Origin: Acidimicrobiia bacterium
GTDB taxonomy: Bacteria > Actinomycetota > Acidimicrobiia > Spongiisociales > UBA5794
Assembly: GCA_030066265.1 (NCBI GenBank)
Contig: JASJCF010000011.1
Coordinates: forward strand, 883-64,882
Direction of reading: 5' to 3'
Length of the DNA stretch: 64,000 nt
Under the pieces are notes generated by a model that did not search any database, was not told the DNA's origin, and saw nothing but the letters and a program-made list of their open reading frames with translations. Positions within the stretch are counted from its first letter, which is position 1, and the number at the start of each line of letters is the position of its first letter. This document shows, piece by piece, positions 1 through 64,000 of the stretch. The translations under genes and the position numbers were made by a program.

Positions 1-348
1 GTGACCGCCGATATCGACGCCGAGTATGTCGGGGCACCGAACGTCGAGACAGCGATGGAGAAGGGCTTCCCCGGTGACGACTCCCTCGTCGCGCGCTACC
101 TCATCGACAAGCGCGAGGAGATCTGCTCCCCCATCGCCGACGCGATCACCGGGCTCGGCGGAACCGCAGAGAAGCACGTCGTCGAGGGCGACGACATCGA
201 CGAGGACATCCTGGACATGGCGAAGAGCCTCGGGGCGGACGTCCTGGTCGTCGGATCGCACGGCCGGCATGCCTTCCAGGGCCTGCTCGGCTCGACCGGT
301 GCCAAGGTGGTGCGCCGATCACCGATCCCCGTCCTCGTGATCCGCTGA
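1..348 (+). CDS. Universal stress protein (UspA domain), C-terminal part; the 5' end lies outside the window
   Basis: The frame is open from base 1 to TGA at 346-348. The C-terminal Usp hallmark is present: 'DVLVVGSHGRHAFQGLLGSTGAKVVRRSPIPVLVI' (G-x2-G-x9-G[ST] ATP-binding loop). The N-terminal half of the domain is absent, so the gene is truncated by the window edge. Confidence 0.6.
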   Translation: MTADIDAEYVGAPNVETAMEKGFPGDDSLVARYLIDKREEICSPIADAITGLGGTAEKHVVEGDDIDEDILDMAKSLGADVLVVGSHGRHAFQGLLGSTGAKVVRRSPIPVLVIR

Positions 349-424
349 CACCTCACTGCGCAGGGACCCCGCCCACACCCCACACACACGTTCACCGGGC
401 TCCCATCGATGGGCCGAGGTCACC

Positions 425-495
425 GGGCCGCTGTCTCCCAGGGCCGCTGTCTCCCAGGGCCGCTGTCTCCCAGGGCCGCTGTCTCCATCGGCCGC
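425..495. repeat. Tandem direct repeat of a 16-bp unit 'gggccgctgtctccca', about 4.4 copies, flanked by 'caccgggcc' on both sides; lies in the convergent gap between the Usp gene and the HNH gene
   Basis: Read directly: four head-to-tail copies from 425, with the last copy truncated (gggccgctgtctcc). The period is not a multiple of 3, which explains the repeating AAVSQ/GRCLP/GPLSP pattern in the spurious ORF 409..792. Confidence 0.85.
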
Positions 496-513
496 GGCCT
501 CACCGGGCCTGCG

Positions 514-1029
514 TCACAGGAAGGGCGTCCACGTCGCATGCGGCGACCCCCCTGCCGCAACGTGCACCCAGTCGAACCGACCGGGCTCGCCTGGCTTGCG
601 CATCAGGGTGAGCCCTGCCTGGGCAGGAGTCCGACCGCCCTTGCGGGTGTTGCACCGCCGACACGCCGCCACCACGTTCTCCCATCGGTGCTGGCCGCCC
701 TGGACCTTGGGGATGACGTGGTCGATGTTCTCGGCAGAGCGCCCGCAGTACTGACACCGGTGCTCATCTCGCATGAACACCGCGCGCCGTGACAACGGCA
801 CGGCACGCCGGTACGGAACCGGCACGTAGCGACGGAGGCGAATGACCGCGGGGACCTCGAACGACGCAGAGCCCGCGCGCCATGTCTCTCCCATCGGCGC
901 CACCGTGTCTGCAGTGCCCCGCATCACGAGCACGACGCCTCGACGAGCCGCGACCACCGACAGCGGCTCGTTACTGGCATTGAGCACGAGCGTTCTCGCC
1001 ACCGCGAGGAGAGTAGCAACGCAGCCCAT
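514..1029 (-). CDS. HNH endonuclease family protein
   Basis: 171 aa. HNH/zinc-finger core 'HRCQYCGRSAENIDHVIPKVQGGQHRWENVVAACRRCNTRKG' (two Cys pairs plus catalytic His/Asn spacing). Typical actinobacterial stand-alone HNH protein of about 170 aa. Confidence 0.75.
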   Translation of the reverse strand: MGCVATLLAVARTLVLNASNEPLSVVAARRGVVLVMRGTADTVAPMGETWRAGSASFEVPAVIRLRRYVPVPYRRAVPLSRRAVFMRDEHRCQYCGRSAENIDHVIPKVQGGQHRWENVVAACRRCNTRKGGRTPAQAGLTLMRKPGEPGRFDWVHVAAGGSPHATWTPFL

Positions 1030-1111
1030 ACGGCCCGTCGCGTCGCTGCGGGATCACCGGGACAGTGCTCTGAGTGGTTGTACATATGCCGAGCGTTGCG
1101 TCAGTCGTTGA

Positions 1112-1672
1112 ATGGGAATCACAACAATGGGATACTGCTCCCACATGAGAGTCGTTGGATACGTACGCGAGCTGCCTGGACACCAACAGGCCGACACGGC
1201 GTTTGCGCAATCAGAGCGCATCCGACGATGGGTGCGCGACACCGGCAACGAGCTGATCGCCACCTGTGAGGATCGATTCGCCTCAGCTCCGAACGAGCGC
1301 CCCGGCTACCGCGCCATGATCGAGATCGTGCGCACCGGGACGGTCGATGCGGTCGTCGTCGCCTCCCTGCAGGCGCTCGGGAGCGACAAAGTGCTCCAGG
1401 AGATCATCTTCGGTGACATCCGCTCGGCCGGACCTGCCGTCATCTCGACGGACGTCACGGATCACGAGATCTTGCTCGAGCAGGGAGACGATCCGGTGCG
1501 GATGGTGGTGCGGGACGTCGTTGCCCGCGTCCTCGAGTACGAAGCGGCATATGGCCTGAGCTCGGCTCCCACGGAGACGACCGAGCAGGTGATCTCCCTC
1601 ACCCAAGAGGAGCATGGAGACCCCGGCGACGCAGCCGACGTGGTCGTCGAGCTGATCGCCCCGACTGGCTGA
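1112..1672 (+). CDS. Resolvase-like protein (serine-recombinase catalytic-domain fold) lacking the catalytic serine and lacking a C-terminal HTH
   Basis: 'MRVVGYVRELPGHQQ...RPGYRAMIEIVRTGTVDAVVVASLQALGSD' aligns with the resolvase N-terminal domain (consensus VGYARVSTxxQ ... RPgl ... lvv ... ldRl.R). The nucleophile position reads E-L instead of V-S, and there is no recognisable DNA-binding HTH at the C-terminus. The start could be ATG 1112, 1127 or 1148. Local GC is visibly lower in 1040-1150. Confidence 0.5.
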   Translation: MGITTMGYCSHMRVVGYVRELPGHQQADTAFAQSERIRRWVRDTGNELIATCEDRFASAPNERPGYRAMIEIVRTGTVDAVVVASLQALGSDKVLQEIIFGDIRSAGPAVISTDVTDHEILLEQGDDPVRMVVRDVVARVLEYEAAYGLSSAPTETTEQVISLTQEEHGDPGDAADVVVELIAPTG

Positions 1673-1706
1673 ATGCGAGCGGTCGTAGCGTGGGCTCGCC
1701 GGACAG

Positions 1707-2609
1707 CTACACGTTGAGCGCAGCCCAGGCCGCTCTGCCGATGGCGAAGGGGCGGCCGGCCACGACCACCGACGATCCTGCCGTGATGTGCCCGTCGGAA
1801 TCGAGCACGAGCATGACGATGTCGACGCCCTCGATGCGACGCTCCTCCAGATCCACGATGACAGGGTCGGGTGACTCCGGCAACGCAAGCCGGGACACTG
1901 CGGTCACGATCGCGGCATCCAGCCCGCCTTCGGAGCTCGATGCGACCTGACGCACCGTTTCCCCGTCGGATGCCGTGACCGTCACCAGGATCCCATCTCG
2001 ACCCTCCTCGACACTCACGCTCTCGATGCGAGCGAAACCGCCATCGTCCTCGGCAGGCGCAGGCAGCGGGGCCACCACCGCCACCGGCCGAGCGGCCTCT
2101 GGTGCGGGTGACACCGCTTCGGCGTCGGCATCGGTCGACTCCTCATCGGCCCCGCGTTCGATGGGGGCCTCGGCTTCGATGGGGGCCTCGGCGATCGGGA
2201 TCGAACCGTCGGAGCCGGCCGCTTCCTCATCCAGAGATTCTGCGGCCGGCTCCGGCGCCTCTTCGGTGAGGTCGATCACGCTGTCGTCCGCCTCCTCGAG
2301 CACGGAGACCGGGGAGGACGGTTCCGTCTCGACGTCGGCGGGGACATCGGTATCGGCCGAGAGATCGCTTGCGAGGTCCGCCGCAGCGGGCTCATCCGCT
2401 GGTGGGCTCTCGCCGGGAAGACGGGTGTCGGTGCCGAGTCCGTGCTCGGTCAGAACGCGGCGGATGGCAGTGCCGACAGCGCGCTGATCGGCGCCGGCGG
2501 CGATCCTGATCCGCAGGCCAGCGGGCTGATCGCCGCTGCCCTCGACCTCTGCGCCCTCCACCCCTGGTATGCGCAGGAGATCCTCTTGCAATGAACGCGG
2601 AACCACCAC
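1707..2609 (-). CDS. Acidic (Asp/Glu/Ala/Pro-rich) hypothetical protein with an internal duplicated hexapeptide
   Basis: 300 aa. Long low-complexity acidic centre 'EEADDSVIDLTEEAPEPAAESLDEEAAGSDGS' and a structured C-terminus 'GILVTVTASDGETVRQVASSSEGGLDAAIVTAVSRL...IVMLVLDSDGHITAGSSVVVAGRPF'. An in-frame 18-bp tandem duplication 'ttcgatgggggcctcggc' x2 lies at about 2161-2196. No family could be assigned confidently. Confidence 0.5.
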   Translation of the reverse strand: MVVPRSLQEDLLRIPGVEGAEVEGSGDQPAGLRIRIAAGADQRAVGTAIRRVLTEHGLGTDTRLPGESPPADEPAAADLASDLSADTDVPADVETEPSSPVSVLEEADDSVIDLTEEAPEPAAESLDEEAAGSDGSIPIAEAPIEAEAPIERGADEESTDADAEAVSPAPEAARPVAVVAPLPAPAEDDGGFARIESVSVEEGRDGILVTVTASDGETVRQVASSSEGGLDAAIVTAVSRLALPESPDPVIVDLEERRIEGVDIVMLVLDSDGHITAGSSVVVAGRPFAIGRAAWAALNV

Positions 2610-2618
2610 ATCCTCCCC

Positions 2619-3008
2619 TCAGGCCGAGGTTGTGCCCTTGGCCTGTCTCCTCCAGCGAAGATACGAGACGAGGTCGTCGTCAGCAAGGGTCATATCCGCC
2701 CGTCCGTAGGCAGTAGTCACCCTCCACTCGATGAGCGATGGGTCCGGAGACGGCAGGAATGGCCACCGTCGCCACCAGCCGCGCCTGGCAAAGGCGAAGA
2801 GTGCCCCGATGGCCGAGGGCCACAGCCACGGCCGAACCACGACCGAGCGGATGGACGACATCGAGAACACGCGAGCATCGTACCGCCGGCCGTCGACGAC
2901 GGGGTCTTGGGACCGGTGCACGACGACCCTGGGCCGGCGACGCGTCGCCGGCCGTGGAGGTGCATCCGACTGCGGTGGGTCCCGCTGGCTCACCGGTGCC
3001 GAAAACAT
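2619..3008 (-). CDS. Possible small hypothetical protein with one hydrophobic segment (low confidence)
   Basis: It fills an otherwise 450-bp gap. It ends 10 bp upstream of the acidic-protein start on the same strand. It has a hydrophobic stretch 'WLWPSAIGALFAFA'. Third-position GC is only moderate and rare AGG/AGA codons are present, so this may be non-coding. Confidence 0.25.
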   Translation of the reverse strand: MFSAPVSQRDPPQSDAPPRPATRRRPRVVVHRSQDPVVDGRRYDARVFSMSSIRSVVVRPWLWPSAIGALFAFARRGWWRRWPFLPSPDPSLIEWRVTTAYGRADMTLADDDLVSYLRWRRQAKGTTSA

Positions 3009-3057
3009 CCCGAAGGGTTAGGGTTCGCACGCTGCGAAGGACATCAGAGGAGGCGGC

Positions 3058-4029
3058 GTGTCCGCAACGCAGGATGACCTCACTTGGTTCGGTGATCGAT
3101 ACGCATCGATCACCGACAACATGGAGCGAGTGATCCAGGGCAAGCGCCCCACGATCGAGCTCGTCGTCTCGAGCATGGTCGCCCAAGGCCACGTCTTGAT
3201 CGAGGACGTTCCCGGCGTGGGCAAGACGCTCCTTGCCAAGTCGCTCGCACGCTCGATCGACTGTTCGTTCCAGCGCATTCAGTTCACGCCAGACTTGCTC
3301 CCGTCGGACGTCACCGGCGTCTCGGTGTGGGACCGTGAGCAGAACACGTTTCGATTCCGCCCTGGGCCGGTGTTCGGGAACGTGGTCCTCGGCGACGAGA
3401 TCAACCGAGCGAGCCCGAAGACCCAAGCCTCGCTCCTCGAGGCCATGGAAGAGCGCCAGATCACCGTGGATGCCGAGACACACCCGCTTGCCGAGCCGTT
3501 CATCGTCATCGCCACGCAGAACCCGATCGAACACGAAGGCACCTATCCCCTCCCGGAGGCGCAGCTCGACCGGTTCATGATGCGCCTGACCATCGGGTAC
3601 CCCGACCGATCGAAGGAGCTCGAGATGCTCCAGACGCACGGGTCGTCGTCGACGATGGACGACCTGGGGCCCGTCGTCCACGCCCAGGACGTCGTCAGGA
3701 TGTCCGCCATTGCCCGTGCGATCCACGTCGCCGACGTGCTGCAGGGATATCTCATCGACCTCGCCGAAGCGACCCGTTCCCATCCCGATGTCCTGCTCGG
3801 CGCCTCCCCCCGGGCGACGCTCTTCCTCCAACGGGCCGCTCGGGCCATTGCAGCTGCCGATGCACGCGACTACGTGTCGCCCGATGACGTCAAAGGAATC
3901 CTCGACCCCGTCCTCAACCATCGCATCATCGTGCGGCCCGATGCCCAGATGCGGGGCCTGACGTCGTCGGACATCATCGATGAAGTCGCCGCAACCGTTC
4001 CCGTACCCGGGACACGGGTCACCGCCTGA
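3058..4029 (+). CDS. MoxR-family AAA+ ATPase
   Basis: Walker A 'PGVGKTLLAKSLA'. 'DLLPSDVTG' and 'VLGDEINRASPKTQASLLEAMEERQITVD...FIVIATQNPIEHEGTYPLPEAQLDRF' match the MoxR/RavA signature. GTG start is preceded by GGAGG. Confidence 0.9.
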   Translation: MSATQDDLTWFGDRYASITDNMERVIQGKRPTIELVVSSMVAQGHVLIEDVPGVGKTLLAKSLARSIDCSFQRIQFTPDLLPSDVTGVSVWDREQNTFRFRPGPVFGNVVLGDEINRASPKTQASLLEAMEERQITVDAETHPLAEPFIVIATQNPIEHEGTYPLPEAQLDRFMMRLTIGYPDRSKELEMLQTHGSSSTMDDLGPVVHAQDVVRMSAIARAIHVADVLQGYLIDLAEATRSHPDVLLGASPRATLFLQRAARAIAAADARDYVSPDDVKGILDPVLNHRIIVRPDAQMRGLTSSDIIDEVAATVPVPGTRVTA

Positions 4030-5213
4030 TGCCGACCACCCGAGGATGGGCGGCCCTCGGTGCGTCGCTCGCTCTCGCGATCTTGTGGCTCGCATTCGGA
4101 GAGGATCTCCTGCTCGCCCTTGCCGTCTTCCTCCTGGCAGGCATCGTCGGCGGTTCGATCTACGTGCGGCTTGCGGCACCCAGGCTCTCACTCGCCCGAT
4201 CCATCAACCCCGAGCAGCTCCACGATGGCGAGCGCGCTCTGGTCGATCTCGCGCTCCGCTCCCAGCGACGGGTCTATCGAGTCTCGGTCGAGGACCGCGT
4301 TCACGGCCTCGGTGCGGCACGGTTCGTCGCCGATCGGATCAGCCCCACGGAGGCGCTGGCGGGCCGGTACGAGGTCCTGTGCCGTCCCAGGGGCGTCTAC
4401 AGAGTCGGCCCCGCCCGCGTGTCGCTCGGAGATCCGCTCGGATTCGTCGAATCGACGACCCAGTTCGGCCAAGCGAGCCGTCTGGTCGTGTACCCACGAG
4501 TCGAGGGGCTCGAAGGCGTGCCCACGGGTCGCGGCCAGGATCAGACCATCAACACCTCGCGCGCTGCGTTCTGGCATTCCGGCGGCGAGGACTTCTTCAC
4601 CCTGCGCGAGTACCACCAGGGTGACGATCTGCGCAAGGTCCATTGGCCTTCGTCCGCACGGCGCGACGAGCTCATGATCAAGCAGCTCGAGATGCCATGG
4701 CAGTCCCGGGCATTCATCGTGTTGGATCCGAGGGTGGAGCCGCATGCCTCCGCCGAGAGCTTCGAACAGGCCGTTCGCGGCGCCGCCTCGACGCTACGTC
4801 ATCTCTACCGGTCCGGCTACACCCCCACGGTCTGGGCGGGCCACGGCGACGGGACCGTCGTGTCGAATGCCGAGGCATATCGCAAGGCGATGGAGGAACT
4901 GGCAACGATCAGCCCTGCCCGCTCGATCGACCTTCGCAGCCTCATCGGGAGATTGCGGAGATCGGGGATGGCCGGCGGTGTGCTCGTGATGGTCACGGGA
5001 CAGCCCGACGACGCCGATCTCGCCTCGTTCCAACTCCTGAGTCAGGACTTCTACCGAACGGTCGTGCTCTCGGTGACGAACGGTGATGACGAGGCGATCG
5101 TCGGATTTGCCAGACTCGGCGCCCTCGTCGTGAGGACGACACCCACGGGCTCATGGGCCGAGTCGTGGCGCAACGCAATGGAGCACGGATGGTCTACCGC
5201 TTCAGCTGGATAG
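4029..5213 (+). CDS. DUF58 domain protein (VWA-like partner of MoxR)
   Basis: 'EYHQGDDLRKVHWPSSARRDELMIKQLE' is the DUF58 signature. The start ATG overlaps the MoxR stop (TGATG). N-terminal TM segments are present. Confidence 0.85.
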   Translation: MPTTRGWAALGASLALAILWLAFGEDLLLALAVFLLAGIVGGSIYVRLAAPRLSLARSINPEQLHDGERALVDLALRSQRRVYRVSVEDRVHGLGAARFVADRISPTEALAGRYEVLCRPRGVYRVGPARVSLGDPLGFVESTTQFGQASRLVVYPRVEGLEGVPTGRGQDQTINTSRAAFWHSGGEDFFTLREYHQGDDLRKVHWPSSARRDELMIKQLEMPWQSRAFIVLDPRVEPHASAESFEQAVRGAASTLRHLYRSGYTPTVWAGHGDGTVVSNAEAYRKAMEELATISPARSIDLRSLIGRLRRSGMAGGVLVMVTGQPDDADLASFQLLSQDFYRTVVLSVTNGDDEAIVGFARLGALVVRTTPTGSWAESWRNAMEHGWSTASAG

Positions 5214-7603
5214 CAGGCGTCGCAGCGATCGCTCTCGCCTTCTGGGAGCTGACCGGGCTGCTGCGCGACTCGAACGATGGGCTGCCGTGGCCGGTTGCGA
5301 TCCTCGTGGCGACGCTGCTGGGAGCCGGGATCACCTGGACCGCAATCGCCTACCGCGCACCTGCGGTCGTGACCGTGCTCGTCAACGTCGTTGCGTACGT
5401 GATCACGGTCGGGTTCCTGGTCGCACCCGACACCCTCATCGTGTTCATACCCACCGTCGAGACCTGGGACGCGCTGTGGTTCGAGGTGGGCCGAGCTCTC
5501 GAGATCATCCGGTACGGCGTCGAACCCGTGCGTCCGGTGCCGGGGTTGGTCCTGCTCTTGTCGTCCTTGTTCTGGACCCTCGGGTTCCTGCTCGTCGCAG
5601 GCCTCCTCAATGGGAGGCCGTTCGTCGCCATCCTGACGCCGCTCATCGTCGCTCTCCAGTTCGTGATCATCGACCGGCGACCGAAGGGCCTCTTGCACCT
5701 CGCCATGTTCGTGGGCGTGGTTGCGTTCGGCCTGCTCGCGATCCGCATCGACGAGCGCGACAGCGGCGCCGGGCGGTTGCGGCGCGTCGGGGCGACGACG
5801 AGGCCCACCCGACGTCCTTCCGTTGCGGTCAGCGCCCTCGTCGTGGCCACCGTGGTGTCATCGCTGCTGGTCGTGGGTCTCGCAGGCGAGCGGGTGCCCA
5901 ACGACGGGCTCATCCCCTGGAGGGCGCCGGCGGGCTTCACGGACGACTACTCCGGATCGATCGCCTACAACCCCTACACCGACATCCGAGCCGGGCTCAA
6001 CCGCCAGACGCTCACGCCGGTTTTCCGGGCGCGGATCGAAGGCGTCGATCCCGACACGGTGCGATTCCGCACGGTCACGCTCGACGCCTATCGCAACGGC
6101 CGATGGGGAACCGATCGGGTGCAGGCGTTCCCCCTCGAGGACGAGCCGTGGATCGACCCCGTGCAGGCCTATCGCGGAGAGACCGATCGCGTCGCCACCG
6201 TGATCGCGATCGACAAGCTCAAGCAGCCGTGGCTGCCCGCGCCTGACACCCCCATCGCCGCCGCCGCTGAGCGCACAGACGACACGAACGCCATGCGCGT
6301 GCGCCGGGTCGACGGGTCGCTCATCATGCCCGGCGACTTGACGTACGAGGGCATGCGGTACGAAGTGCTCTCCGACGTGCCTCGCTTCGACGGGCCGACC
6401 GTCGCCGCGCTCGCCCTGGCCGAGGACGGCACGCTGAGCCCGTTGTTCGTCGCCGCCGAGGACGGAGGTGAAGTCCTGCCGGACTTCGCCAGTGCGCCCG
6501 AGGTCCTCGAGCTCCCGGACGAGGACTACTGGCTCGAGCTCCCGGAGGATGAGATCGGGGCCCAATTCGTGGCGATCTCCGAAGCACAGGTGGTCGGCCT
6601 CGAGACGAACTTCGAGAAGGCGCTCGCCCTCGAGAACTACTTCCGAGACTCCGGCGAGTTCACCTACGACTCGGCGGTGCCGGGCGAGTACACCACGGGC
6701 GACGTGACCGAGTGGCTCTCCGACGAGGAGAACCCGTACGTCCGCCACGGCTACTGCGAGCAGTTCGCCACCGCCATGGCGCTCATGGCGCGGGCAGTGG
6801 GTGTTCCCAGCCGCGTCGTGCTCGGCTTCACCCCTGGCGAGCCCATCAACGACGACACCGTGCAGGTGTACGACAAGAACGCCCACAGCTGGGTCGAACT
6901 GTGGATCCCCGCTTACGGCTGGATGGCCTTCGACCCCACGCCGAGGGCGAACTACTCGGCGCAAACGGCGAACGACGTCCTCGAGGAGAGCCTGGGCTTC
7001 TCGGCTGCGGCCTACATCGAGGAGATCCCGGCTCCGTCACTCGTCGACCTCGGAACCGACGATGACTTCGGCCCCGACGCAGGGCGCTTCGAGGATCGGG
7101 AGGGGGTCACGAGCCCCATCGTCCCGGGAGCCGGCGGATCCGACGGCGATTCCTCTGGCTTCCAGCCCCCGTCCTGGTTTGTGCCCGTCCTGACGCTCGG
7201 TCTGCTCGCGCTCGTTGCCGCGCTCGCTGCCCCCATCACCCAGTGGTGGCGGAGGCGTCGATACGCCAAGCGGCTCGCCGGTGGCGATGTGGCTGCGGCA
7301 TGGGAGGACATCGTCGACCGGTTGCTCGACCTCAACGAAGCGGTCGATCCGGCGAGCACACCCCTCGAGGCCGCCCACGAGATCGATGATGCATTCATCC
7401 CCCTCGCCAGCACGTACAGCACGTCCCTCTACGGGAACGGTGATGGCGACCGGGCGCTCGCGTCCCGCGCTGCCACCGAGCACGATCGCGCAACGCGACA
7501 CCTGACGACGAGATACTCACGCAGCGAACGATTCGTGGCCACCTACCGCCCGTCGAAGCTGCGCCGACGGTGGCGATCGATCAGGAGCCGGCTCCGCCGC
7601 TGA
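5153..7603 (+). CDS. Transglutaminase-like membrane protein (DUF3488/TGase/DUF4129 architecture)
   Basis: Six or more N-terminal TM helices. Transglutaminase core 'GYCEQFATAMALMARAVGVPSRVVLGFTPG...NAHSWVELWIPAYGWMAFDPTP' (Cys-His-Asp triad context). This is the usual third gene of MoxR-DUF58-TGase triads. The start is uncertain (ATG 5153, GTG 5165 or ATG 5189) and overlaps the DUF58 3' end by 25-60 nt. Confidence 0.85.
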   Translation: MGRVVAQRNGARMVYRFSWIAGVAAIALAFWELTGLLRDSNDGLPWPVAILVATLLGAGITWTAIAYRAPAVVTVLVNVVAYVITVGFLVAPDTLIVFIPTVETWDALWFEVGRALEIIRYGVEPVRPVPGLVLLLSSLFWTLGFLLVAGLLNGRPFVAILTPLIVALQFVIIDRRPKGLLHLAMFVGVVAFGLLAIRIDERDSGAGRLRRVGATTRPTRRPSVAVSALVVATVVSSLLVVGLAGERVPNDGLIPWRAPAGFTDDYSGSIAYNPYTDIRAGLNRQTLTPVFRARIEGVDPDTVRFRTVTLDAYRNGRWGTDRVQAFPLEDEPWIDPVQAYRGETDRVATVIAIDKLKQPWLPAPDTPIAAAAERTDDTNAMRVRRVDGSLIMPGDLTYEGMRYEVLSDVPRFDGPTVAALALAEDGTLSPLFVAAEDGGEVLPDFASAPEVLELPDEDYWLELPEDEIGAQFVAISEAQVVGLETNFEKALALENYFRDSGEFTYDSAVPGEYTTGDVTEWLSDEENPYVRHGYCEQFATAMALMARAVGVPSRVVLGFTPGEPINDDTVQVYDKNAHSWVELWIPAYGWMAFDPTPRANYSAQTANDVLEESLGFSAAAYIEEIPAPSLVDLGTDDDFGPDAGRFEDREGVTSPIVPGAGGSDGDSSGFQPPSWFVPVLTLGLLALVAALAAPITQWWRRRRYAKRLAGGDVAAAWEDIVDRLLDLNEAVDPASTPLEAAHEIDDAFIPLASTYSTSLYGNGDGDRALASRAATEHDRATRHLTTRYSRSERFVATYRPSKLRRRWRSIRSRLRR

Positions 7604-7619
7604 GGGGCGCTCCGGCGGG

Positions 7620-8120
7620 TCAGCCGGTCTGGGCCTCTTCGGTCTCGATCCGAACGTCGTCCTCGACGCGTCGCAGCAGATCGCGGAAGCTCTCCCGGTC
7701 GAGCTCGAACTTCGTGACGTCATCCTCGACATCCTGGGCGATCTGGTCGATCTTCACGAAGAAGGCCAGCTGCCCCTGGCGGAGAGCATCGAGCAGTTCA
7801 TCGTCGTCGCGGGCCACGGCGAACACCGTCTGACCGTCGGTGACGAGCCTGACCTCGGCGAGATGCTCATCCATGTCGCCCGTGCGACGGAGGTAGTCCC
7901 AGGCCCTGCGGACCCGTTGGATCGATAGACCGTTGTCGAGCAGGCTCTTCACCACGCGCAACCCGACGAGATCGCGGAAGCTGTAGATACGCCGGCGGCC
8001 CGGACGGCCGTCCGTCGTCTGGATGCTCGGTTTGATCAGTCCCACCTTGTCCCAGTAGCGAAGTTGGTGCGGAGTACACGACGTCAACTGGCACGCCTGT
8101 GCGGCGGTGTAACCCTCCAA
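7620..8120 (-). CDS. MerR-family transcriptional regulator
   Basis: N-terminal HTH 'YTAAQACQLTSCTPHQLRYWDKVGLIKP...RRIYSFRDLVGLRVVKSLLDNGLSIQRVRRA' is the MerR signature. The C-terminal effector domain is not recognised. Confidence 0.75.
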   Translation of the reverse strand: MEGYTAAQACQLTSCTPHQLRYWDKVGLIKPSIQTTDGRPGRRRIYSFRDLVGLRVVKSLLDNGLSIQRVRRAWDYLRRTGDMDEHLAEVRLVTDGQTVFAVARDDDELLDALRQGQLAFFVKIDQIAQDVEDDVTKFELDRESFRDLLRRVEDDVRIETEEAQTG

Positions 8121-8223
8121 GACCGAATCTCCCTCTGCTCCCTGCAGGCGAAGTCGAGGTGCCTGCTGTCTTCCCGGTCTCGCCGCCCAGACCTACCGCT
8201 CGGAGGGGCGAGAGGAGGCCATG

Positions 8224-8556
8224 TTAGCCCTCCCGCCGCCAGCGTCGCTGAAGGCGTTCAATGAACTCTCCCGACCCGTCAGACGCCACCCGATTGGCAC
8301 GCGCCGTGAGCGCCAACCAGCCCGCGGAGGCGACCATCACGACGAATCCCATACCCGCGATCACCCACGACTGGGTGAACGATGCGAACATCACGACGGC
8401 TCCAACGATGAAGAGGACCCCGGCAAGCCGCATCTTCCAGCGGTTCCTACCGCTCCGTACGGCCTTGGCGACCATCTCGGCGAGTTTCGGATCGTCCTCA
8501 TACAGCTGACGCTCGATCTCGTCGAGGATCTTCTGCTCGTGCTCGTTCAGTGGCAT
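8224..8556 (-). CDS. DUF3040-like small membrane protein
   Basis: 'MPLNEHEQKILDEIERQLYEDDPKLAEM' followed by two TM helices matches DUF3040. I placed the start at the internal ATG (8556) that begins this conserved motif; the upstream 67 codons of the track ORF look non-coding. Confidence 0.6.
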   Translation of the reverse strand: MPLNEHEQKILDEIERQLYEDDPKLAEMVAKAVRSGRNRWKMRLAGVLFIVGAVVMFASFTQSWVIAGMGFVVMVASAGWLALTARANRVASDGSGEFIERLQRRWRREG

Positions 8557-8716
8557 CGTGTTCCCGCAGGTCTGCTTGCGGTCTGGTCCGCATCGGGAGC
8601 GGCTTCCGCCGACAGTATACCTCTCGACATCGGAGCGGCTACGCCGGTTCTTGAGCAACGTAGCACAGTCCCCAAAGGTTCCGACAAGCCATTGGGACTG
8701 GCATAGGGTTGACCCG

Positions 8717-9367
8717 ATGACGACGGTCCATCTCGTGCGGCACGGCGAGGTCTCCAACCCGAACCACGTGGTCTATGCAGATCTCGATGGCTTCAACCTC
8801 TCGCCGCTCGGCGTGCTCCAGGCGCAGCAGGCAGCGGCAACGTTGGCGCACAGACGCATCGATGCGGTGTTCACCTCGCCCCTTGCACGAGCTCGGCAGA
8901 CGGCCACGGCGATCGCGCGTCCGCACGAGCTCGCCCCGACGGTCCAGGACGATCTGACCGAGACCCGTCAGTATCCCGGCTGGACCGGCCGCCGCTGGGA
9001 TGAGCTGGACGTGTTGTTTCCCGGCCAGGTGGAGCGGTACCTCGATGATGCCTCGACGCTCACCGACGTCGAGGAATCGCTCGCCGGTGTCGTTGCACGC
9101 GTCGTGGGTGTGATCGAGGCGGGCCGAGCGGCCGGCTTCGGGGAGATCGTCGTCGTGAGCCATCAGGATCCCACCCAAGCGGCGCGTCTCGCGATGACCG
9201 GGGGAAGCCTGTCCGACCTGCGCACCGATCCGCCGCCCCACTGCGCCGTGATCACGCTGTCGCGCTCGCAGTCCGGTGACTGGACGGAATCGAGCATGTG
9301 GGCTCCCGGCCCCGATGACGTCGCCACGCATCGCCGTCGGTGGCCCCCGCGCAGCTCGGGCGGATAG
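8717..9367 (+). CDS. Histidine phosphatase (phosphoglycerate mutase family)
   Basis: 'VHLVRHGEVSNPNHVVYA...SPLGVLQAQQAAATL...VFTSPLARARQTA' contains the RHG catalytic motif and the conserved second motif. The start was chosen at ATG 8717 (MTTVHLVRHGE), not at the longer track ORF. Confidence 0.75.
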   Translation: MTTVHLVRHGEVSNPNHVVYADLDGFNLSPLGVLQAQQAAATLAHRRIDAVFTSPLARARQTATAIARPHELAPTVQDDLTETRQYPGWTGRRWDELDVLFPGQVERYLDDASTLTDVEESLAGVVARVVGVIEAGRAAGFGEIVVVSHQDPTQAARLAMTGGSLSDLRTDPPPHCAVITLSRSQSGDWTESSMWAPGPDDVATHRRRWPPRSSGG

Positions 9368-9412
9368 CGCCGGCCGCAACTACACTCGCCAGCGCTCCAC
9401 CGAGGAGGTCCC

Positions 9413-9844
9413 GTGGGTAGGCGAACACTGATCCAGAGCACCGTGCTGATCGTGGTCGTGTTCGCCGTCATGCTCGCCGTCGGGACGCTCATCAGCAGCG
9501 AGCCGTCAGAAGCCACCCAGGCATCGGGACGTGTGCCCACGACGACCACGACGACGGAACCGCCCCCCGAAGGCGTCGTCATCGTGCGCATCAACAACGG
9601 CGTGTTCAGTCCCGCCAACCTCGCCATGGATCTCGAGGTCACCCAAACGATTCGCTGGGTCAACGAGGACGACCGCGAGTACATCATCTTGGCCAACGGC
9701 GGGGCGTTCGAATCGCCGCCCTTGGCGAAGGGCGACGAGTTCGAGTTCGATTTCTCGACGCTGGAACCCGCCATCCATCGCTACAACGCCCTCGTCGGCT
9801 TTGCGCGAGTCCCCGGCTCCGTCGACACTCGACCGGAGCAGTAG
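9413..9844 (+). CDS. Secreted hypothetical protein with a cupredoxin-like beta-sandwich pattern (no Cu ligand Cys)
   Basis: N-terminal signal/TM 'LIVVVFAVMLAVGTLI', then a poly-Thr/Pro linker. 'VVIVRINNGVFSPANLAMDLEVTQTIRWVNEDDREYIIL...GDEFEFDF...IHRYNALVGF' resembles the cupredoxin-like domain (PF13473-like) but lacks Cys. GTG start is 5 nt after GAGGAGG. Confidence 0.45.
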   Translation: MGRRTLIQSTVLIVVVFAVMLAVGTLISSEPSEATQASGRVPTTTTTTEPPPEGVVIVRINNGVFSPANLAMDLEVTQTIRWVNEDDREYIILANGGAFESPPLAKGDEFEFDFSTLEPAIHRYNALVGFARVPGSVDTRPEQ

Positions 9845-9852
9845 CGCCAGGC

Positions 9853-10545
9853 GTGCGGAACGTCGCCGTATCCATCGGAGCTGCAGGCATGGTCAGCGTC
9901 ACGCTGAGCTCGCTCTCGCTCGTTGCCGACCCTGAGCCGATCGACCCTGGTGCTGCCGCGATGATTGCGTTCGGCCTCATGGTCGCGGCCGTCACGTGCC
10001 TCTCGGGCCTGCTCCTCGCACGGGCACCGTGGGGCCGCTGGGGCCTCGCCGCCGTGGTCGTCCTCGCAATGGGGCTGGCGTCAGTGAGCAACTCGTGGCT
10101 CGTATGGCTGGCCTATGCCGTGGGCGCCGGCGCCTTGGTCGGCCTCCTCGGGCCGTGGCTGCGCCTGTGGACGCGACACCGACCGGCCGTGGAATCGCCA
10201 GGACCGGTCTCGGTCAGCCTCATGGCCGTGGCCGCAAGTGCGCCGCTGGTCATCGGGCTCACCGCGGCCGCGGGCATCCACTGGTCCCATTGGCTGCTCA
10301 TGATCGTGGCCGTCATCTCGTCGGTGACGTACGCACAGGGGACCCGCATCGGCTTGTGGGGGCTGCGTGTCGCAGTGCCGATCATCGGTGCCTATGCGTA
10401 TGGGAACACCAACGGCTGGGGCGCAGTGATGCTCGCCGGAGCGGTCGCCGTCGTGACCGTGCTTGCATGGCTTCCCGCCGCCCTGCGAACCACCACGGTC
10501 ATCACCCCGCCCCTTCCGAGTCCCGTTCCGAGGCGACCGACATGA
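9853..10545 (+). CDS. Polytopic integral membrane protein, hypothetical
   Basis: 230 aa, about 7 hydrophobic helices, no recognisable motif. Co-directional and tightly spaced with its neighbours. Confidence 0.5.
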   Translation: MRNVAVSIGAAGMVSVTLSSLSLVADPEPIDPGAAAMIAFGLMVAAVTCLSGLLLARAPWGRWGLAAVVVLAMGLASVSNSWLVWLAYAVGAGALVGLLGPWLRLWTRHRPAVESPGPVSVSLMAVAASAPLVIGLTAAAGIHWSHWLLMIVAVISSVTYAQGTRIGLWGLRVAVPIIGAYAYGNTNGWGAVMLAGAVAVVTVLAWLPAALRTTTVITPPLPSPVPRRPT

Positions 10546-10955
10546 CTCGACCGGGCGACATCGCCGCAACGGTGACATGCGTGATCTTCGGTGGCATCAC
10601 GGGCTTCCTTCTCGCCGGCACGGCGACGGCAGTCATCTTCGCTGCGATCGGAGGGGGCGTGGGTGTGATCGCCGCCAGAGCGAACGTACGCCCTGCGATC
10701 ACAGCCACGGTGTTCGTCGGGGCCATGGCCGGTGCGCTCGTCGGGGCGAGCATCGTCGAGACATTGTGTCTCCCGGGATCATGCGTGCCCTTGGAGATCT
10801 CCGCTGCGGTCATCGTGGGGATCGCGGCGTTCATCGGCGTCGGATTGGTCGCCGCCCTGGTGACCCGGTCCTTCGACGAGTACAACGAACATGTCGATAC
10901 AGGCCGCGAACCCCCGGAACCGGGCTGTGAGTCCGAACCGGAACCGGAGGACTGA
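10542..10955 (+). CDS. Small membrane protein (about 3 TM) with an acidic EPEPE C-terminal tail
   Basis: ATG at 10542 overlaps the upstream stop (ATGA). Gly/Ala-rich TM helices. C-terminus 'REPPEPGCESEPEPED'. Confidence 0.5.
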   Translation: MTRPGDIAATVTCVIFGGITGFLLAGTATAVIFAAIGGGVGVIAARANVRPAITATVFVGAMAGALVGASIVETLCLPGSCVPLEISAAVIVGIAAFIGVGLVAALVTRSFDEYNEHVDTGREPPEPGCESEPEPED

Positions 10956-10968
10956 TCCGGTCCCGGCG

Positions 10969-12219
10969 TCAGTCGTCGACCGATCCGAAGACCAGCGAAA
11001 CGTTGTGCCCGCCAAAGCCGAAGCTGTTCGACATGACGGTCCGGACTGGCATCTGTCTCGCCTCGTTCGGCACGTAGTCGAGGTCGCACTCGGGATCCGG
11101 CGTCTCGTAGTTGATCGTCGGCGGCACCACGCCATCGCGGATCGCCAGCAGCGAGGCGAGTCCTTCGATTGCACCTGCGGCGCCGAGGAGATGTCCTGTC
11201 ATCGACTTGGTGGACGAGATGGCGAGATCACCGGCTGCATCGCCGAAGGTGGTCTTGATGGCGGCCGTCTCGGTGGCGTCGTTGGCGGGGGTCGAGGTGC
11301 CGTGAGCGTTGATGTAGTCGAGGTCCTGGGGAGCCAGGCCTGCGTCGTCCAACGCAGCCGACATCGCGCGGGCGGCGCCGGATCCACCGGGACGCGGCAG
11401 CGTGATGTGGTAGCCATCCGCCGACATCCCGTACCCGATGAGCTCGCCGTAGATCCTGGCCCCTCGGGCCTTCGCGTGCTCGTATTCCTCGAGGATCATC
11501 ACCGCCGCCCCCTCGCCCATGACGAAGCCATCCCGGGTGGCATCGAAGGGTCGGGAAGCGCCCGCGGGATCGTCGTTGCGCGTGCTCAAGGCGCGCGCCT
11601 GGGCGAAGCCCCCGACGGCGAATCGAGTGATGCTGGCCTCTCCTCCTCCGGCGACCATCACATCGGCAGCGCCACGCTTGATGACCTCGGCTGCGTCCCC
11701 GATGGCATTGGCCGACGCGGCACACGCCGTCACCACCGTGCTGTTGGGCCCATAGAGGTTGAAGTCGATGGATGCGAGGCCCCCGGCCATGTTCGAGATG
11801 ATCATGGCGATGCCGGTCGGTGCCATTCGGCCCGGGCCCCGTTCTCGCAGGATGTCGAACTGTGCTTCGAAGGTCTCGACGCCCCCGATGCCCGTCCCGG
11901 CCAGCACCCCGGCGCGTAACGCCTCGGGATCGTCCTCTTCGTACGAGATCCCGGCATCGTCGAGGGCCTGCTGGGTGGCCACCCAGAAGTACTGCGAGCT
12001 GGTGTCCATGCGTCGGGCCTGCCGCTTCGGCATGTATTGCTCGACGTCGAAGTCCTTGATCTCCGCAGCGATCCGTGCCGGAATGTCCGAGACATCGACC
12101 TTCTCGATTCGGCTGACACCGCTCGTCCCGGCCAGGATGTTCGACCAGAACGTGTCGACGTCGGCACCGAGCGCCGAGATCGTGCCGAGCCCCGTCGCAA
12201 CGACGCGACGTTCCTCCAT
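10969..12219 (-). CDS. fabF: 3-oxoacyl-[ACP] synthase II (KAS II)
   Basis: 416 aa. 'RRVVATGLGTISALG' N-terminus and active-site Cys context 'NSTVVTACAASANAIG'. The His-His pair lies in 'HITLP...INAHGTST'. Confidence 0.9.
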   Translation of the reverse strand: MEERRVVATGLGTISALGADVDTFWSNILAGTSGVSRIEKVDVSDIPARIAAEIKDFDVEQYMPKRQARRMDTSSQYFWVATQQALDDAGISYEEDDPEALRAGVLAGTGIGGVETFEAQFDILRERGPGRMAPTGIAMIISNMAGGLASIDFNLYGPNSTVVTACAASANAIGDAAEVIKRGAADVMVAGGGEASITRFAVGGFAQARALSTRNDDPAGASRPFDATRDGFVMGEGAAVMILEEYEHAKARGARIYGELIGYGMSADGYHITLPRPGGSGAARAMSAALDDAGLAPQDLDYINAHGTSTPANDATETAAIKTTFGDAAGDLAISSTKSMTGHLLGAAGAIEGLASLLAIRDGVVPPTINYETPDPECDLDYVPNEARQMPVRTVMSNSFGFGGHNVSLVFGSVDD

Positions 12220-12226
12220 GATGCGG

Positions 12227-12472
12227 CTAGCCGTTGATCTTGCTGTCGACGAGATCGACGGCCTCGCCGACCGTCGTCAGCTGCTCGGCTTCCTCATCGG
12301 GGATCTGGACACCGAAGTTGTCCTCGAGCGCCATCAGGAGCTCCACGACGCCGAGCGAGTCGACCTCGAGGTCTTCTTCAAAGCGCGACTCCATCGTGAT
12401 CTTGTCTTCGTCGAGCCCGAGCTCTTCGACGAGCAACTCGGTCATCTTCGACTGGATTTCGGACTTGTCCAT
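12227..12472 (-). CDS. acpP: Acyl carrier protein
   Basis: 81 aa. 'LEVDSLGVVELLMALEDNFGVQIPDEEAE' carries the DSL phosphopantetheine attachment motif. The start was chosen at the internal ATG (MDKSEIQSKMTELL). Confidence 0.9.
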   Translation of the reverse strand: MDKSEIQSKMTELLVEELGLDEDKITMESRFEEDLEVDSLGVVELLMALEDNFGVQIPDEEAEQLTTVGEAVDLVDSKING

Positions 12473-12491
12473 GGATGCTTCTCTCCTGGTG

Positions 12492-13226
12492 TCAGAGTGC
12501 CAGCCCGCCGTCCACGACGAAGGTCTGACCGGTGATGTACGAGGCACCGTCTGAGGCAAGATAGCCAACGAGCGATGCCACTTCCTCTGGGGTGCCGAGG
12601 CGCCCGACGGCGACTTGCTCCGCCACACGTGCGGTCACGTCGCCACCGAGTGCGTCGGTCATGTCGGTGGCGATGAACCCGGGAGCAACGGCGTTCACCG
12701 TGACACCCCGCGAGCCCACCTCCCGTGCGAGGGACTTGGTGAAGCCGATGATGCCGGCCTTCGATGCCGCGTAGTTCGCCTGGCCGGGGTTCCCTGCGAT
12801 GCCCGACACCGAGCTGATGTTGATGATGCGGCCCGCCTTGGCTCTGAGCATGGAACGCAGCGCCGCCTTCGAGCACAAGAACACAGAGCGCAGGTTGGTG
12901 GCGATGACCCGATCCCATTGCTCGGGGCTCATGCGCAAGAGCAGGCCGTCGTCGGTGACGCCGGCGTTGTTCACGAGGACCGTGACGGGTCCCAGTTGAT
13001 CCGAGACGGTTTCGAACATCGACGCAACGGCGTCCTCGTCTGCGACGTCCGCTCCCACCGCGATCGCGGTGCCGCCCGCGGCCCGAATGGCATCCGCGAC
13101 CTCTTCGGCCTTGGCTGCGCTTGCCGCGTAGTTCACGGCAACTGCCGCACCCGAGGCTCCCAGCTCGATGGCGATCGCTCGCCCGATGCCTCGCGATCCG
13201 CCCGTGACGAGTGCAACCGACTCCAT
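12492..13226 (-). CDS. fabG: 3-oxoacyl-[ACP] reductase (SDR)
   Basis: 244 aa. 'ALVTGGSRGIGRAIA' Rossmann motif, 'NNAG', and catalytic 'S...YAASKAG'. The start ATG overlaps the fabH stop by 1 nt (TGATG). The long track ORF 12492..14189 is fabH read in another frame. Confidence 0.85.
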   Translation of the reverse strand: MESVALVTGGSRGIGRAIAIELGASGAAVAVNYAASAAKAEEVADAIRAAGGTAIAVGADVADEDAVASMFETVSDQLGPVTVLVNNAGVTDDGLLLRMSPEQWDRVIATNLRSVFLCSKAALRSMLRAKAGRIINISSVSGIAGNPGQANYAASKAGIIGFTKSLAREVGSRGVTVNAVAPGFIATDMTDALGGDVTARVAEQVAVGRLGTPEEVASLVGYLASDGASYITGQTFVVDGGLAL

Positions 13227-14284
13227 CAGGCCAGCGCGTCCTGCTTGGACAACACGATGTCGAGAGCGGACTGGGAGGGCTGCTCGAGCTCGTCGTCGAT
13301 GACCGCCACCGGGTCGGCTCGGTCGCCCCACTCGTACGCTGCTGCGCCCCAAGTGAGGCCAGCGCCGAATGCAGCGAACACCACTTTCGACCCGGGCTTG
13401 ACAACGCCCTCGTCGAGGGCCTCCGCGAGGGCCATGGGGATCGTCGCCGCCGAGGTGTTCCCGTACTTGTGGATGTTGACGTAGACCTTGTCCTCGCTCG
13501 CACCGATGCGACGCCGCACGGCGTCGATGATTCGCGCATTGGCTTGATGTGGGATCAACAGATCGATGTCGTCGAGTTCCCAGCCCGCCTCGGCCGCCAT
13601 CGCCACCGTCTCCTCGCCCATCTTCGTGACAGCGCCCTTGAAGATCTCCTGGCCGTCCATGACGACCCGTGGGAGCTCTCCGGAGCCGATGAACTCCGTC
13701 CCGAGACCGGTTGCCGTGAGCGCCGGCGCCCCGCGGCCGTCCGCACCGACGTGGATCGCCTTGAGTCCGGCATCGCCCTCCGTCGCCTCCACCACGACGG
13801 CGCCCGCACCATCGCCGAAGAGCACGGCCGTTGCTCGCTCGTCGAGGCTGAGGTACGAGGAGATCTGCTCTGCGCCGATGAGGAGGATGCGGCCGGCTGT
13901 GCCGGTCGCGATGAGCCCATTCGCCATCGAGAGCCCGTAGATGAACCCGGTGCATCCGGCGTTGATGTCCGCTGCAGCGGCATGGAACGCCCCGAGATTC
14001 GCCTGCACGATGCAGGCCATGGCCGGGATCTGACGATCCGGCGTGCAGGTCGCAACGAGGATGTAGTCGATCTCGTCCGCGGTGAGCCCCGCAGCGGCGA
14101 GTGCGCGCTTCGCCGCGAGGGTGGCGACGTCCGAGTTCTTGACATGCGAGACACGGCGCTCCTTGATGCCCGAGCGCGAGGAGATCCACTCGTCGGTGGT
14201 ATCGATGACGGAAGCCAGGTCATCGTTCGTCATGGTCGGCTGGGGCACACTCATGCCCCAGCCCGTGATCAGCGCATGCTTCAT
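13226..14284 (-). CDS. fabH: 3-oxoacyl-[ACP] synthase III (KAS III)
   Basis: 'TSDEWISSRSGIKERR', active-site 'GCTGFIYGL', and 'HQANARII...NTSAATIP' (Cys-His-Asn triad). It has an unusual roughly 30-aa C-terminal extension. Confidence 0.9.
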   Translation of the reverse strand: MKHALITGWGMSVPQPTMTNDDLASVIDTTDEWISSRSGIKERRVSHVKNSDVATLAAKRALAAAGLTADEIDYILVATCTPDRQIPAMACIVQANLGAFHAAAADINAGCTGFIYGLSMANGLIATGTAGRILLIGAEQISSYLSLDERATAVLFGDGAGAVVVEATEGDAGLKAIHVGADGRGAPALTATGLGTEFIGSGELPRVVMDGQEIFKGAVTKMGEETVAMAAEAGWELDDIDLLIPHQANARIIDAVRRRIGASEDKVYVNIHKYGNTSAATIPMALAEALDEGVVKPGSKVVFAAFGAGLTWGAAAYEWGDRADPVAVIDDELEQPSQSALDIVLSKQDALA

Positions 14285-14303
14285 GTCACACCTTCCCGGG
14301 CCA

Positions 14304-15221
14304 TCATACGGACAGCTCCTCGGCGACGGTCCTCGCCTCGAGCAGGCTGGACACGACGAATACCTGCGACCCCTTGACCGTCCGTCTTGCGAGGCCCGCC
14401 GTGACGTCTCCCGGTCCGACGTGGACGAACGTGTTCACACCGCCCGCCGCCATGTTGGCGAGCGTCTCGGAGAACCTCACGGGTGCCGTCAACTGCGCCG
14501 ACAGGGTGGCTCCGGGATCGTGGGTGCTCGCCGCTGTGGCGTTGGCGAACACGGTGACTGAGGGCTCCGACATCTCCGTCTCGTCGATCGCTCTGTCCAG
14601 ACGCTCAGCTGCCGACTGCATGAATGGGGAGTGGAACCCGCCCGCAACGTCGAGCGGGACGACCCGACGGATGCCCAGGGAGCGACCCTCACCGATCAGC
14701 CAGTCGATGTCGTCTCCGGCGCCGGCCATCACGATCTGACCCGGTGCGTTGAGGTTGGCGACGTAGAGCGAACCGCCGTCGTTGCGCCGAGCAACGGCGA
14801 TCTCGGAGGCCCGTTCATCGTCGACGCCGATGACCGCGGCCATCGTGGAGTCACGCTCGTCCGCCGCTGCAGCCATCGCACGGCCGCGCTCGGCGACCAG
14901 GGACAGCCCATCCTCGTACGAGAACGCACCGGCCGCGGCAAGGGCGGTGTACTCGCCGAGCGAGTGCCCGGCGAATGCGACGGGGTCCACGCCGACGAGC
15001 TCGGCGAACTCGATCCACAACGCATACGAGGTCACGTACAACGCGGGCTGAGCCTTCTCCGTCGATGTGAGCTCCTCCGCCGGCCCGTGGGCGATGAGCG
15101 AGTCGAGATCCCACCCGAGCACCGCACTGGCTTCCTCGAACAGGTCCGTTCGGTCTGCCCGGATGTCCGGACACATGCCCACGGATTGGCTTCCTTGACC
15201 TGGGAAGAGAACGGCGTACAC
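14304..15221 (-). CDS. fabD: Malonyl-CoA:ACP transacylase
   Basis: 'FPGQGSQSVGM' and active-site 'GHSLGEYTALAAAG' are both present. Confidence 0.9.
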   Translation of the reverse strand: MYAVLFPGQGSQSVGMCPDIRADRTDLFEEASAVLGWDLDSLIAHGPAEELTSTEKAQPALYVTSYALWIEFAELVGVDPVAFAGHSLGEYTALAAAGAFSYEDGLSLVAERGRAMAAAADERDSTMAAVIGVDDERASEIAVARRNDGGSLYVANLNAPGQIVMAGAGDDIDWLIGEGRSLGIRRVVPLDVAGGFHSPFMQSAAERLDRAIDETEMSEPSVTVFANATAASTHDPGATLSAQLTAPVRFSETLANMAAGGVNTFVHVGPGDVTAGLARRTVKGSQVFVVSSLLEARTVAEELSV

Positions 15222-15274
15222 GATGGAGCTCTCGTCGGGATCCTGTCTCTGACTTCAGCCGAGCGGCCGACGTT

Positions 15275-16471
15275 TCACGAATCGTCGGGGAATCCGTCGC
15301 TTCGCTCTGCGAGGTACCGCTTGATGTTCCTGGTCGCCTGGGCGATCCGCTGCTCGTTCTCGACCAGGGCGAATCGCACGTGCTCGTCCCCGGATGGCCC
15401 GAACCCGATCCCGGGGCTGACCGCCACTTCGGCGTTGTCGAGGAGGTCGAGCGCGAACTTCAAGCTGCCATGGGAACGGAATGGCTCGGGGATGCGCGCC
15501 CACACGAACATGGTGGCGTGGGGAGTGTCGACCTCCCACCCGGCACGATCCAAGCCGTCGATGAGCACGTCGCGGCGCTTGCGGTACTCGTCGACGACGA
15601 CGTCGATGTAATCGTCGTGCTCGTTGAGGGCGATGATGGATGCGATCTGGATCGGCTGGAACGTCCCGTAGTCCAGGTACGACTTGAGTTGGGCCAGCGC
15701 ACCTACGATCTCGGCATTCCCGACCACGAAGCCGACGCGCCATCCGGCCATCGAGTGCGACTTCGACAAGGTGTAGAGCTCGACAGCCACGTCCTTCGCA
15801 CCCTCGACCTCGAGCAAGGACGGCGGTTGGTAGCCGTCGTACGCGATGTCCGCGTAGGCGAAGTCATGCACGAGCATGACGTCGTTGCGCCTTGCGAAGT
15901 CGACGAGGCGCTCGAAGAACGACCGATCGACGGTCACGGTCGTGGGATTGTGCGGGAACGAGATCACGATGACCCTGGGCTTGGGCCAGGACGTCCGGAA
16001 CGCCGCCGTGAGCCGGTCGAAGAAGTCGGCGTCCGTGGACAGATGCACCCTCCGCACCTCAGCGCCTGCGAGAACGGGGGCGTAGATGTGGATCGGATAG
16101 GAGGGTTCGGGCACCAACGCGACGTCACCCGGCTGGACGAGCGTCCACATCAGGTGCGAGAGCCCCTCTTTCGCCCCGATGGTGTTGATCACCTCGGTGT
16201 CGGGATCGAGCGTCACCCCGTGGGCGCGGGCGTACCGCTCCGCCACGGCACGTCGGAGATTCGGAAGACCGCGCGACGACGAGTACCGGTGGTTCTTCCC
16301 CTGCCGAGCGGCCTCGACGAGCTTGTCGACCACTCCGTCGGGAGAGGGGATGTCCGGGTTGCCGAACCCGAGGTCGATGACATCGACGCCGGCTCTGCGA
16401 GCGGCCGTCTTGCGCTCGTTGACCTCTGCAAACACGTAGGGCGGCAGGTTGTCGATCCGGCGGAACTGCAT
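15275..16471 (-). CDS. PLP-dependent aminotransferase class I/II, alanine aminotransferase AlaC-like
   Basis: 'RIDNLPPYVFAEVNERKTAARRAGVDVIDLGFGNPD' closely parallels the E. coli AlaC N-terminus. The PLP-lysine region is 'YTLSKSHSMAGWRVGF'. Confidence 0.8.
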   Translation of the reverse strand: MQFRRIDNLPPYVFAEVNERKTAARRAGVDVIDLGFGNPDIPSPDGVVDKLVEAARQGKNHRYSSSRGLPNLRRAVAERYARAHGVTLDPDTEVINTIGAKEGLSHLMWTLVQPGDVALVPEPSYPIHIYAPVLAGAEVRRVHLSTDADFFDRLTAAFRTSWPKPRVIVISFPHNPTTVTVDRSFFERLVDFARRNDVMLVHDFAYADIAYDGYQPPSLLEVEGAKDVAVELYTLSKSHSMAGWRVGFVVGNAEIVGALAQLKSYLDYGTFQPIQIASIIALNEHDDYIDVVVDEYRKRRDVLIDGLDRAGWEVDTPHATMFVWARIPEPFRSHGSLKFALDLLDNAEVAVSPGIGFGPSGDEHVRFALVENEQRIAQATRNIKRYLAERSDGFPDDS

Positions 16472-16548
16472 CCCTCAACGATAGGCCGAGATCGTCCCCC
16501 ACCGACCTATTCGAGGCCGGGCTGTCTACGGCCGGCCCATTCGGCGGC

Positions 16549-16971
16549 TCATCTCGGGAGGATTCGCGCGACGACGCCGGGAACGATCTCGGCTCCCCAG
16601 CCGAACGCGCTCCGTACCAGGTCGAGGCCGTCGACCGATCCGTCCCAGTGCTCCCGCACGATCGCCTCGTCCACACTCCGCAGCAGATGGTCCACGGCCA
16701 GAGACAACAGGATGACGTCGTCGAGGTGGCCGAGCCCGATGACGAAGTCCGGGATGAGATCGATGGGTGACACCGCATAGGCGAGCACGGCGCCCAGGAA
16801 CACCTTGCGCCTCGTGGACACCCTGGGGTCCGCCAGCAGTCGAAGCAACAACGTCACCACGTTCGGGATCAGCAGGGCGACCTCGAGGGCGATGTCGGAC
16901 CACGTTCGTCGCCCGACCGGGTCCGTGTCGTCGATGGCGACGAAGCCGGCCGCCGACTCGTCACGAGCCAT
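16549..16971 (-). CDS. DUF1232 (YkvA-like) membrane protein
   Basis: 'RKVFLGAVLAYAVSPIDLIPDFVIGLGHLDDVILLSLAV' is the DUF1232 core. ATG 16971 is preceded by GGGGAGGTGAGG. The upstream 160 codons of the track ORF are rejected. Confidence 0.6.
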   Translation of the reverse strand: MARDESAAGFVAIDDTDPVGRRTWSDIALEVALLIPNVVTLLLRLLADPRVSTRRKVFLGAVLAYAVSPIDLIPDFVIGLGHLDDVILLSLAVDHLLRSVDEAIVREHWDGSVDGLDLVRSAFGWGAEIVPGVVARILPR

Positions 16972-17920
16972 CCTCACCTCCCCCGGCAGCGTACATCGCA
17001 GCCCCGACCGCGCCGGCCGCAGCACCGAGTTGGGCGACTTGGATCGCCGGGGGCACCCGATAGCTGGCTCCGTGGAGCGCATCGGCGAAACTCCGTCTCG
17101 CCGGGCCGAGCAACGACTCACCGACGGAGCCCAGGCCTCCGCCGACCACGATGAGATCGGGATCCATGATGGCGGCGAGATCGGCGAGGCCGAGACCAAA
17201 CGCTCTCCCGACCTCGGCGACCAGCGACCGTGCTGTCTCTTCACCTCGATCCGCAGCGGCGACGACGGAAGCACCGGTGACATCATCGGCTCCCTCGAGT
17301 GCGACGGCGAGCGAGGAATTCGGATTCGCGGCGATGACTTCCCTGGCGAGACGCTCGAGGGCCGGTCCGGAGGCGACGGTCTCCCAGCACCCTCGCTTCC
17401 CGCAGTCGCACAACAGGGTGCTCTCCGGGACCTTGGTGTGCCCCCACTCACCTGCGAACCCACTCCCCCGGTAGATGGACCCGTCGATGGCGATCGCTCC
17501 CCCGATCCCCGTGCCGAGGGTGACCATCACGACGTTCCGATATCCCTGCGCGGCTCCCGTGGTCAATTCGGCGTGGAGGGCGGTGTTGGCATCGTTGTCG
17601 ACGTACGTGGGGAGCCCGAACCGCTCTTCGATGTCGTTCCCCACCGGCAGATCCGTTCCCCGAACGTGCGGTCCCCAGACGAATCGACGATCCGGGACCG
17701 AGACGAGACCGGCGATGCCGACGCCGATGACCGTCTCGGATCCGTTGGCGACCCGACGAACGGCGTCTCCGATCGCCTCGACGGTGGACACGCGACTGCC
17801 GTGCTCGACGCGTGACTCCTCCGCAATCGCCTCTCCTTCGAGGCGCACGGCGTACGACTTGGTTCCGCCGATGTCGATACCGATCGCTGACATGCTGGCT
17901 GCGAGCGTATCAGTGCCCAC
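16961..17920 (-). CDS. ROK-family sugar kinase (glucokinase-like)
   Basis: 'IGIDIGGTK' ATP motif and the ROK zinc motif 'CDCGKRGCWET'. The start is either GTG 17920 or ATG 17893 (MSAIGIDIGGTK). Confidence 0.8.
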   Translation of the reverse strand: MGTDTLAASMSAIGIDIGGTKSYAVRLEGEAIAEESRVEHGSRVSTVEAIGDAVRRVANGSETVIGVGIAGLVSVPDRRFVWGPHVRGTDLPVGNDIEERFGLPTYVDNDANTALHAELTTGAAQGYRNVVMVTLGTGIGGAIAIDGSIYRGSGFAGEWGHTKVPESTLLCDCGKRGCWETVASGPALERLAREVIAANPNSSLAVALEGADDVTGASVVAAADRGEETARSLVAEVGRAFGLGLADLAAIMDPDLIVVGGGLGSVGESLLGPARRSFADALHGASYRVPPAIQVAQLGAAAGAVGAAMYAAGGGEDGS

Positions 17921-17950
17921 AGCGGTGCCGGCCTCGAGGTCAGGCCGCCG

Positions 17951-18133
17951 TCACTCCACCGGGACGTGTTGCGGCCGGTGCTCGTCGTCGGGACCCTCTT
18001 CGGGTCGGATGGTTCTCGTCACTCCGGTGACGATCGCACCGAGACCCGCCGCAACCTCGAAGGCGGCTCGTGCGAAGTGCAGGGTCGCCTCCCTGGTGCC
18101 CCGAATGATCGGATCGATGGGTGTCTCGCTCAT
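17951..18133 (-). CDS. Small hypothetical protein (60 aa), low confidence
   Basis: The ATG overlaps the ArsA-like stop (ATGA), suggesting translational coupling. 'MSETPIDPIIRGTREATLHFARAAFEVAAGLGAIVTG'. No domain assigned. Confidence 0.3.
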   Translation of the reverse strand: MSETPIDPIIRGTREATLHFARAAFEVAAGLGAIVTGVTRTIRPEEGPDDEHRPQHVPVE

Positions 18134-19308
18134 TCCTCCTCCAAGGTGAAGGTGACCCGAAGCTCGCCGGATTCGAGCTTCGCCCTCCGGATCGCACGCC
18201 GCTTCAACGAATCCGGGAGCACGAGGCTGCGCCGATACGAGTCCACGGTGATGTAGAGCTCGTCGTCGTGACGCATGACGTCGACATGATCTCGGTCCGC
18301 CAGGGGAAGCGTCATCACGAGAGCCACGTCGTCGGAGCCGTCCAGGCTCTCGACGCGGATCGGGTCGACGTTCGACAGCCGACGGGTCGGATCCACGTCG
18401 CCGTACAGCTCCTCTCCGACGAGGCGAAGCCGATCCGGCCCCACCATCTCCTCGTCGAACAGCCGCAGCTTGCGGATGTCCATGCCGTGGAACCCTTCCT
18501 CCACCTCGTCGAGGTGCTTTCCCTGGATCTCCCGCCACTTGCTGAAGTAGGGATCATTGACCTCAGATGGGAGGACTCGGTTCACGATGGCCGAGTCGAC
18601 GCCGTATCCGAAGAGCCCCAGGTAGGTGTACGTGCGGCGCGCCTCGGAGATGACCATCTTCTCCGGGTTCATCACGAGCCGAGCCGTGGTGATCTCCGGA
18701 TCGGCGAGCAGCTCCCGGATCCCGTCGAGCCGGTCGTAGAAGCGCTGCACCGAGTCGAAGACGGCGTCATTGGCGACTGGCATCGTCGACACCCGCGAGA
18801 TGACGGGACGCACCACCTTCACCACCCGCTTCGAGAGCGGGAACATCTTGTCCATGTACCACGACATCACATCGGGGAGGCTCAACAAGCGCAGGGTCTC
18901 GGCGGTGGGAGCGCAGTCGACGACGATGACGTCGTACCGATCGGACCCTGCGTGGTCACGCACGCTTGCCAGGCTGAAGAGCTCATCCATTCCGGGGAAC
19001 ACCGTCAACTCCTCGGCTTCGATGCCGCGAAGTCCCGACCAGTCGAAGAGGTCGGTGAGGTGGTCCCGCACATCCCCCCACGACTCCTCCAGCCGCTGCT
19101 GGCTGTCGATCTGCTGGGCTTCGAGGCCGGGAACGACCTCGGTGGGCTCATCTCCGAGGGTGGTGTCGAATGCGTCGGCGAGCGAGTGCGCAGGATCGGT
19201 CGACATGACCAGCGTCCGATGGCCCAGGTCGGCGGAACGGAGGGCCGTTGCTGCCGAGACCGTGGTCTTCCCCACTCCACCTTTGCCGGTGACGAGGATG
19301 ATCCGCAT
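18130..19308 (-). CDS. ArsA/Get3-family anion-transporting ATPase-like protein
   Basis: Deviant Walker A 'VTGKGGVGKTTVSAA' and 'STDPAHSLADAF' match ArsA. The start overlaps the upstream stop by 1 nt. Confidence 0.85.
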   Translation of the reverse strand: MRIILVTGKGGVGKTTVSAATALRSADLGHRTLVMSTDPAHSLADAFDTTLGDEPTEVVPGLEAQQIDSQQRLEESWGDVRDHLTDLFDWSGLRGIEAEELTVFPGMDELFSLASVRDHAGSDRYDVIVVDCAPTAETLRLLSLPDVMSWYMDKMFPLSKRVVKVVRPVISRVSTMPVANDAVFDSVQRFYDRLDGIRELLADPEITTARLVMNPEKMVISEARRTYTYLGLFGYGVDSAIVNRVLPSEVNDPYFSKWREIQGKHLDEVEEGFHGMDIRKLRLFDEEMVGPDRLRLVGEELYGDVDPTRRLSNVDPIRVESLDGSDDVALVMTLPLADRDHVDVMRHDDELYITVDSYRRSLVLPDSLKRRAIRRAKLESGELRVTFTLEEE

Positions 19309-19751
19309 CAGGCGGTCTCTTCCGCCCTCTTCTTCAATCCCCGAAGGGCGGTCCCGACGATCTGCTTCTCGGCCTGCTTGCGGAGGAAGCCGGGAAGCTT
19401 GAAGGCGGGATCGATCCGAAGTGCATAGACCACCTCGGTCTCACCGCCGCCCATCTCGTTGAACTCGTAGCGTCCTTCGAGCAGCCGAATGTCGTCGTTG
19501 GGGATGGCACTCCACGCAAAGCCGTTGTCGTAGTCGAAGTCGTACTCGAGGGTGTACGCCACTTCCTTCACCATGGCGTCCACGACGAAGTCCGCCTTCA
19601 CGGGGCGGCCGTAGTCGTCCTCCTCGACGATGGAGACGGAACGAACGCCGTCCGCCCATGCGGGATATGCCTCGATGTCGAGCGCAACCTCGTAGACGTG
19701 CTGTGGCACCGACGACACCTCAACCCGTTGCACGGTTCCTTCGGCTGCCAT
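19308..19751 (-). CDS. SRPBCC-superfamily protein (polyketide cyclase/dehydrase-like)
   Basis: 147 aa. 'VSSVPQHVYEVALDIEAYPAWADGVRSV' follows the Polyketide_cyc2-type N-terminal pattern. The start was chosen at the internal ATG; the upstream part of the track ORF is rejected. Confidence 0.7.
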   Translation of the reverse strand: MAAEGTVQRVEVSSVPQHVYEVALDIEAYPAWADGVRSVSIVEEDDYGRPVKADFVVDAMVKEVAYTLEYDFDYDNGFAWSAIPNDDIRLLEGRYEFNEMGGGETEVVYALRIDPAFKLPGFLRKQAEKQIVGTALRGLKKRAEETA

Positions 19752-19818
19752 CGGTGGAGCTCCTCGCCTCGACTCGGCCAACCGGAGGCTAGCGGCCCCC
19801 CAGAGCGCGCGGGAGCGC

Positions 19819-20592
19819 TCAGGAGGCTGCGTCGACGTCGTGTCGCCACGGTCGACCGGTGGCCCGGAAGTACCCGACGTTGCGACACACGGTGCCGCCA
19901 TGCACCCATCGGAGAGCCCGGGGTTGGTGGACATCCCCGAAGTAGTGGAACGCCGGCTGGTGCCGCTCCAGGTATTCCAGAATCGGCTCCGATCCCTTCG
20001 TGGTGCCCGCAACGACATCTTCGGACATCTCGCCGATCGACGGCGGGACGTGTGTTCCGATCACATCCACCCGGCCGATGCTCTCGAGTTTGGCTCGCAT
20101 CGCATCGTCAGAGACCTCTCCCGAGGACCCGATCCGTGCGAGACCACCCCCTGCGATCCCGATCTGGAGCCCATCGATCTCCACGATGTCGCCATCGACG
20201 AAGGTGGAGCCCTTCGGGAGATACTCGCGCAGCAGCTCGGGATCGTCGGCATTGCCATACGTCACATAGGACCGGGCACCCTCCAGCGCCGTGGCCATCC
20301 GCTCGTATTGCCCGACCATGAGCCGCCGGATCTCGGCGCTCACGTCGAATCCGATCGCAGCGGTTCGCTCGCGCCACACGGTGCGTGCTTCGTCGCGCCT
20401 GCCGTGCCTGCGCAGCGCGGCCAGCCGTTCCACCGTCTCGGTGCCGACGACATCCGGGATGATCCCCTCGGTGGTGCGGTGATCGATGAGATTGACGAGA
20501 TCGCCGAGAATGACCAGTGGCTCACCTCGCTGGGCCACACGGGCGAGCGCATCGAATTCGGCGTGCACGTCCGAGAGCACCAGGAAGGTCAT
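19819..20592 (-). CDS. Metallophosphoesterase (calcineurin-like)
   Basis: 'FLVLSDVHAE', 'ILGDLVN', 'GNAD' and 'GTHVPP' are the MPE metal-ligand motifs in canonical order. Confidence 0.75.
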   Translation of the reverse strand: MTFLVLSDVHAEFDALARVAQRGEPLVILGDLVNLIDHRTTEGIIPDVVGTETVERLAALRRHGRRDEARTVWRERTAAIGFDVSAEIRRLMVGQYERMATALEGARSYVTYGNADDPELLREYLPKGSTFVDGDIVEIDGLQIGIAGGGLARIGSSGEVSDDAMRAKLESIGRVDVIGTHVPPSIGEMSEDVVAGTTKGSEPILEYLERHQPAFHYFGDVHQPRALRWVHGGTVCRNVGYFRATGRPWRHDVDAAS

Positions 20593-20918
20593 GCGCTTCG
20601 CCCCGGGCCGAGCCAATATGCGACCCCACCGAGACCGGCGCCACCAACGACGGCCATCGCCAGGGCGAGCGAATCGGACCACCCTGCGTACGATGCGGAG
20701 ATCCCCGCCATGCCGAACCCGAACAGGCCAGCGATGATCACCCTGGCGGAAGCGCCCCAGCGGACCTCCGGGCCGGCAGCCGAGTCGGAGGGCGATACGG
20801 CGTCCGGCGTCGACGTATCCGGGTCGCTCGAGTCCGGCGAGGCGAGCACGGTGAGAACGACCCACAGCACGACGCCCAGGCCGCCCACCACGAGCGCAGC
20901 GGCATAGAGCGTCGTCAT
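20589..20918 (-). CDS. Small membrane protein, hypothetical
   Basis: Two or three TM helices. Its stop overlaps the phosphoesterase start (ATGA). Confidence 0.45.
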   Translation of the reverse strand: MTTLYAAALVVGGLGVVLWVVLTVLASPDSSDPDTSTPDAVSPSDSAAGPEVRWGASARVIIAGLFGFGMAGISASYAGWSDSLALAMAVVGGAGLGGVAYWLGPGRSA

Positions 20919-20963
20919 CTCCGTGCCTCCTCGGCGTCGGTGGTCGAGCGCTGCGAGCGTACC

Positions 20964-22043
20964 TCAGGGCGAGGGTGTCATTGCGGAGGCGCTGGCGATC
21001 TCGGCGGCGACCTCGGGGTCGCGCTCACGATCGGCGGCATCCCGGAGTGCCTCCCCGGCGTGGTCCGTGCCGATCCGGCCGAGCGCCCATGCGGCGTGCG
21101 AGCGCAGCAGGGAATCGGGGTCGTGCAGGAAGCGCACCAGCAAGGCCACATCATCGCCACGCCGGTCGTTGCCGACCGCGACGAGGGCGTTCCGGCGCAC
21201 GAACCGCATCTTCCTGCCGGGCACGTACCAGTGCGACGTCATCCGCTCCAGTTCCTCATCGCTCGCGGTGAGTAATCGGCGCGGGTCGGGTTGCGGCACG
21301 GGGAGGTGGGAATCGAGGGCTGGGTCGCCCGGCGGGCATGCGGTGAGGCAGTCGTCGCATCCGTACACCCGGCGACCCACAGCGACACGCATCGCCTCCG
21401 GGATGGTTCCACGTCCCTGGAGGACGGCGGCAATGCACCGTCGGGCATCGAGCATCCCTGGAGCGACGATCGCGCCGGTCGGGCACGCGGGCAGGCACGC
21501 ATCGCAGGTCCCGCACGATCTCACCATCGGTTCGCCGACGGGGAGCGGCTCGTCCGTGACCACGCTCCCGATCAGGAACCAAGGGCCCAGGCCGGGTGCG
21601 AGCGCCATGGTGCTCTTTCCCCACCATGCGATCCCCGACCGTACGGCTACCGCTCGATCGACGATGCGGTCATCGTCGAGCACCGCCTCACCGCGCGCAC
21701 CCCCTGCAGCGAGCACGGTGACGAGATCATCGAGCACGGCGCGCACGGGTGCGTATCGGTCCCCATCGGCGAATCGGGCCACCGGACGATCGGGCGATCG
21801 GCCGTCGCCATCGCGCAGGTACGGGACAGCCACGACGACGATCGACCGAGCCCAGGGGAACGACCGAGCGGGCTCTGCACTCATCGCCGGATCCTTGAAC
21901 GTGAACCCGAGACGACCGGACGCCCCGGTGGCTCGGCGTCGCTCGATCTCGGCCCGCACATCGGGAAAGGGTGCGAGGTCGGTGACACCGAGCCGGGCCT
22001 CGTGTTCGGCTGCAACGCCGCGCAGTCGTTCGAGAAGCACCAT
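20964..22043 (-). CDS. queG: tRNA epoxyqueuosine reductase
   Basis: Two 4Fe-4S ferredoxin motifs 'CGTCDACLPACP' and 'CDDCLTACP', plus the C-terminal HEAT-like region characteristic of QueG. Confidence 0.85.
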   Translation of the reverse strand: MVLLERLRGVAAEHEARLGVTDLAPFPDVRAEIERRRATGASGRLGFTFKDPAMSAEPARSFPWARSIVVVAVPYLRDGDGRSPDRPVARFADGDRYAPVRAVLDDLVTVLAAGGARGEAVLDDDRIVDRAVAVRSGIAWWGKSTMALAPGLGPWFLIGSVVTDEPLPVGEPMVRSCGTCDACLPACPTGAIVAPGMLDARRCIAAVLQGRGTIPEAMRVAVGRRVYGCDDCLTACPPGDPALDSHLPVPQPDPRRLLTASDEELERMTSHWYVPGRKMRFVRRNALVAVGNDRRGDDVALLVRFLHDPDSLLRSHAAWALGRIGTDHAGEALRDAADRERDPEVAAEIASASAMTPSP

Positions 22044-22090
22044 GCGGTGCAGCGTACCCAGACAATCGCCCGGGAGCCCCGGACGCTATC

Positions 22091-22202
22091 CAGCCCGGAT
22101 CCAGCCCGGATCAAGCCCGGATCAAGCCCGATCAAGCCTGATCGCCACCGATCACGACCCGATCAACTCCGACCATCACCCGATCAACCGCAGAGATCGA
22201 TC
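22091..22202. repeat. Degenerating tandem array of about 11 units of 10-11 bp, each ending in GATC (cagcccggatc x2, aagcccggatc x2, aagcccgatc, aagcctgatc, gccaccgatc, ...)
   Basis: Read directly from the sequence. About 10 GATC tetramers in roughly 110 bp with near-helical periodicity, in the gap between the small Cys-rich ORF and queG. Confidence 0.8.
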
Positions 22203-22238
22203 AGCCCTGGAGCATGGTGTGAACGAGCTCTCTGCGCC

Positions 22239-22442
22239 TCACGAGCCGGATGATGCCTGACGGTCATCGCTGACGATGAGCCGGATCGGGGAGACCAATC
22301 CCGCATCGCTCATCGCATCGATCGCGGCCCGCTCGTCATCATCGAGCTCGAGGACGCCACCGGGTGCGCACAACGCCGTCACGATGCAGTCCTCGCATGC
22401 CGACGTCTGGACCATCACACATCGGTCGCAATCGATGATCAT
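22239..22442 (-). CDS. Small cysteine-rich protein (CxxC...CxxC...C), zinc-ribbon-like, hypothetical
   Basis: 67 aa 'MIIDCDRCVMVQTSACEDCIVTALC...'. ATG 22442 is preceded by a perfect SD 'GAGGAGGTGAAC'. The earlier ATG at 22466 lacks one. Confidence 0.5.
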   Translation of the reverse strand: MIIDCDRCVMVQTSACEDCIVTALCAPGGVLELDDDERAAIDAMSDAGLVSPIRLIVSDDRQASSGS

Positions 22443-22566
22443 GTTCACCTCCTCGCTCGAGGCCAAGCGTACGAACCGGGTGTGACACGACCTGAGCCAC
22501 CCGCAGGACGGCCTGCGGAGGAGGGGCGTACTGGGTGCCCTCCGGTCCCGGGCCTACACTCGCCCC

Positions 22567-23598
22567 ATGCGGCTCGGACTGAACATCGGCTACTACGGCA
22601 CGGCCATCGCCGACAACTTCACCCTCATCGACCGAGCCGAGCAGCTCGGCTACGACAGTGTGTGGACCGCAGAGGCGTACGGATCGGACGCCCTGACACC
22701 CCTTGCATACGTCGCTGCGCGGACCTCGAGGATCGGCGTCGGCTCAGCGGTGTTCCAGATGCCGGCACGCACCCCTGCGATGACGGCGATGACCGCAGCC
22801 ACCCTCGACGAGATGTCCGGTGGTCGGTTCCGGCTCGGCCTCGGCGTGTCCGGGCCGCAGGTGGTGGAGGGATGGCACGGAAGACCGTTCGGCAAGCCTC
22901 TTGCGGTGACCCGGGAATACGTCTCCATCGTCCGGGCGATCCTCGCCCGGGAGGCACCGGTCGAGTTCGATGGCGAGTACCACCAGCTCCCCTATCGCGG
23001 CGAGGGTGCTCTCGGCCTGGGCAAGCCGCTCAAGATCATGATGCGCCCTAGGGCCGACCTGCCGATCTACCTCGCGGCGATCGGGCCGCGCAATGTCGAG
23101 CTCACCGCGGAGATCGCCGACGGCTGGCTGCCGATCTTCTTCTCACCCGAGCGAAGCCGGGAAACGTATACCGGCTTGCTCGAAGCCGGCTTCGCCCGGT
23201 CGGGGGATCCGAACAAGGCGGATCGGTTCGACATCGCGCCAACCGTCAACGCCCTCGTCACCGACGACCTCGAAGGCGGGAGACTCCAGATGAAGCCCCA
23301 GATCGCTCTCTACCTCGGGGGCATGGGCGCCAAGGGTCGGAACTTCTACAACGATCTCGCACGTCGCTACGGATACGAGCAAGAGGCTGAGACGATCCAG
23401 GACCTCTACCTCGCCGGCAAGAAGATGGAGGCCACGATGGCCGTTCCCGACGAGTTGGTGGACGAGGTGTGTCTCGTGGGGCCTGGCGAACGCATCCGCG
23501 ACCGGCTCGAGGCATGGCGCGAGGCGGGGATCGGCACCCTCATCATCGGCACCTCAGATCCCCACACGCTCGATGTGATCGCCGAGTACGTGGGCTGA
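22567..23598 (+). CDS. LLM-class (luciferase-like) F420-dependent oxidoreductase
   Basis: '[11 protein letters not shown]...[83 protein letters not shown]' shows the typical LLM TIM-barrel pattern. Confidence 0.8.
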
Positions 23599-23600
23599 GC

Positions 23601-25904
23601 TCAGTCGCCGGACGACGGAACGGCATCGGGTGCCACAGGACGTTCGGCCGGCCTCGGCAGGGTGAGCCGGAACGTCGCACCCTCGCCGACCACGTACTCC
23701 AGAGAGCCATCCATCAGCTCGGCGAGACGGCGCGAAACGGTGAGTCCCAGGCCGATGGACGACTTCGCCCTCGACCCGGAGGCCGATCGGCCGTAGGGCA
23801 AGAAGACGGTTTCGCGGTCTTCGGGCGGGATTCCCTTCCCGTCGTCGTGAACGATCACCGAAGATGTCGCTTCGTCGACACGGAAGGTCACCGTGACGGT
23901 GGGCCCGCCGTACCGGAACGCATTCGTGAGGAGGTTCCGCACGATCTGGCGCACCCGTGTCGGGTCGGCCATCGCCGGCGCAGGGGTGGGCGACAGGTGC
24001 ACCGACGTTCGATCGGGCGTGCGCAAGGCTGCGAGGGTCGAAGCCGTGAGCTCGCTGAGATCCGTCTCCTCCACGAACACCGACATCACCCCGTCGTGTG
24101 ATCTGGCCGCAACGAGCAGATCCTCCACGAGATCGGCCATGTCGATCGTCTCGCCGGCGATGAGCTCGAGGAGCTCGGCGCGTTCGTCGGCAGCGAGGGC
24201 ATCGCCGGCAGCTCGCAATTCGTCTGCGAGGCCGCCGACGGCGGTGAGCGGAGTCCTCAGTTCGTGACTCACCGATGCGATGAGTTGATCCTTCGAGGCG
24301 AGCGAGGCCTGAAGCCTCGCACGGTCGCGAGCGCGCCCGTAGAACGCACCGAACATCTCGGCGATCGTTCGCACGAACGCTCGGTCACGATCCGTCCAGG
24401 AGCGACAGGTGCCACCTTCGATGACCCACAGAGCCCCGACGAGCTCACCGCCCTCCACGTCGATTCCCCCGACGAGCCGGCAGAACCCATCTCGGTCATC
24501 GTGCGCGATGGCATCTTCCCCGAGGATGTCGCGCACTGCGGCCTCAGGATCCTGCAGGGAGCTCGAGAGCGCGTCCAGGTCCTGCCCCTCGACTGTGCCC
24601 ACTGCCGACCACGTCGCGAGGATCTCAGCGTCGCTCTGTGCCTCCGTGTGGGCCGTGACCACCACCCGATCCGCACCGATCGCCTCCCCGACGGCGCGCA
24701 GTGCCGGCCCGACATCTCCGGACCCCTCGCCATCTCCAGACCCCTCGCCGAGGAGCGCTTGGGAGGCGCGAGCGATCGCCTCCTCGTATCGAAGTCTCCC
24801 GTCGAGGGAACCGATGAGCGAATCCCGGACCTTCGCGTTTCGCGCACGGAGCCAGAACGCAGCGGTGAGATCGGCCATGGTTCTCAAGAGCATGAGATCA
24901 TCCGTCCGCCACAGCCGATCGGCGTCCCCATCGGCGGCTCCGATGACGCCGACCCAATCACCCTCGAGGATGATCGGCACGTTCACCTCTGCACGCAACG
25001 CACCATCCCCTCCCCGATCTCCCGACGTCCCGCGAGACTCCTCGACCCGGTAGAAGAAGGGCGCACCACCCTCCAGATGCGCCCTGGCTCCCGGCATGGT
25101 CGACCACGGGACCTTCGCCGCTCGGTCGAGCGAGGGGTGCATGTGCGGGTCGTGACTTGCGCGATCGACCACGACGGCGCTCATGCCGAGTTCGGGATCC
25201 TCGACGTTGCGCTCGACGAACACCACAGCGACATCCATCGCCGACCGAATCTCCTCGAGGCTCCTCGACAGCGCCTGCGCGTCGTCTTCGGACACCAACA
25301 GGGCGGATGCGCGAGCAACCGCTTCGGCGACCTCGAGACGACGGCCCACCTCCTTGCGACCGCGCACGCGCATGCGGAGGAACTCGGAGGCGATCACGAT
25401 CGAGGACACACCGAACACTGCGATGACCACGACGCCGGCGACGAGCGATCGTTCCACCGAGACGTCCGAGCCCACCATGGTGATCGTCGAGGCTGCAACA
25501 CCGGCAATGACGGCATAGAGCCCGATCGGCCAATCGCTGATCGAGTCGGCGAGCACGGCGAGAACCAGGAGGAAGTAGGCGACCACCATTCCGCTCGCTG
25601 CCGGTGGCACCGAGAGAACGACGAGGCCTATCGAGGTGAACGTGATGTCCGCAACCAGCGTTGCCGTGATGCGGCGACGGTCGGTCCTGAGGGCCACGGT
25701 GGCGTCCAGCGCCGCGCCTGCGCCGATCGCTGCGGCAATGGCCATCGCGGGCCAGGCCAACACCACACCGGCGACGATGGCGAGCACCACCGCTGTGAGG
25801 CCTCCGATTCGTCGCTGCTCATGCCAGCGACGAACGACCGCCTGTTTGGGCGCGGCGTCCGGCATCTCGGTGTCGACGTGAGGGCGCGAGAGGGTCGTCG
25901 TCAC
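23601..25904 (-). CDS. Sensor histidine kinase with N-terminal multi-TM region and tandem GAF domains (orphan; no adjacent response regulator)
   Basis: HisKA 'SHELRTPLTAV'. HATPase N/G boxes 'VRNLLTNAFRYG', 'DDGKGIP' and 'GLGLTVS'. Two GAF-like segments and about 6 TM helices at the N-terminus. Confidence 0.85.
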   Translation of the reverse strand: MTTTLSRPHVDTEMPDAAPKQAVVRRWHEQRRIGGLTAVVLAIVAGVVLAWPAMAIAAAIGAGAALDATVALRTDRRRITATLVADITFTSIGLVVLSVPPAASGMVVAYFLLVLAVLADSISDWPIGLYAVIAGVAASTITMVGSDVSVERSLVAGVVVIAVFGVSSIVIASEFLRMRVRGRKEVGRRLEVAEAVARASALLVSEDDAQALSRSLEEIRSAMDVAVVFVERNVEDPELGMSAVVVDRASHDPHMHPSLDRAAKVPWSTMPGARAHLEGGAPFFYRVEESRGTSGDRGGDGALRAEVNVPIILEGDWVGVIGAADGDADRLWRTDDLMLLRTMADLTAAFWLRARNAKVRDSLIGSLDGRLRYEEAIARASQALLGEGSGDGEGSGDVGPALRAVGEAIGADRVVVTAHTEAQSDAEILATWSAVGTVEGQDLDALSSSLQDPEAAVRDILGEDAIAHDDRDGFCRLVGGIDVEGGELVGALWVIEGGTCRSWTDRDRAFVRTIAEMFGAFYGRARDRARLQASLASKDQLIASVSHELRTPLTAVGGLADELRAAGDALAADERAELLELIAGETIDMADLVEDLLVAARSHDGVMSVFVEETDLSELTASTLAALRTPDRTSVHLSPTPAPAMADPTRVRQIVRNLLTNAFRYGGPTVTVTFRVDEATSSVIVHDDGKGIPPEDRETVFLPYGRSASGSRAKSSIGLGLTVSRRLAELMDGSLEYVVGEGATFRLTLPRPAERPVAPDAVPSSGD

Positions 25905-25958
25905 GGTTTCCTGTGTTTCGCTGTGTTCCAGGTGTATCGGAAGCTCGACCCGCAGCGT

Positions 25959-27155
25959 TTAGCCGTTCGCCCACTCCACGAGCCCATCCGACCACAGCAC
26001 GAGCGCCCCGAGGAGGGTGGCGCGTTCTCGCAGCTCCCGATCGTTCGTGACGACCGCCGTCCGCCCAGGGCGTTCCCCGAGGAGTGCAACGATTGCATCG
26101 TCAGCTGAGCGGTCGCCGGCGAATCGAACCTGGACACCCAGCTCGGTCGTGTAGGAACCCCGTCCCTCTACCCCCACCGCATCGAAGACGACGACGATCT
26201 CGCCGGCTACGAGACGAGAGAGCACGTTGGCAACGTTGAGCACGGCGTTTCTGCCCTCTGCGCCCGACAGGGCGACGAGCCCGAGTGCACCCGCCACGTT
26301 GTATCCATCGAGGATCACGAGATCGGGCCGAAGACCCGCAAGGGCTGCCACCCCGGCCGCCCGGTCGGGAGCGACACCTCCGGGCAGCGCAAAGGGACCA
26401 TCCGGGCCCCGGTCGGGCGGCGCGCCGGCGGCATCGCGATACGGCCGCAACACGCGTTCGGCGGTGTCGAGCCATGCGGCGATGGCTCCGGGATCGCCAG
26501 TGGGAATCGGAGCCGGGCGCGGCATGGCCGGCGCTCCGGCGTCGCGCCTCGCAGCTCTGCGAACAGCGCGATCCTCCTTCGATTGGAGATCGGCGATGAG
26601 CGCCTCTCGCTCGGCAATGGACTGCTCCGCCTCGGACAGGGCCGCCCGGAGGTCGGTCGCCTCGGCTCGCGACTCGCGCAGCGCCGCCTCGATCCCCTCC
26701 CGGGACCGCTTTGCGCCATCGCGGAGGGCCTTGCGTTCCTTGGCGGCCTCACGTCGCTCCTGGGTGAGTCGGTGCTTGGCACGCCCGAGTTCACGATCGA
26801 GCTCCTCCACTCGCGTCCGCTCGACGTCGAGCTCGCCGGTCAGGCGGAGCAGCTCGGCCTCGCTCTCGACGCTCTCGAGGGAGGCCAGCGCCGCTCCGGG
26901 GTCATCGAGGAACGTCTCGATGAGCTCGTCGCTCCTCCCCGAGTCGGTCCAGGCGCTGGCGACGTCGGCGCGCAGAGCGTCATCGGAGACGAGTTCATCG
27001 ATGAGCGACCGCTCGAACGGCGGCGGCAGTGTCCGCGCGGAGCTTCGGGCAATTCGGCGCATCCGCGCCGGCACCTCGTCATCCTCATAGTCGTCGAGCA
27101 CCTGGCGTGCGATGTCGATGACGGGCCGCAATCGCCTGCGTGCCTCTGCGTTCAC
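25959..27155 (-). CDS. NYN/YacP-like (PIN-related) domain protein with a long coiled-coil N-terminal region
   Basis: C-terminus 'LVILDGYNVAGALG...EIVVVFDAVGVEG...VRFAGDRSADDAIVALLGE...TAVVTNDRELRERA' matches the NYN/YacP layout. The centre is heptad-rich (ELDRELGRAKHRLTQERREAAKERKALRD). Confidence 0.7.
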   Translation of the reverse strand: MNAEARRRLRPVIDIARQVLDDYEDDEVPARMRRIARSSARTLPPPFERSLIDELVSDDALRADVASAWTDSGRSDELIETFLDDPGAALASLESVESEAELLRLTGELDVERTRVEELDRELGRAKHRLTQERREAAKERKALRDGAKRSREGIEAALRESRAEATDLRAALSEAEQSIAEREALIADLQSKEDRAVRRAARRDAGAPAMPRPAPIPTGDPGAIAAWLDTAERVLRPYRDAAGAPPDRGPDGPFALPGGVAPDRAAGVAALAGLRPDLVILDGYNVAGALGLVALSGAEGRNAVLNVANVLSRLVAGEIVVVFDAVGVEGRGSYTTELGVQVRFAGDRSADDAIVALLGERPGRTAVVTNDRELRERATLLGALVLWSDGLVEWANG

Positions 27156-27251
27156 GGCTCAGGACCCCCCGATTCTCGCTATCTTGACATCAACCGGCAC
27201 GGTGCCATACTCGCACAGACGCCGGGAACCAATGGTCGGAGAGCCAGACAG

Positions 27252-27284
27252 ATGACCACCAACGTCGTAATCCTTCTCGCATAG
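27252..27284 (+). CDS. Branched-chain amino-acid leader peptide MTTNVVILLA (ilv attenuator leader)
   Basis: 10-codon ORF with 5 consecutive Val/Ile/Leu codons (GTC GTA ATC CTT CTC), 70 bp upstream of ilvB. It is followed immediately by alternative hairpins and a terminator. Confidence 0.6.
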   Translation: MTTNVVILLA

Positions 27285-27309
27285 GCGCATCACGCATCGA
27301 TGCGCCTGA

Positions 27310-27340
27310 CCCCTCGTGCAACGGGGGGTCCTTTTCTATC
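27310..27340 (+). terminator. Attenuator intrinsic terminator: stem ccccucg/cgggggg, loop ugcaa, then a uccuuuucuau tract
   Basis: Read directly. An upstream alternative hairpin ggcgcatc-acgcatc-gatgcgcc (27284-27306) overlaps the leader stop. Confidence 0.55.
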
Positions 27341-27352
27341 CGGAGCAGCCAC

Positions 27353-29068
27353 ATGTCCCAGACCATCACAGGAGCAGACATCCTCATCCAAGCGCTCGAA
27401 CGCGAAGGCGTCGAGGTGGTGTTCGGCGTACCCGGTGGGGCCATCCTCAAGGCGTACGACTCGATCTTCGACAGCGGAATCCGCCACGTGCTGGCCCGCC
27501 ACGAGCAAGGTGCCGGACACATGGCATCCGGCTACGCCCATGCCACCGGGACGACCGGCGTTGCGTTCGCAACGTCCGGCCCGGGAGCGACGAATCTCAT
27601 CACCCCGCTGGCGGACGCCTACATGGACTCGATCCCGGTCGTGGCGATCACCGCGCAGGTCGCATCGGCGAGCATCGGATTGGACGCCTTCCAAGAGGCC
27701 CACACCTGGGGCATCTCGATGCCGGTCACGAAGCACAACTACCTCGTGACGGACACGAGCGAGATCTCCTCGACCGTCCACGAGGCCTTCCACATCGCAG
27801 CAACGGGCCGCCCGGGTCCCGTGCTCGTGGACATCACCAAGGACGCTCTCGCCGGATCCATCGCATGGTCGGGACCATCCGAGATCCACCTCCCGGGCTA
27901 CAAGCCCTCGGTCAAGGGCCATCCCAAGCAGGTGAACGCCGCCATCGACATGATCCTGGCGTCCGAGCGTCCCGTCCTGTACGCCGGCGGGGGGATCATC
28001 CGGTCCGAGGCAAGCGAGGAGCTGCGCACCTTCGCCGAACAGCAACACCTGCCCGTGGTGACGACGTTGATGGCCCGCGGCGCCATTCCGGACTCGCACG
28101 AGCTCACCCTCGGCATGCCCGGAATGCACGGCAGCTACACCGCCAGCACGTCGATGCAGAAGGCGGACCTCCTGATCGCAGTCGGCGCTCGGTTCGACGA
28201 TCGAGTCACCGGCGATCCCCAATTCTTCGCCCCAGACGCCAGGATCATCCACGTCGATGTCGATCCCGCTGAGATCGGCAAGATCCGGACGCCGGACATC
28301 CCGATCGTGGGCGACGCGAAGTCGGTGTTGACCCAGCTGATCGACAGCGGGGCCACGGCCCTGGCACATCGCCCACTTCCCGATCGGACGCCGTGGTTCG
28401 ATCAACTCGCCGCATGGCAACGCGACTACCCGCTCACATACGACCAGGATCCCGATGGGCCGATCCAGCAGCAGTACGTCATCGACGAACTCGCCAAACA
28501 CTCCCCTCCCGGAACCATCGTCGTGGCCGGCGTCGGTCAGCACCAGATGTGGGCCTCTCAATTCTGGGGTTTCGAGGAGCCGAAGACCTGGATCAACAGC
28601 GGCGGGCTCGGCACCATGGGATACGCCGTCCCCGCCGCCATCGGGGCACAGCAGGGGCGCCCCGACACCATGGTCCTCGCGATCGATGGGGACGGCTGTT
28701 TCCAGATGACGTTCCAGGAGCTGATCACGGCGGCGGTCGAAGGAATCCCGGTGAAGATCGCCGTCATGAACAACGCCAACCTGGGCATGGTCCGCCAATG
28801 GCAGCGGCTCTTCTACAACGAGCGCTATGCGGGATCCGAGCTGTCGGCGACGAACCCCGACGTCGTCATGCTCGCCGAGGCCATGGGATGTGCAGGATTC
28901 CGCGCCGAGCACCCGGATGACGTCGTGCCGACGATCGAGAAGGGCCTGGCCGTCGACGATCGACCGGTCGTGATGGAGTTCGTGTGTGATCCCGATGCCA
29001 TGGTCTTCCCGATGATCAAGGCAGGAGGCTCCAACGACGTCATCATCATGGGCCCGGAGGATCTGTGA
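27353..29068 (+). CDS. ilvB: Acetolactate synthase large subunit
   Basis: 571 aa. ThDP motif 'GLGTMGYAVPAAIGA...DGDGCFQMTFQELIT...NNANLGMV' and the FAD-binding region. 'GGAG' SD is present. Confidence 0.9.
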   Translation: MSQTITGADILIQALEREGVEVVFGVPGGAILKAYDSIFDSGIRHVLARHEQGAGHMASGYAHATGTTGVAFATSGPGATNLITPLADAYMDSIPVVAITAQVASASIGLDAFQEAHTWGISMPVTKHNYLVTDTSEISSTVHEAFHIAATGRPGPVLVDITKDALAGSIAWSGPSEIHLPGYKPSVKGHPKQVNAAIDMILASERPVLYAGGGIIRSEASEELRTFAEQQHLPVVTTLMARGAIPDSHELTLGMPGMHGSYTASTSMQKADLLIAVGARFDDRVTGDPQFFAPDARIIHVDVDPAEIGKIRTPDIPIVGDAKSVLTQLIDSGATALAHRPLPDRTPWFDQLAAWQRDYPLTYDQDPDGPIQQQYVIDELAKHSPPGTIVVAGVGQHQMWASQFWGFEEPKTWINSGGLGTMGYAVPAAIGAQQGRPDTMVLAIDGDGCFQMTFQELITAAVEGIPVKIAVMNNANLGMVRQWQRLFYNERYAGSELSATNPDVVMLAEAMGCAGFRAEHPDDVVPTIEKGLAVDDRPVVMEFVCDPDAMVFPMIKAGGSNDVIIMGPEDL

Positions 29069-29571
29069 TGCAGCACGTGATCTCGGTCACCGTCGAGAAC
29101 AAGCCGGGAGTGTTGGCGCGGATCGCCTCGATGTTCGCGCGTCGCGACTTCAACATCCACAGCCTGGCAGTCGGGCCGACGGAGGATCCCACCCGATCGC
29201 GGATCACGATGGTGGTCGACGGCCCGGAGATGGAGCAGATCGTCAAGCAGCTCTACAAGCTCGTCCACACGATCAAGGTCGTCGAGCACACCCCGGGTGA
29301 AGCGATCGAACGGGAGATCATGCTCGTCCGCGTGAACGCGGACACGCTTCGGAGAGGCGAGATCCTCGAGGCTGCGAACATCTTCGAGGCGAAGGCGGTG
29401 GATGTCGGCGCCTCCACGATCACCTTCGAGGTGGTGGGCGAGCCGGCCCGCCTCGCCGATTTCCTCGAGATCATGCGAACCTACGGGATCGTCGCGCAGG
29501 TCAAGTCGGGCCGCATCGCGCTGGCCAAGGACATCAAGTCCCCGGCCAGGAAGCAGAAGAAGACGGCGTAG
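29065..29571 (+). CDS. ilvN: Acetolactate synthase small (regulatory) subunit
   Basis: ACT domain 'HVISVTVENKPGVLARIASMFARRDFNIHSLAVGPTED'. ATGA overlap with ilvB. Confidence 0.9.
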   Translation: MMQHVISVTVENKPGVLARIASMFARRDFNIHSLAVGPTEDPTRSRITMVVDGPEMEQIVKQLYKLVHTIKVVEHTPGEAIEREIMLVRVNADTLRRGEILEAANIFEAKAVDVGASTITFEVVGEPARLADFLEIMRTYGIVAQVKSGRIALAKDIKSPARKQKKTA

Positions 29572-29601
29572 GAATCCGCAGCGGTTAGGAGTGCGAGCCA
29601 G

Positions 29602-30615
29602 ATGGTCCAGATGTACTACGAGAACGATGCCGATCCGGCACTGATCACGCGCCGCAAGGTCGCCGTCATGGGATTCGGCAGCCAGGGGCACGCCCACGCA
29701 CTCAACCTCAAGGACTCGGGGGTGGATGTCGTCGTCGGGTTGCGGGAGGGTTCGCGACGAACGCAGGCAGCGTCGGATGCGGGACTCAAGGTCGTCGATC
29801 CCGAAACCGCAGCCGAGTGGGCCGACGTCATCATGATCCTCGTCCCCGACCAGGTCCAAGCGGACTTCTACTCGGAGCTCATCGCGCCGAGGTTGCAGAC
29901 AGGCGACACGCTGCTGTTCGCACACGGGTTCTCGATCCACTTCGACTTCATCGATCCCCCGCCGGATGTCGACGTGGCCATGGTCGCACCCAAGGGTCCC
30001 GGCCACCTCGTTCGCCGACAGTTCGTGGAAGGGTCCGGTGTCCCGACGCTCGTGGCCGTCCACCAGGACGCAACCGGATCGGCGCTCGACCTGGCGCTGT
30101 CGTACGCCAACGCCATCGGAGGCACCCGGGCGGGCGTCATCGAGACGACCTTCGCCGAGGAGACGGAAACCGACTTGTTCGGCGAGCAGGTGATCCTCTG
30201 TGGAGGCGTCGACTCCTTGATCCAAGCCTCGTTCGAGACGCTCGTCGATGCGGGATACGAGCCCGAGATGGCCTACTTCGAGGTCCTTCACGAGCTCAAG
30301 CTCATCGTCGATCTCCTCTTCGAAGGCGGCATCGAGTGGATGCGGCATTCCGTGTCGGACACGGCGGAGTACGGGGACATCACCCGCGGACCTCGCATCG
30401 TCACGGACGACACCCGTGCCGAGATGCGGGTGATTCTCGACGAGATCCGATCTGGAGCCTTCGCCCGCGAGTGGATGGCCGAATACCGGACCGGTGCACC
30501 ACGCCTGAAGGCCGCACGCGCTGACATCGCAGCCCACCCCGTCGAGGTCACGGGGAAACGGCTCAGGGACATGATGCCCTTCCTGGTGGCGAAGACTCCC
30601 GAAGACGATGTCTGA
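29602..30615 (+). CDS. ilvC: Ketol-acid reductoisomerase
   Basis: '[22 protein letters not shown]' NADPH motif and the class-I KARI length (337 aa). Confidence 0.9.
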
Positions 30616-30750
30616 CCCCGTCTCTCGGATCGCCGGCTCCTCGCTGATGGCTTCCTGCCGAACGGCGCCGCCGTCCGTGCGACTTACGACCCCGGCCGGC
30701 TGACGCCGCGCCGGACCGCAGTCGTACGCTCTCGGACGGGAGGACAACCC

Positions 30751-32286
30751 ATGCAGGACCAACTCATCATCTTCGACACCACGTTGCGCGACGGGGAGCA
30801 AGCTCCCGGGATCGCCCTCAGTCCCGACGACAAGGTCGCCATCGCCACCCAGCTCGCCAAGCTGCGCGTCGACGTGATCGAGGCGGGCTTCGCCGCCTCG
30901 AGCCCCGGTGACTTCACGGCGGTTGCGCGCATCGCAGACGAGGTCGACGGCCCCGTCATCGCCTCCCTCGCCCGCACCCATCCCGACGACATCGAGCAAG
31001 CGGCAGAAGCCCTCCGAGCTGCTGATCGCAAACGCATTCACGTCTTCGTCTCCACGTCACCGATCCACATGGAGCAGATGCTGCGGATGACGCCCTCCGA
31101 GGTCATGACCAGCGTCACGGAGTCGGTTCGGCTCGCCAGGCGACATGTCGACGACGTCGAGTTCTCCCCCCAGGATGCGACCAGATCGGACCCGGACTTC
31201 GTCATCGAGGTCTGCCGGGCCGCCGTCGATGCCGGAGCGACCACGATCAACATCCCCGACACCGTCGGGTATGCGATGCCGGAGGACTTCGTCGCCCTCT
31301 TGAGCAAGGTGTACGCAGAGGTCAGAGGCGGCAACGAAGATGTGATCATCTCCACGCACTGTCACAACGATCTGGGGTTGGCCGTGGCGAACTCGCTGTC
31401 GGCGATCCACGCAGGCGCACGTCAGATCGAAGGGGCGATCAACGGCATCGGGGAACGAGCCGGCAACACGTCGACCGAAGAGGTGATCATGGCCGTGAGC
31501 ACCCGCCAGGATCACTTCGGCGTCGAGATCGGAGCCGACACGACGGAGATCTTCGAGACCTCCCGCCTGGTGTCGAGCCTCACCGGCTATCCGATCCAGT
31601 ACAACAAAGCCGTGGTGGGACGAAACGCATTCGCGCACGAGTCCGGGATCCACCAGCACGGGGTTCTCCGTCATCGCGAGACGTACGAGATCATGGACCC
31701 GGCCTCCATCGGCCATCAGTCCATGATCGTGCTCGGCAAGCACTCGGGCCGAGCTGCATTCGCCGACGCGCTCGACAAGCTCGGCATCACCGTGGAGGAC
31801 GTCGATTTCCAGCGAGCATTCGATCGGTTCAAGGAGCTGGCCGACCGTAAGGGCGAGATCGGAGAGGAAGGTATCCGTGCGATCGTCAGCGAGGAGACCG
31901 GCACGGGCACGGAAGAGATGTCGCTCGTCAGCATCCACTTCTCCGGCGGGTCGCAGGAGACCCCGGTGGCGACGGTGACCCTCGACCGTGACGGCGAGGT
32001 GATCGAGGTGGAGGCCCAGGGCGACGGCATGGTCAACGCGGCATTCGTTGCCGTCCAGGATGCGTACCGCATCGCCGCCACGCTCACCGACTACCGGGTG
32101 TCCCCCCTGACCTCGGGCGCCGACGCCATGGCGAAGGTCGAGGTCGTCATCAAGGTGGGGGCTGCGACGTTCCCCGGACGGGGCGTGTCGACCGACGTGG
32201 TCGAAGGCTCGGTGCGTGCAATGGTCTCGGCGATGAACAAGGCTGCGGCGGCAGCGGGCGCCCTCGATGGCGGCCAAGTCGAATGA
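30751..32286 (+). CDS. leuA: 2-isopropylmalate synthase (short bacterial form)
   Basis: 'IIFDTTLRDGEQAPG', 'HVFVSTSPIHM', and 'HCHNDLGLAVANSLSA' metal-ligand motifs. It is nearly colinear with E. coli LeuA and has a C-terminal LeuA-dimer regulatory domain. Citramalate synthase cannot be excluded from sequence alone. Confidence 0.8.
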   Translation: MQDQLIIFDTTLRDGEQAPGIALSPDDKVAIATQLAKLRVDVIEAGFAASSPGDFTAVARIADEVDGPVIASLARTHPDDIEQAAEALRAADRKRIHVFVSTSPIHMEQMLRMTPSEVMTSVTESVRLARRHVDDVEFSPQDATRSDPDFVIEVCRAAVDAGATTINIPDTVGYAMPEDFVALLSKVYAEVRGGNEDVIISTHCHNDLGLAVANSLSAIHAGARQIEGAINGIGERAGNTSTEEVIMAVSTRQDHFGVEIGADTTEIFETSRLVSSLTGYPIQYNKAVVGRNAFAHESGIHQHGVLRHRETYEIMDPASIGHQSMIVLGKHSGRAAFADALDKLGITVEDVDFQRAFDRFKELADRKGEIGEEGIRAIVSEETGTGTEEMSLVSIHFSGGSQETPVATVTLDRDGEVIEVEAQGDGMVNAAFVAVQDAYRIAATLTDYRVSPLTSGADAMAKVEVVIKVGAATFPGRGVSTDVVEGSVRAMVSAMNKAAAAAGALDGGQVE

Positions 32287-33347
32287 ACGCGACGTTCGCG
32301 CTCCTCCCCGGCGACGGCATCGGTCCCGAGATCGTCGCCCAGGCGCGCCTCGTCCTCGAAACCGTCGCACGGTCATACGGGCACGTGTTCACGTTCACCG
32401 ACCACCTCGTCGGCGGCATCGCCATCGACGAGACGGGAGATCCGCTCCCGGCATCCACGCTCGAGGCGTGCCGAGCCGCCGACGCGATCCTCCTCGGCGC
32501 CGTGGGCGGGCCCCGGTGGTCGGATCCGTCCGCCAAGACGAGGCCGGAAGCGGGTCTGTTGCGCTTGCGCTCCGAGCTCGGGCTCTATGCCAATCTGCGG
32601 CCGGTCGTCACCCACGATCAGCTGATCGATGCGTCCCCGCTGCGGCCCGAGATCGTCCGAGGCACCGACATCCTGTTCGTCCGCGAGCTCACGTCCGGCA
32701 TCTACTTCGGCCCATCCCACGAAAGTGACGACGGCACGGTCGTGAGCGACGGCATGCAGTACTCCATCCCCGAGATCGAACGGATCATCCGCGTCGCCGG
32801 GGACGCTGCTCGCCGGCGCAGTGGCAAGGTCACGTCCGTCGACAAGGCGAACGTGCTGGCGGTGTCCCGACTGTGGAGGACGACGGCGGATCGCATCATG
32901 GCCGAGGAGTACCCCGAGCTCGAGTTCGAGACCCAGCTCGTCGACGCCATGGCCATGCATCTCCTCTCTCGACCCAGGGACTTCGACGTGGTCGTGACCG
33001 GCAACCTCTTCGGAGACATCCTCTCGGATGAGGCATCCATGCTCCCCGGCTCGCTCGGCCTCCTGCCCTCAGCGTCACTCGGCGACAACCCCCCGGGGCT
33101 CTATGAGCCGATCCACGGCTCGGCACCCGACATCGCCGGTACCGGTCGAGCCAATCCGCTCGCCACGATCTCATCCGCCGCGATGGCGCTCCGGCACTCC
33201 CTCGACCTCGATGCCGAAGCCGACGCCGTCGACCGCGCCGTCGGGCAGGTCCTCGACGATGGCACCCGCACCAGTGACATCGCCCGCGGTGGCCCGGCGG
33301 TCACCACGGCAGAGATGGGCGCCGCCGTTGCCGCTGCCATCACCTGA
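32283..33347 (+). CDS. leuB: 3-isopropylmalate dehydrogenase
   Basis: 'NLFGDILSDEASMLPGSLGLLPSASLG' is the IDH/IMDH signature. ATGA overlap with leuA. Confidence 0.9.
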   Translation: MNATFALLPGDGIGPEIVAQARLVLETVARSYGHVFTFTDHLVGGIAIDETGDPLPASTLEACRAADAILLGAVGGPRWSDPSAKTRPEAGLLRLRSELGLYANLRPVVTHDQLIDASPLRPEIVRGTDILFVRELTSGIYFGPSHESDDGTVVSDGMQYSIPEIERIIRVAGDAARRRSGKVTSVDKANVLAVSRLWRTTADRIMAEEYPELEFETQLVDAMAMHLLSRPRDFDVVVTGNLFGDILSDEASMLPGSLGLLPSASLGDNPPGLYEPIHGSAPDIAGTGRANPLATISSAAMALRHSLDLDAEADAVDRAVGQVLDDGTRTSDIARGGPAVTTAEMGAAVAAAIT

Positions 33348-33400
33348 TTCGCCGAGCTGGCGGCGGCGGTAGATTGCCGACCACACAACGACGGGATGCG

Positions 33401-34852
33401 ATGGAACACGGAACTGCCGACATCGGCGTGATTGGGCTCGGCGTGATGGGCCAGAACCTGGTGCTGAACCTGTCCGACCGCGGGTGGCGCGTCTCGGTGT
33501 TCAACCGATCCACGTACCAGGTCGACGCATTCCTCGAGCGGCACGGGGAAGGACGCACCATCGAGGGATGTCATGGCCTCGAGGAGTTCGTCGGGTCCCT
33601 GAAGCGCCCACGCACGATCATGCTGATGATCAAGGCGGGCGCCCCGGTCGATTCTCAGATCGAATCCCTCGTCGACCTGCTGGATCCGGGCGACATCATC
33701 ATCGATGGCGGCAACTCCCTCTTCACCGACACCACCCGCCGCTGTCATCGACTCGCCGAGGTGGGTGTGCACTTCGTCGGGTGTGGCGTCTCCGGCGGCG
33801 AGGAGGGCGCTCGCCATGGGCCCTCGCTGATGCCGGGTGGCGATGAGGCCGCCTGGCCGCACATCGAGCCGATCATGACCTCGATCGCTGCTCGAGCCGG
33901 CGGCGAGCCCACGGCTGCGTGGGTCGGACCCGAGGGCGCTGGCCACTACGTGAAGATGGTCCACAACGGCATCGAGTACGGCGACATGCAGCTCATCGCA
34001 GAGGCCTACGACGTCATGGGCAGAGGTCTCGGGATGTCGGCACACGACCAACAGCAGCACTTCGCACGATGGAACGAAGGCAAGCTCGACTCCTACCTCA
34101 TCGAGATCACAGCGGAGATACTGGCGCACCGCGAGCCCGAAGGGACTCCGACGGTCGACCTCATCCTCGATGCGGCTGGCGAGAAGGGCACCGGCAAGTG
34201 GACCGTCGACGCCTCGATCGACCAGGGCGTGCCGATCACCCTCATCGCAGAGTCGGTGTATGCGCGCATGATCTCGGCGCTCTACGACGAACGCCAGACT
34301 GCGGCGAGAATCCTCGGAGAAGACATCACCCCCATCCAGGGCCCGCGTGACGAGGTGATTGCAGACCTCCATGACGCCCTCTACGGGTCGAAGATCGTGT
34401 CGTACGCCCAGGGCTTCATGTTGATGCAATCGGCGAGCAGGGAGTACCACTGGGATCTGGACCTCGGCACGATCGCCGGCTTGTGGCGAGCTGGGTGCAT
34501 CATCCGCTCTCGGTTCCTCGTGGACATCACTGCGGCGTACCGGGACCACCCGGAGATCACGAACCTGCTGTTCGACGACTACTTCCGTTCCGAAATCGAA
34601 GCGGCTCTGCCGGGGTGGCGTCGCACGGTCGCCCGAGCCGCCGAATCGGGGATCCCCGTCGCTGCGTACTCGGCTGCGTTGTCGTTCTTCGACGCCTACC
34701 GATCCCACCGCCTTCCCGCCAACTTGATCCAAGCCCAACGGGACTACTTCGGCGCCCACACCTACGAGCGCATCGACCGCCCCCGCGGTGAGTTCTTCCA
34801 CACGGATTGGACCGAAGGACAGGACGAGCGCGCTCCGGAGGTGTCGTCGTGA
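33401..34852 (+). CDS. gnd: 6-phosphogluconate dehydrogenase (decarboxylating)
   Basis: 'IGVIGLGVMGQNLVLNL' Rossmann motif and 'GCGVSGGEEGARHGPSLMPGG' is the 6PGDH signature. The start could be ATG 33374 or 33401. Confidence 0.85.
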   Translation: MEHGTADIGVIGLGVMGQNLVLNLSDRGWRVSVFNRSTYQVDAFLERHGEGRTIEGCHGLEEFVGSLKRPRTIMLMIKAGAPVDSQIESLVDLLDPGDIIIDGGNSLFTDTTRRCHRLAEVGVHFVGCGVSGGEEGARHGPSLMPGGDEAAWPHIEPIMTSIAARAGGEPTAAWVGPEGAGHYVKMVHNGIEYGDMQLIAEAYDVMGRGLGMSAHDQQQHFARWNEGKLDSYLIEITAEILAHREPEGTPTVDLILDAAGEKGTGKWTVDASIDQGVPITLIAESVYARMISALYDERQTAARILGEDITPIQGPRDEVIADLHDALYGSKIVSYAQGFMLMQSASREYHWDLDLGTIAGLWRAGCIIRSRFLVDITAAYRDHPEITNLLFDDYFRSEIEAALPGWRRTVARAAESGIPVAAYSAALSFFDAYRSHRLPANLIQAQRDYFGAHTYERIDRPRGEFFHTDWTEGQDERAPEVSS

Positions 34853-35718
34853 ATGCGCCGGTGACGAGCCCGCCGCGCGCCATGCCTGCGCTGGTCACGC
34901 CCTTCGATCGTGATGAGGCGATCGATCTCGACGCCCACCGCTCGAACATCACGGCGATGAGCGAGCGAGGAGCACGCGGGGTGGTGCTCGCAGGCTCCAC
35001 CGGTGAGGGGCCGTATCTCGACCGCGGCGAGCGGGCCGCGCTCGTACAGGTCGCTGCGGACGAGCAACCGGAGATGACCCTCGTGTGCGGCATCCAAGCC
35101 GAGACGACTCGCGACGCCAGCAGGCAGACGGCCGAGTGCGAGCACGCCGATCTCGTGCTGGTGGTCACGCCCACCACCCTCGTGCGCGGACGCGTTGGGG
35201 CGGTCGAGCAGTTCTATCTCGATGTCGCCGACCAGAGTCCGGTCCCGGTCCTCCTGTACTCGGTGCCCTCCGTGACGGCCTGGGAGCTGCCAACGGCGTC
35301 GGTGCGGCGCCTCGCAACCCACGACAACATCGTCGGCATGAAGGACTCCGGTGGGGATCCCACCAGGATCGCCGAACTCCACGATGTGATCGATGACGGG
35401 TTCTTCATGTATGCAGGGGCGTCGCAAGCACTCGCCGAGAGCTCGCGAGCGGGAGCATGGGGAGCGATCACCGCATCGGGCAACTACGCGATCGCCGACG
35501 TGTCGCTCGCAGCGAGAGGAGACGACCAGGCCCAACGGCGTCTCGGCGAGCTCGCCGGCATCGTCGAGCGCCATGGGATCGCCGGCACGAAGTACGCCGC
35601 CCACGTCAGTGGCCTCGATGCCGGCATCGCCCGCAGGCCGGTGATGCCACTCGCGAAGTCCGCCCGCGAAGAGATCGCAACCGCCGTCCGTGCAGCGGGG
35701 CTCGCTTCATCGCAGTGA
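34849..35718 (+). CDS. DapA-family (dihydrodipicolinate synthase/N-acetylneuraminate lyase family) class I aldolase
   Basis: 'GVVLAGSTGEGPYL' and the Schiff-base lysine context 'IVGMKDSGGD'. GTG 34849 overlaps the gnd stop (GTGA). The alternative start is ATG 34882. Confidence 0.7.
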   Translation: MNAPVTSPPRAMPALVTPFDRDEAIDLDAHRSNITAMSERGARGVVLAGSTGEGPYLDRGERAALVQVAADEQPEMTLVCGIQAETTRDASRQTAECEHADLVLVVTPTTLVRGRVGAVEQFYLDVADQSPVPVLLYSVPSVTAWELPTASVRRLATHDNIVGMKDSGGDPTRIAELHDVIDDGFFMYAGASQALAESSRAGAWGAITASGNYAIADVSLAARGDDQAQRRLGELAGIVERHGIAGTKYAAHVSGLDAGIARRPVMPLAKSAREEIATAVRAAGLASSQ

Positions 35719-35743
35719 TCCGGACACCGGTACCTTTCCCGGG

Positions 35744-36838
35744 ATGCACCTCGGAATCCGAAGAGAATCGACGTCCGGCGAACGACGCGTTGCGTCGCCG
35801 CCCGCGCTCGTCGCATCCTTCCGCGACCTCGGATTCGACGTCTCGATCGAGACGGGGGCGGGCGATCTCGCAGGATTCTCCGATGCCGACTACGCCGCAT
35901 CCGGTGCCGACGTCGTCGAGACTCTCGACGGTGGACGTCCCGTCGACGTTCTGCTCACGGTCGGGCCGGTCGTCGCCGACGACACGGCATCCGTGACGAC
36001 CGGCGGTGTCGTCGTAGGCCTTCTCGACCCGACGAATCACCCCGATCTCGCCGGCGACCTCGCCGAGCGCGACGTGACGGCGATCGCCATGGAGCTCGTC
36101 CCTCGGTCGACCCTCGCCCAATCCATGGACGCGCTTTCATCTCAGGCGACCGCAGCCGGATATGCCGCCGTGTTGCTCGGGGCGACGGAGCTCCCCAAGT
36201 TCATGCCCATGTTCGTGACCGCTGCCGGGACCATCCCGCCTGCACGCGTCCTCATCCTCGGCGTGGGCGTTGCCGGGCTCCAGGCGATCGCAACGGCGAA
36301 GCGATTGGGTGCCATCGTGTACGCCTACGACATCAGACCCGAGACGAAGGAGCAGGTCGAGAGCCTCGGGGGGCGGTTCGTCGATGCGCCGACCCAGGAG
36401 ATGGATGAAGGTGGCTATGCAAGGGCCGTGGACGAGGCCACAGCTCAGCAGCAGCGTGAGATCCTCGCCGAGGTTGTTGCCGATTCCGATCTCGTCATCA
36501 CGACGGCACAGGTCCCCGGACGACGAGCGCCGCGCCTCATCGAGGCGGACGTCGTGAAGCGCATGCGCCCGGGCTCGCTCGTCATCGACATGGCCGCCGC
36601 TTCGGGAGGCAACGTCGAGGGTTCTCGCCCCGATGAAGCCGTCGACGCCTCCGGTGTCACGATCCTCGGCCCAACCGACCTCCCGTCTCGCGTGGCCGCA
36701 GACGCCAGCCGCATGTACGGCAGGAACCTGCTCGAGCTCGTCACACGGCTCGTCACCGATGAAGGGATCACCATCGATACCGACGACCCCGTCGTCGGGC
36801 CCGCGATCGTTCGGACACAGGAGAACGTCGATGAGTGA
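35744..36838 (+). CDS. pntA: NAD(P) transhydrogenase alpha subunit, dI (NAD-binding) part
   Basis: 'MHLGIRRESTSGERRVA' N-terminus and 'LILGVGVAGLQAIATAKRLGAIV' Rossmann motif of the AlaDH/PNT family. The start was chosen at the internal ATG. Confidence 0.85.
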   Translation: MHLGIRRESTSGERRVASPPALVASFRDLGFDVSIETGAGDLAGFSDADYAASGADVVETLDGGRPVDVLLTVGPVVADDTASVTTGGVVVGLLDPTNHPDLAGDLAERDVTAIAMELVPRSTLAQSMDALSSQATAAGYAAVLLGATELPKFMPMFVTAAGTIPPARVLILGVGVAGLQAIATAKRLGAIVYAYDIRPETKEQVESLGGRFVDAPTQEMDEGGYARAVDEATAQQQREILAEVVADSDLVITTAQVPGRRAPRLIEADVVKRMRPGSLVIDMAAASGGNVEGSRPDEAVDASGVTILGPTDLPSRVAADASRMYGRNLLELVTRLVTDEGITIDTDDPVVGPAIVRTQENVDE

Positions 36839-37127
36839 CGCGTTCATCGCAGGGATCGTCGTGTTCGTGCTCGCCGCGTTCGTGGGTTTCGAGATCATCC
36901 GGCGCGTGCCACCCACGTTGCACACCCCGTTGATGTCCGGCGCCAACGCCATCTCCGGCATCACGATCGTCGGTGCGATCATCGCCGCAGCACTCGCCGA
37001 TGGTTGGCTCGCCGTCGTCATCGGCTTCCTCGCAGTGGTCTTCGCGACCGTCAACGTCATCGGCGGCTTCCTCGTGACGGACCGCATGCTCGAGATGTTC
37101 AAGCGAGTTCCCGGGAAGCCGAAGTGA
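36831..37127 (+). CDS. NAD(P) transhydrogenase alpha subunit membrane part (PntAB)
   Basis: 98-aa protein with 3 TM helices 'FVLAAFVGFEIIRRVPPTLHTPLMSGANAISGITIVGA'. It overlaps pntAA by 8 nt. Confidence 0.8.
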   Translation: MSDAFIAGIVVFVLAAFVGFEIIRRVPPTLHTPLMSGANAISGITIVGAIIAAALADGWLAVVIGFLAVVFATVNVIGGFLVTDRMLEMFKRVPGKPK

Positions 37128-38491
37128 CGGAGCTCGCCTACCTCGCCGCCGGCGTCTTGTTCATCGTGGGCCTGAAGGGTCTCACCTCGCCGACCACGGC
37201 GCGTCGTGGCAATCGCCTGGCGGCGCTCGGCATGCTGCTGGCCGTGATCGTCGTCGTGGTGGACCTCATCGTGGACGACGTCGCTGCTGCCTGGGCGGTG
37301 GTCATCGCCGGCCTCATCGTCGGCGGTGCCATCGGGTTCATCCTGGCGACCCGTGTGCAGATGACCGACATGCCCCAGCTCGTTGCTGCATTCAACGGGT
37401 TCGGAGGTGGCGCATCGGCCCTCGTCGCATCGGCAGCCATCGTGGCCGCAGGATCCGGCGTCGCCACCGAAACGGCGGTCGTCACGGTGCTCTCGCTGGT
37501 GATCGGAGCCGTCACGCTCAGTGGCTCGTTCGTCGCCTTCGGGAAGCTGCAGGGAATCATCGCCGGCCGCCCGATCTCCCCCCCTGGCGGCACGGCGACA
37601 AACGGGGTCATCGCCGCCCTCACGGTGATCGCCGGGATCGCCGCCGTGGCAACCGGCGAGGACGTCTGGTACTGGGTCGCCGGAGGGCTCGCCCTCGTAC
37701 TCGGTGTTTCCGCAGTGATGCCGATCGGTGGTGCCGACATGCCCGTCGTTATCTCGCTGCTCAACTCCCTGTCGGGTGTCGCCGCGGCGATGGCCGGCTT
37801 CGTCATCGGGAACCAGGCTCTCATCGTCGGAGGCGCGCTCGTTGGAGCGGCAGGGTTCATCCTCACGGTCGAGATGTCCGTCGCCATGAACCGGTCACTC
37901 GCCAACATCCTCTTCTCGGGGTTCGGTGGGGCGCCGGTGTCCGACGACATCGGCACCAAGCCCGTGAAGCGTGCCACCGCCGATGACGCCGCCATCGCCC
38001 TCGCCTATGCGGACAAGGTCGCCGTGGTACCGGGGTATGGCCTCGCCGTCGCTCAGGCCCAACATGCCGTCAAGGACCTCGCCTCAGCGCTCGAGGAGCG
38101 CGGGATCGACGTGTACTACGCCATCCACCCGGTGGCTGGGAGGATGCCGGGCCACATGAACGTGCTCCTCGCAGAGGCGGACGTGCCCTACGACCAGCTG
38201 TACGACCTGGACCAGGCGAATCCCCAACTGACCCAGACCGACGTAGTCCTCGTCCTGGGAGCAAACGACGTCATCAACCCGTCCGCCAAGGACGATCCGG
38301 ACTCCCCGATCTACGGCATGCCGATCCTCGACGTCGACGAGGCAACGACGACCATCGTCGTCAAGAGAAGCCTCTCCCCGGGCTTCGCCGGCATCGACAA
38401 CCCGCTGTTCTACGAGGACGGGACCCTGATGTACTTCGCAGATGCGAAGCAGGCGCTCGAAGAGACACTCTCGGCCGTGGAACGCCTCTAG
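37124..38491 (+). CDS. pntB: NAD(P) transhydrogenase beta subunit
   Basis: N-terminal TM bundle and C-terminal dIII 'VAVVPGYGLAVAQAQHAV...LVLGANDVINP'. GTG start overlaps the upstream stop (GTGA). Confidence 0.85.
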   Translation: MTELAYLAAGVLFIVGLKGLTSPTTARRGNRLAALGMLLAVIVVVVDLIVDDVAAAWAVVIAGLIVGGAIGFILATRVQMTDMPQLVAAFNGFGGGASALVASAAIVAAGSGVATETAVVTVLSLVIGAVTLSGSFVAFGKLQGIIAGRPISPPGGTATNGVIAALTVIAGIAAVATGEDVWYWVAGGLALVLGVSAVMPIGGADMPVVISLLNSLSGVAAAMAGFVIGNQALIVGGALVGAAGFILTVEMSVAMNRSLANILFSGFGGAPVSDDIGTKPVKRATADDAAIALAYADKVAVVPGYGLAVAQAQHAVKDLASALEERGIDVYYAIHPVAGRMPGHMNVLLAEADVPYDQLYDLDQANPQLTQTDVVLVLGANDVINPSAKDDPDSPIYGMPILDVDEATTTIVVKRSLSPGFAGIDNPLFYEDGTLMYFADAKQALEETLSAVERL

Positions 38492-39097
38492 ATGGAGCTC
38501 CTCGACCTCCTGAGTCGACGACGCATGGTGCGCGCCTACACCGACGCACCCGTGACGGCCGCACAACTCGCCCGGATCACGTCCGCAGGATCCCGCGCCC
38601 CGTCGGCAGGTGCGGCCCAGGGCCAACGCTTCGTCATCGTCACCAGCCCCGAGGTCATCTCGGCGTTGGCAGACGCAGCGAACGAGGAGCACTACACCGC
38701 CCGCGGATACCCGGCATGGCTCTCATCGGCCCCTGCCCACATCGCCGTGTGCGTCGACCCGACTGCCTACGCCGAGCGGTATCGCCGTGACGACAAGAAG
38801 ACGTCGGCGGTGGCTGATGAGGCGACCGGCGAGTGGGCCGTGCCGTACTGGTGGGTCGATGCCGGCGCGTCGCTGATGGCGATCCTGCTCGCCGCCGTCG
38901 ATGAGGGACTGGCCTCCGGGTTCCTCGGAGCGCATGCGATCCCCGATGCGAAGCGCATCCTCTCGATTCCCGACGAGGTGGAGTTCGTCGGGCTCGTGAC
39001 GGTGGGCCATCCTGCGCCCGAAGCACCTCGTCCGCCAACCCGACGCGGCGTCGGGGTGAGCGACGCCATCGTCCATCACGACGTCTGGACGACCTGA
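38492..39097 (+). CDS. Nitroreductase-family protein
   Basis: 'RRRMVRAYTDAPVTAAQLARITSAGSRAPSAG...QRFVIV' is the nitroreductase fold N-terminus. The ATG directly abuts the pntB stop. Confidence 0.7.
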   Translation: MELLDLLSRRRMVRAYTDAPVTAAQLARITSAGSRAPSAGAAQGQRFVIVTSPEVISALADAANEEHYTARGYPAWLSSAPAHIAVCVDPTAYAERYRRDDKKTSAVADEATGEWAVPYWWVDAGASLMAILLAAVDEGLASGFLGAHAIPDAKRILSIPDEVEFVGLVTVGHPAPEAPRPPTRRGVGVSDAIVHHDVWTT

Positions 39098-39098
39098 G

Positions 39099-40151
39099 TC
39101 ACCGCCCGACCGCTCGCAAGGCCTGGTCGAGATCTGCGACGAGATCCTCGACGTCTTCGATGCCGATCGACATGCGGACCAGGCCGGGATCGGTCTCCGG
39201 ATCGGATCGAACCCGGTGCTCGGCGAGGGACTCCACGCCCCCGAGCGACGTGGCGACGGTGAACACGCCGAGGGCAGTCAGGAATCCATCAGCGGTGTCT
39301 GCATCGCCGAGGTCGATCGACATCAGCGATCCCATCGATCGCATCTGCCGTTTCGCGACGTCGTGCCCGGGATGAGAGGCGAGGCCCGGATACCACGTGC
39401 GAATGGCCCGCTCGTCGACGAACGCGGCGATCAGCTGTGCCGATGCCGCAGCCCGTTCCTGGCGGAGGGGCAAGGTCCGCACACCCCGCAAGGCGAGCCA
39501 GGCATCGAGGCTGCCAGGCACCGACCCGTGGACCACTCGCTCATCCCGCAGACCTTCGGCCTCCTCGGTGTCACTGACGACGACCAGGCCGGCGAGCGCA
39601 TCCGAATGCCCGGCGATGGCTTTCGTGGCCGAGTGCATCACGACATCGGCCCCGAAGGCCAACGGGTTCATGCCCGCAGGAGTGGCAAACGTGGCGTCAC
39701 ACACCACGATTGCCCCCACCGCATGTGCGTTTGCCGCAACGTCCTCGAGGTCGGTGATCTGACACGTCGGGTTCGACGGGGTCTCGACCCACCAGATGTC
39801 ACCCTCGCCGAGGCCACTGGGATCGGTGATCTCGAGCCTGCCCGCACCTCGTTCGCGCTCCATGAGGTCCCGCACGCCGTGATACACCTCCGGCAGCACG
39901 ATGCGATCGGGCCGGTATCGACTCACGATGGCGGATGCCGCCGCCATACCGGACGAGTAGGCGACAGCCGAGCCTCCTTCGAGGGCCCCGATCACCGCCT
40001 CGAGCCGCTCGGTCGTCTCATGACTCGACCTCCGGTAGCGCCTCCCGGTGTCCTCCTGGAAGGTGGTGGACGGCCTGATGGGTGGGGCGACGTCAGGCGA
40101 TTCCGCCAGAGACCGGTCGGCATGGATGCTGGTGGTGGATCGCCCGGGCAC
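39099..40151 (-). CDS. Cys/Met-metabolism PLP enzyme (cystathionine gamma-synthase/beta-lyase family)
   Basis: PLP-lysine region 'VVMHSATKAIAGHSDALAGLVVV' and the 'TFATP...NPLAFGADV' pattern of the MetB/MetC family. Confidence 0.8.
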   Translation of the reverse strand: MPGRSTTSIHADRSLAESPDVAPPIRPSTTFQEDTGRRYRRSSHETTERLEAVIGALEGGSAVAYSSGMAAASAIVSRYRPDRIVLPEVYHGVRDLMERERGAGRLEITDPSGLGEGDIWWVETPSNPTCQITDLEDVAANAHAVGAIVVCDATFATPAGMNPLAFGADVVMHSATKAIAGHSDALAGLVVVSDTEEAEGLRDERVVHGSVPGSLDAWLALRGVRTLPLRQERAAASAQLIAAFVDERAIRTWYPGLASHPGHDVAKRQMRSMGSLMSIDLGDADTADGFLTALGVFTVATSLGGVESLAEHRVRSDPETDPGLVRMSIGIEDVEDLVADLDQALRAVGR

Positions 40152-40248
40152 GCTGCGATTCTATTGGACGCCGCCTCGACATCCACGACTGCCGGTGATG
40201 CCTCCGTGACCGGGTAGCATCCCGGCCACCGTCGAGAACTACGGAGCC

Positions 40249-41397
40249 ATGAACCTCTCCCTGACCTCCCGAAACCCATACGACCCGCCCATCGAGTTCG
40301 TCGAGCGCAAAGGCATTGGTCACCCCGACACCATCTGCGACCGACTCGCCGAGGAATTGGCGTGCCAACTCGCCGACGAGTACCGAACCCACACCGGCGC
40401 CGTGCGCCACTTCAACGTGGACAAAGCGATCCTCGCCGCAGGCGCGGTGGACATCGGATTCGGTGGCGGCGAGCACATCAAGCCGTCCAAGCTCGTGCTC
40501 GTCGGCAAGGCGACCTATGGCTTCGATTGGCAACCCGACGTCGAATCGTTGGCCAAGCAGTACCACGCCCGCCTCCTCGAGTTGCTCCCCGACGCCACGC
40601 CCGAGGCATTCGATGTCGAGGTCTGGCTGAACCACTCGTCGTCCGATCTCGCTGCCGTGGTGCATGCCGAGGAGATCGCACCGCTTGCGAATGACACCTC
40701 GTTCGCCGCTGTCTCCGCTCCCAGATCGACGCTCGAGTCCATCGTGCACGACGTCGAGCGGCACCTGAACACCGACGGCTATCGCGCCGGGAACCCCATC
40801 GGGCGCGACATCAAGGTCATGGGTGCTCGGGAGGGGAACGACATCACCATCACGATCGCGTGCCCCGTCCTGGCAACCAAGGTCTCCAACCGGGGTGAGT
40901 ACGACGAGGTGGTCGCAAGGGTCCAGTCCGACGCCACCGAGGTGGCATCGGCCATCGCCGGGCGTCCCGTCACGGTTCGGGTCAACCAGGCGGACCAGGA
41001 GGATTCGGCCTACCTCACCCTCACCGGCACCTCCGCCGAGGCGGGTGACGACGGTCAGGTCGGTCGCGGGAACCGCTTCGGCGGGCTCATCACGCCATAT
41101 CGACCGATGAGTCTCGAGGCCGCTGCCGGGAAGAACCCCGCATCCCACGTCGGCAAGACCTATCACGCGATCGGCTACGACATCAGCCGGAGGCTGCTCG
41201 CCGAGACGGACACGTCGGACGTGACGCTGCGACTGCTGTCGTCGATCGGCCACCTCGTCACCGAGCCCCAAGCGGTCCACGTCGAAGTGGCGGGAACGGT
41301 CGATGAGCGTCAGGTGGAACAGATCAGCGCGGAGTGCTTCGATGACTGGGCCGCTGTCACGGATCGATTGATCGCAGGCGAGTACGAGCTCTTCTAG
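40249..41397 (+). CDS. Archaeal-type S-adenosylmethionine synthetase (MAT, PF01941-like)
   Basis: It is colinear with the archaeal MAT family: '[13 protein letters not shown]', '[13 protein letters not shown]', '[10 protein letters not shown]', and '[52 protein letters not shown]'. In Methanocaldococcus MAT, as recalled from memory, the corresponding motifs are ERKGLGHPDSICD ... [45 protein letters not shown]. It is not the bacterial MetK type. Confidence 0.8.
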
Positions 41398-42630
41398 GTG
41401 GCCGCACTGATCGATCGGGCGAAGGCGGCTGATGCCGCCGATCAGCTCAACCAGTACCGGGACCGGTTCGCCCTCGATCCCGGTCTCATCTACCTCGACG
41501 GCAACTCGCTGGGCCCGCCTCCCGCAGACGTGATCGGCGAGGTCGCTCCCGCCGTGGTGTCGGAGTGGGCCCGTGAGCTCGTCATGGGTTGGGACTCGTG
41601 GATCGATCTCGGATTGTCGATCGGAGACGAGCTCGCTCCCATCCTCGGCGCACGCCCGGGCGAGGTGGCGTTGACAGACCAGACCTCGGTCAACCTGTAC
41701 AAGCTGGCGACCGCTGCCCTGCGGAGCACCGATGGACGCGTCATCGTCACCGAGGCGGGGAACTTCCCGTCCGACCGCTACGTGCTCGCAGCGGTGGCAG
41801 CCGCCGAAGGCGGCCGGCTCCTCGAGATCCCTGACGCATCAGATCTCGATCACGTGTCGGCTGTCGTCGACGACACGGTCGGCCTGGTCGCCCTCTCGCA
41901 TGTCGACTACCGCACCGGAGCCCTCCACGACGCATCGACGATCACCGACCTCGTGCATCGCCGCGGCGCGATGGTGTTGTGGGACCTCGCCCACTCGGCG
42001 GGTGCCGTACCGGTCGAACTCGCAGACGGAGAGGTCGACCTCGCCGTCGGGTGCACGTACAAGTACCTCAACGGCGGGCCCGGGGCACCCGGGTACCTCT
42101 ACGTCCGCTCGGCGCTCCAGACCGACCTCCGCCAGCCGATCGAGGCCTGGTTCGGACACGCCGACCAGTTTGCGTTCGCCGACGGGTTCGATCCGGCGCC
42201 GTCGATTCGGAGGTTCCAGACCGGAACGCCACCGGTCCTTTCCCTCCTCTGCGCGCGAGCAGGGATCGACGTGACCGCCTCGGCAGGCATCGACCGCATC
42301 CGCGCCAAGAACGTGTCCCTCACGTCGTTGTTCCTCGACGCAGTGGCATCGGCGAACTCGGCGAGCGAGTTGCGGATCGTGACCCCGCGAGAGCCGGACC
42401 GTCGCGGTGCGCACGTCGCCGTCAGCCACCCGAAGGCGTACCAGATCAGCCAGGCACTTCGATCCCAGCGGATCATCGTCGACTACCGGGCTCCCGATCT
42501 TCTGCGCTTCGGATTCGCCTCGCTGTACAACAGCCACGAGGAGGCCGTCCGGGCGGCGGAGGCCCTCGACGGAGTCATCGCCTCCCGGGCATGGGAACGA
42601 CACCCACCGCAGCGGTCAGGGGTCACCTGA
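41398..42630 (+). CDS. kynU: Kynureninase
   Basis: 'IYLDGNSLGPPP' and the PLP fold 'CTYKYLNGGPGAPGYLYV' (Lys in KYLN). 410 aa. Confidence 0.8.
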   Translation: MAALIDRAKAADAADQLNQYRDRFALDPGLIYLDGNSLGPPPADVIGEVAPAVVSEWARELVMGWDSWIDLGLSIGDELAPILGARPGEVALTDQTSVNLYKLATAALRSTDGRVIVTEAGNFPSDRYVLAAVAAAEGGRLLEIPDASDLDHVSAVVDDTVGLVALSHVDYRTGALHDASTITDLVHRRGAMVLWDLAHSAGAVPVELADGEVDLAVGCTYKYLNGGPGAPGYLYVRSALQTDLRQPIEAWFGHADQFAFADGFDPAPSIRRFQTGTPPVLSLLCARAGIDVTASAGIDRIRAKNVSLTSLFLDAVASANSASELRIVTPREPDRRGAHVAVSHPKAYQISQALRSQRIIVDYRAPDLLRFGFASLYNSHEEAVRAAEALDGVIASRAWERHPPQRSGVT

Positions 42631-42646
42631 ACGTCACACCTGAACG

Positions 42647-43519
42647 TCACAGGTGGGTCCTCGGGGCGGTTCGAGGCCCGCGACGGGGAGCGTGGACGTG
42701 CTCTTGCACGAGCGCGACCATGACATGGCGGCGAAAGGGGCGATAGGGAGCCAGCAACTCGAGCATGCGCTCGTCGGTCCCGCGCTCCTCGCCGGCGAGC
42801 GCCCAAGCGACGGTGTTGGGGAGGTGATAGTCACCCACCTGGACCGCATCGCGATCTCCCCACGACTCCCCCATCACACCGGCCGCCGTCCAGGGGCCGA
42901 CACCCCGAATCGCCAGGAGCCGCCGGTAGGCATCGTCACGATCCATCGACAGGATCTCGCTCAGCCGCTGCGAACGCCGGCTCACTTCGATCAGCGCCTC
43001 GGCCCGCTTCCGCTCGATGCCACATCGGTGGAGATCCTCGTACGAAAGGCCTGCGATCACGTCGGGGGCCGGGATGGCTCGCATCGGCCGGGGACCCGGA
43101 GCCGGCGACCCGTACGCACGGATGAGGTCTCGAAGGCTTCGCGTGGACTCGGGCCTGGTCACCACCTGTTCGAGGATGGTCTTGACGAGCGATCCGTGGA
43201 CGTCTCCCGTTGCTCCGAGCCGCAGCCCGGACACCCGCTTGAGGACCGTCGCTGCCGGCCCCGTGGCATCACTCGCCCGAAAAGGATCGTCGCTGCCGAC
43301 CATCGTCGGAAGCCTGTCCATCACCTCATCGACGCCGTCCCCCCACCCCGAGGCCACCACAGCGTCGTGTTCGGAACGCACAGCCACCGTCGCCGGACCC
43401 TTGGACGTGCTCGTCGCCCACCACCACCATCCCTGCCGGTCGAACGATCCCGCACCCAGGGCGCGCAGTGTCCGGCTCAACGAGAACGGGTCCGAAACCG
43501 CAAGACGTCTCACCAGCAC
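42647..43519 (-). CDS. DNA-3-methyladenine glycosylase II (AlkA-like, HhH-GPD)
   Basis: HhH-GPD motif 'LLAIRGVGPWTAAGVMGESWGDRDAVQVGDYHL' with the catalytic Asp, plus an AlkA-type N-terminal domain. The start is uncertain (GTG 43519 proposed); it must lie below 43598 where the divergent gene begins. Confidence 0.65.
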   Translation of the reverse strand: MLVRRLAVSDPFSLSRTLRALGAGSFDRQGWWWWATSTSKGPATVAVRSEHDAVVASGWGDGVDEVMDRLPTMVGSDDPFRASDATGPAATVLKRVSGLRLGATGDVHGSLVKTILEQVVTRPESTRSLRDLIRAYGSPAPGPRPMRAIPAPDVIAGLSYEDLHRCGIERKRAEALIEVSRRSQRLSEILSMDRDDAYRRLLAIRGVGPWTAAGVMGESWGDRDAVQVGDYHLPNTVAWALAGEERGTDERMLELLAPYRPFRRHVMVALVQEHVHAPRRGPRTAPRTHL

Positions 43520-43597
43520 GCTCGCACCGTACCGGCTCGCAGACGGGTCGACGGCGAGTGTTTGGCTAAGGCGACGCAAACGACCAACATCCCACTC

Positions 43598-44527
43598 ATG
43601 GCAGGACTGGTGATCGTCGGCGCCGGGCCCATCGGCACGATGGCGGCAGAGGCGGCCGTCGACGACGGGGCTGTCGACCAGATCGTGGGGGTCGTGGATC
43701 CCGATCCACGGGCCCGGCGAGAGTTGGTCGCGGCAACCGGCGCGCCGGGGTACACGTCGACGGTCGAACTGCCGCCCGCGACGCCCGGCGACGCAGCGTT
43801 GGTGGCCTTCGCCTCTGCAGCGGAGAAGGTCGCGCCCGAGGTGATCCGGCTGGTCTCCGCCGGCTACGACGTGGTCACGACCTGTGAAGGCCTCGCCTGG
43901 GCACCACGCCACCTGTGGGATGCCATGCACACGTCTGCGAGATCAGACGGCAGGACGATCATCGTCACCGGTACCAACCCCGGATTCGTGATGGATCGAC
44001 TTCCTCTCCTCGTCGCAGGGGCGAGCCGAAAGATCACCCGCATCCACGTGGAGCGACACCAGGACACCTCCGACCGACGACCGTCGCTCGTCGCCAAGTC
44101 CGGCAGAGGGCTGTCGCAAACGGAGTTCGCCGAGGGCGTCCGGAGCGGCCGCGTCGGCGCAAAGGGCCTCGACTCGAGCGCTCGCCTCATCGCTCGCGGC
44201 CTCGAATGGCCGTTCAACGACGTCTTCGTGACGATCGAGCCGGTTCTCGACGGCGACGCCGTCATCGGCGCGGCGCACCACGCTCGCCTCTCCGCGGGCC
44301 CCGGGCGCGAGATCGTCCTCGACCTCGTGATGGCGTGGGGCATCGAGCCGACGTTCGAACGCATCACGATCGACGGGATCCCACCGATCCGAATGGAGAC
44401 CATCGGTGGGCTGCCGGGAGACGAGGCCACGGTCGCGCACGTGGTCGGGGCGCTGCGCCGGCTCGGAACCCTCGCACCGGGCTTCTATCGCCCGACGGAC
44501 ATACCGATCCGGTACGGCGTGTCGTGA
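43598..44527 (+). CDS. DapB-like NAD(P)-dependent oxidoreductase (dihydrodipicolinate reductase/amine dehydrogenase family)
   Basis: 'GLVIVGAGPIGTMAAEAAV' Rossmann motif and 'IIVTGTNPGFVMDRLPLLV' of the DapB-N/C fold. Exact function unknown. Confidence 0.5.
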   Translation: MAGLVIVGAGPIGTMAAEAAVDDGAVDQIVGVVDPDPRARRELVAATGAPGYTSTVELPPATPGDAALVAFASAAEKVAPEVIRLVSAGYDVVTTCEGLAWAPRHLWDAMHTSARSDGRTIIVTGTNPGFVMDRLPLLVAGASRKITRIHVERHQDTSDRRPSLVAKSGRGLSQTEFAEGVRSGRVGAKGLDSSARLIARGLEWPFNDVFVTIEPVLDGDAVIGAAHHARLSAGPGREIVLDLVMAWGIEPTFERITIDGIPPIRMETIGGLPGDEATVAHVVGALRRLGTLAPGFYRPTDIPIRYGVS

Positions 44528-46803
44528 GCCGCCGGACGGTCCTGCGCACAGCCACCTCCTGTCTCGCTGCGGCGGTCCTGATGCTGTCGGCGGGCGCACC
44601 GGCTGCGGCGCAGTCGATCGATTGCGGTGAGTATCTCGGACTCGTGTGTGAGGGGGTGCTCACCGACGAGCCCGACGTGATCGTCGATCGAGCCCCGATC
44701 GAGGGCGAGATCCTGCGAGTCACCGACACCCACGGCAATCCCCTCGCCGTCGTGATCGCAACCGACTCGCGCGGTCAGGAACCCGTGGACTTCGCCGTGA
44801 ACGTCGCAAACGACTGGGGCGTCGGGGATCCGGTCGAGGAGAACGGCATCCTCGTCCTGGTCTCGGTCGAGGAACGCCGCACGGAGGTGGTCACGCAGGC
44901 CCAGGTGTCGATTCCCGGCACCGCCATCGCCAATGCCGGCAGGCCATTCTTCGGCGACGGGAACTTCGACGGTGGGGTTCTCGCCATCGTCGGCGCCATC
45001 GATACGGCCCTCTCCGGCGAGCCCGTTGCCGAGGAGAGCGAAGGCAGCGGCATCGTGGGGGGCATCCTCCTCGCGGGTGTCGTCGTCGGGCTCGGTGTGG
45101 CCGGCTTCGCCGCGTTCGTGAACCAGCGCCGCAACCGAGCCGAGGTGAAGCGCACGACGAGGAATCGTCGCATCGATCGTGCACTCGACAAGCTCAAGCC
45201 ACGTGGTGATGAGCTCGAGCTGACCTCGACGTTCGCCCGCGATGGACCTGATGGCCCCGACGTGACCACATCGGACGGCGTTGCGGGGCTGTTGGACCTC
45301 GAATCGAGGCGGGGCAAGGCGGTGCACGAGGATGTGGTGTCGGCGCTCGTCCGAGAGGATGCCGCCGGACTGATCGACAGCGATCGCCTGATCGAAGACA
45401 CGCGCGTCCCGCTCGAGTTGAAGGCGGGCGGAGAGCGCGCCATCCTCGAAGAGGGGCTCGACGGAGCCGTCGAGGAGGCCAAGGCCGTGCCTTTGTCGAA
45501 TGACGCGGCGTTCGACGTCGCCATCGGCGATCTCGAGAAGGTCGTGCAATCCCTCCGACCGCATCGAGTGGCAGCCGCTGTGCGCCGAGCCGCAGATTCA
45601 CTTGCGTCGGTGCTCGTGACGACGGCGATCGGCAAGGCGTACGTCACCCACCTGGGATCGCTGATCGTGCGTGCGTCCCCCGTCCTGGAGGGCACGATCC
45701 CACTGTCCGAGAGCGTGGACCAGGTTCGGACTGCCCATGCCGTTGCCGCCGACAAGGTCGATCGCATGACCCGTATCCGCAAGGCCATGTCCTCCTCGGA
45801 GACGAGAGATGTCGCCGCGCTCGCCCTCGCCGACGTGTCCGACGATGTCGACACCTCGCTCAGCGCCTATCAGACGACCCTCGACGAGCTCACCGAGCAG
45901 GGCCGATCGCTCATCGACGACGGGATCTCGCTACCCGCAGTTGCCGCCCTGCTGGTGATGAACAACTCCGCCAAGGACGTCAGCAAGTTCGTCCAGGGCT
46001 ACGGCCGACTCCGTCAGAGCTTCTCCCCCGGCATCGCCCTCGAGGGTGCGCTCGCCGGCCTGTTCACGGCCCCGGAGCTCCAGCGAGTCCGCGCTTCGGC
46101 GAAGGAGCTCGATCTCCCGGTCTCGATCGCCCTCGCCCTCGAGCGGCGACGGGACGATGGTGCTGCGGTCTATCGCCGTCTGCTCGAGCAGGTGTCGGTG
46201 ATCGCCGAGCCCGACGACGCCAGCGTGATCGCCGGCATGCTCGCGCTGTCGCTGGAGCCAGCGGTCGCTTACGAGCGCTGGGTCGACACCCGCAACGCCT
46301 TGACGGCGCTGGGCCTCGAGGGCTCCTACGTCGACGTGGCAGCGGCATTCGGTGCCTCCGACCCGCGCGGGCCGAAGGAGTTCGCACTCTCCTATGCAGC
46401 GCAGCGCTCGGCCCTGGAGGACTCCGGGCACGCCGATCTGACGCGGTACGCCCCGGAACTCGCACACGCAGGGACATCCCACCAGACCGACACGTGGACC
46501 GGACGTCCGCTCGGAACATCGCCTCGGGACTTCGATCCCTTCACCTTCTTCTATCTCCACTGGGCGGCTCGAAGTGGCAGGCCAGGAGGAGCGGGCTGGG
46601 ACTCCCTCTATCGGTCGCCCTCGTGGCAGGACGGCGGCTCGTCCTGGTGGGGCGGAGGACGCGGATTCGGTTCGGCCGGCGGGTCGTCGTGGGGTTCCGG
46701 GGGCTCCTCGTGGGGCGGCGGCGGGTTCTCAGGTGGCGGCTTCGGAGGCTTCGGCGGCGGAGGAGGCTTCGGCGGCGGAGGTGGGGGCGGAGGAGGGTGG
46801 TGA
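44524..46803 (+). CDS. TPM-domain (TLP18.3/Psb32/MOLO-1) membrane protein with a long helical central region and a poly-Gly C-terminal tail (YgcG/DUF2207-like)
   Basis: Tat-like signal 'SRRTVLRTATSCLAAAVLMLSAGAPAAAQS'. TPM core 'IATDSRGQEPVDFAVNVANDWGVGDPVEENGILVLVSVEERRTEVV...IPGTAIANAGRPFFGDGNFDGG'. One TM helix. About 400 aa of predicted helix. The tail is 'GGGRGFGSAGGSSWGSGGSSWGGGGFSGGGFGGFGGGGGFGGGGGGGGGW'. GTG start overlaps the upstream stop (GTGA). Confidence 0.65.
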   Translation: MSRRTVLRTATSCLAAAVLMLSAGAPAAAQSIDCGEYLGLVCEGVLTDEPDVIVDRAPIEGEILRVTDTHGNPLAVVIATDSRGQEPVDFAVNVANDWGVGDPVEENGILVLVSVEERRTEVVTQAQVSIPGTAIANAGRPFFGDGNFDGGVLAIVGAIDTALSGEPVAEESEGSGIVGGILLAGVVVGLGVAGFAAFVNQRRNRAEVKRTTRNRRIDRALDKLKPRGDELELTSTFARDGPDGPDVTTSDGVAGLLDLESRRGKAVHEDVVSALVREDAAGLIDSDRLIEDTRVPLELKAGGERAILEEGLDGAVEEAKAVPLSNDAAFDVAIGDLEKVVQSLRPHRVAAAVRRAADSLASVLVTTAIGKAYVTHLGSLIVRASPVLEGTIPLSESVDQVRTAHAVAADKVDRMTRIRKAMSSSETRDVAALALADVSDDVDTSLSAYQTTLDELTEQGRSLIDDGISLPAVAALLVMNNSAKDVSKFVQGYGRLRQSFSPGIALEGALAGLFTAPELQRVRASAKELDLPVSIALALERRRDDGAAVYRRLLEQVSVIAEPDDASVIAGMLALSLEPAVAYERWVDTRNALTALGLEGSYVDVAAAFGASDPRGPKEFALSYAAQRSALEDSGHADLTRYAPELAHAGTSHQTDTWTGRPLGTSPRDFDPFTFFYLHWAARSGRPGGAGWDSLYRSPSWQDGGSSWWGGGRGFGSAGGSSWGSGGSSWGGGGFSGGGFGGFGGGGGFGGGGGGGGGW

Positions 46804-47552
46804 CACCCGACCTCATCGACAGCCCGTCAAACCCGAAGCTCAAGGCATGGCGGTCGCTGCGATCGCGCCGGGAACGGGACCGGACGGGGACCGTGCTCAT
46901 CGAAGGCCGGAGAGAGACCCTGCGCGCTGCCGAGCATCTCGACATCGTGGCCACGATCGTCCGAGACGATGTCGATGTGCCCGGGCTCGAAGCAACGGTG
47001 ACCTTGTCAGGCCGAGCGTTCGCGGCTCTCTCGGCGAGACAGAACCCCGATGGCGTGGCAGGCGTGTTCGTCATCCCTCGTCATGGTCTCGACACCCTGC
47101 CTGCGGCGGCCGATCTGTTCCTGATCGGAGATGGCATCGAGAAGCCGGGCAACATCGGGGCGATGATCCGCACCGCCGATGCGTTCGGGGCCACCTTCGT
47201 CGGTTCCGAGCTCGGCACCGATCTGTTCAACCCGAACGTCGTGAGGGCTGCGCAAGGCTCGCTCTTCGCAGGGACGACCGCAACCGGGACCAGAGCCGAG
47301 GTCATGGCGTGGATCACACCGAGAGCGGAGGTGGTGGTCGCAGCACCCGGTGGCGGGAGCTCTCTGTGGGCCATGGATCTCACCGCACCGACGGCGATCG
47401 TCGTCGGGAGCGAACATGCCGGTGTTTCCGGCGCCTGGCTGGCAGCGGGAACCGTGGCAGTCATCCCGACGGTCGGTCGTGCTGATTCACTGAACGCATC
47501 GGTCGCGGCGGCTGTGTTCCTCGCCGAGGCTGCTCGTCAGCGATCGAACTGA
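46800..47552 (+). CDS. SpoU/TrmH-family RNA 2'-O-methyltransferase
   Basis: SPOUT motifs 'LFLIGDGIEKPGNIGAMIRTADAFGA', 'VVGSEHAGVS', and 'VIPTVGRADSLNASVAAAVFL'. GTG start overlaps the upstream stop (GTGA). Confidence 0.8.
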   Translation: MTPDLIDSPSNPKLKAWRSLRSRRERDRTGTVLIEGRRETLRAAEHLDIVATIVRDDVDVPGLEATVTLSGRAFAALSARQNPDGVAGVFVIPRHGLDTLPAAADLFLIGDGIEKPGNIGAMIRTADAFGATFVGSELGTDLFNPNVVRAAQGSLFAGTTATGTRAEVMAWITPRAEVVVAAPGGGSSLWAMDLTAPTAIVVGSEHAGVSGAWLAAGTVAVIPTVGRADSLNASVAAAVFLAEAARQRSN

Positions 47553-47758
47553 TCCCGGTCGAAGTCGTCTCGGTCGACGCCGTCGTCACGGTCGCACCAT
47601 CGGCAGACCACACGATCGATCGACCGCTCGAACACGTCTTCCTCTTCGACCGTCACCTGTCCGGAGAGATCGGCGTGCTCATATCGCCGACGCCGAACGG
47701 TCTCGTACACGTCGAAGCGGGTCTTGTTCCCGCAATGCGAGCACCGATACGTCGTCAT
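47537..47758 (-). CDS. Small zinc-ribbon protein (CxxC...CxxC), acidic C-terminus
   Basis: 'YRCSHCGNKTRF...VVCRWCDRDD'. ATGA overlap with the upstream DsbA-like gene. Its 3' end overlaps the trmH-like 3' end by 16 nt (convergent). Confidence 0.5.
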   Translation of the reverse strand: MTTYRCSHCGNKTRFDVYETVRRRRYEHADLSGQVTVEEEDVFERSIDRVVCRWCDRDDGVDRDDFDRDQFDR

Positions 47759-48252
47759 GGCTTGTCCAGTCGCCAGATCCCGTCGTCGTCGGCGACCGAC
47801 AGGATCGATGCGGCGCGAGCCGCGACGTCTTCCAAGAGAGCAGCCTCGGTGAGACCGATCCGCACGACGGGACCGTGTCGATACAGCGTCGGCACCCCCC
47901 TCACCCCGAGCTCTGCGGCGAGCGCGCTGAGGTCGGCAACCGAGGCCTCCGGGCTGACGGCAGGCTGCCCGACCCCGGATGCCGACAGGGCGCGCTCGAC
48001 GGTCCCCCGATCACCCGCATCCGCGCCTTCGAGGTGCACGAGGCCCAACATCGCATGCAGAAAGCGTCCTCGATCCTCAGGCGTGTCGAGCGCCTCGAAC
48101 ACGACGACGGCGTGATCGTGACCGCGGCCCGGCAGCGGCCGCCACTCCAGAAGGACGGCATGCCCTTCGGATGCCAGGAGGCGCACGAACCGGTAGAACC
48201 GCCACACGTCCGGGTCGACGAAGTCGAACCAGACCTGACCCGAGAACTCCAT
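47755..48252 (-). CDS. DsbA-like thioredoxin-fold protein of the HCCA-isomerase/GST-kappa type (no CxxC)
   Basis: 'VWFDFVDPDVWRFYRFVRLL' follows the DSBA/HCCA-isomerase N-terminus with the Cys positions replaced. The C-terminus is '...GVRGVPTLY'. The start was chosen at the internal ATG 48252. Confidence 0.6.
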   Translation of the reverse strand: MEFSGQVWFDFVDPDVWRFYRFVRLLASEGHAVLLEWRPLPGRGHDHAVVVFEALDTPEDRGRFLHAMLGLVHLEGADAGDRGTVERALSASGVGQPAVSPEASVADLSALAAELGVRGVPTLYRHGPVVRIGLTEAALLEDVAARAASILSVADDDGIWRLDKP

Positions 48253-48373
48253 GCACGAGACGCTACCGCGGCGGCGGCAGTGCGAGAACCCGTCGGACAT
48301 GCTTGCGCCACGTCGTGCACGGTCCGCATCCGGGGTTCTTGCACCGAACACATGTTCGATTACGCTGCCGACC

Positions 48374-50002
48374 ATGACCGTCCTGGGCCAGCGATCGTTC
48401 GACGAGATGGGAGCCGCGCTGTCCGACGTCCCGTTCTGCGTCCTCGACCTCGAAACGACCGGCGTCGCACCGGACACCTGCGAGATCACCGAGATCGGAG
48501 CGGTCCGGTATGCCGGCGGCGTGGAGGTCGGGCGCTTCCACACCCTCGTGAACCCGAGGGCGCCGATCCCGCCGACGGTCACCGTGATGACCGGGATCAC
48601 CCAGGCGATGGTCATCGATGCGCCGCTGATCGAGGAGGCGCTCCCCTCGTTCCGCGAGTTCCTCGGCGACGCCGTGATCGTGGGGCACAACGTCCGCTTC
48701 GACATCGCCTTCCTCAATGCGGCGTCCCTTCGATTGGGGTACGGGCGCCTGCCGAACCGGTCGACGGACACGCTTCGGCTCGCCAGGCGCCTCGTCCACC
48801 GGGAGGTTCGCAGCCTCAAGCTCTCCAGCCTGGCGCGACACTTCGGATCTCCGGTGACGCCCAATCACCGTGCCCTCGAGGACGCCCTCGCGACGGCACA
48901 TGTGTTCTGGGCGCTCCTCGAACGGGCCGGTTCCATCGGTGTCACCCACCTCGACGACCTCATCTCGCTGCCGACCATCAAGGGATCCCGAGCGATCGGC
49001 AAGCTCGCTCTCACCGAGCATCTCCCGAGGCGCCCCGGCGTCTACGTGTTCCGTGACCGTGCCGGAAGGGCCATCTACGTCGGCAAGGCGACCAATCTGC
49101 GCTCACGAGTCCGGTCGTACTTCGCCGGCGACCATCGCCGACAGGTGGATGCAATGTTGCGGGACCTGCAAGCCATCGACCACATCGAGACGGCATGCGA
49201 AATCGACGCCGCGGTCCGGGAGCTCCGGATGATCACCGAGGAACGTCCGACCTACAACCGGCGATCCAAGCCTCCGAAGTCCCTGCATTGGATCCGAATC
49301 ACGAGAGAGCGATTCCCCCGGCTGAGCCTCGTGCGGTCCGTGTCCGAGGGCCTTGCGCACATCGGGCCCTTCCGAAGTCGCCGGAGCGCCGAGCATGTGA
49401 TGCATGCCCTCTGGGACGCCTCCCCGATCCGACGCTGCACCGCACGCGGCCGAGGGTGCGAGTACGCCCAGCTCGGCGTCTCCGTGTGCCCGTGCGACGG
49501 AGACGTATCCGAGTCCTCGTATCGCTCCATCGTGCGCGATCTGCTCGATGGCATCCAGCACCATCCCGGCCATCTCCTCGTGGGCGTGAATCGGCGGCTT
49601 CGCTCGCTCGTCGATCACCAGCGCTTCGAGGAGGCGGCGCGATGTCGCGATGGATGGTCGTCGTTGGCGACGGCATTGCGCCGTCAACGGCGATGGGAAG
49701 CACTTCAGGAAGCGGGGATGATCGTCGCCAGAGACGACACTGCGTTCGTCCGCATTGCTTCGGGTCGGATGATCCATGCCTGGCCGATCGGAACACCCGA
49801 GCCCCTTGGTACGTCGACGGATCCGTCAACGGATCCGACAACGGATCCGACGCCGTCGACGTTGCCGACCTCGATGCTCGACGCCGACGAGGCTGCGCTG
49901 CTGTGGAGCTGGCTGGTGGACGAAGGCACCCGCCTCGTGTCGGTGAGCGGGACGCTCGCCATGCATCCGAGCCCCGTCCCCGAGATGACCCCGCTCGGCT
50001 AG
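48374..50002 (+). CDS. DEDDh 3'-5' exonuclease (DnaQ-like) fused to a GIY-YIG (UvrC/Cho-like) nuclease domain; Rv2191-like
   Basis: Exo motifs 'FCVLDLETTG', 'IVGHNVRFDIAFL', and 'HRALEDALAT'. GIY-YIG 'RPGVYVFRDRAGRAIYVGKATNLRSRVRSYF'. The C-terminus contains 12-bp tandem (T-D-P) repeats at about 49805-49845. Confidence 0.8.
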   Translation: MTVLGQRSFDEMGAALSDVPFCVLDLETTGVAPDTCEITEIGAVRYAGGVEVGRFHTLVNPRAPIPPTVTVMTGITQAMVIDAPLIEEALPSFREFLGDAVIVGHNVRFDIAFLNAASLRLGYGRLPNRSTDTLRLARRLVHREVRSLKLSSLARHFGSPVTPNHRALEDALATAHVFWALLERAGSIGVTHLDDLISLPTIKGSRAIGKLALTEHLPRRPGVYVFRDRAGRAIYVGKATNLRSRVRSYFAGDHRRQVDAMLRDLQAIDHIETACEIDAAVRELRMITEERPTYNRRSKPPKSLHWIRITRERFPRLSLVRSVSEGLAHIGPFRSRRSAEHVMHALWDASPIRRCTARGRGCEYAQLGVSVCPCDGDVSESSYRSIVRDLLDGIQHHPGHLLVGVNRRLRSLVDHQRFEEAARCRDGWSSLATALRRQRRWEALQEAGMIVARDDTAFVRIASGRMIHAWPIGTPEPLGTSTDPSTDPTTDPTPSTLPTSMLDADEAALLWSWLVDEGTRLVSVSGTLAMHPSPVPEMTPLG

Positions 50003-50322
50003 GCGATCCGAGCGCCGGGGTGGACCGGTGCATCGGGAGAGATCAACACCACTCCGCCATCGGTGAGTGCACCCAGCACGAGCACGTCGGAGCGGAATCC
50101 CCCGACGCGAATCGGGTCGAACCCGCACACGACCACGAGCTGCCGCCCGACGAGGTCCTCGGGCTCGTACCGATCCGTGACCTTCGCCGACGATTGCACG
50201 GTTGATCCTCCCACATCGATCCACAGCGAGAGCGCAGGGTCTCGGGCCCCGGTGTTGGGCTCGCACCTGCGCACGGTGCCCACCCGCAGGTCCAAGCCGG
50301 CAAGGTCGTCGATCGATGGCAT
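49999..50322 (-). CDS. tRNA-binding domain protein (CsaA/Trbp111/MetG C-terminal type, OB fold)
   Basis: 107 aa. 'DLRVGTVRRCEPNTGARDPALSLWIDVGGSTVQSSAKVTD...LVGRQLVVVCGFDP' matches tRNA_bind. Its stop overlaps the exonuclease stop (ctag). Confidence 0.65.
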   Translation of the reverse strand: MPSIDDLAGLDLRVGTVRRCEPNTGARDPALSLWIDVGGSTVQSSAKVTDRYEPEDLVGRQLVVVCGFDPIRVGGFRSDVLVLGALTDGGVVLISPDAPVHPGARIA

Positions 50323-50397
50323 CTCGCAACCGTAGCTCCGAGCCGTCCGGGTCACAGCGCATTGCGCAGGGTCGCAGGGCCTGACAGACTCCGGGGC

Positions 50398-52308
50398 ATG
50401 CGATTCGTCCTTCGCGAGGGAACGGGGCCGCACGCCCGTGCCGATGTCGCCATGCTCACTGCGCTCGGACTTCCGGGCGGAGGCATCGTGAGCGTGGGCG
50501 AGACCCATGTTCGGGTCGTTCCCGGTTCGGTACGGACCCCCAATGTGCTCGAGCTCCCGCCCTCGGCGTTCGGCAACGGTGCCGGGAGGCCAGGGCAGGC
50601 CGTGGATGTCGTTCGGACCGTTCTCCCGGTGGCGACCACCGTCACCATCGAGATCGACGGTGCGGAGGCGACAGCGGTTCCCGCCCAGCTCATCGGTGTG
50701 CCGGTCAGTTCCGGTGACGCCTTTCCGCTCACCGACGGCACTGCGCGGATCGCAAACGTGCACCCTTCCCCCGACGTCGTCCTCTCACCATCGACCGTCG
50801 TATCAGCGCGAGCGCGCGCTGCCGTCGACGAGCGCGTCGAAGGCCCCGGGACAGCGTCGACGTTGGTCGCCGGGCTAGAGAACGAGCGGGATCTCCTCGT
50901 GGGTTGGCTCCGCTTGATCACCGGCCCGCACGGAACCGAGTCGAACGGTGCGGTTGCAGGAGTGATCATCACCGGGCCGACCGGGAGCGGGCGGGCGGAA
51001 CTGCTCGAGGCTGCTGCAGCGGACGCCGATCTCGAGGTGCGCCACATCGATCTGCGCACGGTCACGACACCAGAACGATTGTTGAGCAAGTTCGAACGGG
51101 CCGCAGGCAGCCTCCGGCCGGGCGTCGTCCTCTCCATCGATCGGCTCGACCCGCTGATGGACCGCGAGAGCGGGACGCGCCATCAGGCGGCAGCCGTTAC
51201 CCGCTGGCTCCTCGACACCGTCGCCGACACACCGGGAGTCGCCGTCGTGATCTCGAGCACCCGGCCGTCGATCGGTGACGAGCTCGATGCCAAGGAGCTC
51301 CTCAGGCGCACCCTCACGTTGTCGCCGCCCGACCATCGCCGACGCAAGGCCCTCCTCGAAGCGGCAATCGGCCCTGCCGCCGTCGAGGAGGGCGAGATCG
51401 ACCTCGACACGCTCGCCAACGCAACGCCGGGCTTCTCGGCCCTCGACATCTCGACCGCCATCCTCGAAGCCAGAGCGACGTCCGCGACGTTGACGACCGA
51501 GTCGATCCTGGAGGCCATTCGTTCCACTCCGGCATCGCTGGGAACCATGCAGCTCGGCGACGTGCCGTCGTATGGGTTCGAGCGAGTGGCGAACCTCAAC
51601 GATGTCAAGCGCTCGCTCACCGAGAACGTGATCTGGCAGCTCACCGATCCCGGCCGTTTCGAGCGCATGGGCATCGAACCGGCCAAGGGGCTCCTGCTCC
51701 ATGGCCCACCCGGCACCGGGAAGACATTCGTCGTCCGGGCCCTCGCCCACGAATCCGGCGCGGCGTTCTTCGCCGTCAAGGGTGCCGAGCTCCTCGACAA
51801 ATGGGTCGGTGAGTCAGAGCGGGGCGTCCGCGAGGTGTTCACGCGCGCCCGCGCCGTTGCACCGGCCATCATCTTCTTCGATGAGATCGACGCACTCGCT
51901 CCGGTCAGGGGCTCATCCACCAACAACGTCACGGACTCGGTGGTCGCGGCGCTCCTGACGGAGATGGACGGGGTGTCCGAGCGCGGGGACGTGTTCGTGA
52001 TCGGTGCGACGAACCGGCGGGATCTCATCGACCCTGCGTTGCTGCGACCCGGGCGCCTCGAGGTCCATCTCCTCCTCGACCTTCCCGCCCCCGAGGCGCG
52101 GGAGGCATTCTTCTCGATGACCTCGGTGCCGCTGGCAGACGACGTCGAGCTCGCAGCGCTCGTCGAGGCCACTGAGGGGCGGTCGTTCGCCGAGCTCGAC
52201 GGGCTCCTTCGCCAGGCTGCGATCTCTGCGATGCGATCCGACCCGCACGCCTCGGATGTCTCGTGGGATCACCTCGAAGCGGCTCTCACTCCATCCGAGC
52301 CGTCATGA
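50398..52308 (+). CDS. Cdc48/VCP-like AAA+ ATPase (N-domain, degenerate D1, active D2); Cpa/Msm0858-like
   Basis: D1 'ITGPTGSGRAELLEAAA' lacks the Walker A lysine and is likely inactive. D2 has Walker A 'GPPGTGKTF', Walker B 'IIFFDEIDAL', and SRH 'ATNRRDLIDPALLRPGRLEV'. The N-terminal double-psi-barrel-like region is present. The alternative start is TTG 50362. Confidence 0.8.
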   Translation: MRFVLREGTGPHARADVAMLTALGLPGGGIVSVGETHVRVVPGSVRTPNVLELPPSAFGNGAGRPGQAVDVVRTVLPVATTVTIEIDGAEATAVPAQLIGVPVSSGDAFPLTDGTARIANVHPSPDVVLSPSTVVSARARAAVDERVEGPGTASTLVAGLENERDLLVGWLRLITGPHGTESNGAVAGVIITGPTGSGRAELLEAAAADADLEVRHIDLRTVTTPERLLSKFERAAGSLRPGVVLSIDRLDPLMDRESGTRHQAAAVTRWLLDTVADTPGVAVVISSTRPSIGDELDAKELLRRTLTLSPPDHRRRKALLEAAIGPAAVEEGEIDLDTLANATPGFSALDISTAILEARATSATLTTESILEAIRSTPASLGTMQLGDVPSYGFERVANLNDVKRSLTENVIWQLTDPGRFERMGIEPAKGLLLHGPPGTGKTFVVRALAHESGAAFFAVKGAELLDKWVGESERGVREVFTRARAVAPAIIFFDEIDALAPVRGSSTNNVTDSVVAALLTEMDGVSERGDVFVIGATNRRDLIDPALLRPGRLEVHLLLDLPAPEAREAFFSMTSVPLADDVELAALVEATEGRSFAELDGLLRQAAISAMRSDPHASDVSWDHLEAALTPSEPS

Positions 52309-52330
52309 CCCGGCGTTCATGACCGATCGC

Positions 52331-53074
52331 TCATGACCGTTCGCCCTCGACGGTCGCCCCACCGGCTGCCTCGATCGCCTCAGGGAGGGTGAAGCGACCT
52401 TCGTAGAGCGCACGACCGACGATGACCGAGTCGATGAGATCGGGACGAGCCGCGAGCGCCTCGATGTCCGCAAGGGACCCCACACCGCCCGAAGCGATCA
52501 GGTCGAGGGACGGGGCAATCGCCTTGACGGTCTCCAGGAGGCCGATGTCGGGGCCGCTCATGGTGCCGTCCCGATCGATCCCCGTCACGAGGGCCCGAGT
52601 GATGCCCAGCGCAACGAGCCGGGTGACGGTATCGGAGAGATCGGATCCGCCACGCTGCCATCCATCTCCCCGGGCAAGGCCGTGGGCCACGTCGACGGCG
52701 GCGACGATCCGATCGGCTCCCACCCCATCGGTGATCTCCGCAGCCGTGGTTCCGGGTCTCACCAGGACCGAGCCCAGAACGAGCCGATTCACACCGGCAT
52801 CGACCGCCGCTCGTGCTGCAGCGAGCGAACGGATGCCTCCACCCAGCTGGATCGGTACGCCCGCGCCCAGGACCGCCGTGACGGCGTCCACCTGGGCGGG
52901 GCCACCACGGGCACCCTCGAGATCGACCACGTGCACCACGGTCGCCCCCTCTGATCCCCAACGGCTCACGACGGCTGCCGGGTCGTCCGCGTACCTGGTG
53001 ACCCGGTCATATGCTCCGCGATAGAGCCGAACGGCGGCGCCGTCGAGGATGTCCACGGCCGGGATGATCTGCAT
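52331..53074 (-). CDS. hisA: Phosphoribosyl isomerase HisA (possibly PriA, bifunctional HisA/TrpF, as in other actinobacteria)
   Basis: 'QIIPAVDILDGAAVRL' and 'VVDLEGA' with the C-terminal 'ASGGVGSLADIEAL' are the HisA (beta/alpha)8 half-barrel motifs. It sits outside the his operon and is divergently oriented. Confidence 0.85.
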   Translation of the reverse strand: MQIIPAVDILDGAAVRLYRGAYDRVTRYADDPAAVVSRWGSEGATVVHVVDLEGARGGPAQVDAVTAVLGAGVPIQLGGGIRSLAAARAAVDAGVNRLVLGSVLVRPGTTAAEITDGVGADRIVAAVDVAHGLARGDGWQRGGSDLSDTVTRLVALGITRALVTGIDRDGTMSGPDIGLLETVKAIAPSLDLIASGGVGSLADIEALAARPDLIDSVIVGRALYEGRFTLPEAIEAAGGATVEGERS

Positions 53075-53103
53075 GGTGATTCCGCTCTCCTTGCGCTCGA
53101 GCT

Positions 53104-53137
53104 GTATTAGCGTACTAGCGCGATAGAACGCTAATAC
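53104..53137. promoter_or_regulatory. 10-bp perfect inverted repeat gtattagcgt-N14-acgctaatac in the divergent hisA / trpR-like-hisG promoter region; candidate operator
   Basis: Read directly. Locally AT-richer. Positioned 15 bp upstream of the GTG start of the TrpR/YerC-like gene. Confidence 0.5.
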
Positions 53138-53151
53138 GAACGGCGAGCACC

Positions 53152-53469
53152 GTGACGACGCCCAACATGACGAACGAAGACTGGCGCAACGACGACACCG
53201 CCTCCCTGATGGATGCCATCGTGCGGCTCGAGACGAGGGATGAAGCGGCTCGGTTCTTCCGGGATCTCTGCACGCGCCACGAGCTCGAGGAGATCACGTC
53301 CCGTTGGGCTGTCGCTCGGCGCCTCTCGGAAGGGCATTCCTACCGAGAGACGCACGACCTCACGGGTGTCTCCACGGCGACCATCACCCGTATCGCACAG
53401 TGGCTTCGCCATGGCACGGGTGGGTACCGCGAGGCCCTCGCCAAAGCCGGATATGAGCCGACGGAGTGA
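53152..53469 (+). CDS. TrpR/YerC/YecD-family DNA-binding protein
   Basis: 'RFFRDLCTRHELEEITSRWAVARRLSEGHSYRETHDLTGVSTATITRIAQWL' is the Trp-repressor-like HTH. Its stop is 1 nt before the hisG ATG. Confidence 0.7.
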   Translation: MTTPNMTNEDWRNDDTASLMDAIVRLETRDEAARFFRDLCTRHELEEITSRWAVARRLSEGHSYRETHDLTGVSTATITRIAQWLRHGTGGYREALAKAGYEPTE

Positions 53470-53470
53470 C

Positions 53471-54319
53471 ATGACCATCAAGATCGCCCTTCCCAACAAG
53501 GGTCGCCTCGAGCGTCCCGCAACCGAGCTGTTCAAGCAAGCCGGATTCCGCTTCGAGCGCACGGAGCGCAGCCTCGCCGTGCCGGTCCGAGGCGCTCCGA
53601 TCGAGCTGCTCTACGTCCGCGCCAAGGATGTCGTCGAGCTCGTCGCCGATGGTGCGGCCGATCTCGGCGTCACGGGGCTCGATCTGACCCGAGAAGCGGG
53701 AGCGCCGGTGTCGGTCGCGCTCGAGCTCGGATTCGGTCGGTGCTCGCTCGTCGCCGCAGCACCCGAGGGGAGCTCCATCGAAACCATCGAGGACTTCGCC
53801 GGCAGCCGGATCGCCACCTCGCATCCCCACACGGTCGCCTCGTACTTCGCCGAAAAGGACATCGCCGTGACGCCGGTGCCACTTGCGGGATCCGTCGAGG
53901 TCGCCCCGCGACTCGACGTCGCCGACGCAGTCGTGGACCTCGTCTCGACAGGCTCGACGATGCTCGTGAACGGGCTCACCCCCATCACCGAGATCCTCGA
54001 ATCCCAGGCCATCCTCATCGAGCGCATCGGATCCACGAGAGCGGAGACCGCCCAGACGGTGGTCACCATGCTCAAGGCGGCAATGGCCGCCCGGCATCGC
54101 CGCTACCTCGTGATGAACTGCTCCGAAGCATGTGTCGACTCGATCGCCGAGGTGATCCCCGGCATCGCTGCGCCCACGGTTCTCCCCCTCACCGAGCCGG
54201 GGATGGTCGCCATCCATTCGGTCGTCGACGCCGACGACGTCTGGCATGTGATTCCGAAGCTGAAGGCCATCGGCGCCAGCGGCATCCTCGTCCTCGAGAT
54301 GCAGCAGGTCCTGGCATGA
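53471..54319 (+). CDS. hisG: ATP phosphoribosyltransferase (long form)
   Basis: 'IALPNKGRL', 'DLVSTGSTMLVNGL' and a C-terminal regulatory domain. 282 aa. Confidence 0.9.
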   Translation: MTIKIALPNKGRLERPATELFKQAGFRFERTERSLAVPVRGAPIELLYVRAKDVVELVADGAADLGVTGLDLTREAGAPVSVALELGFGRCSLVAAAPEGSSIETIEDFAGSRIATSHPHTVASYFAEKDIAVTPVPLAGSVEVAPRLDVADAVVDLVSTGSTMLVNGLTPITEILESQAILIERIGSTRAETAQTVVTMLKAAMAARHRRYLVMNCSEACVDSIAEVIPGIAAPTVLPLTEPGMVAIHSVVDADDVWHVIPKLKAIGASGILVLEMQQVLA

Positions 54320-55623
54320 CACGCGACATGCAACGCATCGAGCTCTCTGCGCTCACCCCCGGAGAGCGCCGCAGGCTCACCGTTCGTCACGCCATGCCGG
54401 ATCCCTCCGTCGTCACATCTGCCGCAGCAATCGTCGAGTCCGTCGCGGATTCGGGCGATGCAGCACTCGCATCCCACGCCGAACGCCACGGGGGCGCCCT
54501 CGCCGACGGCACGGTCGCCGTACCGCTCGATGATCTCGGGAAGGCCGCGGCGAACCTCTCTCCACGGCTCGAGGCGGCCCTGCGAAACGCGATCGAGAAC
54601 GTCCGGACCGTGCACGAGCCGCAACGACCTGTCGACGACCGGCGAGAGCCCCAACCCGGCGTGGAAGTTGCTCGCCTCTGGACCCCCCTCCGCTCGGTCG
54701 GCGTCTATGTACCCGGCGGACGGGCGGTCTACCCGTCGTCGCTGATCATGGGCGCCGTTCCGGCATTGGTCGCCGGGGTCCGGCGAATTGTCGTCGCCAC
54801 GCCCGCCGGACCGGAAGGGCAGATCGATGAGGTCGTCCTCGCCACGGCCCACCTCCTCGGCATCACGGAGATGTATGCGATGGGTGGGGCGCAAGCGGTT
54901 GGTGCCCTCGCATATGGAACGGAGTCGATCGAACGTGTCGACAAGATCGTCGGGCCGGGCGGTCCCTGGGTCACAGCGGCGAAACTCGCGGTGTACGGAG
55001 TGTGCGGCATCGATCTTCCCGCCGGGCCGAGCGAGGCCGCCGTGGTCGCCGACGCCCATGCCGATCCGCGCATCGTGGCTGCTGACGTCATGTGCCAAGC
55101 CGAGCATGGCGACGAATCGTCCGTCGCTCTGGTCGTCACCGACCCTGCCCTCGCCGATGCGGTCGTCGATGAGATCGAGCGGATGATCCCGACCCTGTCC
55201 AGGGGTGAGATCATCCGCACCGCCCTCGACGATCACGGCCTCATCGTCGTGGCCGAGGACGTGGGAGACGCGCTGCGGTTCGCCGATGAATGGGCACCGG
55301 AACACCTCAGCATCCACACCCACGATGCCGCAACCGACGCAGCCGCTGTTCCGTCAGCCGGGTCCGTCTTCGTCGGCCATTGGACGCCGGAGGCTGCGGG
55401 CGACTACGCCACCGGGGCGAATCACGTGCTCCCGACCGGAGGCCTTGCGCGCGCCTATGGACCCCTCAGCGTCGAGGACTTCGGGTCCTGGCGACAGGTC
55501 CAGCACCTCGATCGCAGGGGACTCGAGGAGCTCGCTCCGACGATCGAGACCATTGCCCACGCTGAAGGCTTCACCGCGCACGCCCACGCGGTCACTGTCC
55601 GCCTCGAGGCGCCCCCGACGTGA
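54316..55623 (+). CDS. hisD: Histidinol dehydrogenase
   Basis: 'MYAMGGAQAVGALAYGTESI', 'IDLPAGPSE', and 'QAEHG' are the HisD signatures. ATGA overlap with hisG. Confidence 0.9.
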   Translation: MTRDMQRIELSALTPGERRRLTVRHAMPDPSVVTSAAAIVESVADSGDAALASHAERHGGALADGTVAVPLDDLGKAAANLSPRLEAALRNAIENVRTVHEPQRPVDDRREPQPGVEVARLWTPLRSVGVYVPGGRAVYPSSLIMGAVPALVAGVRRIVVATPAGPEGQIDEVVLATAHLLGITEMYAMGGAQAVGALAYGTESIERVDKIVGPGGPWVTAAKLAVYGVCGIDLPAGPSEAAVVADAHADPRIVAADVMCQAEHGDESSVALVVTDPALADAVVDEIERMIPTLSRGEIIRTALDDHGLIVVAEDVGDALRFADEWAPEHLSIHTHDAATDAAAVPSAGSVFVGHWTPEAAGDYATGANHVLPTGGLARAYGPLSVEDFGSWRQVQHLDRRGLEELAPTIETIAHAEGFTAHAHAVTVRLEAPPT

Positions 55624-56675
55624 CCGCCCCGCGCTACCAGTGGCAGCCCACGACGGCGGACATCGCCGCCCGCTTCGGCTTGACGCCGGACCGGGTGGTG
55701 CGCTTCGACCACAACACCTCGCCGTACCCGACCGAATGGGTCCACCCCCTCATCGCGCCCATGAGCCGCAATCTCAACGAGTACCCCGCCGCTTCGTATG
55801 CCGACCTCCGGGTTGCAGCGGCGGGCCACTACGGCGTGCTTCCCGAGAACGTCGTCCCGGGCGCGGGAGTGGACGAGATCCTCTTGTTGATCGCCAGGGC
55901 CTACCTCGGACCTGGCAAGCGCGCAACCACGGTCGAACCCACCTACCCGCTGTACGAGATCGCAACCCTCCAAACCGGCGCCGAGTTCCGCACGGTGTCC
56001 TACACCCGGCCCGACTTCGGGTTCCCAGCCGAGGCGGCAGCCGACGCAGCGGCGACGTCTGATGTGACGTGGCTGTGTGTCCCCAACAACCCCACGGGTC
56101 ATCGCCAGCGAGACGATGACATCGCCCAGGTCGTCGGAGCCGCACGAGGCCTGGTGGTCATCGATGCGGCGTATGCCGAGTACACCGGGGACCGCTGGGC
56201 CACGTGGCTCGATCGCTTCGAGCACCTGATCGTCTGCCACACCCTCAGCAAGGGATTCGGATTGGCCGGGGCGCGCGTCGGATTCGCCCTCGCCCATCGC
56301 ACCCTCATCGATCGCCTCGACGCCGTGCGGCCCCCTGGCAGCATCTCCACACTCTCGGCGGGTATCGCCCGGGCCGCCCTTGCGGAACCCCAGCGAATGC
56401 ATCGGCACGTCGACAACACGGTGACCGAGCGTTCGCGCTTCCAGCGAGGCCTCGAGGATGCGGGCATCGACGTCGTGCCCCACACGGCGACGAACTTCCT
56501 GCTGTGCGAGTTCGGAGACGCAGCGCACCCGCTCGCAACGGCGCTGATGCAGCACGGCCTGGTCGTCCGCAGCTTCCGTCAGGACCACGCCCTCCACGGT
56601 TTCCTCCGCTTCACGGTGCGCAGCCGTGATGAGAACGCCCGGCTCATCGACACCCTCAGGAGCATCACGACATGA
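55620..56675 (+). CDS. hisC: Histidinol-phosphate aminotransferase
   Basis: PLP-lysine 'HTLSKGFGLAGARVGF' and 'NPTG'. GTGA overlap with hisD. Confidence 0.9.
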   Translation: MTAPRYQWQPTTADIAARFGLTPDRVVRFDHNTSPYPTEWVHPLIAPMSRNLNEYPAASYADLRVAAAGHYGVLPENVVPGAGVDEILLLIARAYLGPGKRATTVEPTYPLYEIATLQTGAEFRTVSYTRPDFGFPAEAAADAAATSDVTWLCVPNNPTGHRQRDDDIAQVVGAARGLVVIDAAYAEYTGDRWATWLDRFEHLIVCHTLSKGFGLAGARVGFALAHRTLIDRLDAVRPPGSISTLSAGIARAALAEPQRMHRHVDNTVTERSRFQRGLEDAGIDVVPHTATNFLLCEFGDAAHPLATALMQHGLVVRSFRQDHALHGFLRFTVRSRDENARLIDTLRSITT

Positions 56676-57256
56676 ATCGACGTACACGCGTGGAGCGATC
56701 CACGAACGAGACGACGGTGATCGTTTCCCTCGATCTCGACGGCAGCGGAGCAGCCACCATCGGCACCGGGATCGGGATGTTCGATCATCTCCTCACATCC
56801 TTCGCACACCACTCGCTGATCGACCTCGAGATCTCCACCACCGGAGACCTGGTCGTCGACGATCACCACACCGTCGAAGACACGATGCTCTGCCTCGGGC
56901 AGGCCTTCGACGACGCGCTCGGGGACCGGTCCGGCATCGTCCGCTTCGGCGATGCGAGCGTGCCGATGGACGAGGCGATTGCCCGCTGTGCAGTCGACAT
57001 CGGTGGAAGACCATATGCCGTGATCGACATCACGTTTCGGGGCGATCGGATCGGAGCGATGAGCACCCAGATGGTCGAACACGGCCTCGAGGCCTTCGCC
57101 GGGGCTGCACGCTCGACGATTCATCTGTCGGCCGCCGGAAGGAACGACCACCACGTCGCCGAGGCCGCGTTCAAGTCCCTTGCCAGGGCCATTCGCAGCG
57201 CCGTCTCCATGGACGGACGCAGGAGCGGCATCGCCTCGACGAAAGGGACGCTGTGA
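56672..57256 (+). CDS. hisB: Imidazoleglycerol-phosphate dehydratase
   Basis: '[19 protein letters not shown]', 'HHTVEDT', and 'HH...E' metal-ligand motifs of IGPD. Confidence 0.9.
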
Positions 57257-57867
57257 CCTCGATCGCGGTCATCGACCATGGTGCCGGCAATCTGGTGTCG
57301 ATGGTCCAGGCCCTCCGGCGGGTCGGGGCAGAACCCCAGATCGTCGCGACATCGAGCGACCTCGACGACTTCGACGGGGTGATCCTGCCCGGTGTGGGAG
57401 CAACCGGGGCAGCGATGTCGACACTGTCCCATCGCGGCCTCATCGATCCCCTGCTCGCCTATGAGGGCCCGCTGCTGGGCGTCTGTGTGGGCATGCAGAT
57501 CCTGGTGGAGCACTCCGACGAGGACGACAACCCCTGCCTCGGGATCATCCCCGGCACCGTGCGTCGACTTTCGGCTCGCACGCTTCCCCACATGGGGTGG
57601 AACGAGGTCTCCGGGCGGGACGATCCCCTGCTTGCGCGCCTGCCGGACCCTGCAGCGTTCTACTTCGTGCACAGCTACGCCGTGGTGCCGGACAATCCCT
57701 CGGCGGTGGCCGGCACGACGACGGTCGAAGAGGCGGAGTTCACGTCGGTCATCCGATCGGGCCGGGTCGCCGGGGTGCAGTTCCATCCCGAGCGCTCTGG
57801 CCGGCTGGGGCTGAGCGTGCTCGCTTCGTTCGTCGACGGGTGCCGGGAGGTCGAACGTGTTGCGTAA
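57253..57867 (+). CDS. hisH: Imidazole glycerol phosphate synthase, glutamine amidotransferase subunit
   Basis: Class-I GATase triad context 'GVCVGMQIL' and 'VQFHPE'. GTGA overlap with hisB. Confidence 0.9.
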
Positions 57868-58618
57868 ACGCATCATTCCCTGCCTCGACGTCGACGAGGG
57901 GCGGGTGGTGAAGGGAACCCGGTTCGTGGATCTCACCGATGAAGGTGACCCCGTCGACATGGCCCAGGCGTACGCCGATGCGGGAGCCGACGAGATCTGC
58001 TTCCTCGACATCACGGCGACCTCCTCGGGCCGCGCCATCATGCTCGATACGGTGCGCAGGACCGCAGAGAACGTGTTCATCCCCCTCACCGTCGGAGGCG
58101 GTGTGCGCAGTGTCGACGACATGCGGGCAGTGCTGCGGGCCGGAGCCGACAAGGTCACGGTGAACTCGGCTGCGGTGAGGCACCCCCGGCTCATCGCCGC
58201 CTGCGCTCGTGCGTTCGGTTCCCAATGCGTGGTCGTGGCGATCGACGCACGCAGGTCCGGCGACGGGTGGACCGTTCACACCCGAGGTGGGAGAACGGAC
58301 ATCGGGATCGATGCGCTCGATTGGGCGGCGCGAGCCGTTCGCCTCGGCGCCGGCGAGCTTCTCGTGACATCGATGGATCGAGATGGAACCAACGACGGCT
58401 ACGATCTCGGGCTGCTCGAGGCGATACGGCGCCGCGTCTCGGTCCCCGTGATCGCATCTGGAGGTGCCGGCGGCCCGGCAGATCTCGCATCGGCGCTGGC
58501 GCCGGGAAGGGCGGATGCCGCACTCGCGGCGTCGATCTTCCACCGAGGCATCCACACCGTGGCATCGGTCAAGGAGGATCTCGCAGCACGCGGGATCCCG
58601 GTGCGGGGCGCGGCGTGA
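57857..58618 (+). CDS. hisF: Imidazole glycerol phosphate synthase, cyclase subunit
   Basis: '[16 protein letters not shown]' and 'EICFLDITA' are the HisF signatures. It follows hisH directly; no hisA lies between them. Confidence 0.9.
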
Positions 58619-59244
58619 TCCCCTTCGGCGACCTGGAACTCGGTGCCGACGGCCTCGTTCCGGCCGTCATCCGGCACAGCCGGACCGGCGACGTACTCAT
58701 GGTGGGCTACATGGACGAGCGGGCATATCGGGCGACGTGGGATTCGGGATTCGTCCACTTCTGGTCTCGCTCGCGCAACGAGCTCTGGAAGAAGGGTGAG
58801 ACCTCGGGGAACACCCTGGCTCTGGTCGGCATGGTTGCGGATTGCGATCGAGACACCCTCCTCGTCACCGCCACTCCCGCAGGCCCGGTCTGCCACACCG
58901 GGGAGGACACCTGTTTCGGGCCCGCTTCGACGCCATCGCTCGGAGCAGCCGTCGACGACCTCGTGGCGATCATCGCTCAACGCATGAGCGACCGGCCGGC
59001 GGACTCGTACACGGCGAAGCTGGTGGACGACCCCGAGTTCGCCGCCCGAAAGGTGCTCGAAGAGGCCGGCGAAGTCGCATTCGCCGCAAAGGACCTTCAG
59101 CACGGCGGCCCACCGGGACGTCTCGTCGAGGAGGCCGTCGACGAGCTGTATCACCTGCTCGTGCTTCTGGCGGCACACGGCATCAATGTCCAGGACGTCG
59201 CCGACGAGGTGACGGCTCGGATGGTTTCGAGAGGCGACTCCTAG
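58615..59244 (+). CDS. hisI: Bifunctional phosphoribosyl-AMP cyclohydrolase / phosphoribosyl-ATP pyrophosphatase
   Basis: HisI part '[17 protein letters not shown]...[26 protein letters not shown]'. HisE part '[12 protein letters not shown]...[14 protein letters not shown]'. GTGA overlap with hisF. Confidence 0.85.
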
Positions 59245-59254
59245 CCTGACCGCG

Positions 59255-59737
59255 ATGTCTCGCATCACCGCCGTTGCGGTCTTCGTGCTCGCCGTTGCAG
59301 CCTCTGCGTGCTCCGCTCCCCCGGCAGGGCCCCTTCCCGATGCGCCCACGCCCACCACGCTCGAGGAGATCGAAACCGAGCTCGCAGCGTCGACCACTCC
59401 CACGGTGGTGAACGTGTGGGCCTCGTGGTGCCTTCCGTGCCGGTCCGAGGCGCCGCTCATCGCCGATGCTGTTGCTGCACATCCGCAGGTGCGGTTCATC
59501 GGCCTCAACGTCCGAGACAGCCCCGGAGATGCACAGGCCTTCCTCGGTGAGTTCCTCGCCGACGTCGACATGGAGCACTTCGCCGATCGGGGTGGCCGCA
59601 TCCCCATCGAACTGGGCGCCACGTCGGGCGTTCCCGTCACCTTCTTCTACCGAGCGGGTGGAGATCAGGCGGCCGTCCATCTCGGCATCATCGACGAGCC
59701 CACCATGGCGAGGCTCCTCGACGAAATCGACCGCTGA
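59255..59737 (+). CDS. TlpA/ResA-like thiol-disulfide oxidoreductase lipoprotein (Cys form)
   Basis: Lipobox 'VAASAC', then thioredoxin fold with 'VWASWCLPCRSEAPL' (WCxxC). Confidence 0.7.
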   Translation: MSRITAVAVFVLAVAASACSAPPAGPLPDAPTPTTLEEIETELAASTTPTVVNVWASWCLPCRSEAPLIADAVAAHPQVRFIGLNVRDSPGDAQAFLGEFLADVDMEHFADRGGRIPIELGATSGVPVTFFYRAGGDQAAVHLGIIDEPTMARLLDEIDR

Positions 59738-60435
59738 TGGAGTTCTCCCTCCTCGGCGCCGCGGCCGTTGCGGTGTTTGCGTTCTGGGCCATGCTGCGAT
59801 GGGAGGCCAAGAGGGGGAACGCCGCAGGGTGTGCCGTCGATCTCTGGGACGCCGCACTGGTCTCGGCCGCCGGGGGGCTGCTCGTCGGTCGGCTGGTCGC
59901 GATGACCCAAGCCGGGATCAACCCGATCACCGACCCCGGACAGATCCTGCTGGTTCGCAGTGGCGTCTCCACGCCGGCCGCAGCGATTGCAACCCTGGTG
60001 ATCTTCACCTTCGTGGCGAGACGAGACCTCGTGACCGCCGCAGATGCCATCGCACCGGCTGCCCTGGCAGGCCTCGCAGGGTGGCATGCAGGCTGCATCG
60101 TGACCGGATCGTGCCTCGGCACGGAGAGCTCACTGCCGTGGGCACGAGCCCTCGAAGGCAGCGACGTCACCCGACATCCCGTCGAGCTCTACACCGCGGT
60201 CGGAATGGCGGCCGCCGCCATCCTGCTCGCCCTCTGGAAGGCGCACGGGAGGCCACCACCGGGCTCCGTGGCGGGAACGGCGCTCTTTGCGGCGGGAGCC
60301 ATGCGACTCGTCACCGAACCGATGCGCGTCTCTCTCGGCGGCGGTCCGGTGTGGCTCTACGGTGCGGCCATGATCGCAGGGGCGGCGATCACCGTCGGCA
60401 GCGTCGTGCGCCGCAGGAGATCGGTCAGGCGCTGA
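59737..60435 (+). CDS. Prolipoprotein diacylglyceryl transferase (Lgt)-like membrane protein
   Basis: Lgt-like landmarks 'DLWDAALVSAAGGLLVG', 'DAIAPAALAGLAGWHAG', and 'RHPVELYTAV' (E. coli Lgt has HPSQLYE). Divergent, so only moderate confidence. TGATG overlap with the upstream gene. Confidence 0.55.
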   Translation: MEFSLLGAAAVAVFAFWAMLRWEAKRGNAAGCAVDLWDAALVSAAGGLLVGRLVAMTQAGINPITDPGQILLVRSGVSTPAAAIATLVIFTFVARRDLVTAADAIAPAALAGLAGWHAGCIVTGSCLGTESSLPWARALEGSDVTRHPVELYTAVGMAAAAILLALWKAHGRPPPGSVAGTALFAAGAMRLVTEPMRVSLGGGPVWLYGAAMIAGAAITVGSVVRRRRSVRR

Positions 60436-61102
60436 GGTCGATCAGACGCTCGATGCGCTCTCGGAGGAACTCGTCGTTGTTCACGCCGAACCAACGATCG
60501 ACGATGACGCCTTGGGAGACGAGGATCGTCGCCGGCTGCCCGGGGACGCCGTAGAGGTCCCAGACGGAGTCATCGAGACCCCACTCGAGATTGTCCGAGA
60601 AGAGCGACTCTGCGGCCTGCGCCGTGGGATCGAGACCGCTCTTGCCGGCGACGGCGAGGAAGGTCACCTCATCCTGGTAGTTCGCTGCGACAGCGTCGAC
60701 GACGGGCAACTCCCGTCGGCATGAGCCTCACCACTCGGCCCAGAACACCATGAAGACCGGCTTCACCTCTTGTGACAGGGTGAAGGTCTCTGCACCGTCG
60801 GTGCCGAGGGCCAGTGTGAAGTCGGGCGCGGGATCGCCTTCAGGCGGTGGGGAAGTCGATTGCGGCGCTTCTGTGCTCTCGGGGGACGTCGACTCGGAGG
60901 TCGACGACCCATCGGTGGACGAGGAGGTGTCACTGTCGGCGCTTGCCGTGTCGTCGACGGCCGACGTGGTCGGCGCCGACGAAGCCGGGGAGGAGGTGTC
61001 GTCGGTGCTGGGCGACGAGCTACAGGCCGCAATCAGCAGCCCGAGGGCGACGAGAAGGATCAATGCGGATCGGCGCATACGGCAACGGTAGGCGTCCACC
61101 AC
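60425..61102 (-). CDS. TlpA-like thioredoxin lipoprotein with in-frame TGA at the first Cys of WCxxC: candidate selenocysteine protein (UGSC), alternatively a nonsense pseudogene
   Basis: The minus-strand frame encodes lipobox 'LLIAACSS' and a Ser/Thr-rich linker, then '...VKPVFMVFWAEW', then TGA (plus 60728-60730), then 'GSCRRELPVVDAVAANYQDEVTFLAVAG...LYGVPGQPATILVSQGVIVDRWFGV...'. This is one continuous thioredoxin fold in a single frame across the TGA. The track splits it into ORFs 60728..61102 and 60425..60709. Confidence 0.55.
60700..60719 (-). promoter_or_regulatory. SECIS-like hairpin 9 nt downstream of the in-frame UGA: cgacggg-AGUUG-cccgucg
   Basis: Read directly from the mRNA sense: 7-bp GC-rich stem and 5-nt loop containing GU. 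The loop starts about 16 nt after the UGA, within the geometric range described for bacterial SECIS elements. Confidence 0.35.
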
Positions 61103-61104
61103 GT

Positions 61105-62157
61105 CTACAGCGACGCATTTGCGAGCTGTTTGCTCTTCGTTAATGACCGTTCGAGGGCGGCTGCGGCCGCCCCCGATTCGATGGCTTCCTGCGCACGGGC
61201 GACGCCGTCGACGAAGCCCTCCGCCATACCGGCGAGCACGATCGCCGGTGCTGCGTTCATGGTGGCGGCATCGGCCTTCGGGCCGCCTTCGCCAGAGAGA
61301 ACAGCCTCGGTGATGGCGACGTTCTCGGCGGGACCGCCTCCCCGCAGATCGGCGACCGGAGCTCGGGCAACACCGAAGTCCTCAGGGGTGAATTCGGCCT
61401 CGGTGATCTCGCCGTCCACGAGGCGGTAGATCCGGCTCGGGCCGGAGATCGACAGCTCGTCGAGGCCCTCCTCGCCGAAGAAGACGAAGGCACGATCGAC
61501 TCCTCTGGCAGCGAGCACATCCACCATGAGCCGCGCCATCCGTCCGTCGGACACACCCACGCTCATCCTCGCTCGCGCCGGGTTGCACAGCGGACCGAGG
61601 AAGTTGAAGACGGTGCGCACGCCGAGCTCGCGTCGAACCGGAACGGCGTGGCGCATGGCAGGGTGGAAACGCGGGGCGAAGAAGAATCCGAAGCCCGTGT
61701 CCTCCACCATCTCGGCGACCTGGTCGGGCGTGAGATCGAGGTCGAATCCCAGCGCCTCCAACAGATCAGCCGAGCCGGTCTTCGACGACGCCGCCCGATT
61801 GCCGTGCTTGGCCACCTTCACGCCCGCCCCGGCCGCGATGAAGGCGGCGGTGGTCGAGATGTTGAAGGTTCCGTAGCCGTCGCCGCCCGTGCCGACGATA
61901 TCGACTGCGTCATCGATGTCCACGGTGACGGCAGCGGCCATCATGGCGTCGACCATGCCCGCCATCTCGTCGGCCGACTCACCCTTGGTCCGCAGCGACA
62001 CGATGAAGGCGGCGATCTGGGCGTCGGTGGCCTCGCCGGCCATGATCTCGGTCATCGCCGCCTCGGCTTCGGCTCGACGAAGGTCGTCACCCGCCATGAT
62101 CGTGTTCAGGGCATCGGCCCAGGAGTATCCGCTCATGGTGGCGACGATACTGCGCAT
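61105..62157 (-). CDS. trpD: Anthranilate phosphoribosyltransferase
   Basis: 'VDIVGTGGDGYGTFNISTTAAFIAAGAGVKVAKHGNRAASSKTGSADLLEALG' is the TrpD signature. The start may be ATG 62136 (MSGYSW...). Confidence 0.9.
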   Translation of the reverse strand: MRSIVATMSGYSWADALNTIMAGDDLRRAEAEAAMTEIMAGEATDAQIAAFIVSLRTKGESADEMAGMVDAMMAAAVTVDIDDAVDIVGTGGDGYGTFNISTTAAFIAAGAGVKVAKHGNRAASSKTGSADLLEALGFDLDLTPDQVAEMVEDTGFGFFFAPRFHPAMRHAVPVRRELGVRTVFNFLGPLCNPARARMSVGVSDGRMARLMVDVLAARGVDRAFVFFGEEGLDELSISGPSRIYRLVDGEITEAEFTPEDFGVARAPVADLRGGGPAENVAITEAVLSGEGGPKADAATMNAAPAIVLAGMAEGFVDGVARAQEAIESGAAAAALERSLTKSKQLANASL

Positions 62158-62212
62158 CGAACCCCTCTCGAGGTGCGCCGTCGAGTTCGCCCGCCGCCGG
62201 CGAGGAACCGTG

Positions 62213-62488
62213 TCAGCCGATGGTGGCGAGCCGCTTGCGCTGCTTCTCGGTGGTGCCGCCCCAGATGCCGAATCGCTCGTTCGTGTCGAGTGCGTGGGCG
62301 AGGCAATCTTCGCGCACTGCGCACGACTCGCAGATGGCGAGGGCGGCGCGCTCGTCTGCTTTCGACTGAGGGTAGAAGGTCATGCCCTTGCCGAGGTCAG
62401 CGCACGCCGCGTAGGTCGCCCATGGCTTCTCGTCCAGCAGGGGTGCCGCAAGGACCTCGAGCGGCAGGGTGTCGTCCATCGCTTCCAT
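62213..62488 (-). CDS. WhiB-family transcriptional regulator (Fe-S)
   Basis: Four Cys 'C-x22-C-x2-C-x5-C' in '...YAACADLGKGMTFYPQSKADERAALAICESCAVREDCLAHAL...' and a C-terminal 'GIWGGTTEKQRKRL' basic tail. The start was chosen at the internal ATG 62488. Confidence 0.85.
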   Translation of the reverse strand: MEAMDDTLPLEVLAAPLLDEKPWATYAACADLGKGMTFYPQSKADERAALAICESCAVREDCLAHALDTNERFGIWGGTTEKQRKRLATIG

Positions 62489-62690
62489 GTCGGTACTTCC
62501 TTTGGGGGTGGAGTGGAGGGTGGGGGTGTTGTGCTTGTGCACGCTTTGACGACCGCACACCCCCGCCCGGTTCCCAATTCCCCCCACGGCCGGGTGGCTC
62601 TACACTGACGGATGGGAAGAAGGACGCGCTGGGAACTGGGAGGATGCTCTGCTCTACTTCGCCTACACGGCACGGATAGCGCCCGACCAG

Positions 62691-63095
62691 ATGGCCGCCG
62701 TGTCACCTGACGCAAGCTTCGAGTTCATCGCCCACCTCCCGGAATGGGGCTTGGAGTTCCCGATCGACGGCAACGGGTGGGGTGGGTCTCTCCCCACAGC
62801 CGCACCTGCAACGGGGAGCACCGTGTGGGGAGCCGTGTACACGGTTCCCGACGCCGACGTGCACAAGCTCGACCTCGTGGAGAAGCAGGAAGGCCGCGAG
62901 GCGACATCCGTCGAAGCGATGGATCGCATGGGTCGTCGGCATACGGTGGTCACCCACCTGGCCCCGACCTTCGATGGGACGGACACCGATCCATCCCCTC
63001 GCTATGTGACGATCATGCTGAGCGGGTCGCGGCACTGGAGCCTCCCGGCTGGGTGGATCGCCGGGCTCGAGGAGCATCTCGGCACTGGATTCTGA
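62691..63095 (+). CDS. Gamma-glutamyl cyclotransferase (GGCT/AIG2-like) family protein; the N-terminus probably extends upstream without a canonical start codon
   Basis: 'GAVYTVPDADVHKLDLVEKQEG' is the GGCT core. The in-frame upstream sequence encodes 'LLYFAYTARIAPDQ' (compare human GGCT 'LYFAYGSNLLTERI'), but there is no ATG/GTG/TTG between the in-frame stop at 62547 and ATG 62691. Confidence 0.6.
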   Translation: MAAVSPDASFEFIAHLPEWGLEFPIDGNGWGGSLPTAAPATGSTVWGAVYTVPDADVHKLDLVEKQEGREATSVEAMDRMGRRHTVVTHLAPTFDGTDTDPSPRYVTIMLSGSRHWSLPAGWIAGLEEHLGTGF

Positions 63096-63098
63096 GCG

Positions 63099-63446
63099 GT
63101 GCTTCGTGAGCTGAACTGGTCCGGCATCCTCTTCGGCTCAGGCGCCGGGCTGATCGTCGGCATCGCCCTGTATGCGATCGTCGGTGCGGTGAACGGGGGC
63201 ACCTTCCTCCAAGTGCTGATCCAGTTCACGGCGTTCTTCGTCGCCGGCTACGTCGCAGGGAGGTTCTCCCTCGTGGGTGCCGTTGCGGCGGGTGGCTTCG
63301 CCGGGCTCTTCCTCTACTTCGGCTTGGCGTTGGTGTCGGTGATCGCAGGAGTCGACATCCAAGCCGTTGCCATCCTGTTCTTCGGCGCTCTGGCGCTGGC
63401 CTTCGGCTCCGCAGGTGCCGTGCTCGCCCAGGCCCGGCGCCGCTGA
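63099..63446 (+). CDS. Small membrane protein (3-4 TM), hypothetical
   Basis: Gly/Ala/Val-rich helices. 4 nt after the upstream stop. Confidence 0.45.
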   Translation: MLRELNWSGILFGSGAGLIVGIALYAIVGAVNGGTFLQVLIQFTAFFVAGYVAGRFSLVGAVAAGGFAGLFLYFGLALVSVIAGVDIQAVAILFFGALALAFGSAGAVLAQARRR

Positions 63447-63558
63447 CGATCGACGCAGCCAGCGCCAATGACCTCTTGTTGGCCCGCGGGTCCGGGGGTA
63501 CGTTGGGAGTGAGGCTCCACGTTCGGTGGCAATCCGCCTCGGGGAGCGAGGTGATTCA

Positions 63559-64000
63559 ATGCGCTTGGAGATGACGCGCACGTTCCCGGTCCCTCGCCAG
63601 CGCGGTTGGGACTATGTCGAGGACTTCCACACCTGGCCGGAGTGGATGGACGCCGATCTCGTCGACCCGGATGAGTCCGCACGCGCCAAGCCCGGCGATA
63701 CGGTGCGGTTGCGAACCACCCTGCTGGGCGTGCCGATGCACGGTTCACTCATCCTCGAGGAGATGGTCTCTCCTGAGATGTCGCGGACGCTGTATCGATG
63801 GCCCGGCTGGCCGGACATCCATGTCGAGCAGCGCTACTCACATGCGGGTCCCAGTGCGTTCACGATGGAGCTGATCGCATCCTCGGACGAGGACGAAGGG
63901 TGGTTGGGCACCGCCATTGCGTGGTTGATGGTCAACACCCCGCTCATGATGCGCCAGCAGATCCATGAGCAGTTCGATCGGCTCGACGAGGCCTTCCGAA
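63559..64000 (+). CDS. SRPBCC-superfamily protein (3' end outside window)
   Basis: ATG 63559 follows 'GGGAGCGAGGTGA'. The frame is open to the window end: 'MRLEMTRTFPVPRQRGWDYVEDFHTWPEWMD...' is the Polyketide_cyc2-like N-terminal pattern. It is not in the ORF track because no stop is reached. Confidence 0.6.
   Translation, partial: MRLEMTRTFPVPRQRGWDYVEDFHTWPEWMDADLVDPDESARAKPGDTVRLRTTLLGVPMHGSLILEEMVSPEMSRTLYRWPGWPDIHVEQRYSHAGPSAFTMELIASSDEDEGWLGTAIAWLMVNTPLMMRQQIHEQFDRLDEAFR

Follow-up and report, generated by a model that had tools for sequence, protein, structure and literature searches.

Cells cannot do without methionine adenosyltransferase (MAT), or S-adenosylmethionine (SAM) synthetase, and the archaeal and bacterial forms of this enzyme serve as a textbook example of divergence between domains. 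Solved structures of the archaeal type include those of the P. furiosus enzyme (6S81 and 6S83), as well as 7P83 for the M. jannaschii MAT and 4L4Q for the T. kodakarensis MAT. The S. solfataricus enzyme (SsMAT) is found in the literature under 4HPV. The bacterial form is represented here by E. coli MetK (PDB 1RG9), with the Pfam domains PF00438, PF02772 and PF02773. The MetK and archaeal MAT families are distantly homologous, having the histidine of the GHPD motif in common (PMC1282579), and the identity between them is approximately 20% (PMC8727953). The archaeal family, PF01941, has been treated as purely archaeal in sequence networks and in ancestral reconstruction (PMC8727953), and a full-text search of the literature returned no paper on an archaeal-type MAT from Acidimicrobiia or, more broadly, from bacteria.

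The gene analyzed here is bacterial and encodes an archaeal-type SAM synthetase. It lies in a 64-kb stretch of Acidimicrobiia DNA, referred to below as the window. Like the archaeal MATs, its product belongs to PF01941 (COG1812), and the two are colinear over approximately 356 residues at approximately 40-45% identity. The GHPD histidine, identical SAM-contact residues, the GKNP…HVGK motif and one further motif are shared with the archaeal enzymes. Unlike these, the protein comes from a bacterial host and is 382 aa long as opposed to 401-406 aa (a difference of approximately 20 residues; the N-terminus and the loops are both shorter). Unlike bacterial and eukaryotic MetK, it has no detectable MetK Pfam domains and neither the GAGDQG nor the GHPDK signature; the reaction is presumably the same as that of E. 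coli MetK (EC 2.5.1.6). PF01941 proteins were also encountered in other bacteria, i.e., in Trueperaceae, Aquificota/Desulfurobacterium, Burkholderiales, Brocadia/Loosdrechtia, Aminicenantes, Armatimonadota, Thermoflexus and Hyphomicrobiaceae, and thus the phenomenon is not unique to Acidimicrobiia.

Family assignment

The initial annotation had described a 382-aa open reading frame in an actinobacterium and had assigned it to the archaeal MAT family rather than to MetK. The frame, which opens with ATG, is present as described, its translation contains all of the motifs that had been quoted, and the actinobacterial host is likewise supported. In a Pfam profile search, PF01941 (AdoMet_Synthase) matched the protein with an E-value of 5e-106 and 355.3 bits (cut-off 27) over model positions 14-395 of 395 and over the full length of the protein, whereas none of the bacterial MetK domains PF00438, PF02772 and PF02773 gave a match. 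A motif scan of all six frames of the 64-kb window likewise contained neither GAGDQG nor GHPDK, in agreement with the reported lack of MetK signatures. The top solved structures matching the protein were 7p83, 7p82, 6s81, 4l4q, 4hpv and 4ws9 (E 1e-72 to 2.5e-66), all of them, without exception, 'S-adenosylmethionine synthase' chains of the archaeal type.

Five NCBIfam MAT models (NF003362 to NF003366) also matched strongly, with E-values of 1e-66 to 1e-107, and the protein scored under the curated equivalog cut-off of all five, the best being NF003366 with 357.4 bits against a cut-off of 435. These scores, which also set it apart from the archaeal MATs, therefore mark the protein as a member of a divergent sub-family and leave its membership in the PF01941 superfamily unaffected. 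Altogether, the protein is a divergent bacterial addition to a known enzyme family, and annotation pipelines name it correctly.

Active site and conservation

In the P. furiosus MAT, SAM is contacted by H59, N61, D141, L142 and D280 of one chain and by H30, D198 and Y268 of the other (PMC8727953). A phmmer alignment to 6s81_A placed H54, N56, D133, L134 and D267, together with H25, D187 and Y255, at the equivalent positions of the Acidimicrobiia protein, where all eight residues are identical; the catalytic histidine of GHPD is H25. The residues named for the T. kodakarensis MAT, i.e., His62, Asn64, Asn161, Asp144 and Leu145 (PMC3853416), correspond to the conserved residues H54, N56, N148, D133 and L134, as judged by motif position and by the alignment to the P. 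furiosus enzyme.

Conservation was assessed in an alignment of 98 sequences, in which 82 other PF01941 proteins define 97 columns with a conservation of 90% or more. Of these columns, 85 are kept in the Acidimicrobiia clade, and the changes in the remaining 12 are mostly conservative (e.g., R87K, G130S, G153A, N278G and I337V, the first four being clade-specific differences from the archaeal MATs). Within the locus, the MAT gene is one of the two best-conserved genes when compared with the relative L001, at 77% identity next to 78% for PntB, with PntAA, the PLP enzyme, kynureninase and the HhH-GPD protein at 53-68%. From the retention of the catalytic and contact residues and of the conserved columns, we infer that the protein functions as a methionine adenosyltransferase.

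In a 16-sequence alignment, the motif around residue 55 is HFNVDK in the Acidimicrobiia clade and in the sister group, where most other PF01941 proteins have HHNVDK or HHNTD(Q/E); this HFN in place of HHN is another difference from the archaeal MATs. The second histidine of HHN is absent from the published SAM-contact lists.

Distribution and phylogeny

The best 120 clusters at 90% identity listed from a collection of 5.8 billion proteins were 69-99% identical to the MAT and nearly all 382-385 aa long. Where an organism was named among those listed, the record read 'MAG: methionine adenosyltransferase [Acidimicrobiia bacterium]' or '[Actinomycetota bacterium]', and these names indicate that the family is already correctly annotated in public databases. 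The near-uniform length of the listed homologues, few of which are called longer, is also the main support for the start codon of the gene. Amongst 1.84 billion representatives at 50% identity, 1469 relatives were found; the representative of the protein's own cluster was 62% identical to it, after which identities fell steeply to 53%, 47% and at most 45%.

Organism labels were obtained from a scan of GTDB species genomes. Among the matches listed there, two Acidimicrobiia MAGs (77% and 65%) were followed by an unclassified bacterium (52%) and a Trueperaceae MAG (47%), and many archaea fell in the range of 37-45%, as did Aquificota, Desulfurobacterium, Aminicenantes, Acidobacteria, Burkholderiales, anammox Planctomycetota, Armatimonadota, Thermoflexus, Granulosicoccaceae and Hyphomicrobiaceae. 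A search with the sister protein P0123 returned a small clade in which Trueperaceae was the only organism name, and the next-best matches were Acidimicrobiia proteins.

A neighbor-joining tree of the matches listed (Kimura distances, 397 columns, 100 bootstraps) recovered the Acidimicrobiia clade and its sister group (Trueperaceae, P0126, L006 and P0123) with bootstrap values of 99 each, and the two together with a value of 100. They sit on a long stem that carries the midpoint root, apart from every archaeal PF01941 protein sampled and from those of the other bacteria, and the deep backbone of the tree is weakly supported. Among the matches listed, the Trueperaceae-containing group, at 47-53% identity, is thus the only specific kin of the Acidimicrobiia proteins, and the other bacterial PF01941 proteins (37-45%) take separate positions among the archaeal sequences, where backbone support is weak. 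The phylogeny that had been proposed as a check placed bacteria as the nearest relatives, with no archaeal donor visible in the neighbor-joining tree. Taken together, the tree and the searches leave an archaeal donor not identifiable and show the archaeal-type MAT scattered over several bacterial phyla.

Neighboring genes and synteny in relatives

The features of the locus are collected in Table 1. The two neighbors given in the initial annotation, a divergent gene of the cystathionine gamma-synthase/beta-lyase family and a kynureninase gene that follows without a spacer, were both recovered by profile search. The product of the former is closest to cystathionine gamma-lyase and gamma-synthase models and scores below every equivalog cut-off. 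As for the latter, the TAG stop of the MAT gene ends at 41397 and the GTG start of the kynureninase gene is at 41398, which leaves 0 nt between them.

Table 1. Features at and around the MAT gene, with window coordinates.
Feature	Coordinates	Strand	Evidence or remark
Resolvase (serine recombinase)	1112..1672	+	PF00239
pntAA, pntAB, pntB (transhydrogenase), then nitroreductase	35690..39097	+	Conserved upstream backbone anchoring the MAT locus in the Acidimicrobiia clade
Cys/Met-metabolism PLP enzyme, 350 aa	39099..40151	-	PF01053, 271 bits
Divergent intergenic region between the PF01053 and MAT genes, 97 nt	40152..40248	.	Without riboswitch, sigma-70 consensus match or conserved operator
GGAG, Shine-Dalgarno-like	40243..40246	+	2 nt upstream of the MAT ATG; short spacing
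Archaeal-type (PF01941) methionine adenosyltransferase / SAM synthetase, 382 aa	40249..41397	+	Profile match, structure matches, residue mapping
Kynureninase, 410 aa	41398..42630	+	TIGR01814, 251.9 bits vs cut-off 246.4 (narrow pass); PF22580 C-terminal (KYNU_C) domain
HhH-GPD glycosylase ORF, 427 aa	42647..43930	-	
TPM-domain protein, approximately 734 aa, glycine-rich tail	44599..46803	+	PF04536; downstream backbone gene

The locus was compared with those of relatives, in which it lies on the core backbone of contigs of 1.1-2.7 Mb; carriers include CAVWBO01 MFD09779.bin.1.312 (contig_91, 2.70 Mb), ERZ21269636 contig_45149 (1.84 Mb) and ERZ25071381 contig_5 (1.14 Mb). At 80% identity (a 1.84-Mb contig), the full order gnd–dapA–pntAA–pntAB–pntB–nitroreductase–PF01053(-)–MAT–kynureninase–HhH-GPD(-)–DAP_DH_C–TPM was present. 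The arrangement was otherwise the same at 77% identity (a 2.70-Mb contig), where the nitroreductase gene was not called, and at 73% identity, where two unannotated genes take the position of HhH-GPD. At 69% identity, an ABC transporter stands in the place of the PF01053 gene, and in a sub-clade with proteins of 384 aa (62-65% identity) the order was reduced to pntAB–nitroreductase–MAT–TPM. The pntAB–nitroreductase–MAT backbone was common to the Acidimicrobiia relatives examined (62-99% identity), and adjacency of PF01053 to MAT was confined to relatives of 73-99% identity. The absence of the PF01053 gene and the kynureninase block at 62-65% identity points to pntAB–nitroreductase–MAT–TPM as the ancestral backbone, which makes the PF01053 gene, like the kynureninase/HhH-GPD/DAP_DH_C block, a later, lineage-specific addition. 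This block, which occupies window positions 41398..44527 and is missing in relatives of 62% identity (cf. L084 7103..7963), was either inserted or lost as a unit.

The tight junction between MAT and kynureninase was kept at 69-99% identity, with spacers of 0 nt in L087, 2 nt in L001 and 13 nt in L086 and a 4-nt overlap in L002, and was absent in the 384-aa sub-clade. Such a junction makes co-transcription likely in this sub-lineage, where the two genes are probably also translationally coupled, as judged from their spacing.

Some minor features of these loci were also recorded. In the 1.84-Mb relative, the pntB call is split into ORFs of 344 and 111 aa (L087 2844..4210), which may reflect a frameshift, a pseudogene or an error in assembly. 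The TPM gene is conserved on the downstream side of the MAT locus in all Acidimicrobiia relatives, and its product has a very long C-terminal tail rich in glycine (…WGGGRGFGSAGGSSWGSGGSSWGGGGFSGGGFGGFGGGGGFGGGGGGGGGW). Homologues of the HhH-GPD protein are 249-291 aa long, shorter than the ORF in the window, and its real start is therefore probably internal.

Regulation and the proposed Met/SAM module

The initial annotation had interpreted the MAT gene and its divergent neighbor as a coherent Met/SAM module. This is borne out insofar as the PF01053 gene is adjacent at 73-99% identity, and it does not extend to the relatives in which an ABC transporter (69%) or neither gene (62-65%) takes that place; a shared riboswitch or operator was also lacking. 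A scan at Rfam gathering thresholds gave no match to a SAM riboswitch or to any other Rfam family in the whole window. Promoter and terminator matches did not rise above chance, with no consensus sigma-70 promoter in the divergent region, and among the relatives compared this region contained no conserved operator or intergenic motif. As a functional neighborhood, the Met/SAM module is thus plausible, though evolutionarily shallow, and both the kynureninase linkage and the head-to-head PF01053 gene are secondary, lineage-specific features and not a dedicated pathway.

A candidate Met operon at the Trueperaceae locus L007 was rejected; its PF01053 gene lies 2.5 kb upstream, and since a D-aminopeptidase gene and unknowns intervene, the arrangement is not a Met operon. 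In the sister clade of P0123 (L089 5177..7888 and L090 3..2474), the PF01941 gene is directly downstream of the gene for a large BTAD/AAA/TPR regulator (SARP/AfsR-like) and also beside two-component systems, a setting quite unlike the Acidimicrobiia locus.

Role in the cell

By analogy with the solved archaeal enzymes, the protein would act as a homodimer, a state that is probable for this family member too, with active sites at the subunit interface. There, the methionine sulfur would attack C5' of ATP with the help of H25, the GHPD histidine, to give SAM and triphosphate, and the triphosphate would then be hydrolyzed.

We favor, with moderate confidence, the interpretation that this enzyme is the main or sole SAM synthetase of the cell, because it ranks in the top two of the locus in conservation, is nearly uniform in length and has a core-genome setting on contigs of 1.8-2.7 Mb. 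A tblastn search with E. coli MetK gave no match in the window or in 90 further loci (1.41 Mb). A bolder proposal is that this large Acidimicrobiia lineage lost MetK entirely and depends on a deep, bacteria-specific branch of PF01941, which would be shared only with the small Trueperaceae-containing group and would be separated from the sampled archaeal MATs by distances like those among the archaeal enzymes themselves. We regard this proposal as tentative, somewhat short of an even chance.

The strongest competing explanation is that the protein is an accessory second MAT beside a canonical MetK, maybe with a broader specificity for nucleotides or methionine analogues or under other regulation, in which case nothing would have been displaced. 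The divergence of the sub-family, with scores below the NCBIfam cut-offs, is consistent with such a role, as is the greater promiscuity of the archaeal MjMAT relative to E. coli MAT (PMC8727953, PMC3853416). However, high conservation, near-uniform length and a core-genome position are less expected of an accessory enzyme, and the size of the host contigs (1.8-2.7 Mb) suggests rather small genomes, where redundancy in MAT would likewise be less expected. We consider an accessory role unlikely, though it retains appreciable weight.

A far less probable explanation is that the protein is a neofunctionalised PF01941 homologue that makes no SAM and serves a small pathway with the kynureninase-like and PF01053 PLP enzymes. 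The two PLP enzymes flanking the gene, the tight kynureninase junction (0 to 13 nt, or overlap) across 69-99% identity and the long branch of the sub-family could be read in this way. Every substrate-contact and catalytic residue is kept, however, and both neighbors are missing in the 384-aa sub-clade, where MAT is followed by TPM, and in the sister clade, so the association is not a property of the enzyme family. We therefore hold this explanation to be very improbable beside a role as main or sole SAM synthetase.

Composition and age of the gene

The GC content of the MAT gene is 0.652, compared with 0.64-0.70 for the other genes of the window, and its GC3 is 0.843. Its synonymous codons were scored by their log-likelihood given the codon usage of the remaining genes in the window, and the resulting z of +1.04 groups it with ilvB, leuA and fabH. 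The comparison of composition with the neighbors, which had been suggested as a check, thus returned a native gene. It lies among housekeeping genes (ilvBNC, leuAB, gnd, dapA, pntAB … his operon) and has none of the odd composition, flanking mobility genes or patchy presence of a genomic island.

A recent horizontal acquisition from an archaeon on such an island, for which the predominantly archaeal make-up of PF01941 and the resolvase gene in the window might be cited, is effectively refuted by the native composition and codon usage, the 39 kb that separate the resolvase from the MAT gene, the retention of the locus across relatives of 62-99% identity and the bacterial identity of the closest relatives outside Acidimicrobiia (Trueperaceae, 47-53%, with archaeal proteins at no more than approximately 45% among the matches listed).

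The lateral acquisition put forward in the initial annotation consequently holds only as an ancient event. Native codons and GC3, a conserved core locus and bacterial nearest relatives argue against a recent one and date any transfer to before the radiation of the Acidimicrobiia lineage. The MAT gene is an old, native gene common to a group of Acidimicrobiia and not a recent import, and any transfer into Acidimicrobiia is ancient. The gene would have been acquired or retained before the lineage diversified and would since have been inherited vertically as a housekeeping-grade function. It is plausible that Acidimicrobiia and the Trueperaceae group exchanged the gene at a later time.

Implications and other features of the window

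On present evidence, the protein belongs to a known enzyme family, and its annotation is correct. A native, core PF01941 MAT in a large and abundant environmental bacterial lineage, possibly as its only MAT, would qualify the archaeal-only picture, and if MetK has been lost in the Acidimicrobiia lineage, then PF01941 would not be 'archaea-only', contrary to recent work on MAT evolution. Such proteins would offer mesophilic, bacterial-host versions of an enzyme prized in biocatalysis for its substrate promiscuity. Additionally, they would serve as a warning that completeness and marker assumptions based on MetK can fail in Acidimicrobiia.

The window otherwise contains ordinary bacterial core genes, i.e., fabD, fabH, acpP, fabF, ilvB, ilvN, ilvC, leuA, leuB, gnd and dapA, as well as pntAB, hisG, hisC, hisB, hisA and trpD. 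The resolvase gene is the sole mobility-related gene seen in it. High GC inflates ORF lengths across the window, an example being an antisense ORF of 395 aa (40093..41280) that overlaps the MAT gene. A cluster of genes for a MoxR AAA ATPase, a DUF58 protein and a transglutaminase-like TgpA protein is located at 3058..7603 (+).

Follow-up and report, generated by a model that had tools for sequence, protein, structure and literature searches.

Does an in-frame TGA in a lipoprotein gene of this Acidimicrobiia contig end the protein, or does it encode a residue at the heart of its active site? The gene lies on the minus strand of the window (the whole 64,000-nucleotide stretch analysed here), and its thioredoxin-like frame stops at TGA just where an active-site cysteine would be expected. 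An earlier note on this DNA had read the codon as a candidate selenocysteine (Sec).

Reading frame, predicted product and gene neighbourhood

The gene and its parts are arranged as follows.
60425..61078, minus strand: coding sequence of the putative TlpA-like seleno-lipoprotein, 217 codons including the proposed Sec codon
61022..61078, minus strand: predicted signal peptide and lipobox L-I-A-A-C, with the codon of the lipidated Cys19 at 61024..61022
60833..61021, minus strand: low-complexity linker rich in Ser, Thr, Asp and Pro (residues 20–82), joining the lipid anchor to the catalytic domain
60428..60832, minus strand: predicted thioredoxin-fold domain of TlpA/ResA/DsbE-like type (residues 83–217), from Pfam matches and the DsbF alignment
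60728..60730, minus strand: in-frame TGA, the proposed Sec codon (residue 117)
60719..60733, minus strand: putative active-site motif W-U-G-S-C (TGG TGA GGC TCA TGC), aligning with W-C-P-x-C of Cys homologues

The likely start is ATG 61078, with homologues likewise beginning MRR...; the frame is open further upstream to an alternative GTG at 61102. It reads VVDAYRCRMRRSALILLVALGLLIAAC...KPVFMVFWAEW up to the TGA (60730..60728) and resumes as GSCRRELPVVDAVAANYQDEVTFLAVAG..., the residues directly after the TGA being GSCRRELPVVD.... The earlier note had seen that the frame runs on, which holds: it extends for 100 more codons and is closed by a second TGA (60427..60425).

The product is predicted to be an exported, membrane-anchored lipoprotein with a TlpA-like thioredoxin fold. 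Signal peptide and lipobox were called by eye from the sequence, in line with the LLIAAC lipobox proposed before, and a lipobox-like [AG][AGS]C is found in all 11 truncated homologues. The linker varies in both length and sequence across homologues. When read through the TGA, the protein scores above the cut-offs of PF00085 (37.5 bits), PF08534 (36.2 bits) and PF00578 (36.1 bits), and below that of PF13098 (18 versus 27 bits). The AhpC-TSA match extends over residues 81–192 and contains the TGA at residue 117. Mycobacterium tuberculosis DsbF (3IOS) aligns over its full length (E 8e-12) and DsbE/MPT53 (1LU4) is also matched. W116, C120 and P182 are invariant in the alignment of homologues (A1), and P182 probably represents the cis-proline of the thioredoxin fold.

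Three neighbours frame the gene.
61105..62157, minus strand: trpD (Pfam), directly upstream and co-directional
59737..60435, plus strand: Lgt-family gene (PF01790, 65 bits), convergent
59255..59737, plus strand: Cys-containing thioredoxin-like paralogue (WCLPC), upstream of the Lgt-family gene

Coordinates and Pfam matches bear out the neighbourhood that the earlier note had described. The 26-nt gap between trpD and the ATG makes co-transcription likely, and the trpD–TlpA adjacency is kept in seven related loci. The Lgt-family gene overlaps the 3' end of the putative seleno-lipoprotein gene by 11 nt and scores far under the NCBIfam Lgt cut-offs; its pairing with the Redoxin gene is kept in four related loci. 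A ccm (cytochrome c maturation) operon adjoins the seleno-lipoprotein gene in many relatives, and relatives have a separate CcmG-like gene inside that operon; ccm genes are absent from the window.

Conservation of the TGA codon and of a hairpin behind it

TGA occupies the same codon in the DNA of three related loci, followed by a conserved in-frame C-terminal half. A metagenome scan, biased as a sample since its search pattern demanded FWAEW-TGA-GG, matched more than 120 contigs and yielded at least 48 distinct metagenomic or MAG family members with TGA; in every complete one the frame stays open for 98–104 codons afterwards. The same locus is also present on a 2.09-Mb contig (ERZ25039600 contig_8800), which together with assembly GCA_964600365.1 represents close relatives. 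We rejected a rule that Gly always follows Sec, which is an artefact of the search pattern: locus L214 has U-T-T-C. Among database proteins, 11 divergent sequences terminate exactly at ...FWAEW, and every TGA form recovered by protein search is either split or ended at that point. Full-length homologues with Cys at the aligned position number 27 (C117 is nearly invariant among the Cys homologues) and read WCPxC at the active site, so the TGA does sit at the first Cys of W-C-x-x-C, as had been proposed from the window.

Purifying selection acts on the region 3' of the TGA, where the median dN/dS is 0.15 (127 pairs). Two members, L089 and L098, encode identical proteins although pS is 0.26. Across the TGA forms (at least 48) the C-terminal halves have diverged to 45–60% identity, with frameshifts or stops in none. 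Judged from this selection, the downstream half is translated. The alignment of orthologues, which the earlier note had named as a check, thus gives Cys in some and TGA in many, the latter with an intact and selected downstream half. Of the 47 genes of the window, 37 use TGA as their ordinary stop; it also closes the seleno-lipoprotein gene, and the codon is not reassigned across the genome.

Two hairpins can be drawn in the mRNA behind the TGA.
60700..60718, minus strand: SECIS-type hairpin CGACGGG-AGUUG-CCCGUCG, loop at 60711..60707
60683..60695, minus strand: second, weaker hairpin CGCUG-UCG-CAGCG, from the minimum-free-energy (MFE) fold of the window sequence

The first has the geometry described in the earlier note: a 7-bp stem and a 5-nt loop with GU, starting 9 nt past the TGA and giving a UGA-to-loop spacing of 16 nt. 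At −12.8 kcal/mol it falls within every published bSECIS limit (loop 3–9 nt, stem 4–16 bp, UGA–loop spacing 16–37 nt, a G within loop positions 1–2, MFE of −7.5 kcal/mol or lower; PMC13188914). Its stability in this single GC-rich sequence is no better than chance (z = −0.60, with 54 of 200 shuffles folding equally well), so the hairpin gains significance only by comparison with relatives.

All 48 relatives possess at least one hairpin with G in loop positions 1–2, placed 16 or 35 nt from the UGA, and all 48 TGA forms keep five or more contiguous pairs at the same place as the window hairpin. Among the Cys-form DNA controls (n = 7), six keep three pairs or fewer; the exception, L212, retains a 6-bp hairpin. 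Compensatory changes (G-C to A-U, C-G to G-C) are seen in the stem. None of 500 shuffles matched the observed pairing or covariation, a statistic that overstates significance because the compared sequences are related and not independent; slid registers pair at 33–55%, versus 78.5% observed. Synonymous codon choice within the hairpin is skewed in the same region: Arg is CGG in 44/44 cases (background 31%), while Leu is UUG in 25/47 (background 9%) and CUG in 0/47 (background 34%). Mean MFE is −11.4 kcal/mol, versus −6.9 kcal/mol for synonymous resampling. RNAalifold found the hairpin unprompted in the 26 sequences that share the window's loop, with no broken pairs and two compensatory pairs. 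Pooling all 48 sequences mixes the two registers in which the hairpin occurs, and for this reason the program missed it there and gave a weak structure unrelated to it; splitting by loop type resolves this. These comparisons show a hairpin conserved beyond what the protein sequence would require and tied to TGA forms, as judged from the aligned DNA: kept where TGA is kept, as the earlier note's check had asked, with compensatory changes, and missing from most Cys forms. The second hairpin, of uncertain function, lacks conservation within the window's subgroup, and the other subgroup has a different one there.

Selenocysteine machinery and competing readings of the UGA

Genes for Sec incorporation (selA, selB, selC, selD) were not found within the 64-kb window. 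Searching the window and all retrieved loci by tblastn with Escherichia coli SelA, SelB and SelD matched unrelated loci only, ARAGORN detected no tRNA-Sec on 42 loci, and ARAGORN with Rfam gave no tRNA and no RNA family in the window. Within the Acidimicrobiia, selA/B/C/D have been reported from the genus Actinomarina (bioRxiv 10.64898/2026.04.03.716425); this and the Acidimicrobiia lineage of the window were counted in favour of the Sec reading.

Other candidates were sought more widely. Two GC3-based scans of the window for further genes with in-frame TGA returned antisense frames and adjacent genes only, and are too crude to pick up even the seleno-lipoprotein gene itself. In L208 and L214 a split TauE ORF came into question as another selenoprotein, but its two halves overlap out of frame and the idea was dropped. 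Scanning a genome collection with the generic pattern FWAEWC[PG]xC gave ordinary thioredoxins from unrelated phyla (L003–L082).

Could the TGA simply mark a broken gene? A single base change from a Cys codon (TGC or TGT) would be enough to truncate the protein in the source strain, and public gene callers do end the ORF at the TGA. A chance mutation would not be shared by 48 or more distinct sequences, all with unbroken C-terminal halves that are 45–60% identical and evolve at a dN/dS of about 0.15, nor be accompanied by a hairpin with compensatory changes that is specific to TGA forms. The comparative data exclude the nonsense mutation that the earlier note had offered as its alternative, and we regard a pseudogene as extremely improbable. 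Termination could also be genuine, leaving two polypeptides or an N-terminal fragment only, or be relieved by low-level near-cognate read-through, for instance with Trp. The window does have an in-frame TTG seven codons past the TGA (ORF 60425..60709), and the JGI translation of one homologue (P0001) places Trp at the TGA codon. In 22 of 48 relatives a CUN Leu codon stands in place of that TTG, which leaves no conserved restart codon, and making the protein in two pieces would break the thioredoxin fold right at the active site. A Trp in the nucleophile position would abolish CxxC chemistry, yet selection still acts on the partner Cys and on the remainder of the fold. With TGA also serving as a normal stop in this genome, genuine termination or near-cognate read-through is highly improbable.

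The rival closest in mechanism keeps recoding and changes the amino acid: a tRNA(Sec)-like tRNA (tRNA-ReC, or selC*) charged with Cys and delivered by SelB at the same hairpin (Vargas-Rodriguez et al. 2018, as cited in PMC13582414). It would be expected to leave the same signatures (conserved UGA, SECIS, downstream selection). tRNA-ReC is reported to be uncommon and usually found alongside canonical tRNA-Sec (PMC13582414); moreover, retention of UGA and hairpin just for the sake of Cys is hard to explain when TGC works in sister lineages. We judge Cys insertion very unlikely. The in-frame UGA is most probably the Sec codon of a TlpA/ResA/DsbE-type membrane-anchored extracytoplasmic thiol-disulfide oxidoreductase with the motif W-U-G-S-C, the inserted residue presumably being Sec delivered by SelB. 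The reading put forward in the earlier note is thereby strengthened by the TGA/Cys pattern of orthologues, the selection downstream and the conservation of the hairpin.

Relation to known selenoproteins and proposed function

Selenoproteins of this general kind have precedents, and to call one unusual, as the earlier note did, was an overstatement: UxxC TlpA-like selenoproteins and thioredoxin-like selenolipoproteins are already catalogued (PMC1088965; PMC13188914; NF041057). The 'thiol-disulfide isomerase-like protein' family (TlpA-like, cd02966, UxxC) was first predicted from the Sargasso Sea metagenome (PMC1088965; Table 1 of PMC13188914). It shares with the present clade a TlpA-like fold, Sec as the first residue of UxxC and widespread Cys homologues, and both were predicted from a conserved TGA with a downstream hairpin. 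Unlike that family, compared here by description only, the present clade comprises Acidimicrobiia lipoproteins with fixed trpD/ccm synteny. Database searches turned up the TGA forms of the clade solely as truncated ORFs. The UxxC motif within an AhpC-TSA/Redoxin-type domain is likewise shared with the Prx-like thiol:disulfide oxidoreductase and 'thiol:disulfide interchange protein' selenoproteins (PF00578 / PF13098; PMC13188914), families defined on Deltaproteobacteria-type sequences (PMC13188914).

Precedent for a thioredoxin-like selenoprotein as a lipoprotein comes from the Rcas_1661 family (NF041057), and for the WAxxU-G motif from the ResA-like WAxxUGC protein (NF041054). The window protein is a member of neither (scores of 26.2 and 21.7, with cut-offs of 190 and 300, respectively). 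The WAxxUGC family has U-G-C (UxC) in about 350 residues, whereas the window protein has U-G-S-C in 217. The model for CcmG/DsbE of System I (TIGR00385) gives 28.9 bits, below its cut-off of 123 bits. No NCBIfam selenoprotein model covers the seleno-lipoprotein family. The gene is in all likelihood an unannotated or mis-annotated member of a known bacterial selenoprotein class and not a broken gene.

M. tuberculosis DsbF and DsbE/MPT53, Bradyrhizobium TlpA and Bacillus ResA resemble the window protein in their extracytoplasmic CcmG/TlpA fold and W-C-x-x-C-type site; all of these use Cys where the window protein has putative Sec. ResA and TlpA are reductive, whereas DsbE and DsbF are reported to be oxidising. 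Because direction differs among these proteins, that of the window protein is not readable from homology; our best guess, held at even confidence, is a reductive flow of electrons.

As a signal, the hairpin resembles the archetypal SECIS of E. coli fdhF, an in-CDS hairpin just past the UGA whose small apical loop holds GU roughly 20 nt on. The loop G/U lies at +21/+22 from the UGA in the window and at +23/+24 in fdhF. Compared with fdhF, the window hairpin has a shorter stem (7 bp), shows no evident bulged U and carries AGUUG in place of GGUC in its loop; one subgroup of the seleno-lipoprotein family has its GU-loop hairpin 35 nt downstream.

We propose that the hairpin 9 nt past the UGA, with its AGUUG loop, would act as a bacterial SECIS during translation. 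SelB carrying Sec-tRNA(Sec) would bind it and supply Sec to the UGA against competition from RF2, after which the ribosome would finish the second half of the thioredoxin fold. The product would then be exported, lipidated at Cys19 and tethered to the outward side of the membrane via its long flexible linker. There the Sec/Cys pair could alternate between selenol/thiol and selenylsulfide states and so reduce or exchange the disulfides of exported proteins. A link to cytochrome c or copper-centre maturation is possible, because the ccm operon neighbours the gene in relatives.

A broader reading is offered tentatively, and as a whole we hold it to be plausible but short of probable. It takes these genes as an undescribed, lineage-wide family of Acidimicrobiia seleno-lipoproteins from soils and sediments, in which Sec would be older and Cys (C-P-x-C) would have been gained independently in at least four sub-lineages. 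The SelB-binding GU-loop would have moved between hairpins at 16 and 35 nt past the UGA by sub-lineage, the first hairpin being kept throughout in two registers, and the family would supply selenium redox chemistry for the envelope beside ccm genes.

The finding leaves the known picture of Sec encoding unchanged. To recognise it would put right how this gene, common among the Acidimicrobiia of soil, sediment and marine metagenomes, is annotated, and would add an envelope-located selenoprotein to a class whose use of selenium is barely described. The close Sec and Cys forms make a natural series, useful for studying how Sec is retained or replaced and how SECIS elements evolve within coding sequence.

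Reading frame and fold of the interrupted gene

The minus-strand frame of the TlpA-like gene first opens at GTG 61102; ATG 61078 is its likely start, giving the N-terminus MRRSALILLVALGLLIAAC. A linker rich in Ser/Thr/Asp/Pro precedes ...APDFTLALGTDGAETFTLSQEVKPVFMVFWAEW, directly after which lies the in-frame TGA (60730..60728). The same frame resumes as GSCRRELPVVDAVAANYQDEVTFLAVAG... and, as an earlier note had claimed for this lipoprotein, runs on to a real stop, here 100 further codons closed by TGA 60427..60425.

The read-through product exceeds the cut-offs of Pfam Thioredoxin, Redoxin and AhpC-TSA, the last match (residues 81–192) straddling the TGA at residue 117. The nearest solved full-length relative of the domain is M. 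tuberculosis DsbF (3IOS), with DsbE/MPT53 (1LU4) also matched; its fold is that of a TlpA/ResA/DsbE-type thioredoxin. Signal peptide and lipobox are kept among homologues. A CcmG identity was ruled out (TIGR00385, 28.9 against a cut-off of 123), and none of the selenoprotein-specific NCBIfam models reaches its cut-off with the candidate protein. On our best reading, the protein would be a lipid-anchored envelope oxidoreductase with selenocysteine (Sec) as nucleophile. TlpA and ResA act reductively, and mycobacterial DsbE/F are reported as oxidative; sequence does not separate the two, and we prefer the reductive direction at about even odds.

TGA and cysteine forms among relatives

A protein search with the read-through sequence (Cys substituted for the stop) returned 27 full-length homologues of 179–215 aa with the motif W-C-P-x-C, several from Acidimicrobiia MAGs and named TlpA family protein, and 11 divergent proteins of 120–161 aa, each terminating exactly at ...FWAEW. 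One JGI protein (P0001) reads WAEW-W-GSC, as expected from TGA read as Trp; its contig was presumably called under a TGA=Trp genetic code. In the DNA of two related contigs, L001 (GCA_964600365.1, 114 kb) and L002 (ERZ25072999, 270 kb), this codon is likewise TGA, and the C-terminal half reads on in the same frame, diverged in sequence yet free of frameshifts. Scanning metagenome contigs at the DNA level for F-W-A-E-W-TGA-G-x-C gave at least 120 matching contigs, about half of those listed being members of the candidate's family. De-duplication left 48 distinct TGA forms among the matches listed, with 98–104 open codons past the TGA in every complete one. L214, a 2.09-Mb contig with the window's gene order and a 74% identical TrpD, has W-TGA-T-T-C at the active site; Gly after Sec is therefore a sampling bias of the pattern and was rejected as a rule. 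To the earlier note's question of whether orthologues carry Cys or TGA, the answer is both, with TGA in L001, L002, L214 and metagenomes.

The pattern also catches several other apparent selenoprotein families with frames open past the TGA (metagenome loci L083–L202 among the matches listed, for example L129, L130, L139, L143, L122 and L186). These comprise small thioredoxins (DFWAEW-U-GGC..APV.EQ, 74–78 codons past U), TlpA/AhpC-like proteins (GKVVVLDFWAEW-U-G[GAP]C[MR]AM.PHER), a KKVLEFWAEW-U-GPCKTFAPVF group and long proteins with 238–294 codons past U.

Nei–Gojobori estimates over the codons downstream of the TGA give a median dN/dS of 0.15 (127 pairs), the purifying selection for which the earlier note had proposed to look, and L089 and L098 encode the same peptide there despite a synonymous difference of 0.26. 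By this measure the part after the TGA is translated. TGA is the stop of 37 of the 47 window genes and also ends the candidate gene, and there is therefore no genome-wide reassignment. The window has an in-frame TTG at which translation could restart to yield a two-piece protein; its replacement by CUN in 22 of the 48 relatives listed argues against this. Insertion of Cys, not Sec, by tRNA-ReC and SelB, a mechanism described by Vargas-Rodriguez et al. 2018 (cited in PMC13582414), would leave an identical sequence signature; we regard it as very improbable. For the preferred Sec insertion, selA, selB, selD and tRNA-Sec were not found in the 64-kb window or the examined loci of the lineage; selA/B/C/D are reported throughout the Acidimicrobiia genus Actinomarina (bioRxiv 10.64898/2026.04.03.716425).

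Hairpins downstream of the TGA

Nine nucleotides past the TGA starts the hairpin described in the earlier note, CGACGGG-AGUUG-CCCGUCG (60718..60700, minus strand). It agrees with every published constraint on bacterial SECIS elements (PMC13188914), having a 7-bp stem, a 5-nt loop with G at position 2 and then U, a UGA-to-loop spacing of 16 nt and about -12.8 kcal/mol. Taken by itself, in the window sequence alone, it is ordinary for 67% G+C (z = -0.60). Across relatives it is conserved, as the earlier note had asked: all 48 TGA forms listed have 5–9 contiguous pairs at this position (mode 7), the loop being 5 nt in most and 4 nt, with the register shifted one base, in a minority. Compensatory changes include G-C to A-U in L113 (CGG/CCC to CAG/CCU) and, in six sequences, G-C to A-U or C-G between base 2 of the preceding codon and base 3 of Val; in the shifted register, five sequences have C-G (CGG/CCG) against G-C (GGG/CCC) in two.

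Pairing cells of the named structure reach 78.5%, against 74.9% in shuffled controls (0 of 500 shuffles reach the observed value), and fall to 33–55% when partners are displaced by 1–3 columns, in a pattern-biased sample of related, hence non-independent, sequences with few controls. Synonymous codons are strongly biased toward pairing, with a mean MFE of -11.4 kcal/mol observed against -6.9 kcal/mol when they are resampled.

Codon use in the hairpin and elsewhere in the same genes
Arg CGG: hairpin 44/44; elsewhere 31%
Pro CCC: hairpin 41/47; elsewhere 37%
Leu UUG: hairpin 25/47; elsewhere 9%
Leu CUG: hairpin 0/47; elsewhere 34%

Six of seven Cys-form controls have at most three pairs at the site; L209 codes the same RRELPVVD peptide as CGC CGC GAG CTC CCG GTG GTG. 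The remaining control, L212 (protein P0004), keeps a 6-bp hairpin with codons as in TGA forms (AAG CGG GAG CTT CCC GTG), which would fit a recent Sec-to-Cys replacement. RNAalifold did not find the hairpin in the pooled alignment of 48 sequences; from the 26 AGUUG-loop sequences, including the window, it was recovered unprompted, with no broken pairs and two compensatory ones. These patterns point to a hairpin under selection.

In the other 22 of the 48 sequences (for example L136, L142 and L198; alignment A2/A5, columns 39–54), RNAalifold gave a second hairpin 35 nt past the UGA, C-GAUGC-[AG]GU[UC]-GCAUC-G, with one compensatory U-A to C-G pair. The members with this second hairpin coincide exactly with those that lack GUU in the first loop. 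Each of the 48 listed has, at one site or the other, a hairpin whose loop carries G at position 1 or 2; in none is it missing from both. The GU-loop signal seems to have shifted between the two hairpins.

Gene neighbourhood and a known selenoprotein type

All three neighbours named in the earlier note were found at the window locus:
59255..59737 (+), WCLPC thioredoxin-like paralogue
59737..60435 (+), Lgt-family gene
61105..62157 (-), trpD

Sec and Cys forms share the order AIG2-like, WhiB, (acyl-CoA dehydrogenase), trpD, TlpA-like gene. A convergent ccmG-like/ccmH/F/E/C/B/A operon, a complete ccmA-H set with its own CcmG-like gene, comes next in many relatives, and after it the Lgt-family and thioredoxin-like genes. 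Window positions 59255..61102 were compared with L001, L002, L207, L208 and L209 for this block; the window and L214 are without it, the Lgt pair directly adjoining the TlpA-like gene, and the window genes covered by the Pfam scan include no ccm gene. The Lgt-family gene scores 65 bits with Pfam LGT, yet 31 against a cut-off of 334 bits with the NCBIfam Lgt equivalog. It is always accompanied by a thioredoxin-like gene, and in one database homologue (P0047) a single protein combines Pfam domains of LGT and of thioredoxin type. This Lgt-family gene may be a paralogue with a specialised role, distinct from the housekeeping Lgt. Elsewhere, 40249..41397 (+) encodes an S-adenosylmethionine synthetase of archaeal type (PF01941, 355 bits), not the usual bacterial MetK.

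WhiB is present, and those TrpD and TlpA relatives that are named belong to the Acidimicrobiia; the organism is an actinobacterium of Acidimicrobiia type. In a rough neighbour-joining tree (active-site columns masked, pattern-biased sample), Cys forms fall in at least four clades nested within Sec forms, which suggests that Sec/Cys exchange happened repeatedly.

The conserved TGA, selection past it and the apparently selected hairpin uphold, at sequence level, the earlier reading of this codon as Sec. The gene is less unusual than was proposed: selenoproteins with a UxxC motif and a TlpA-like, Prx-like or thiol:disulfide interchange fold have been on record since 2005 (PMC1088965; PMC13188914), and NCBIfam already has a thioredoxin-like selenolipoprotein family (NF041057). 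The candidate is therefore a new member of an already known selenoprotein type, at present mis-annotated; the feature itself is real.
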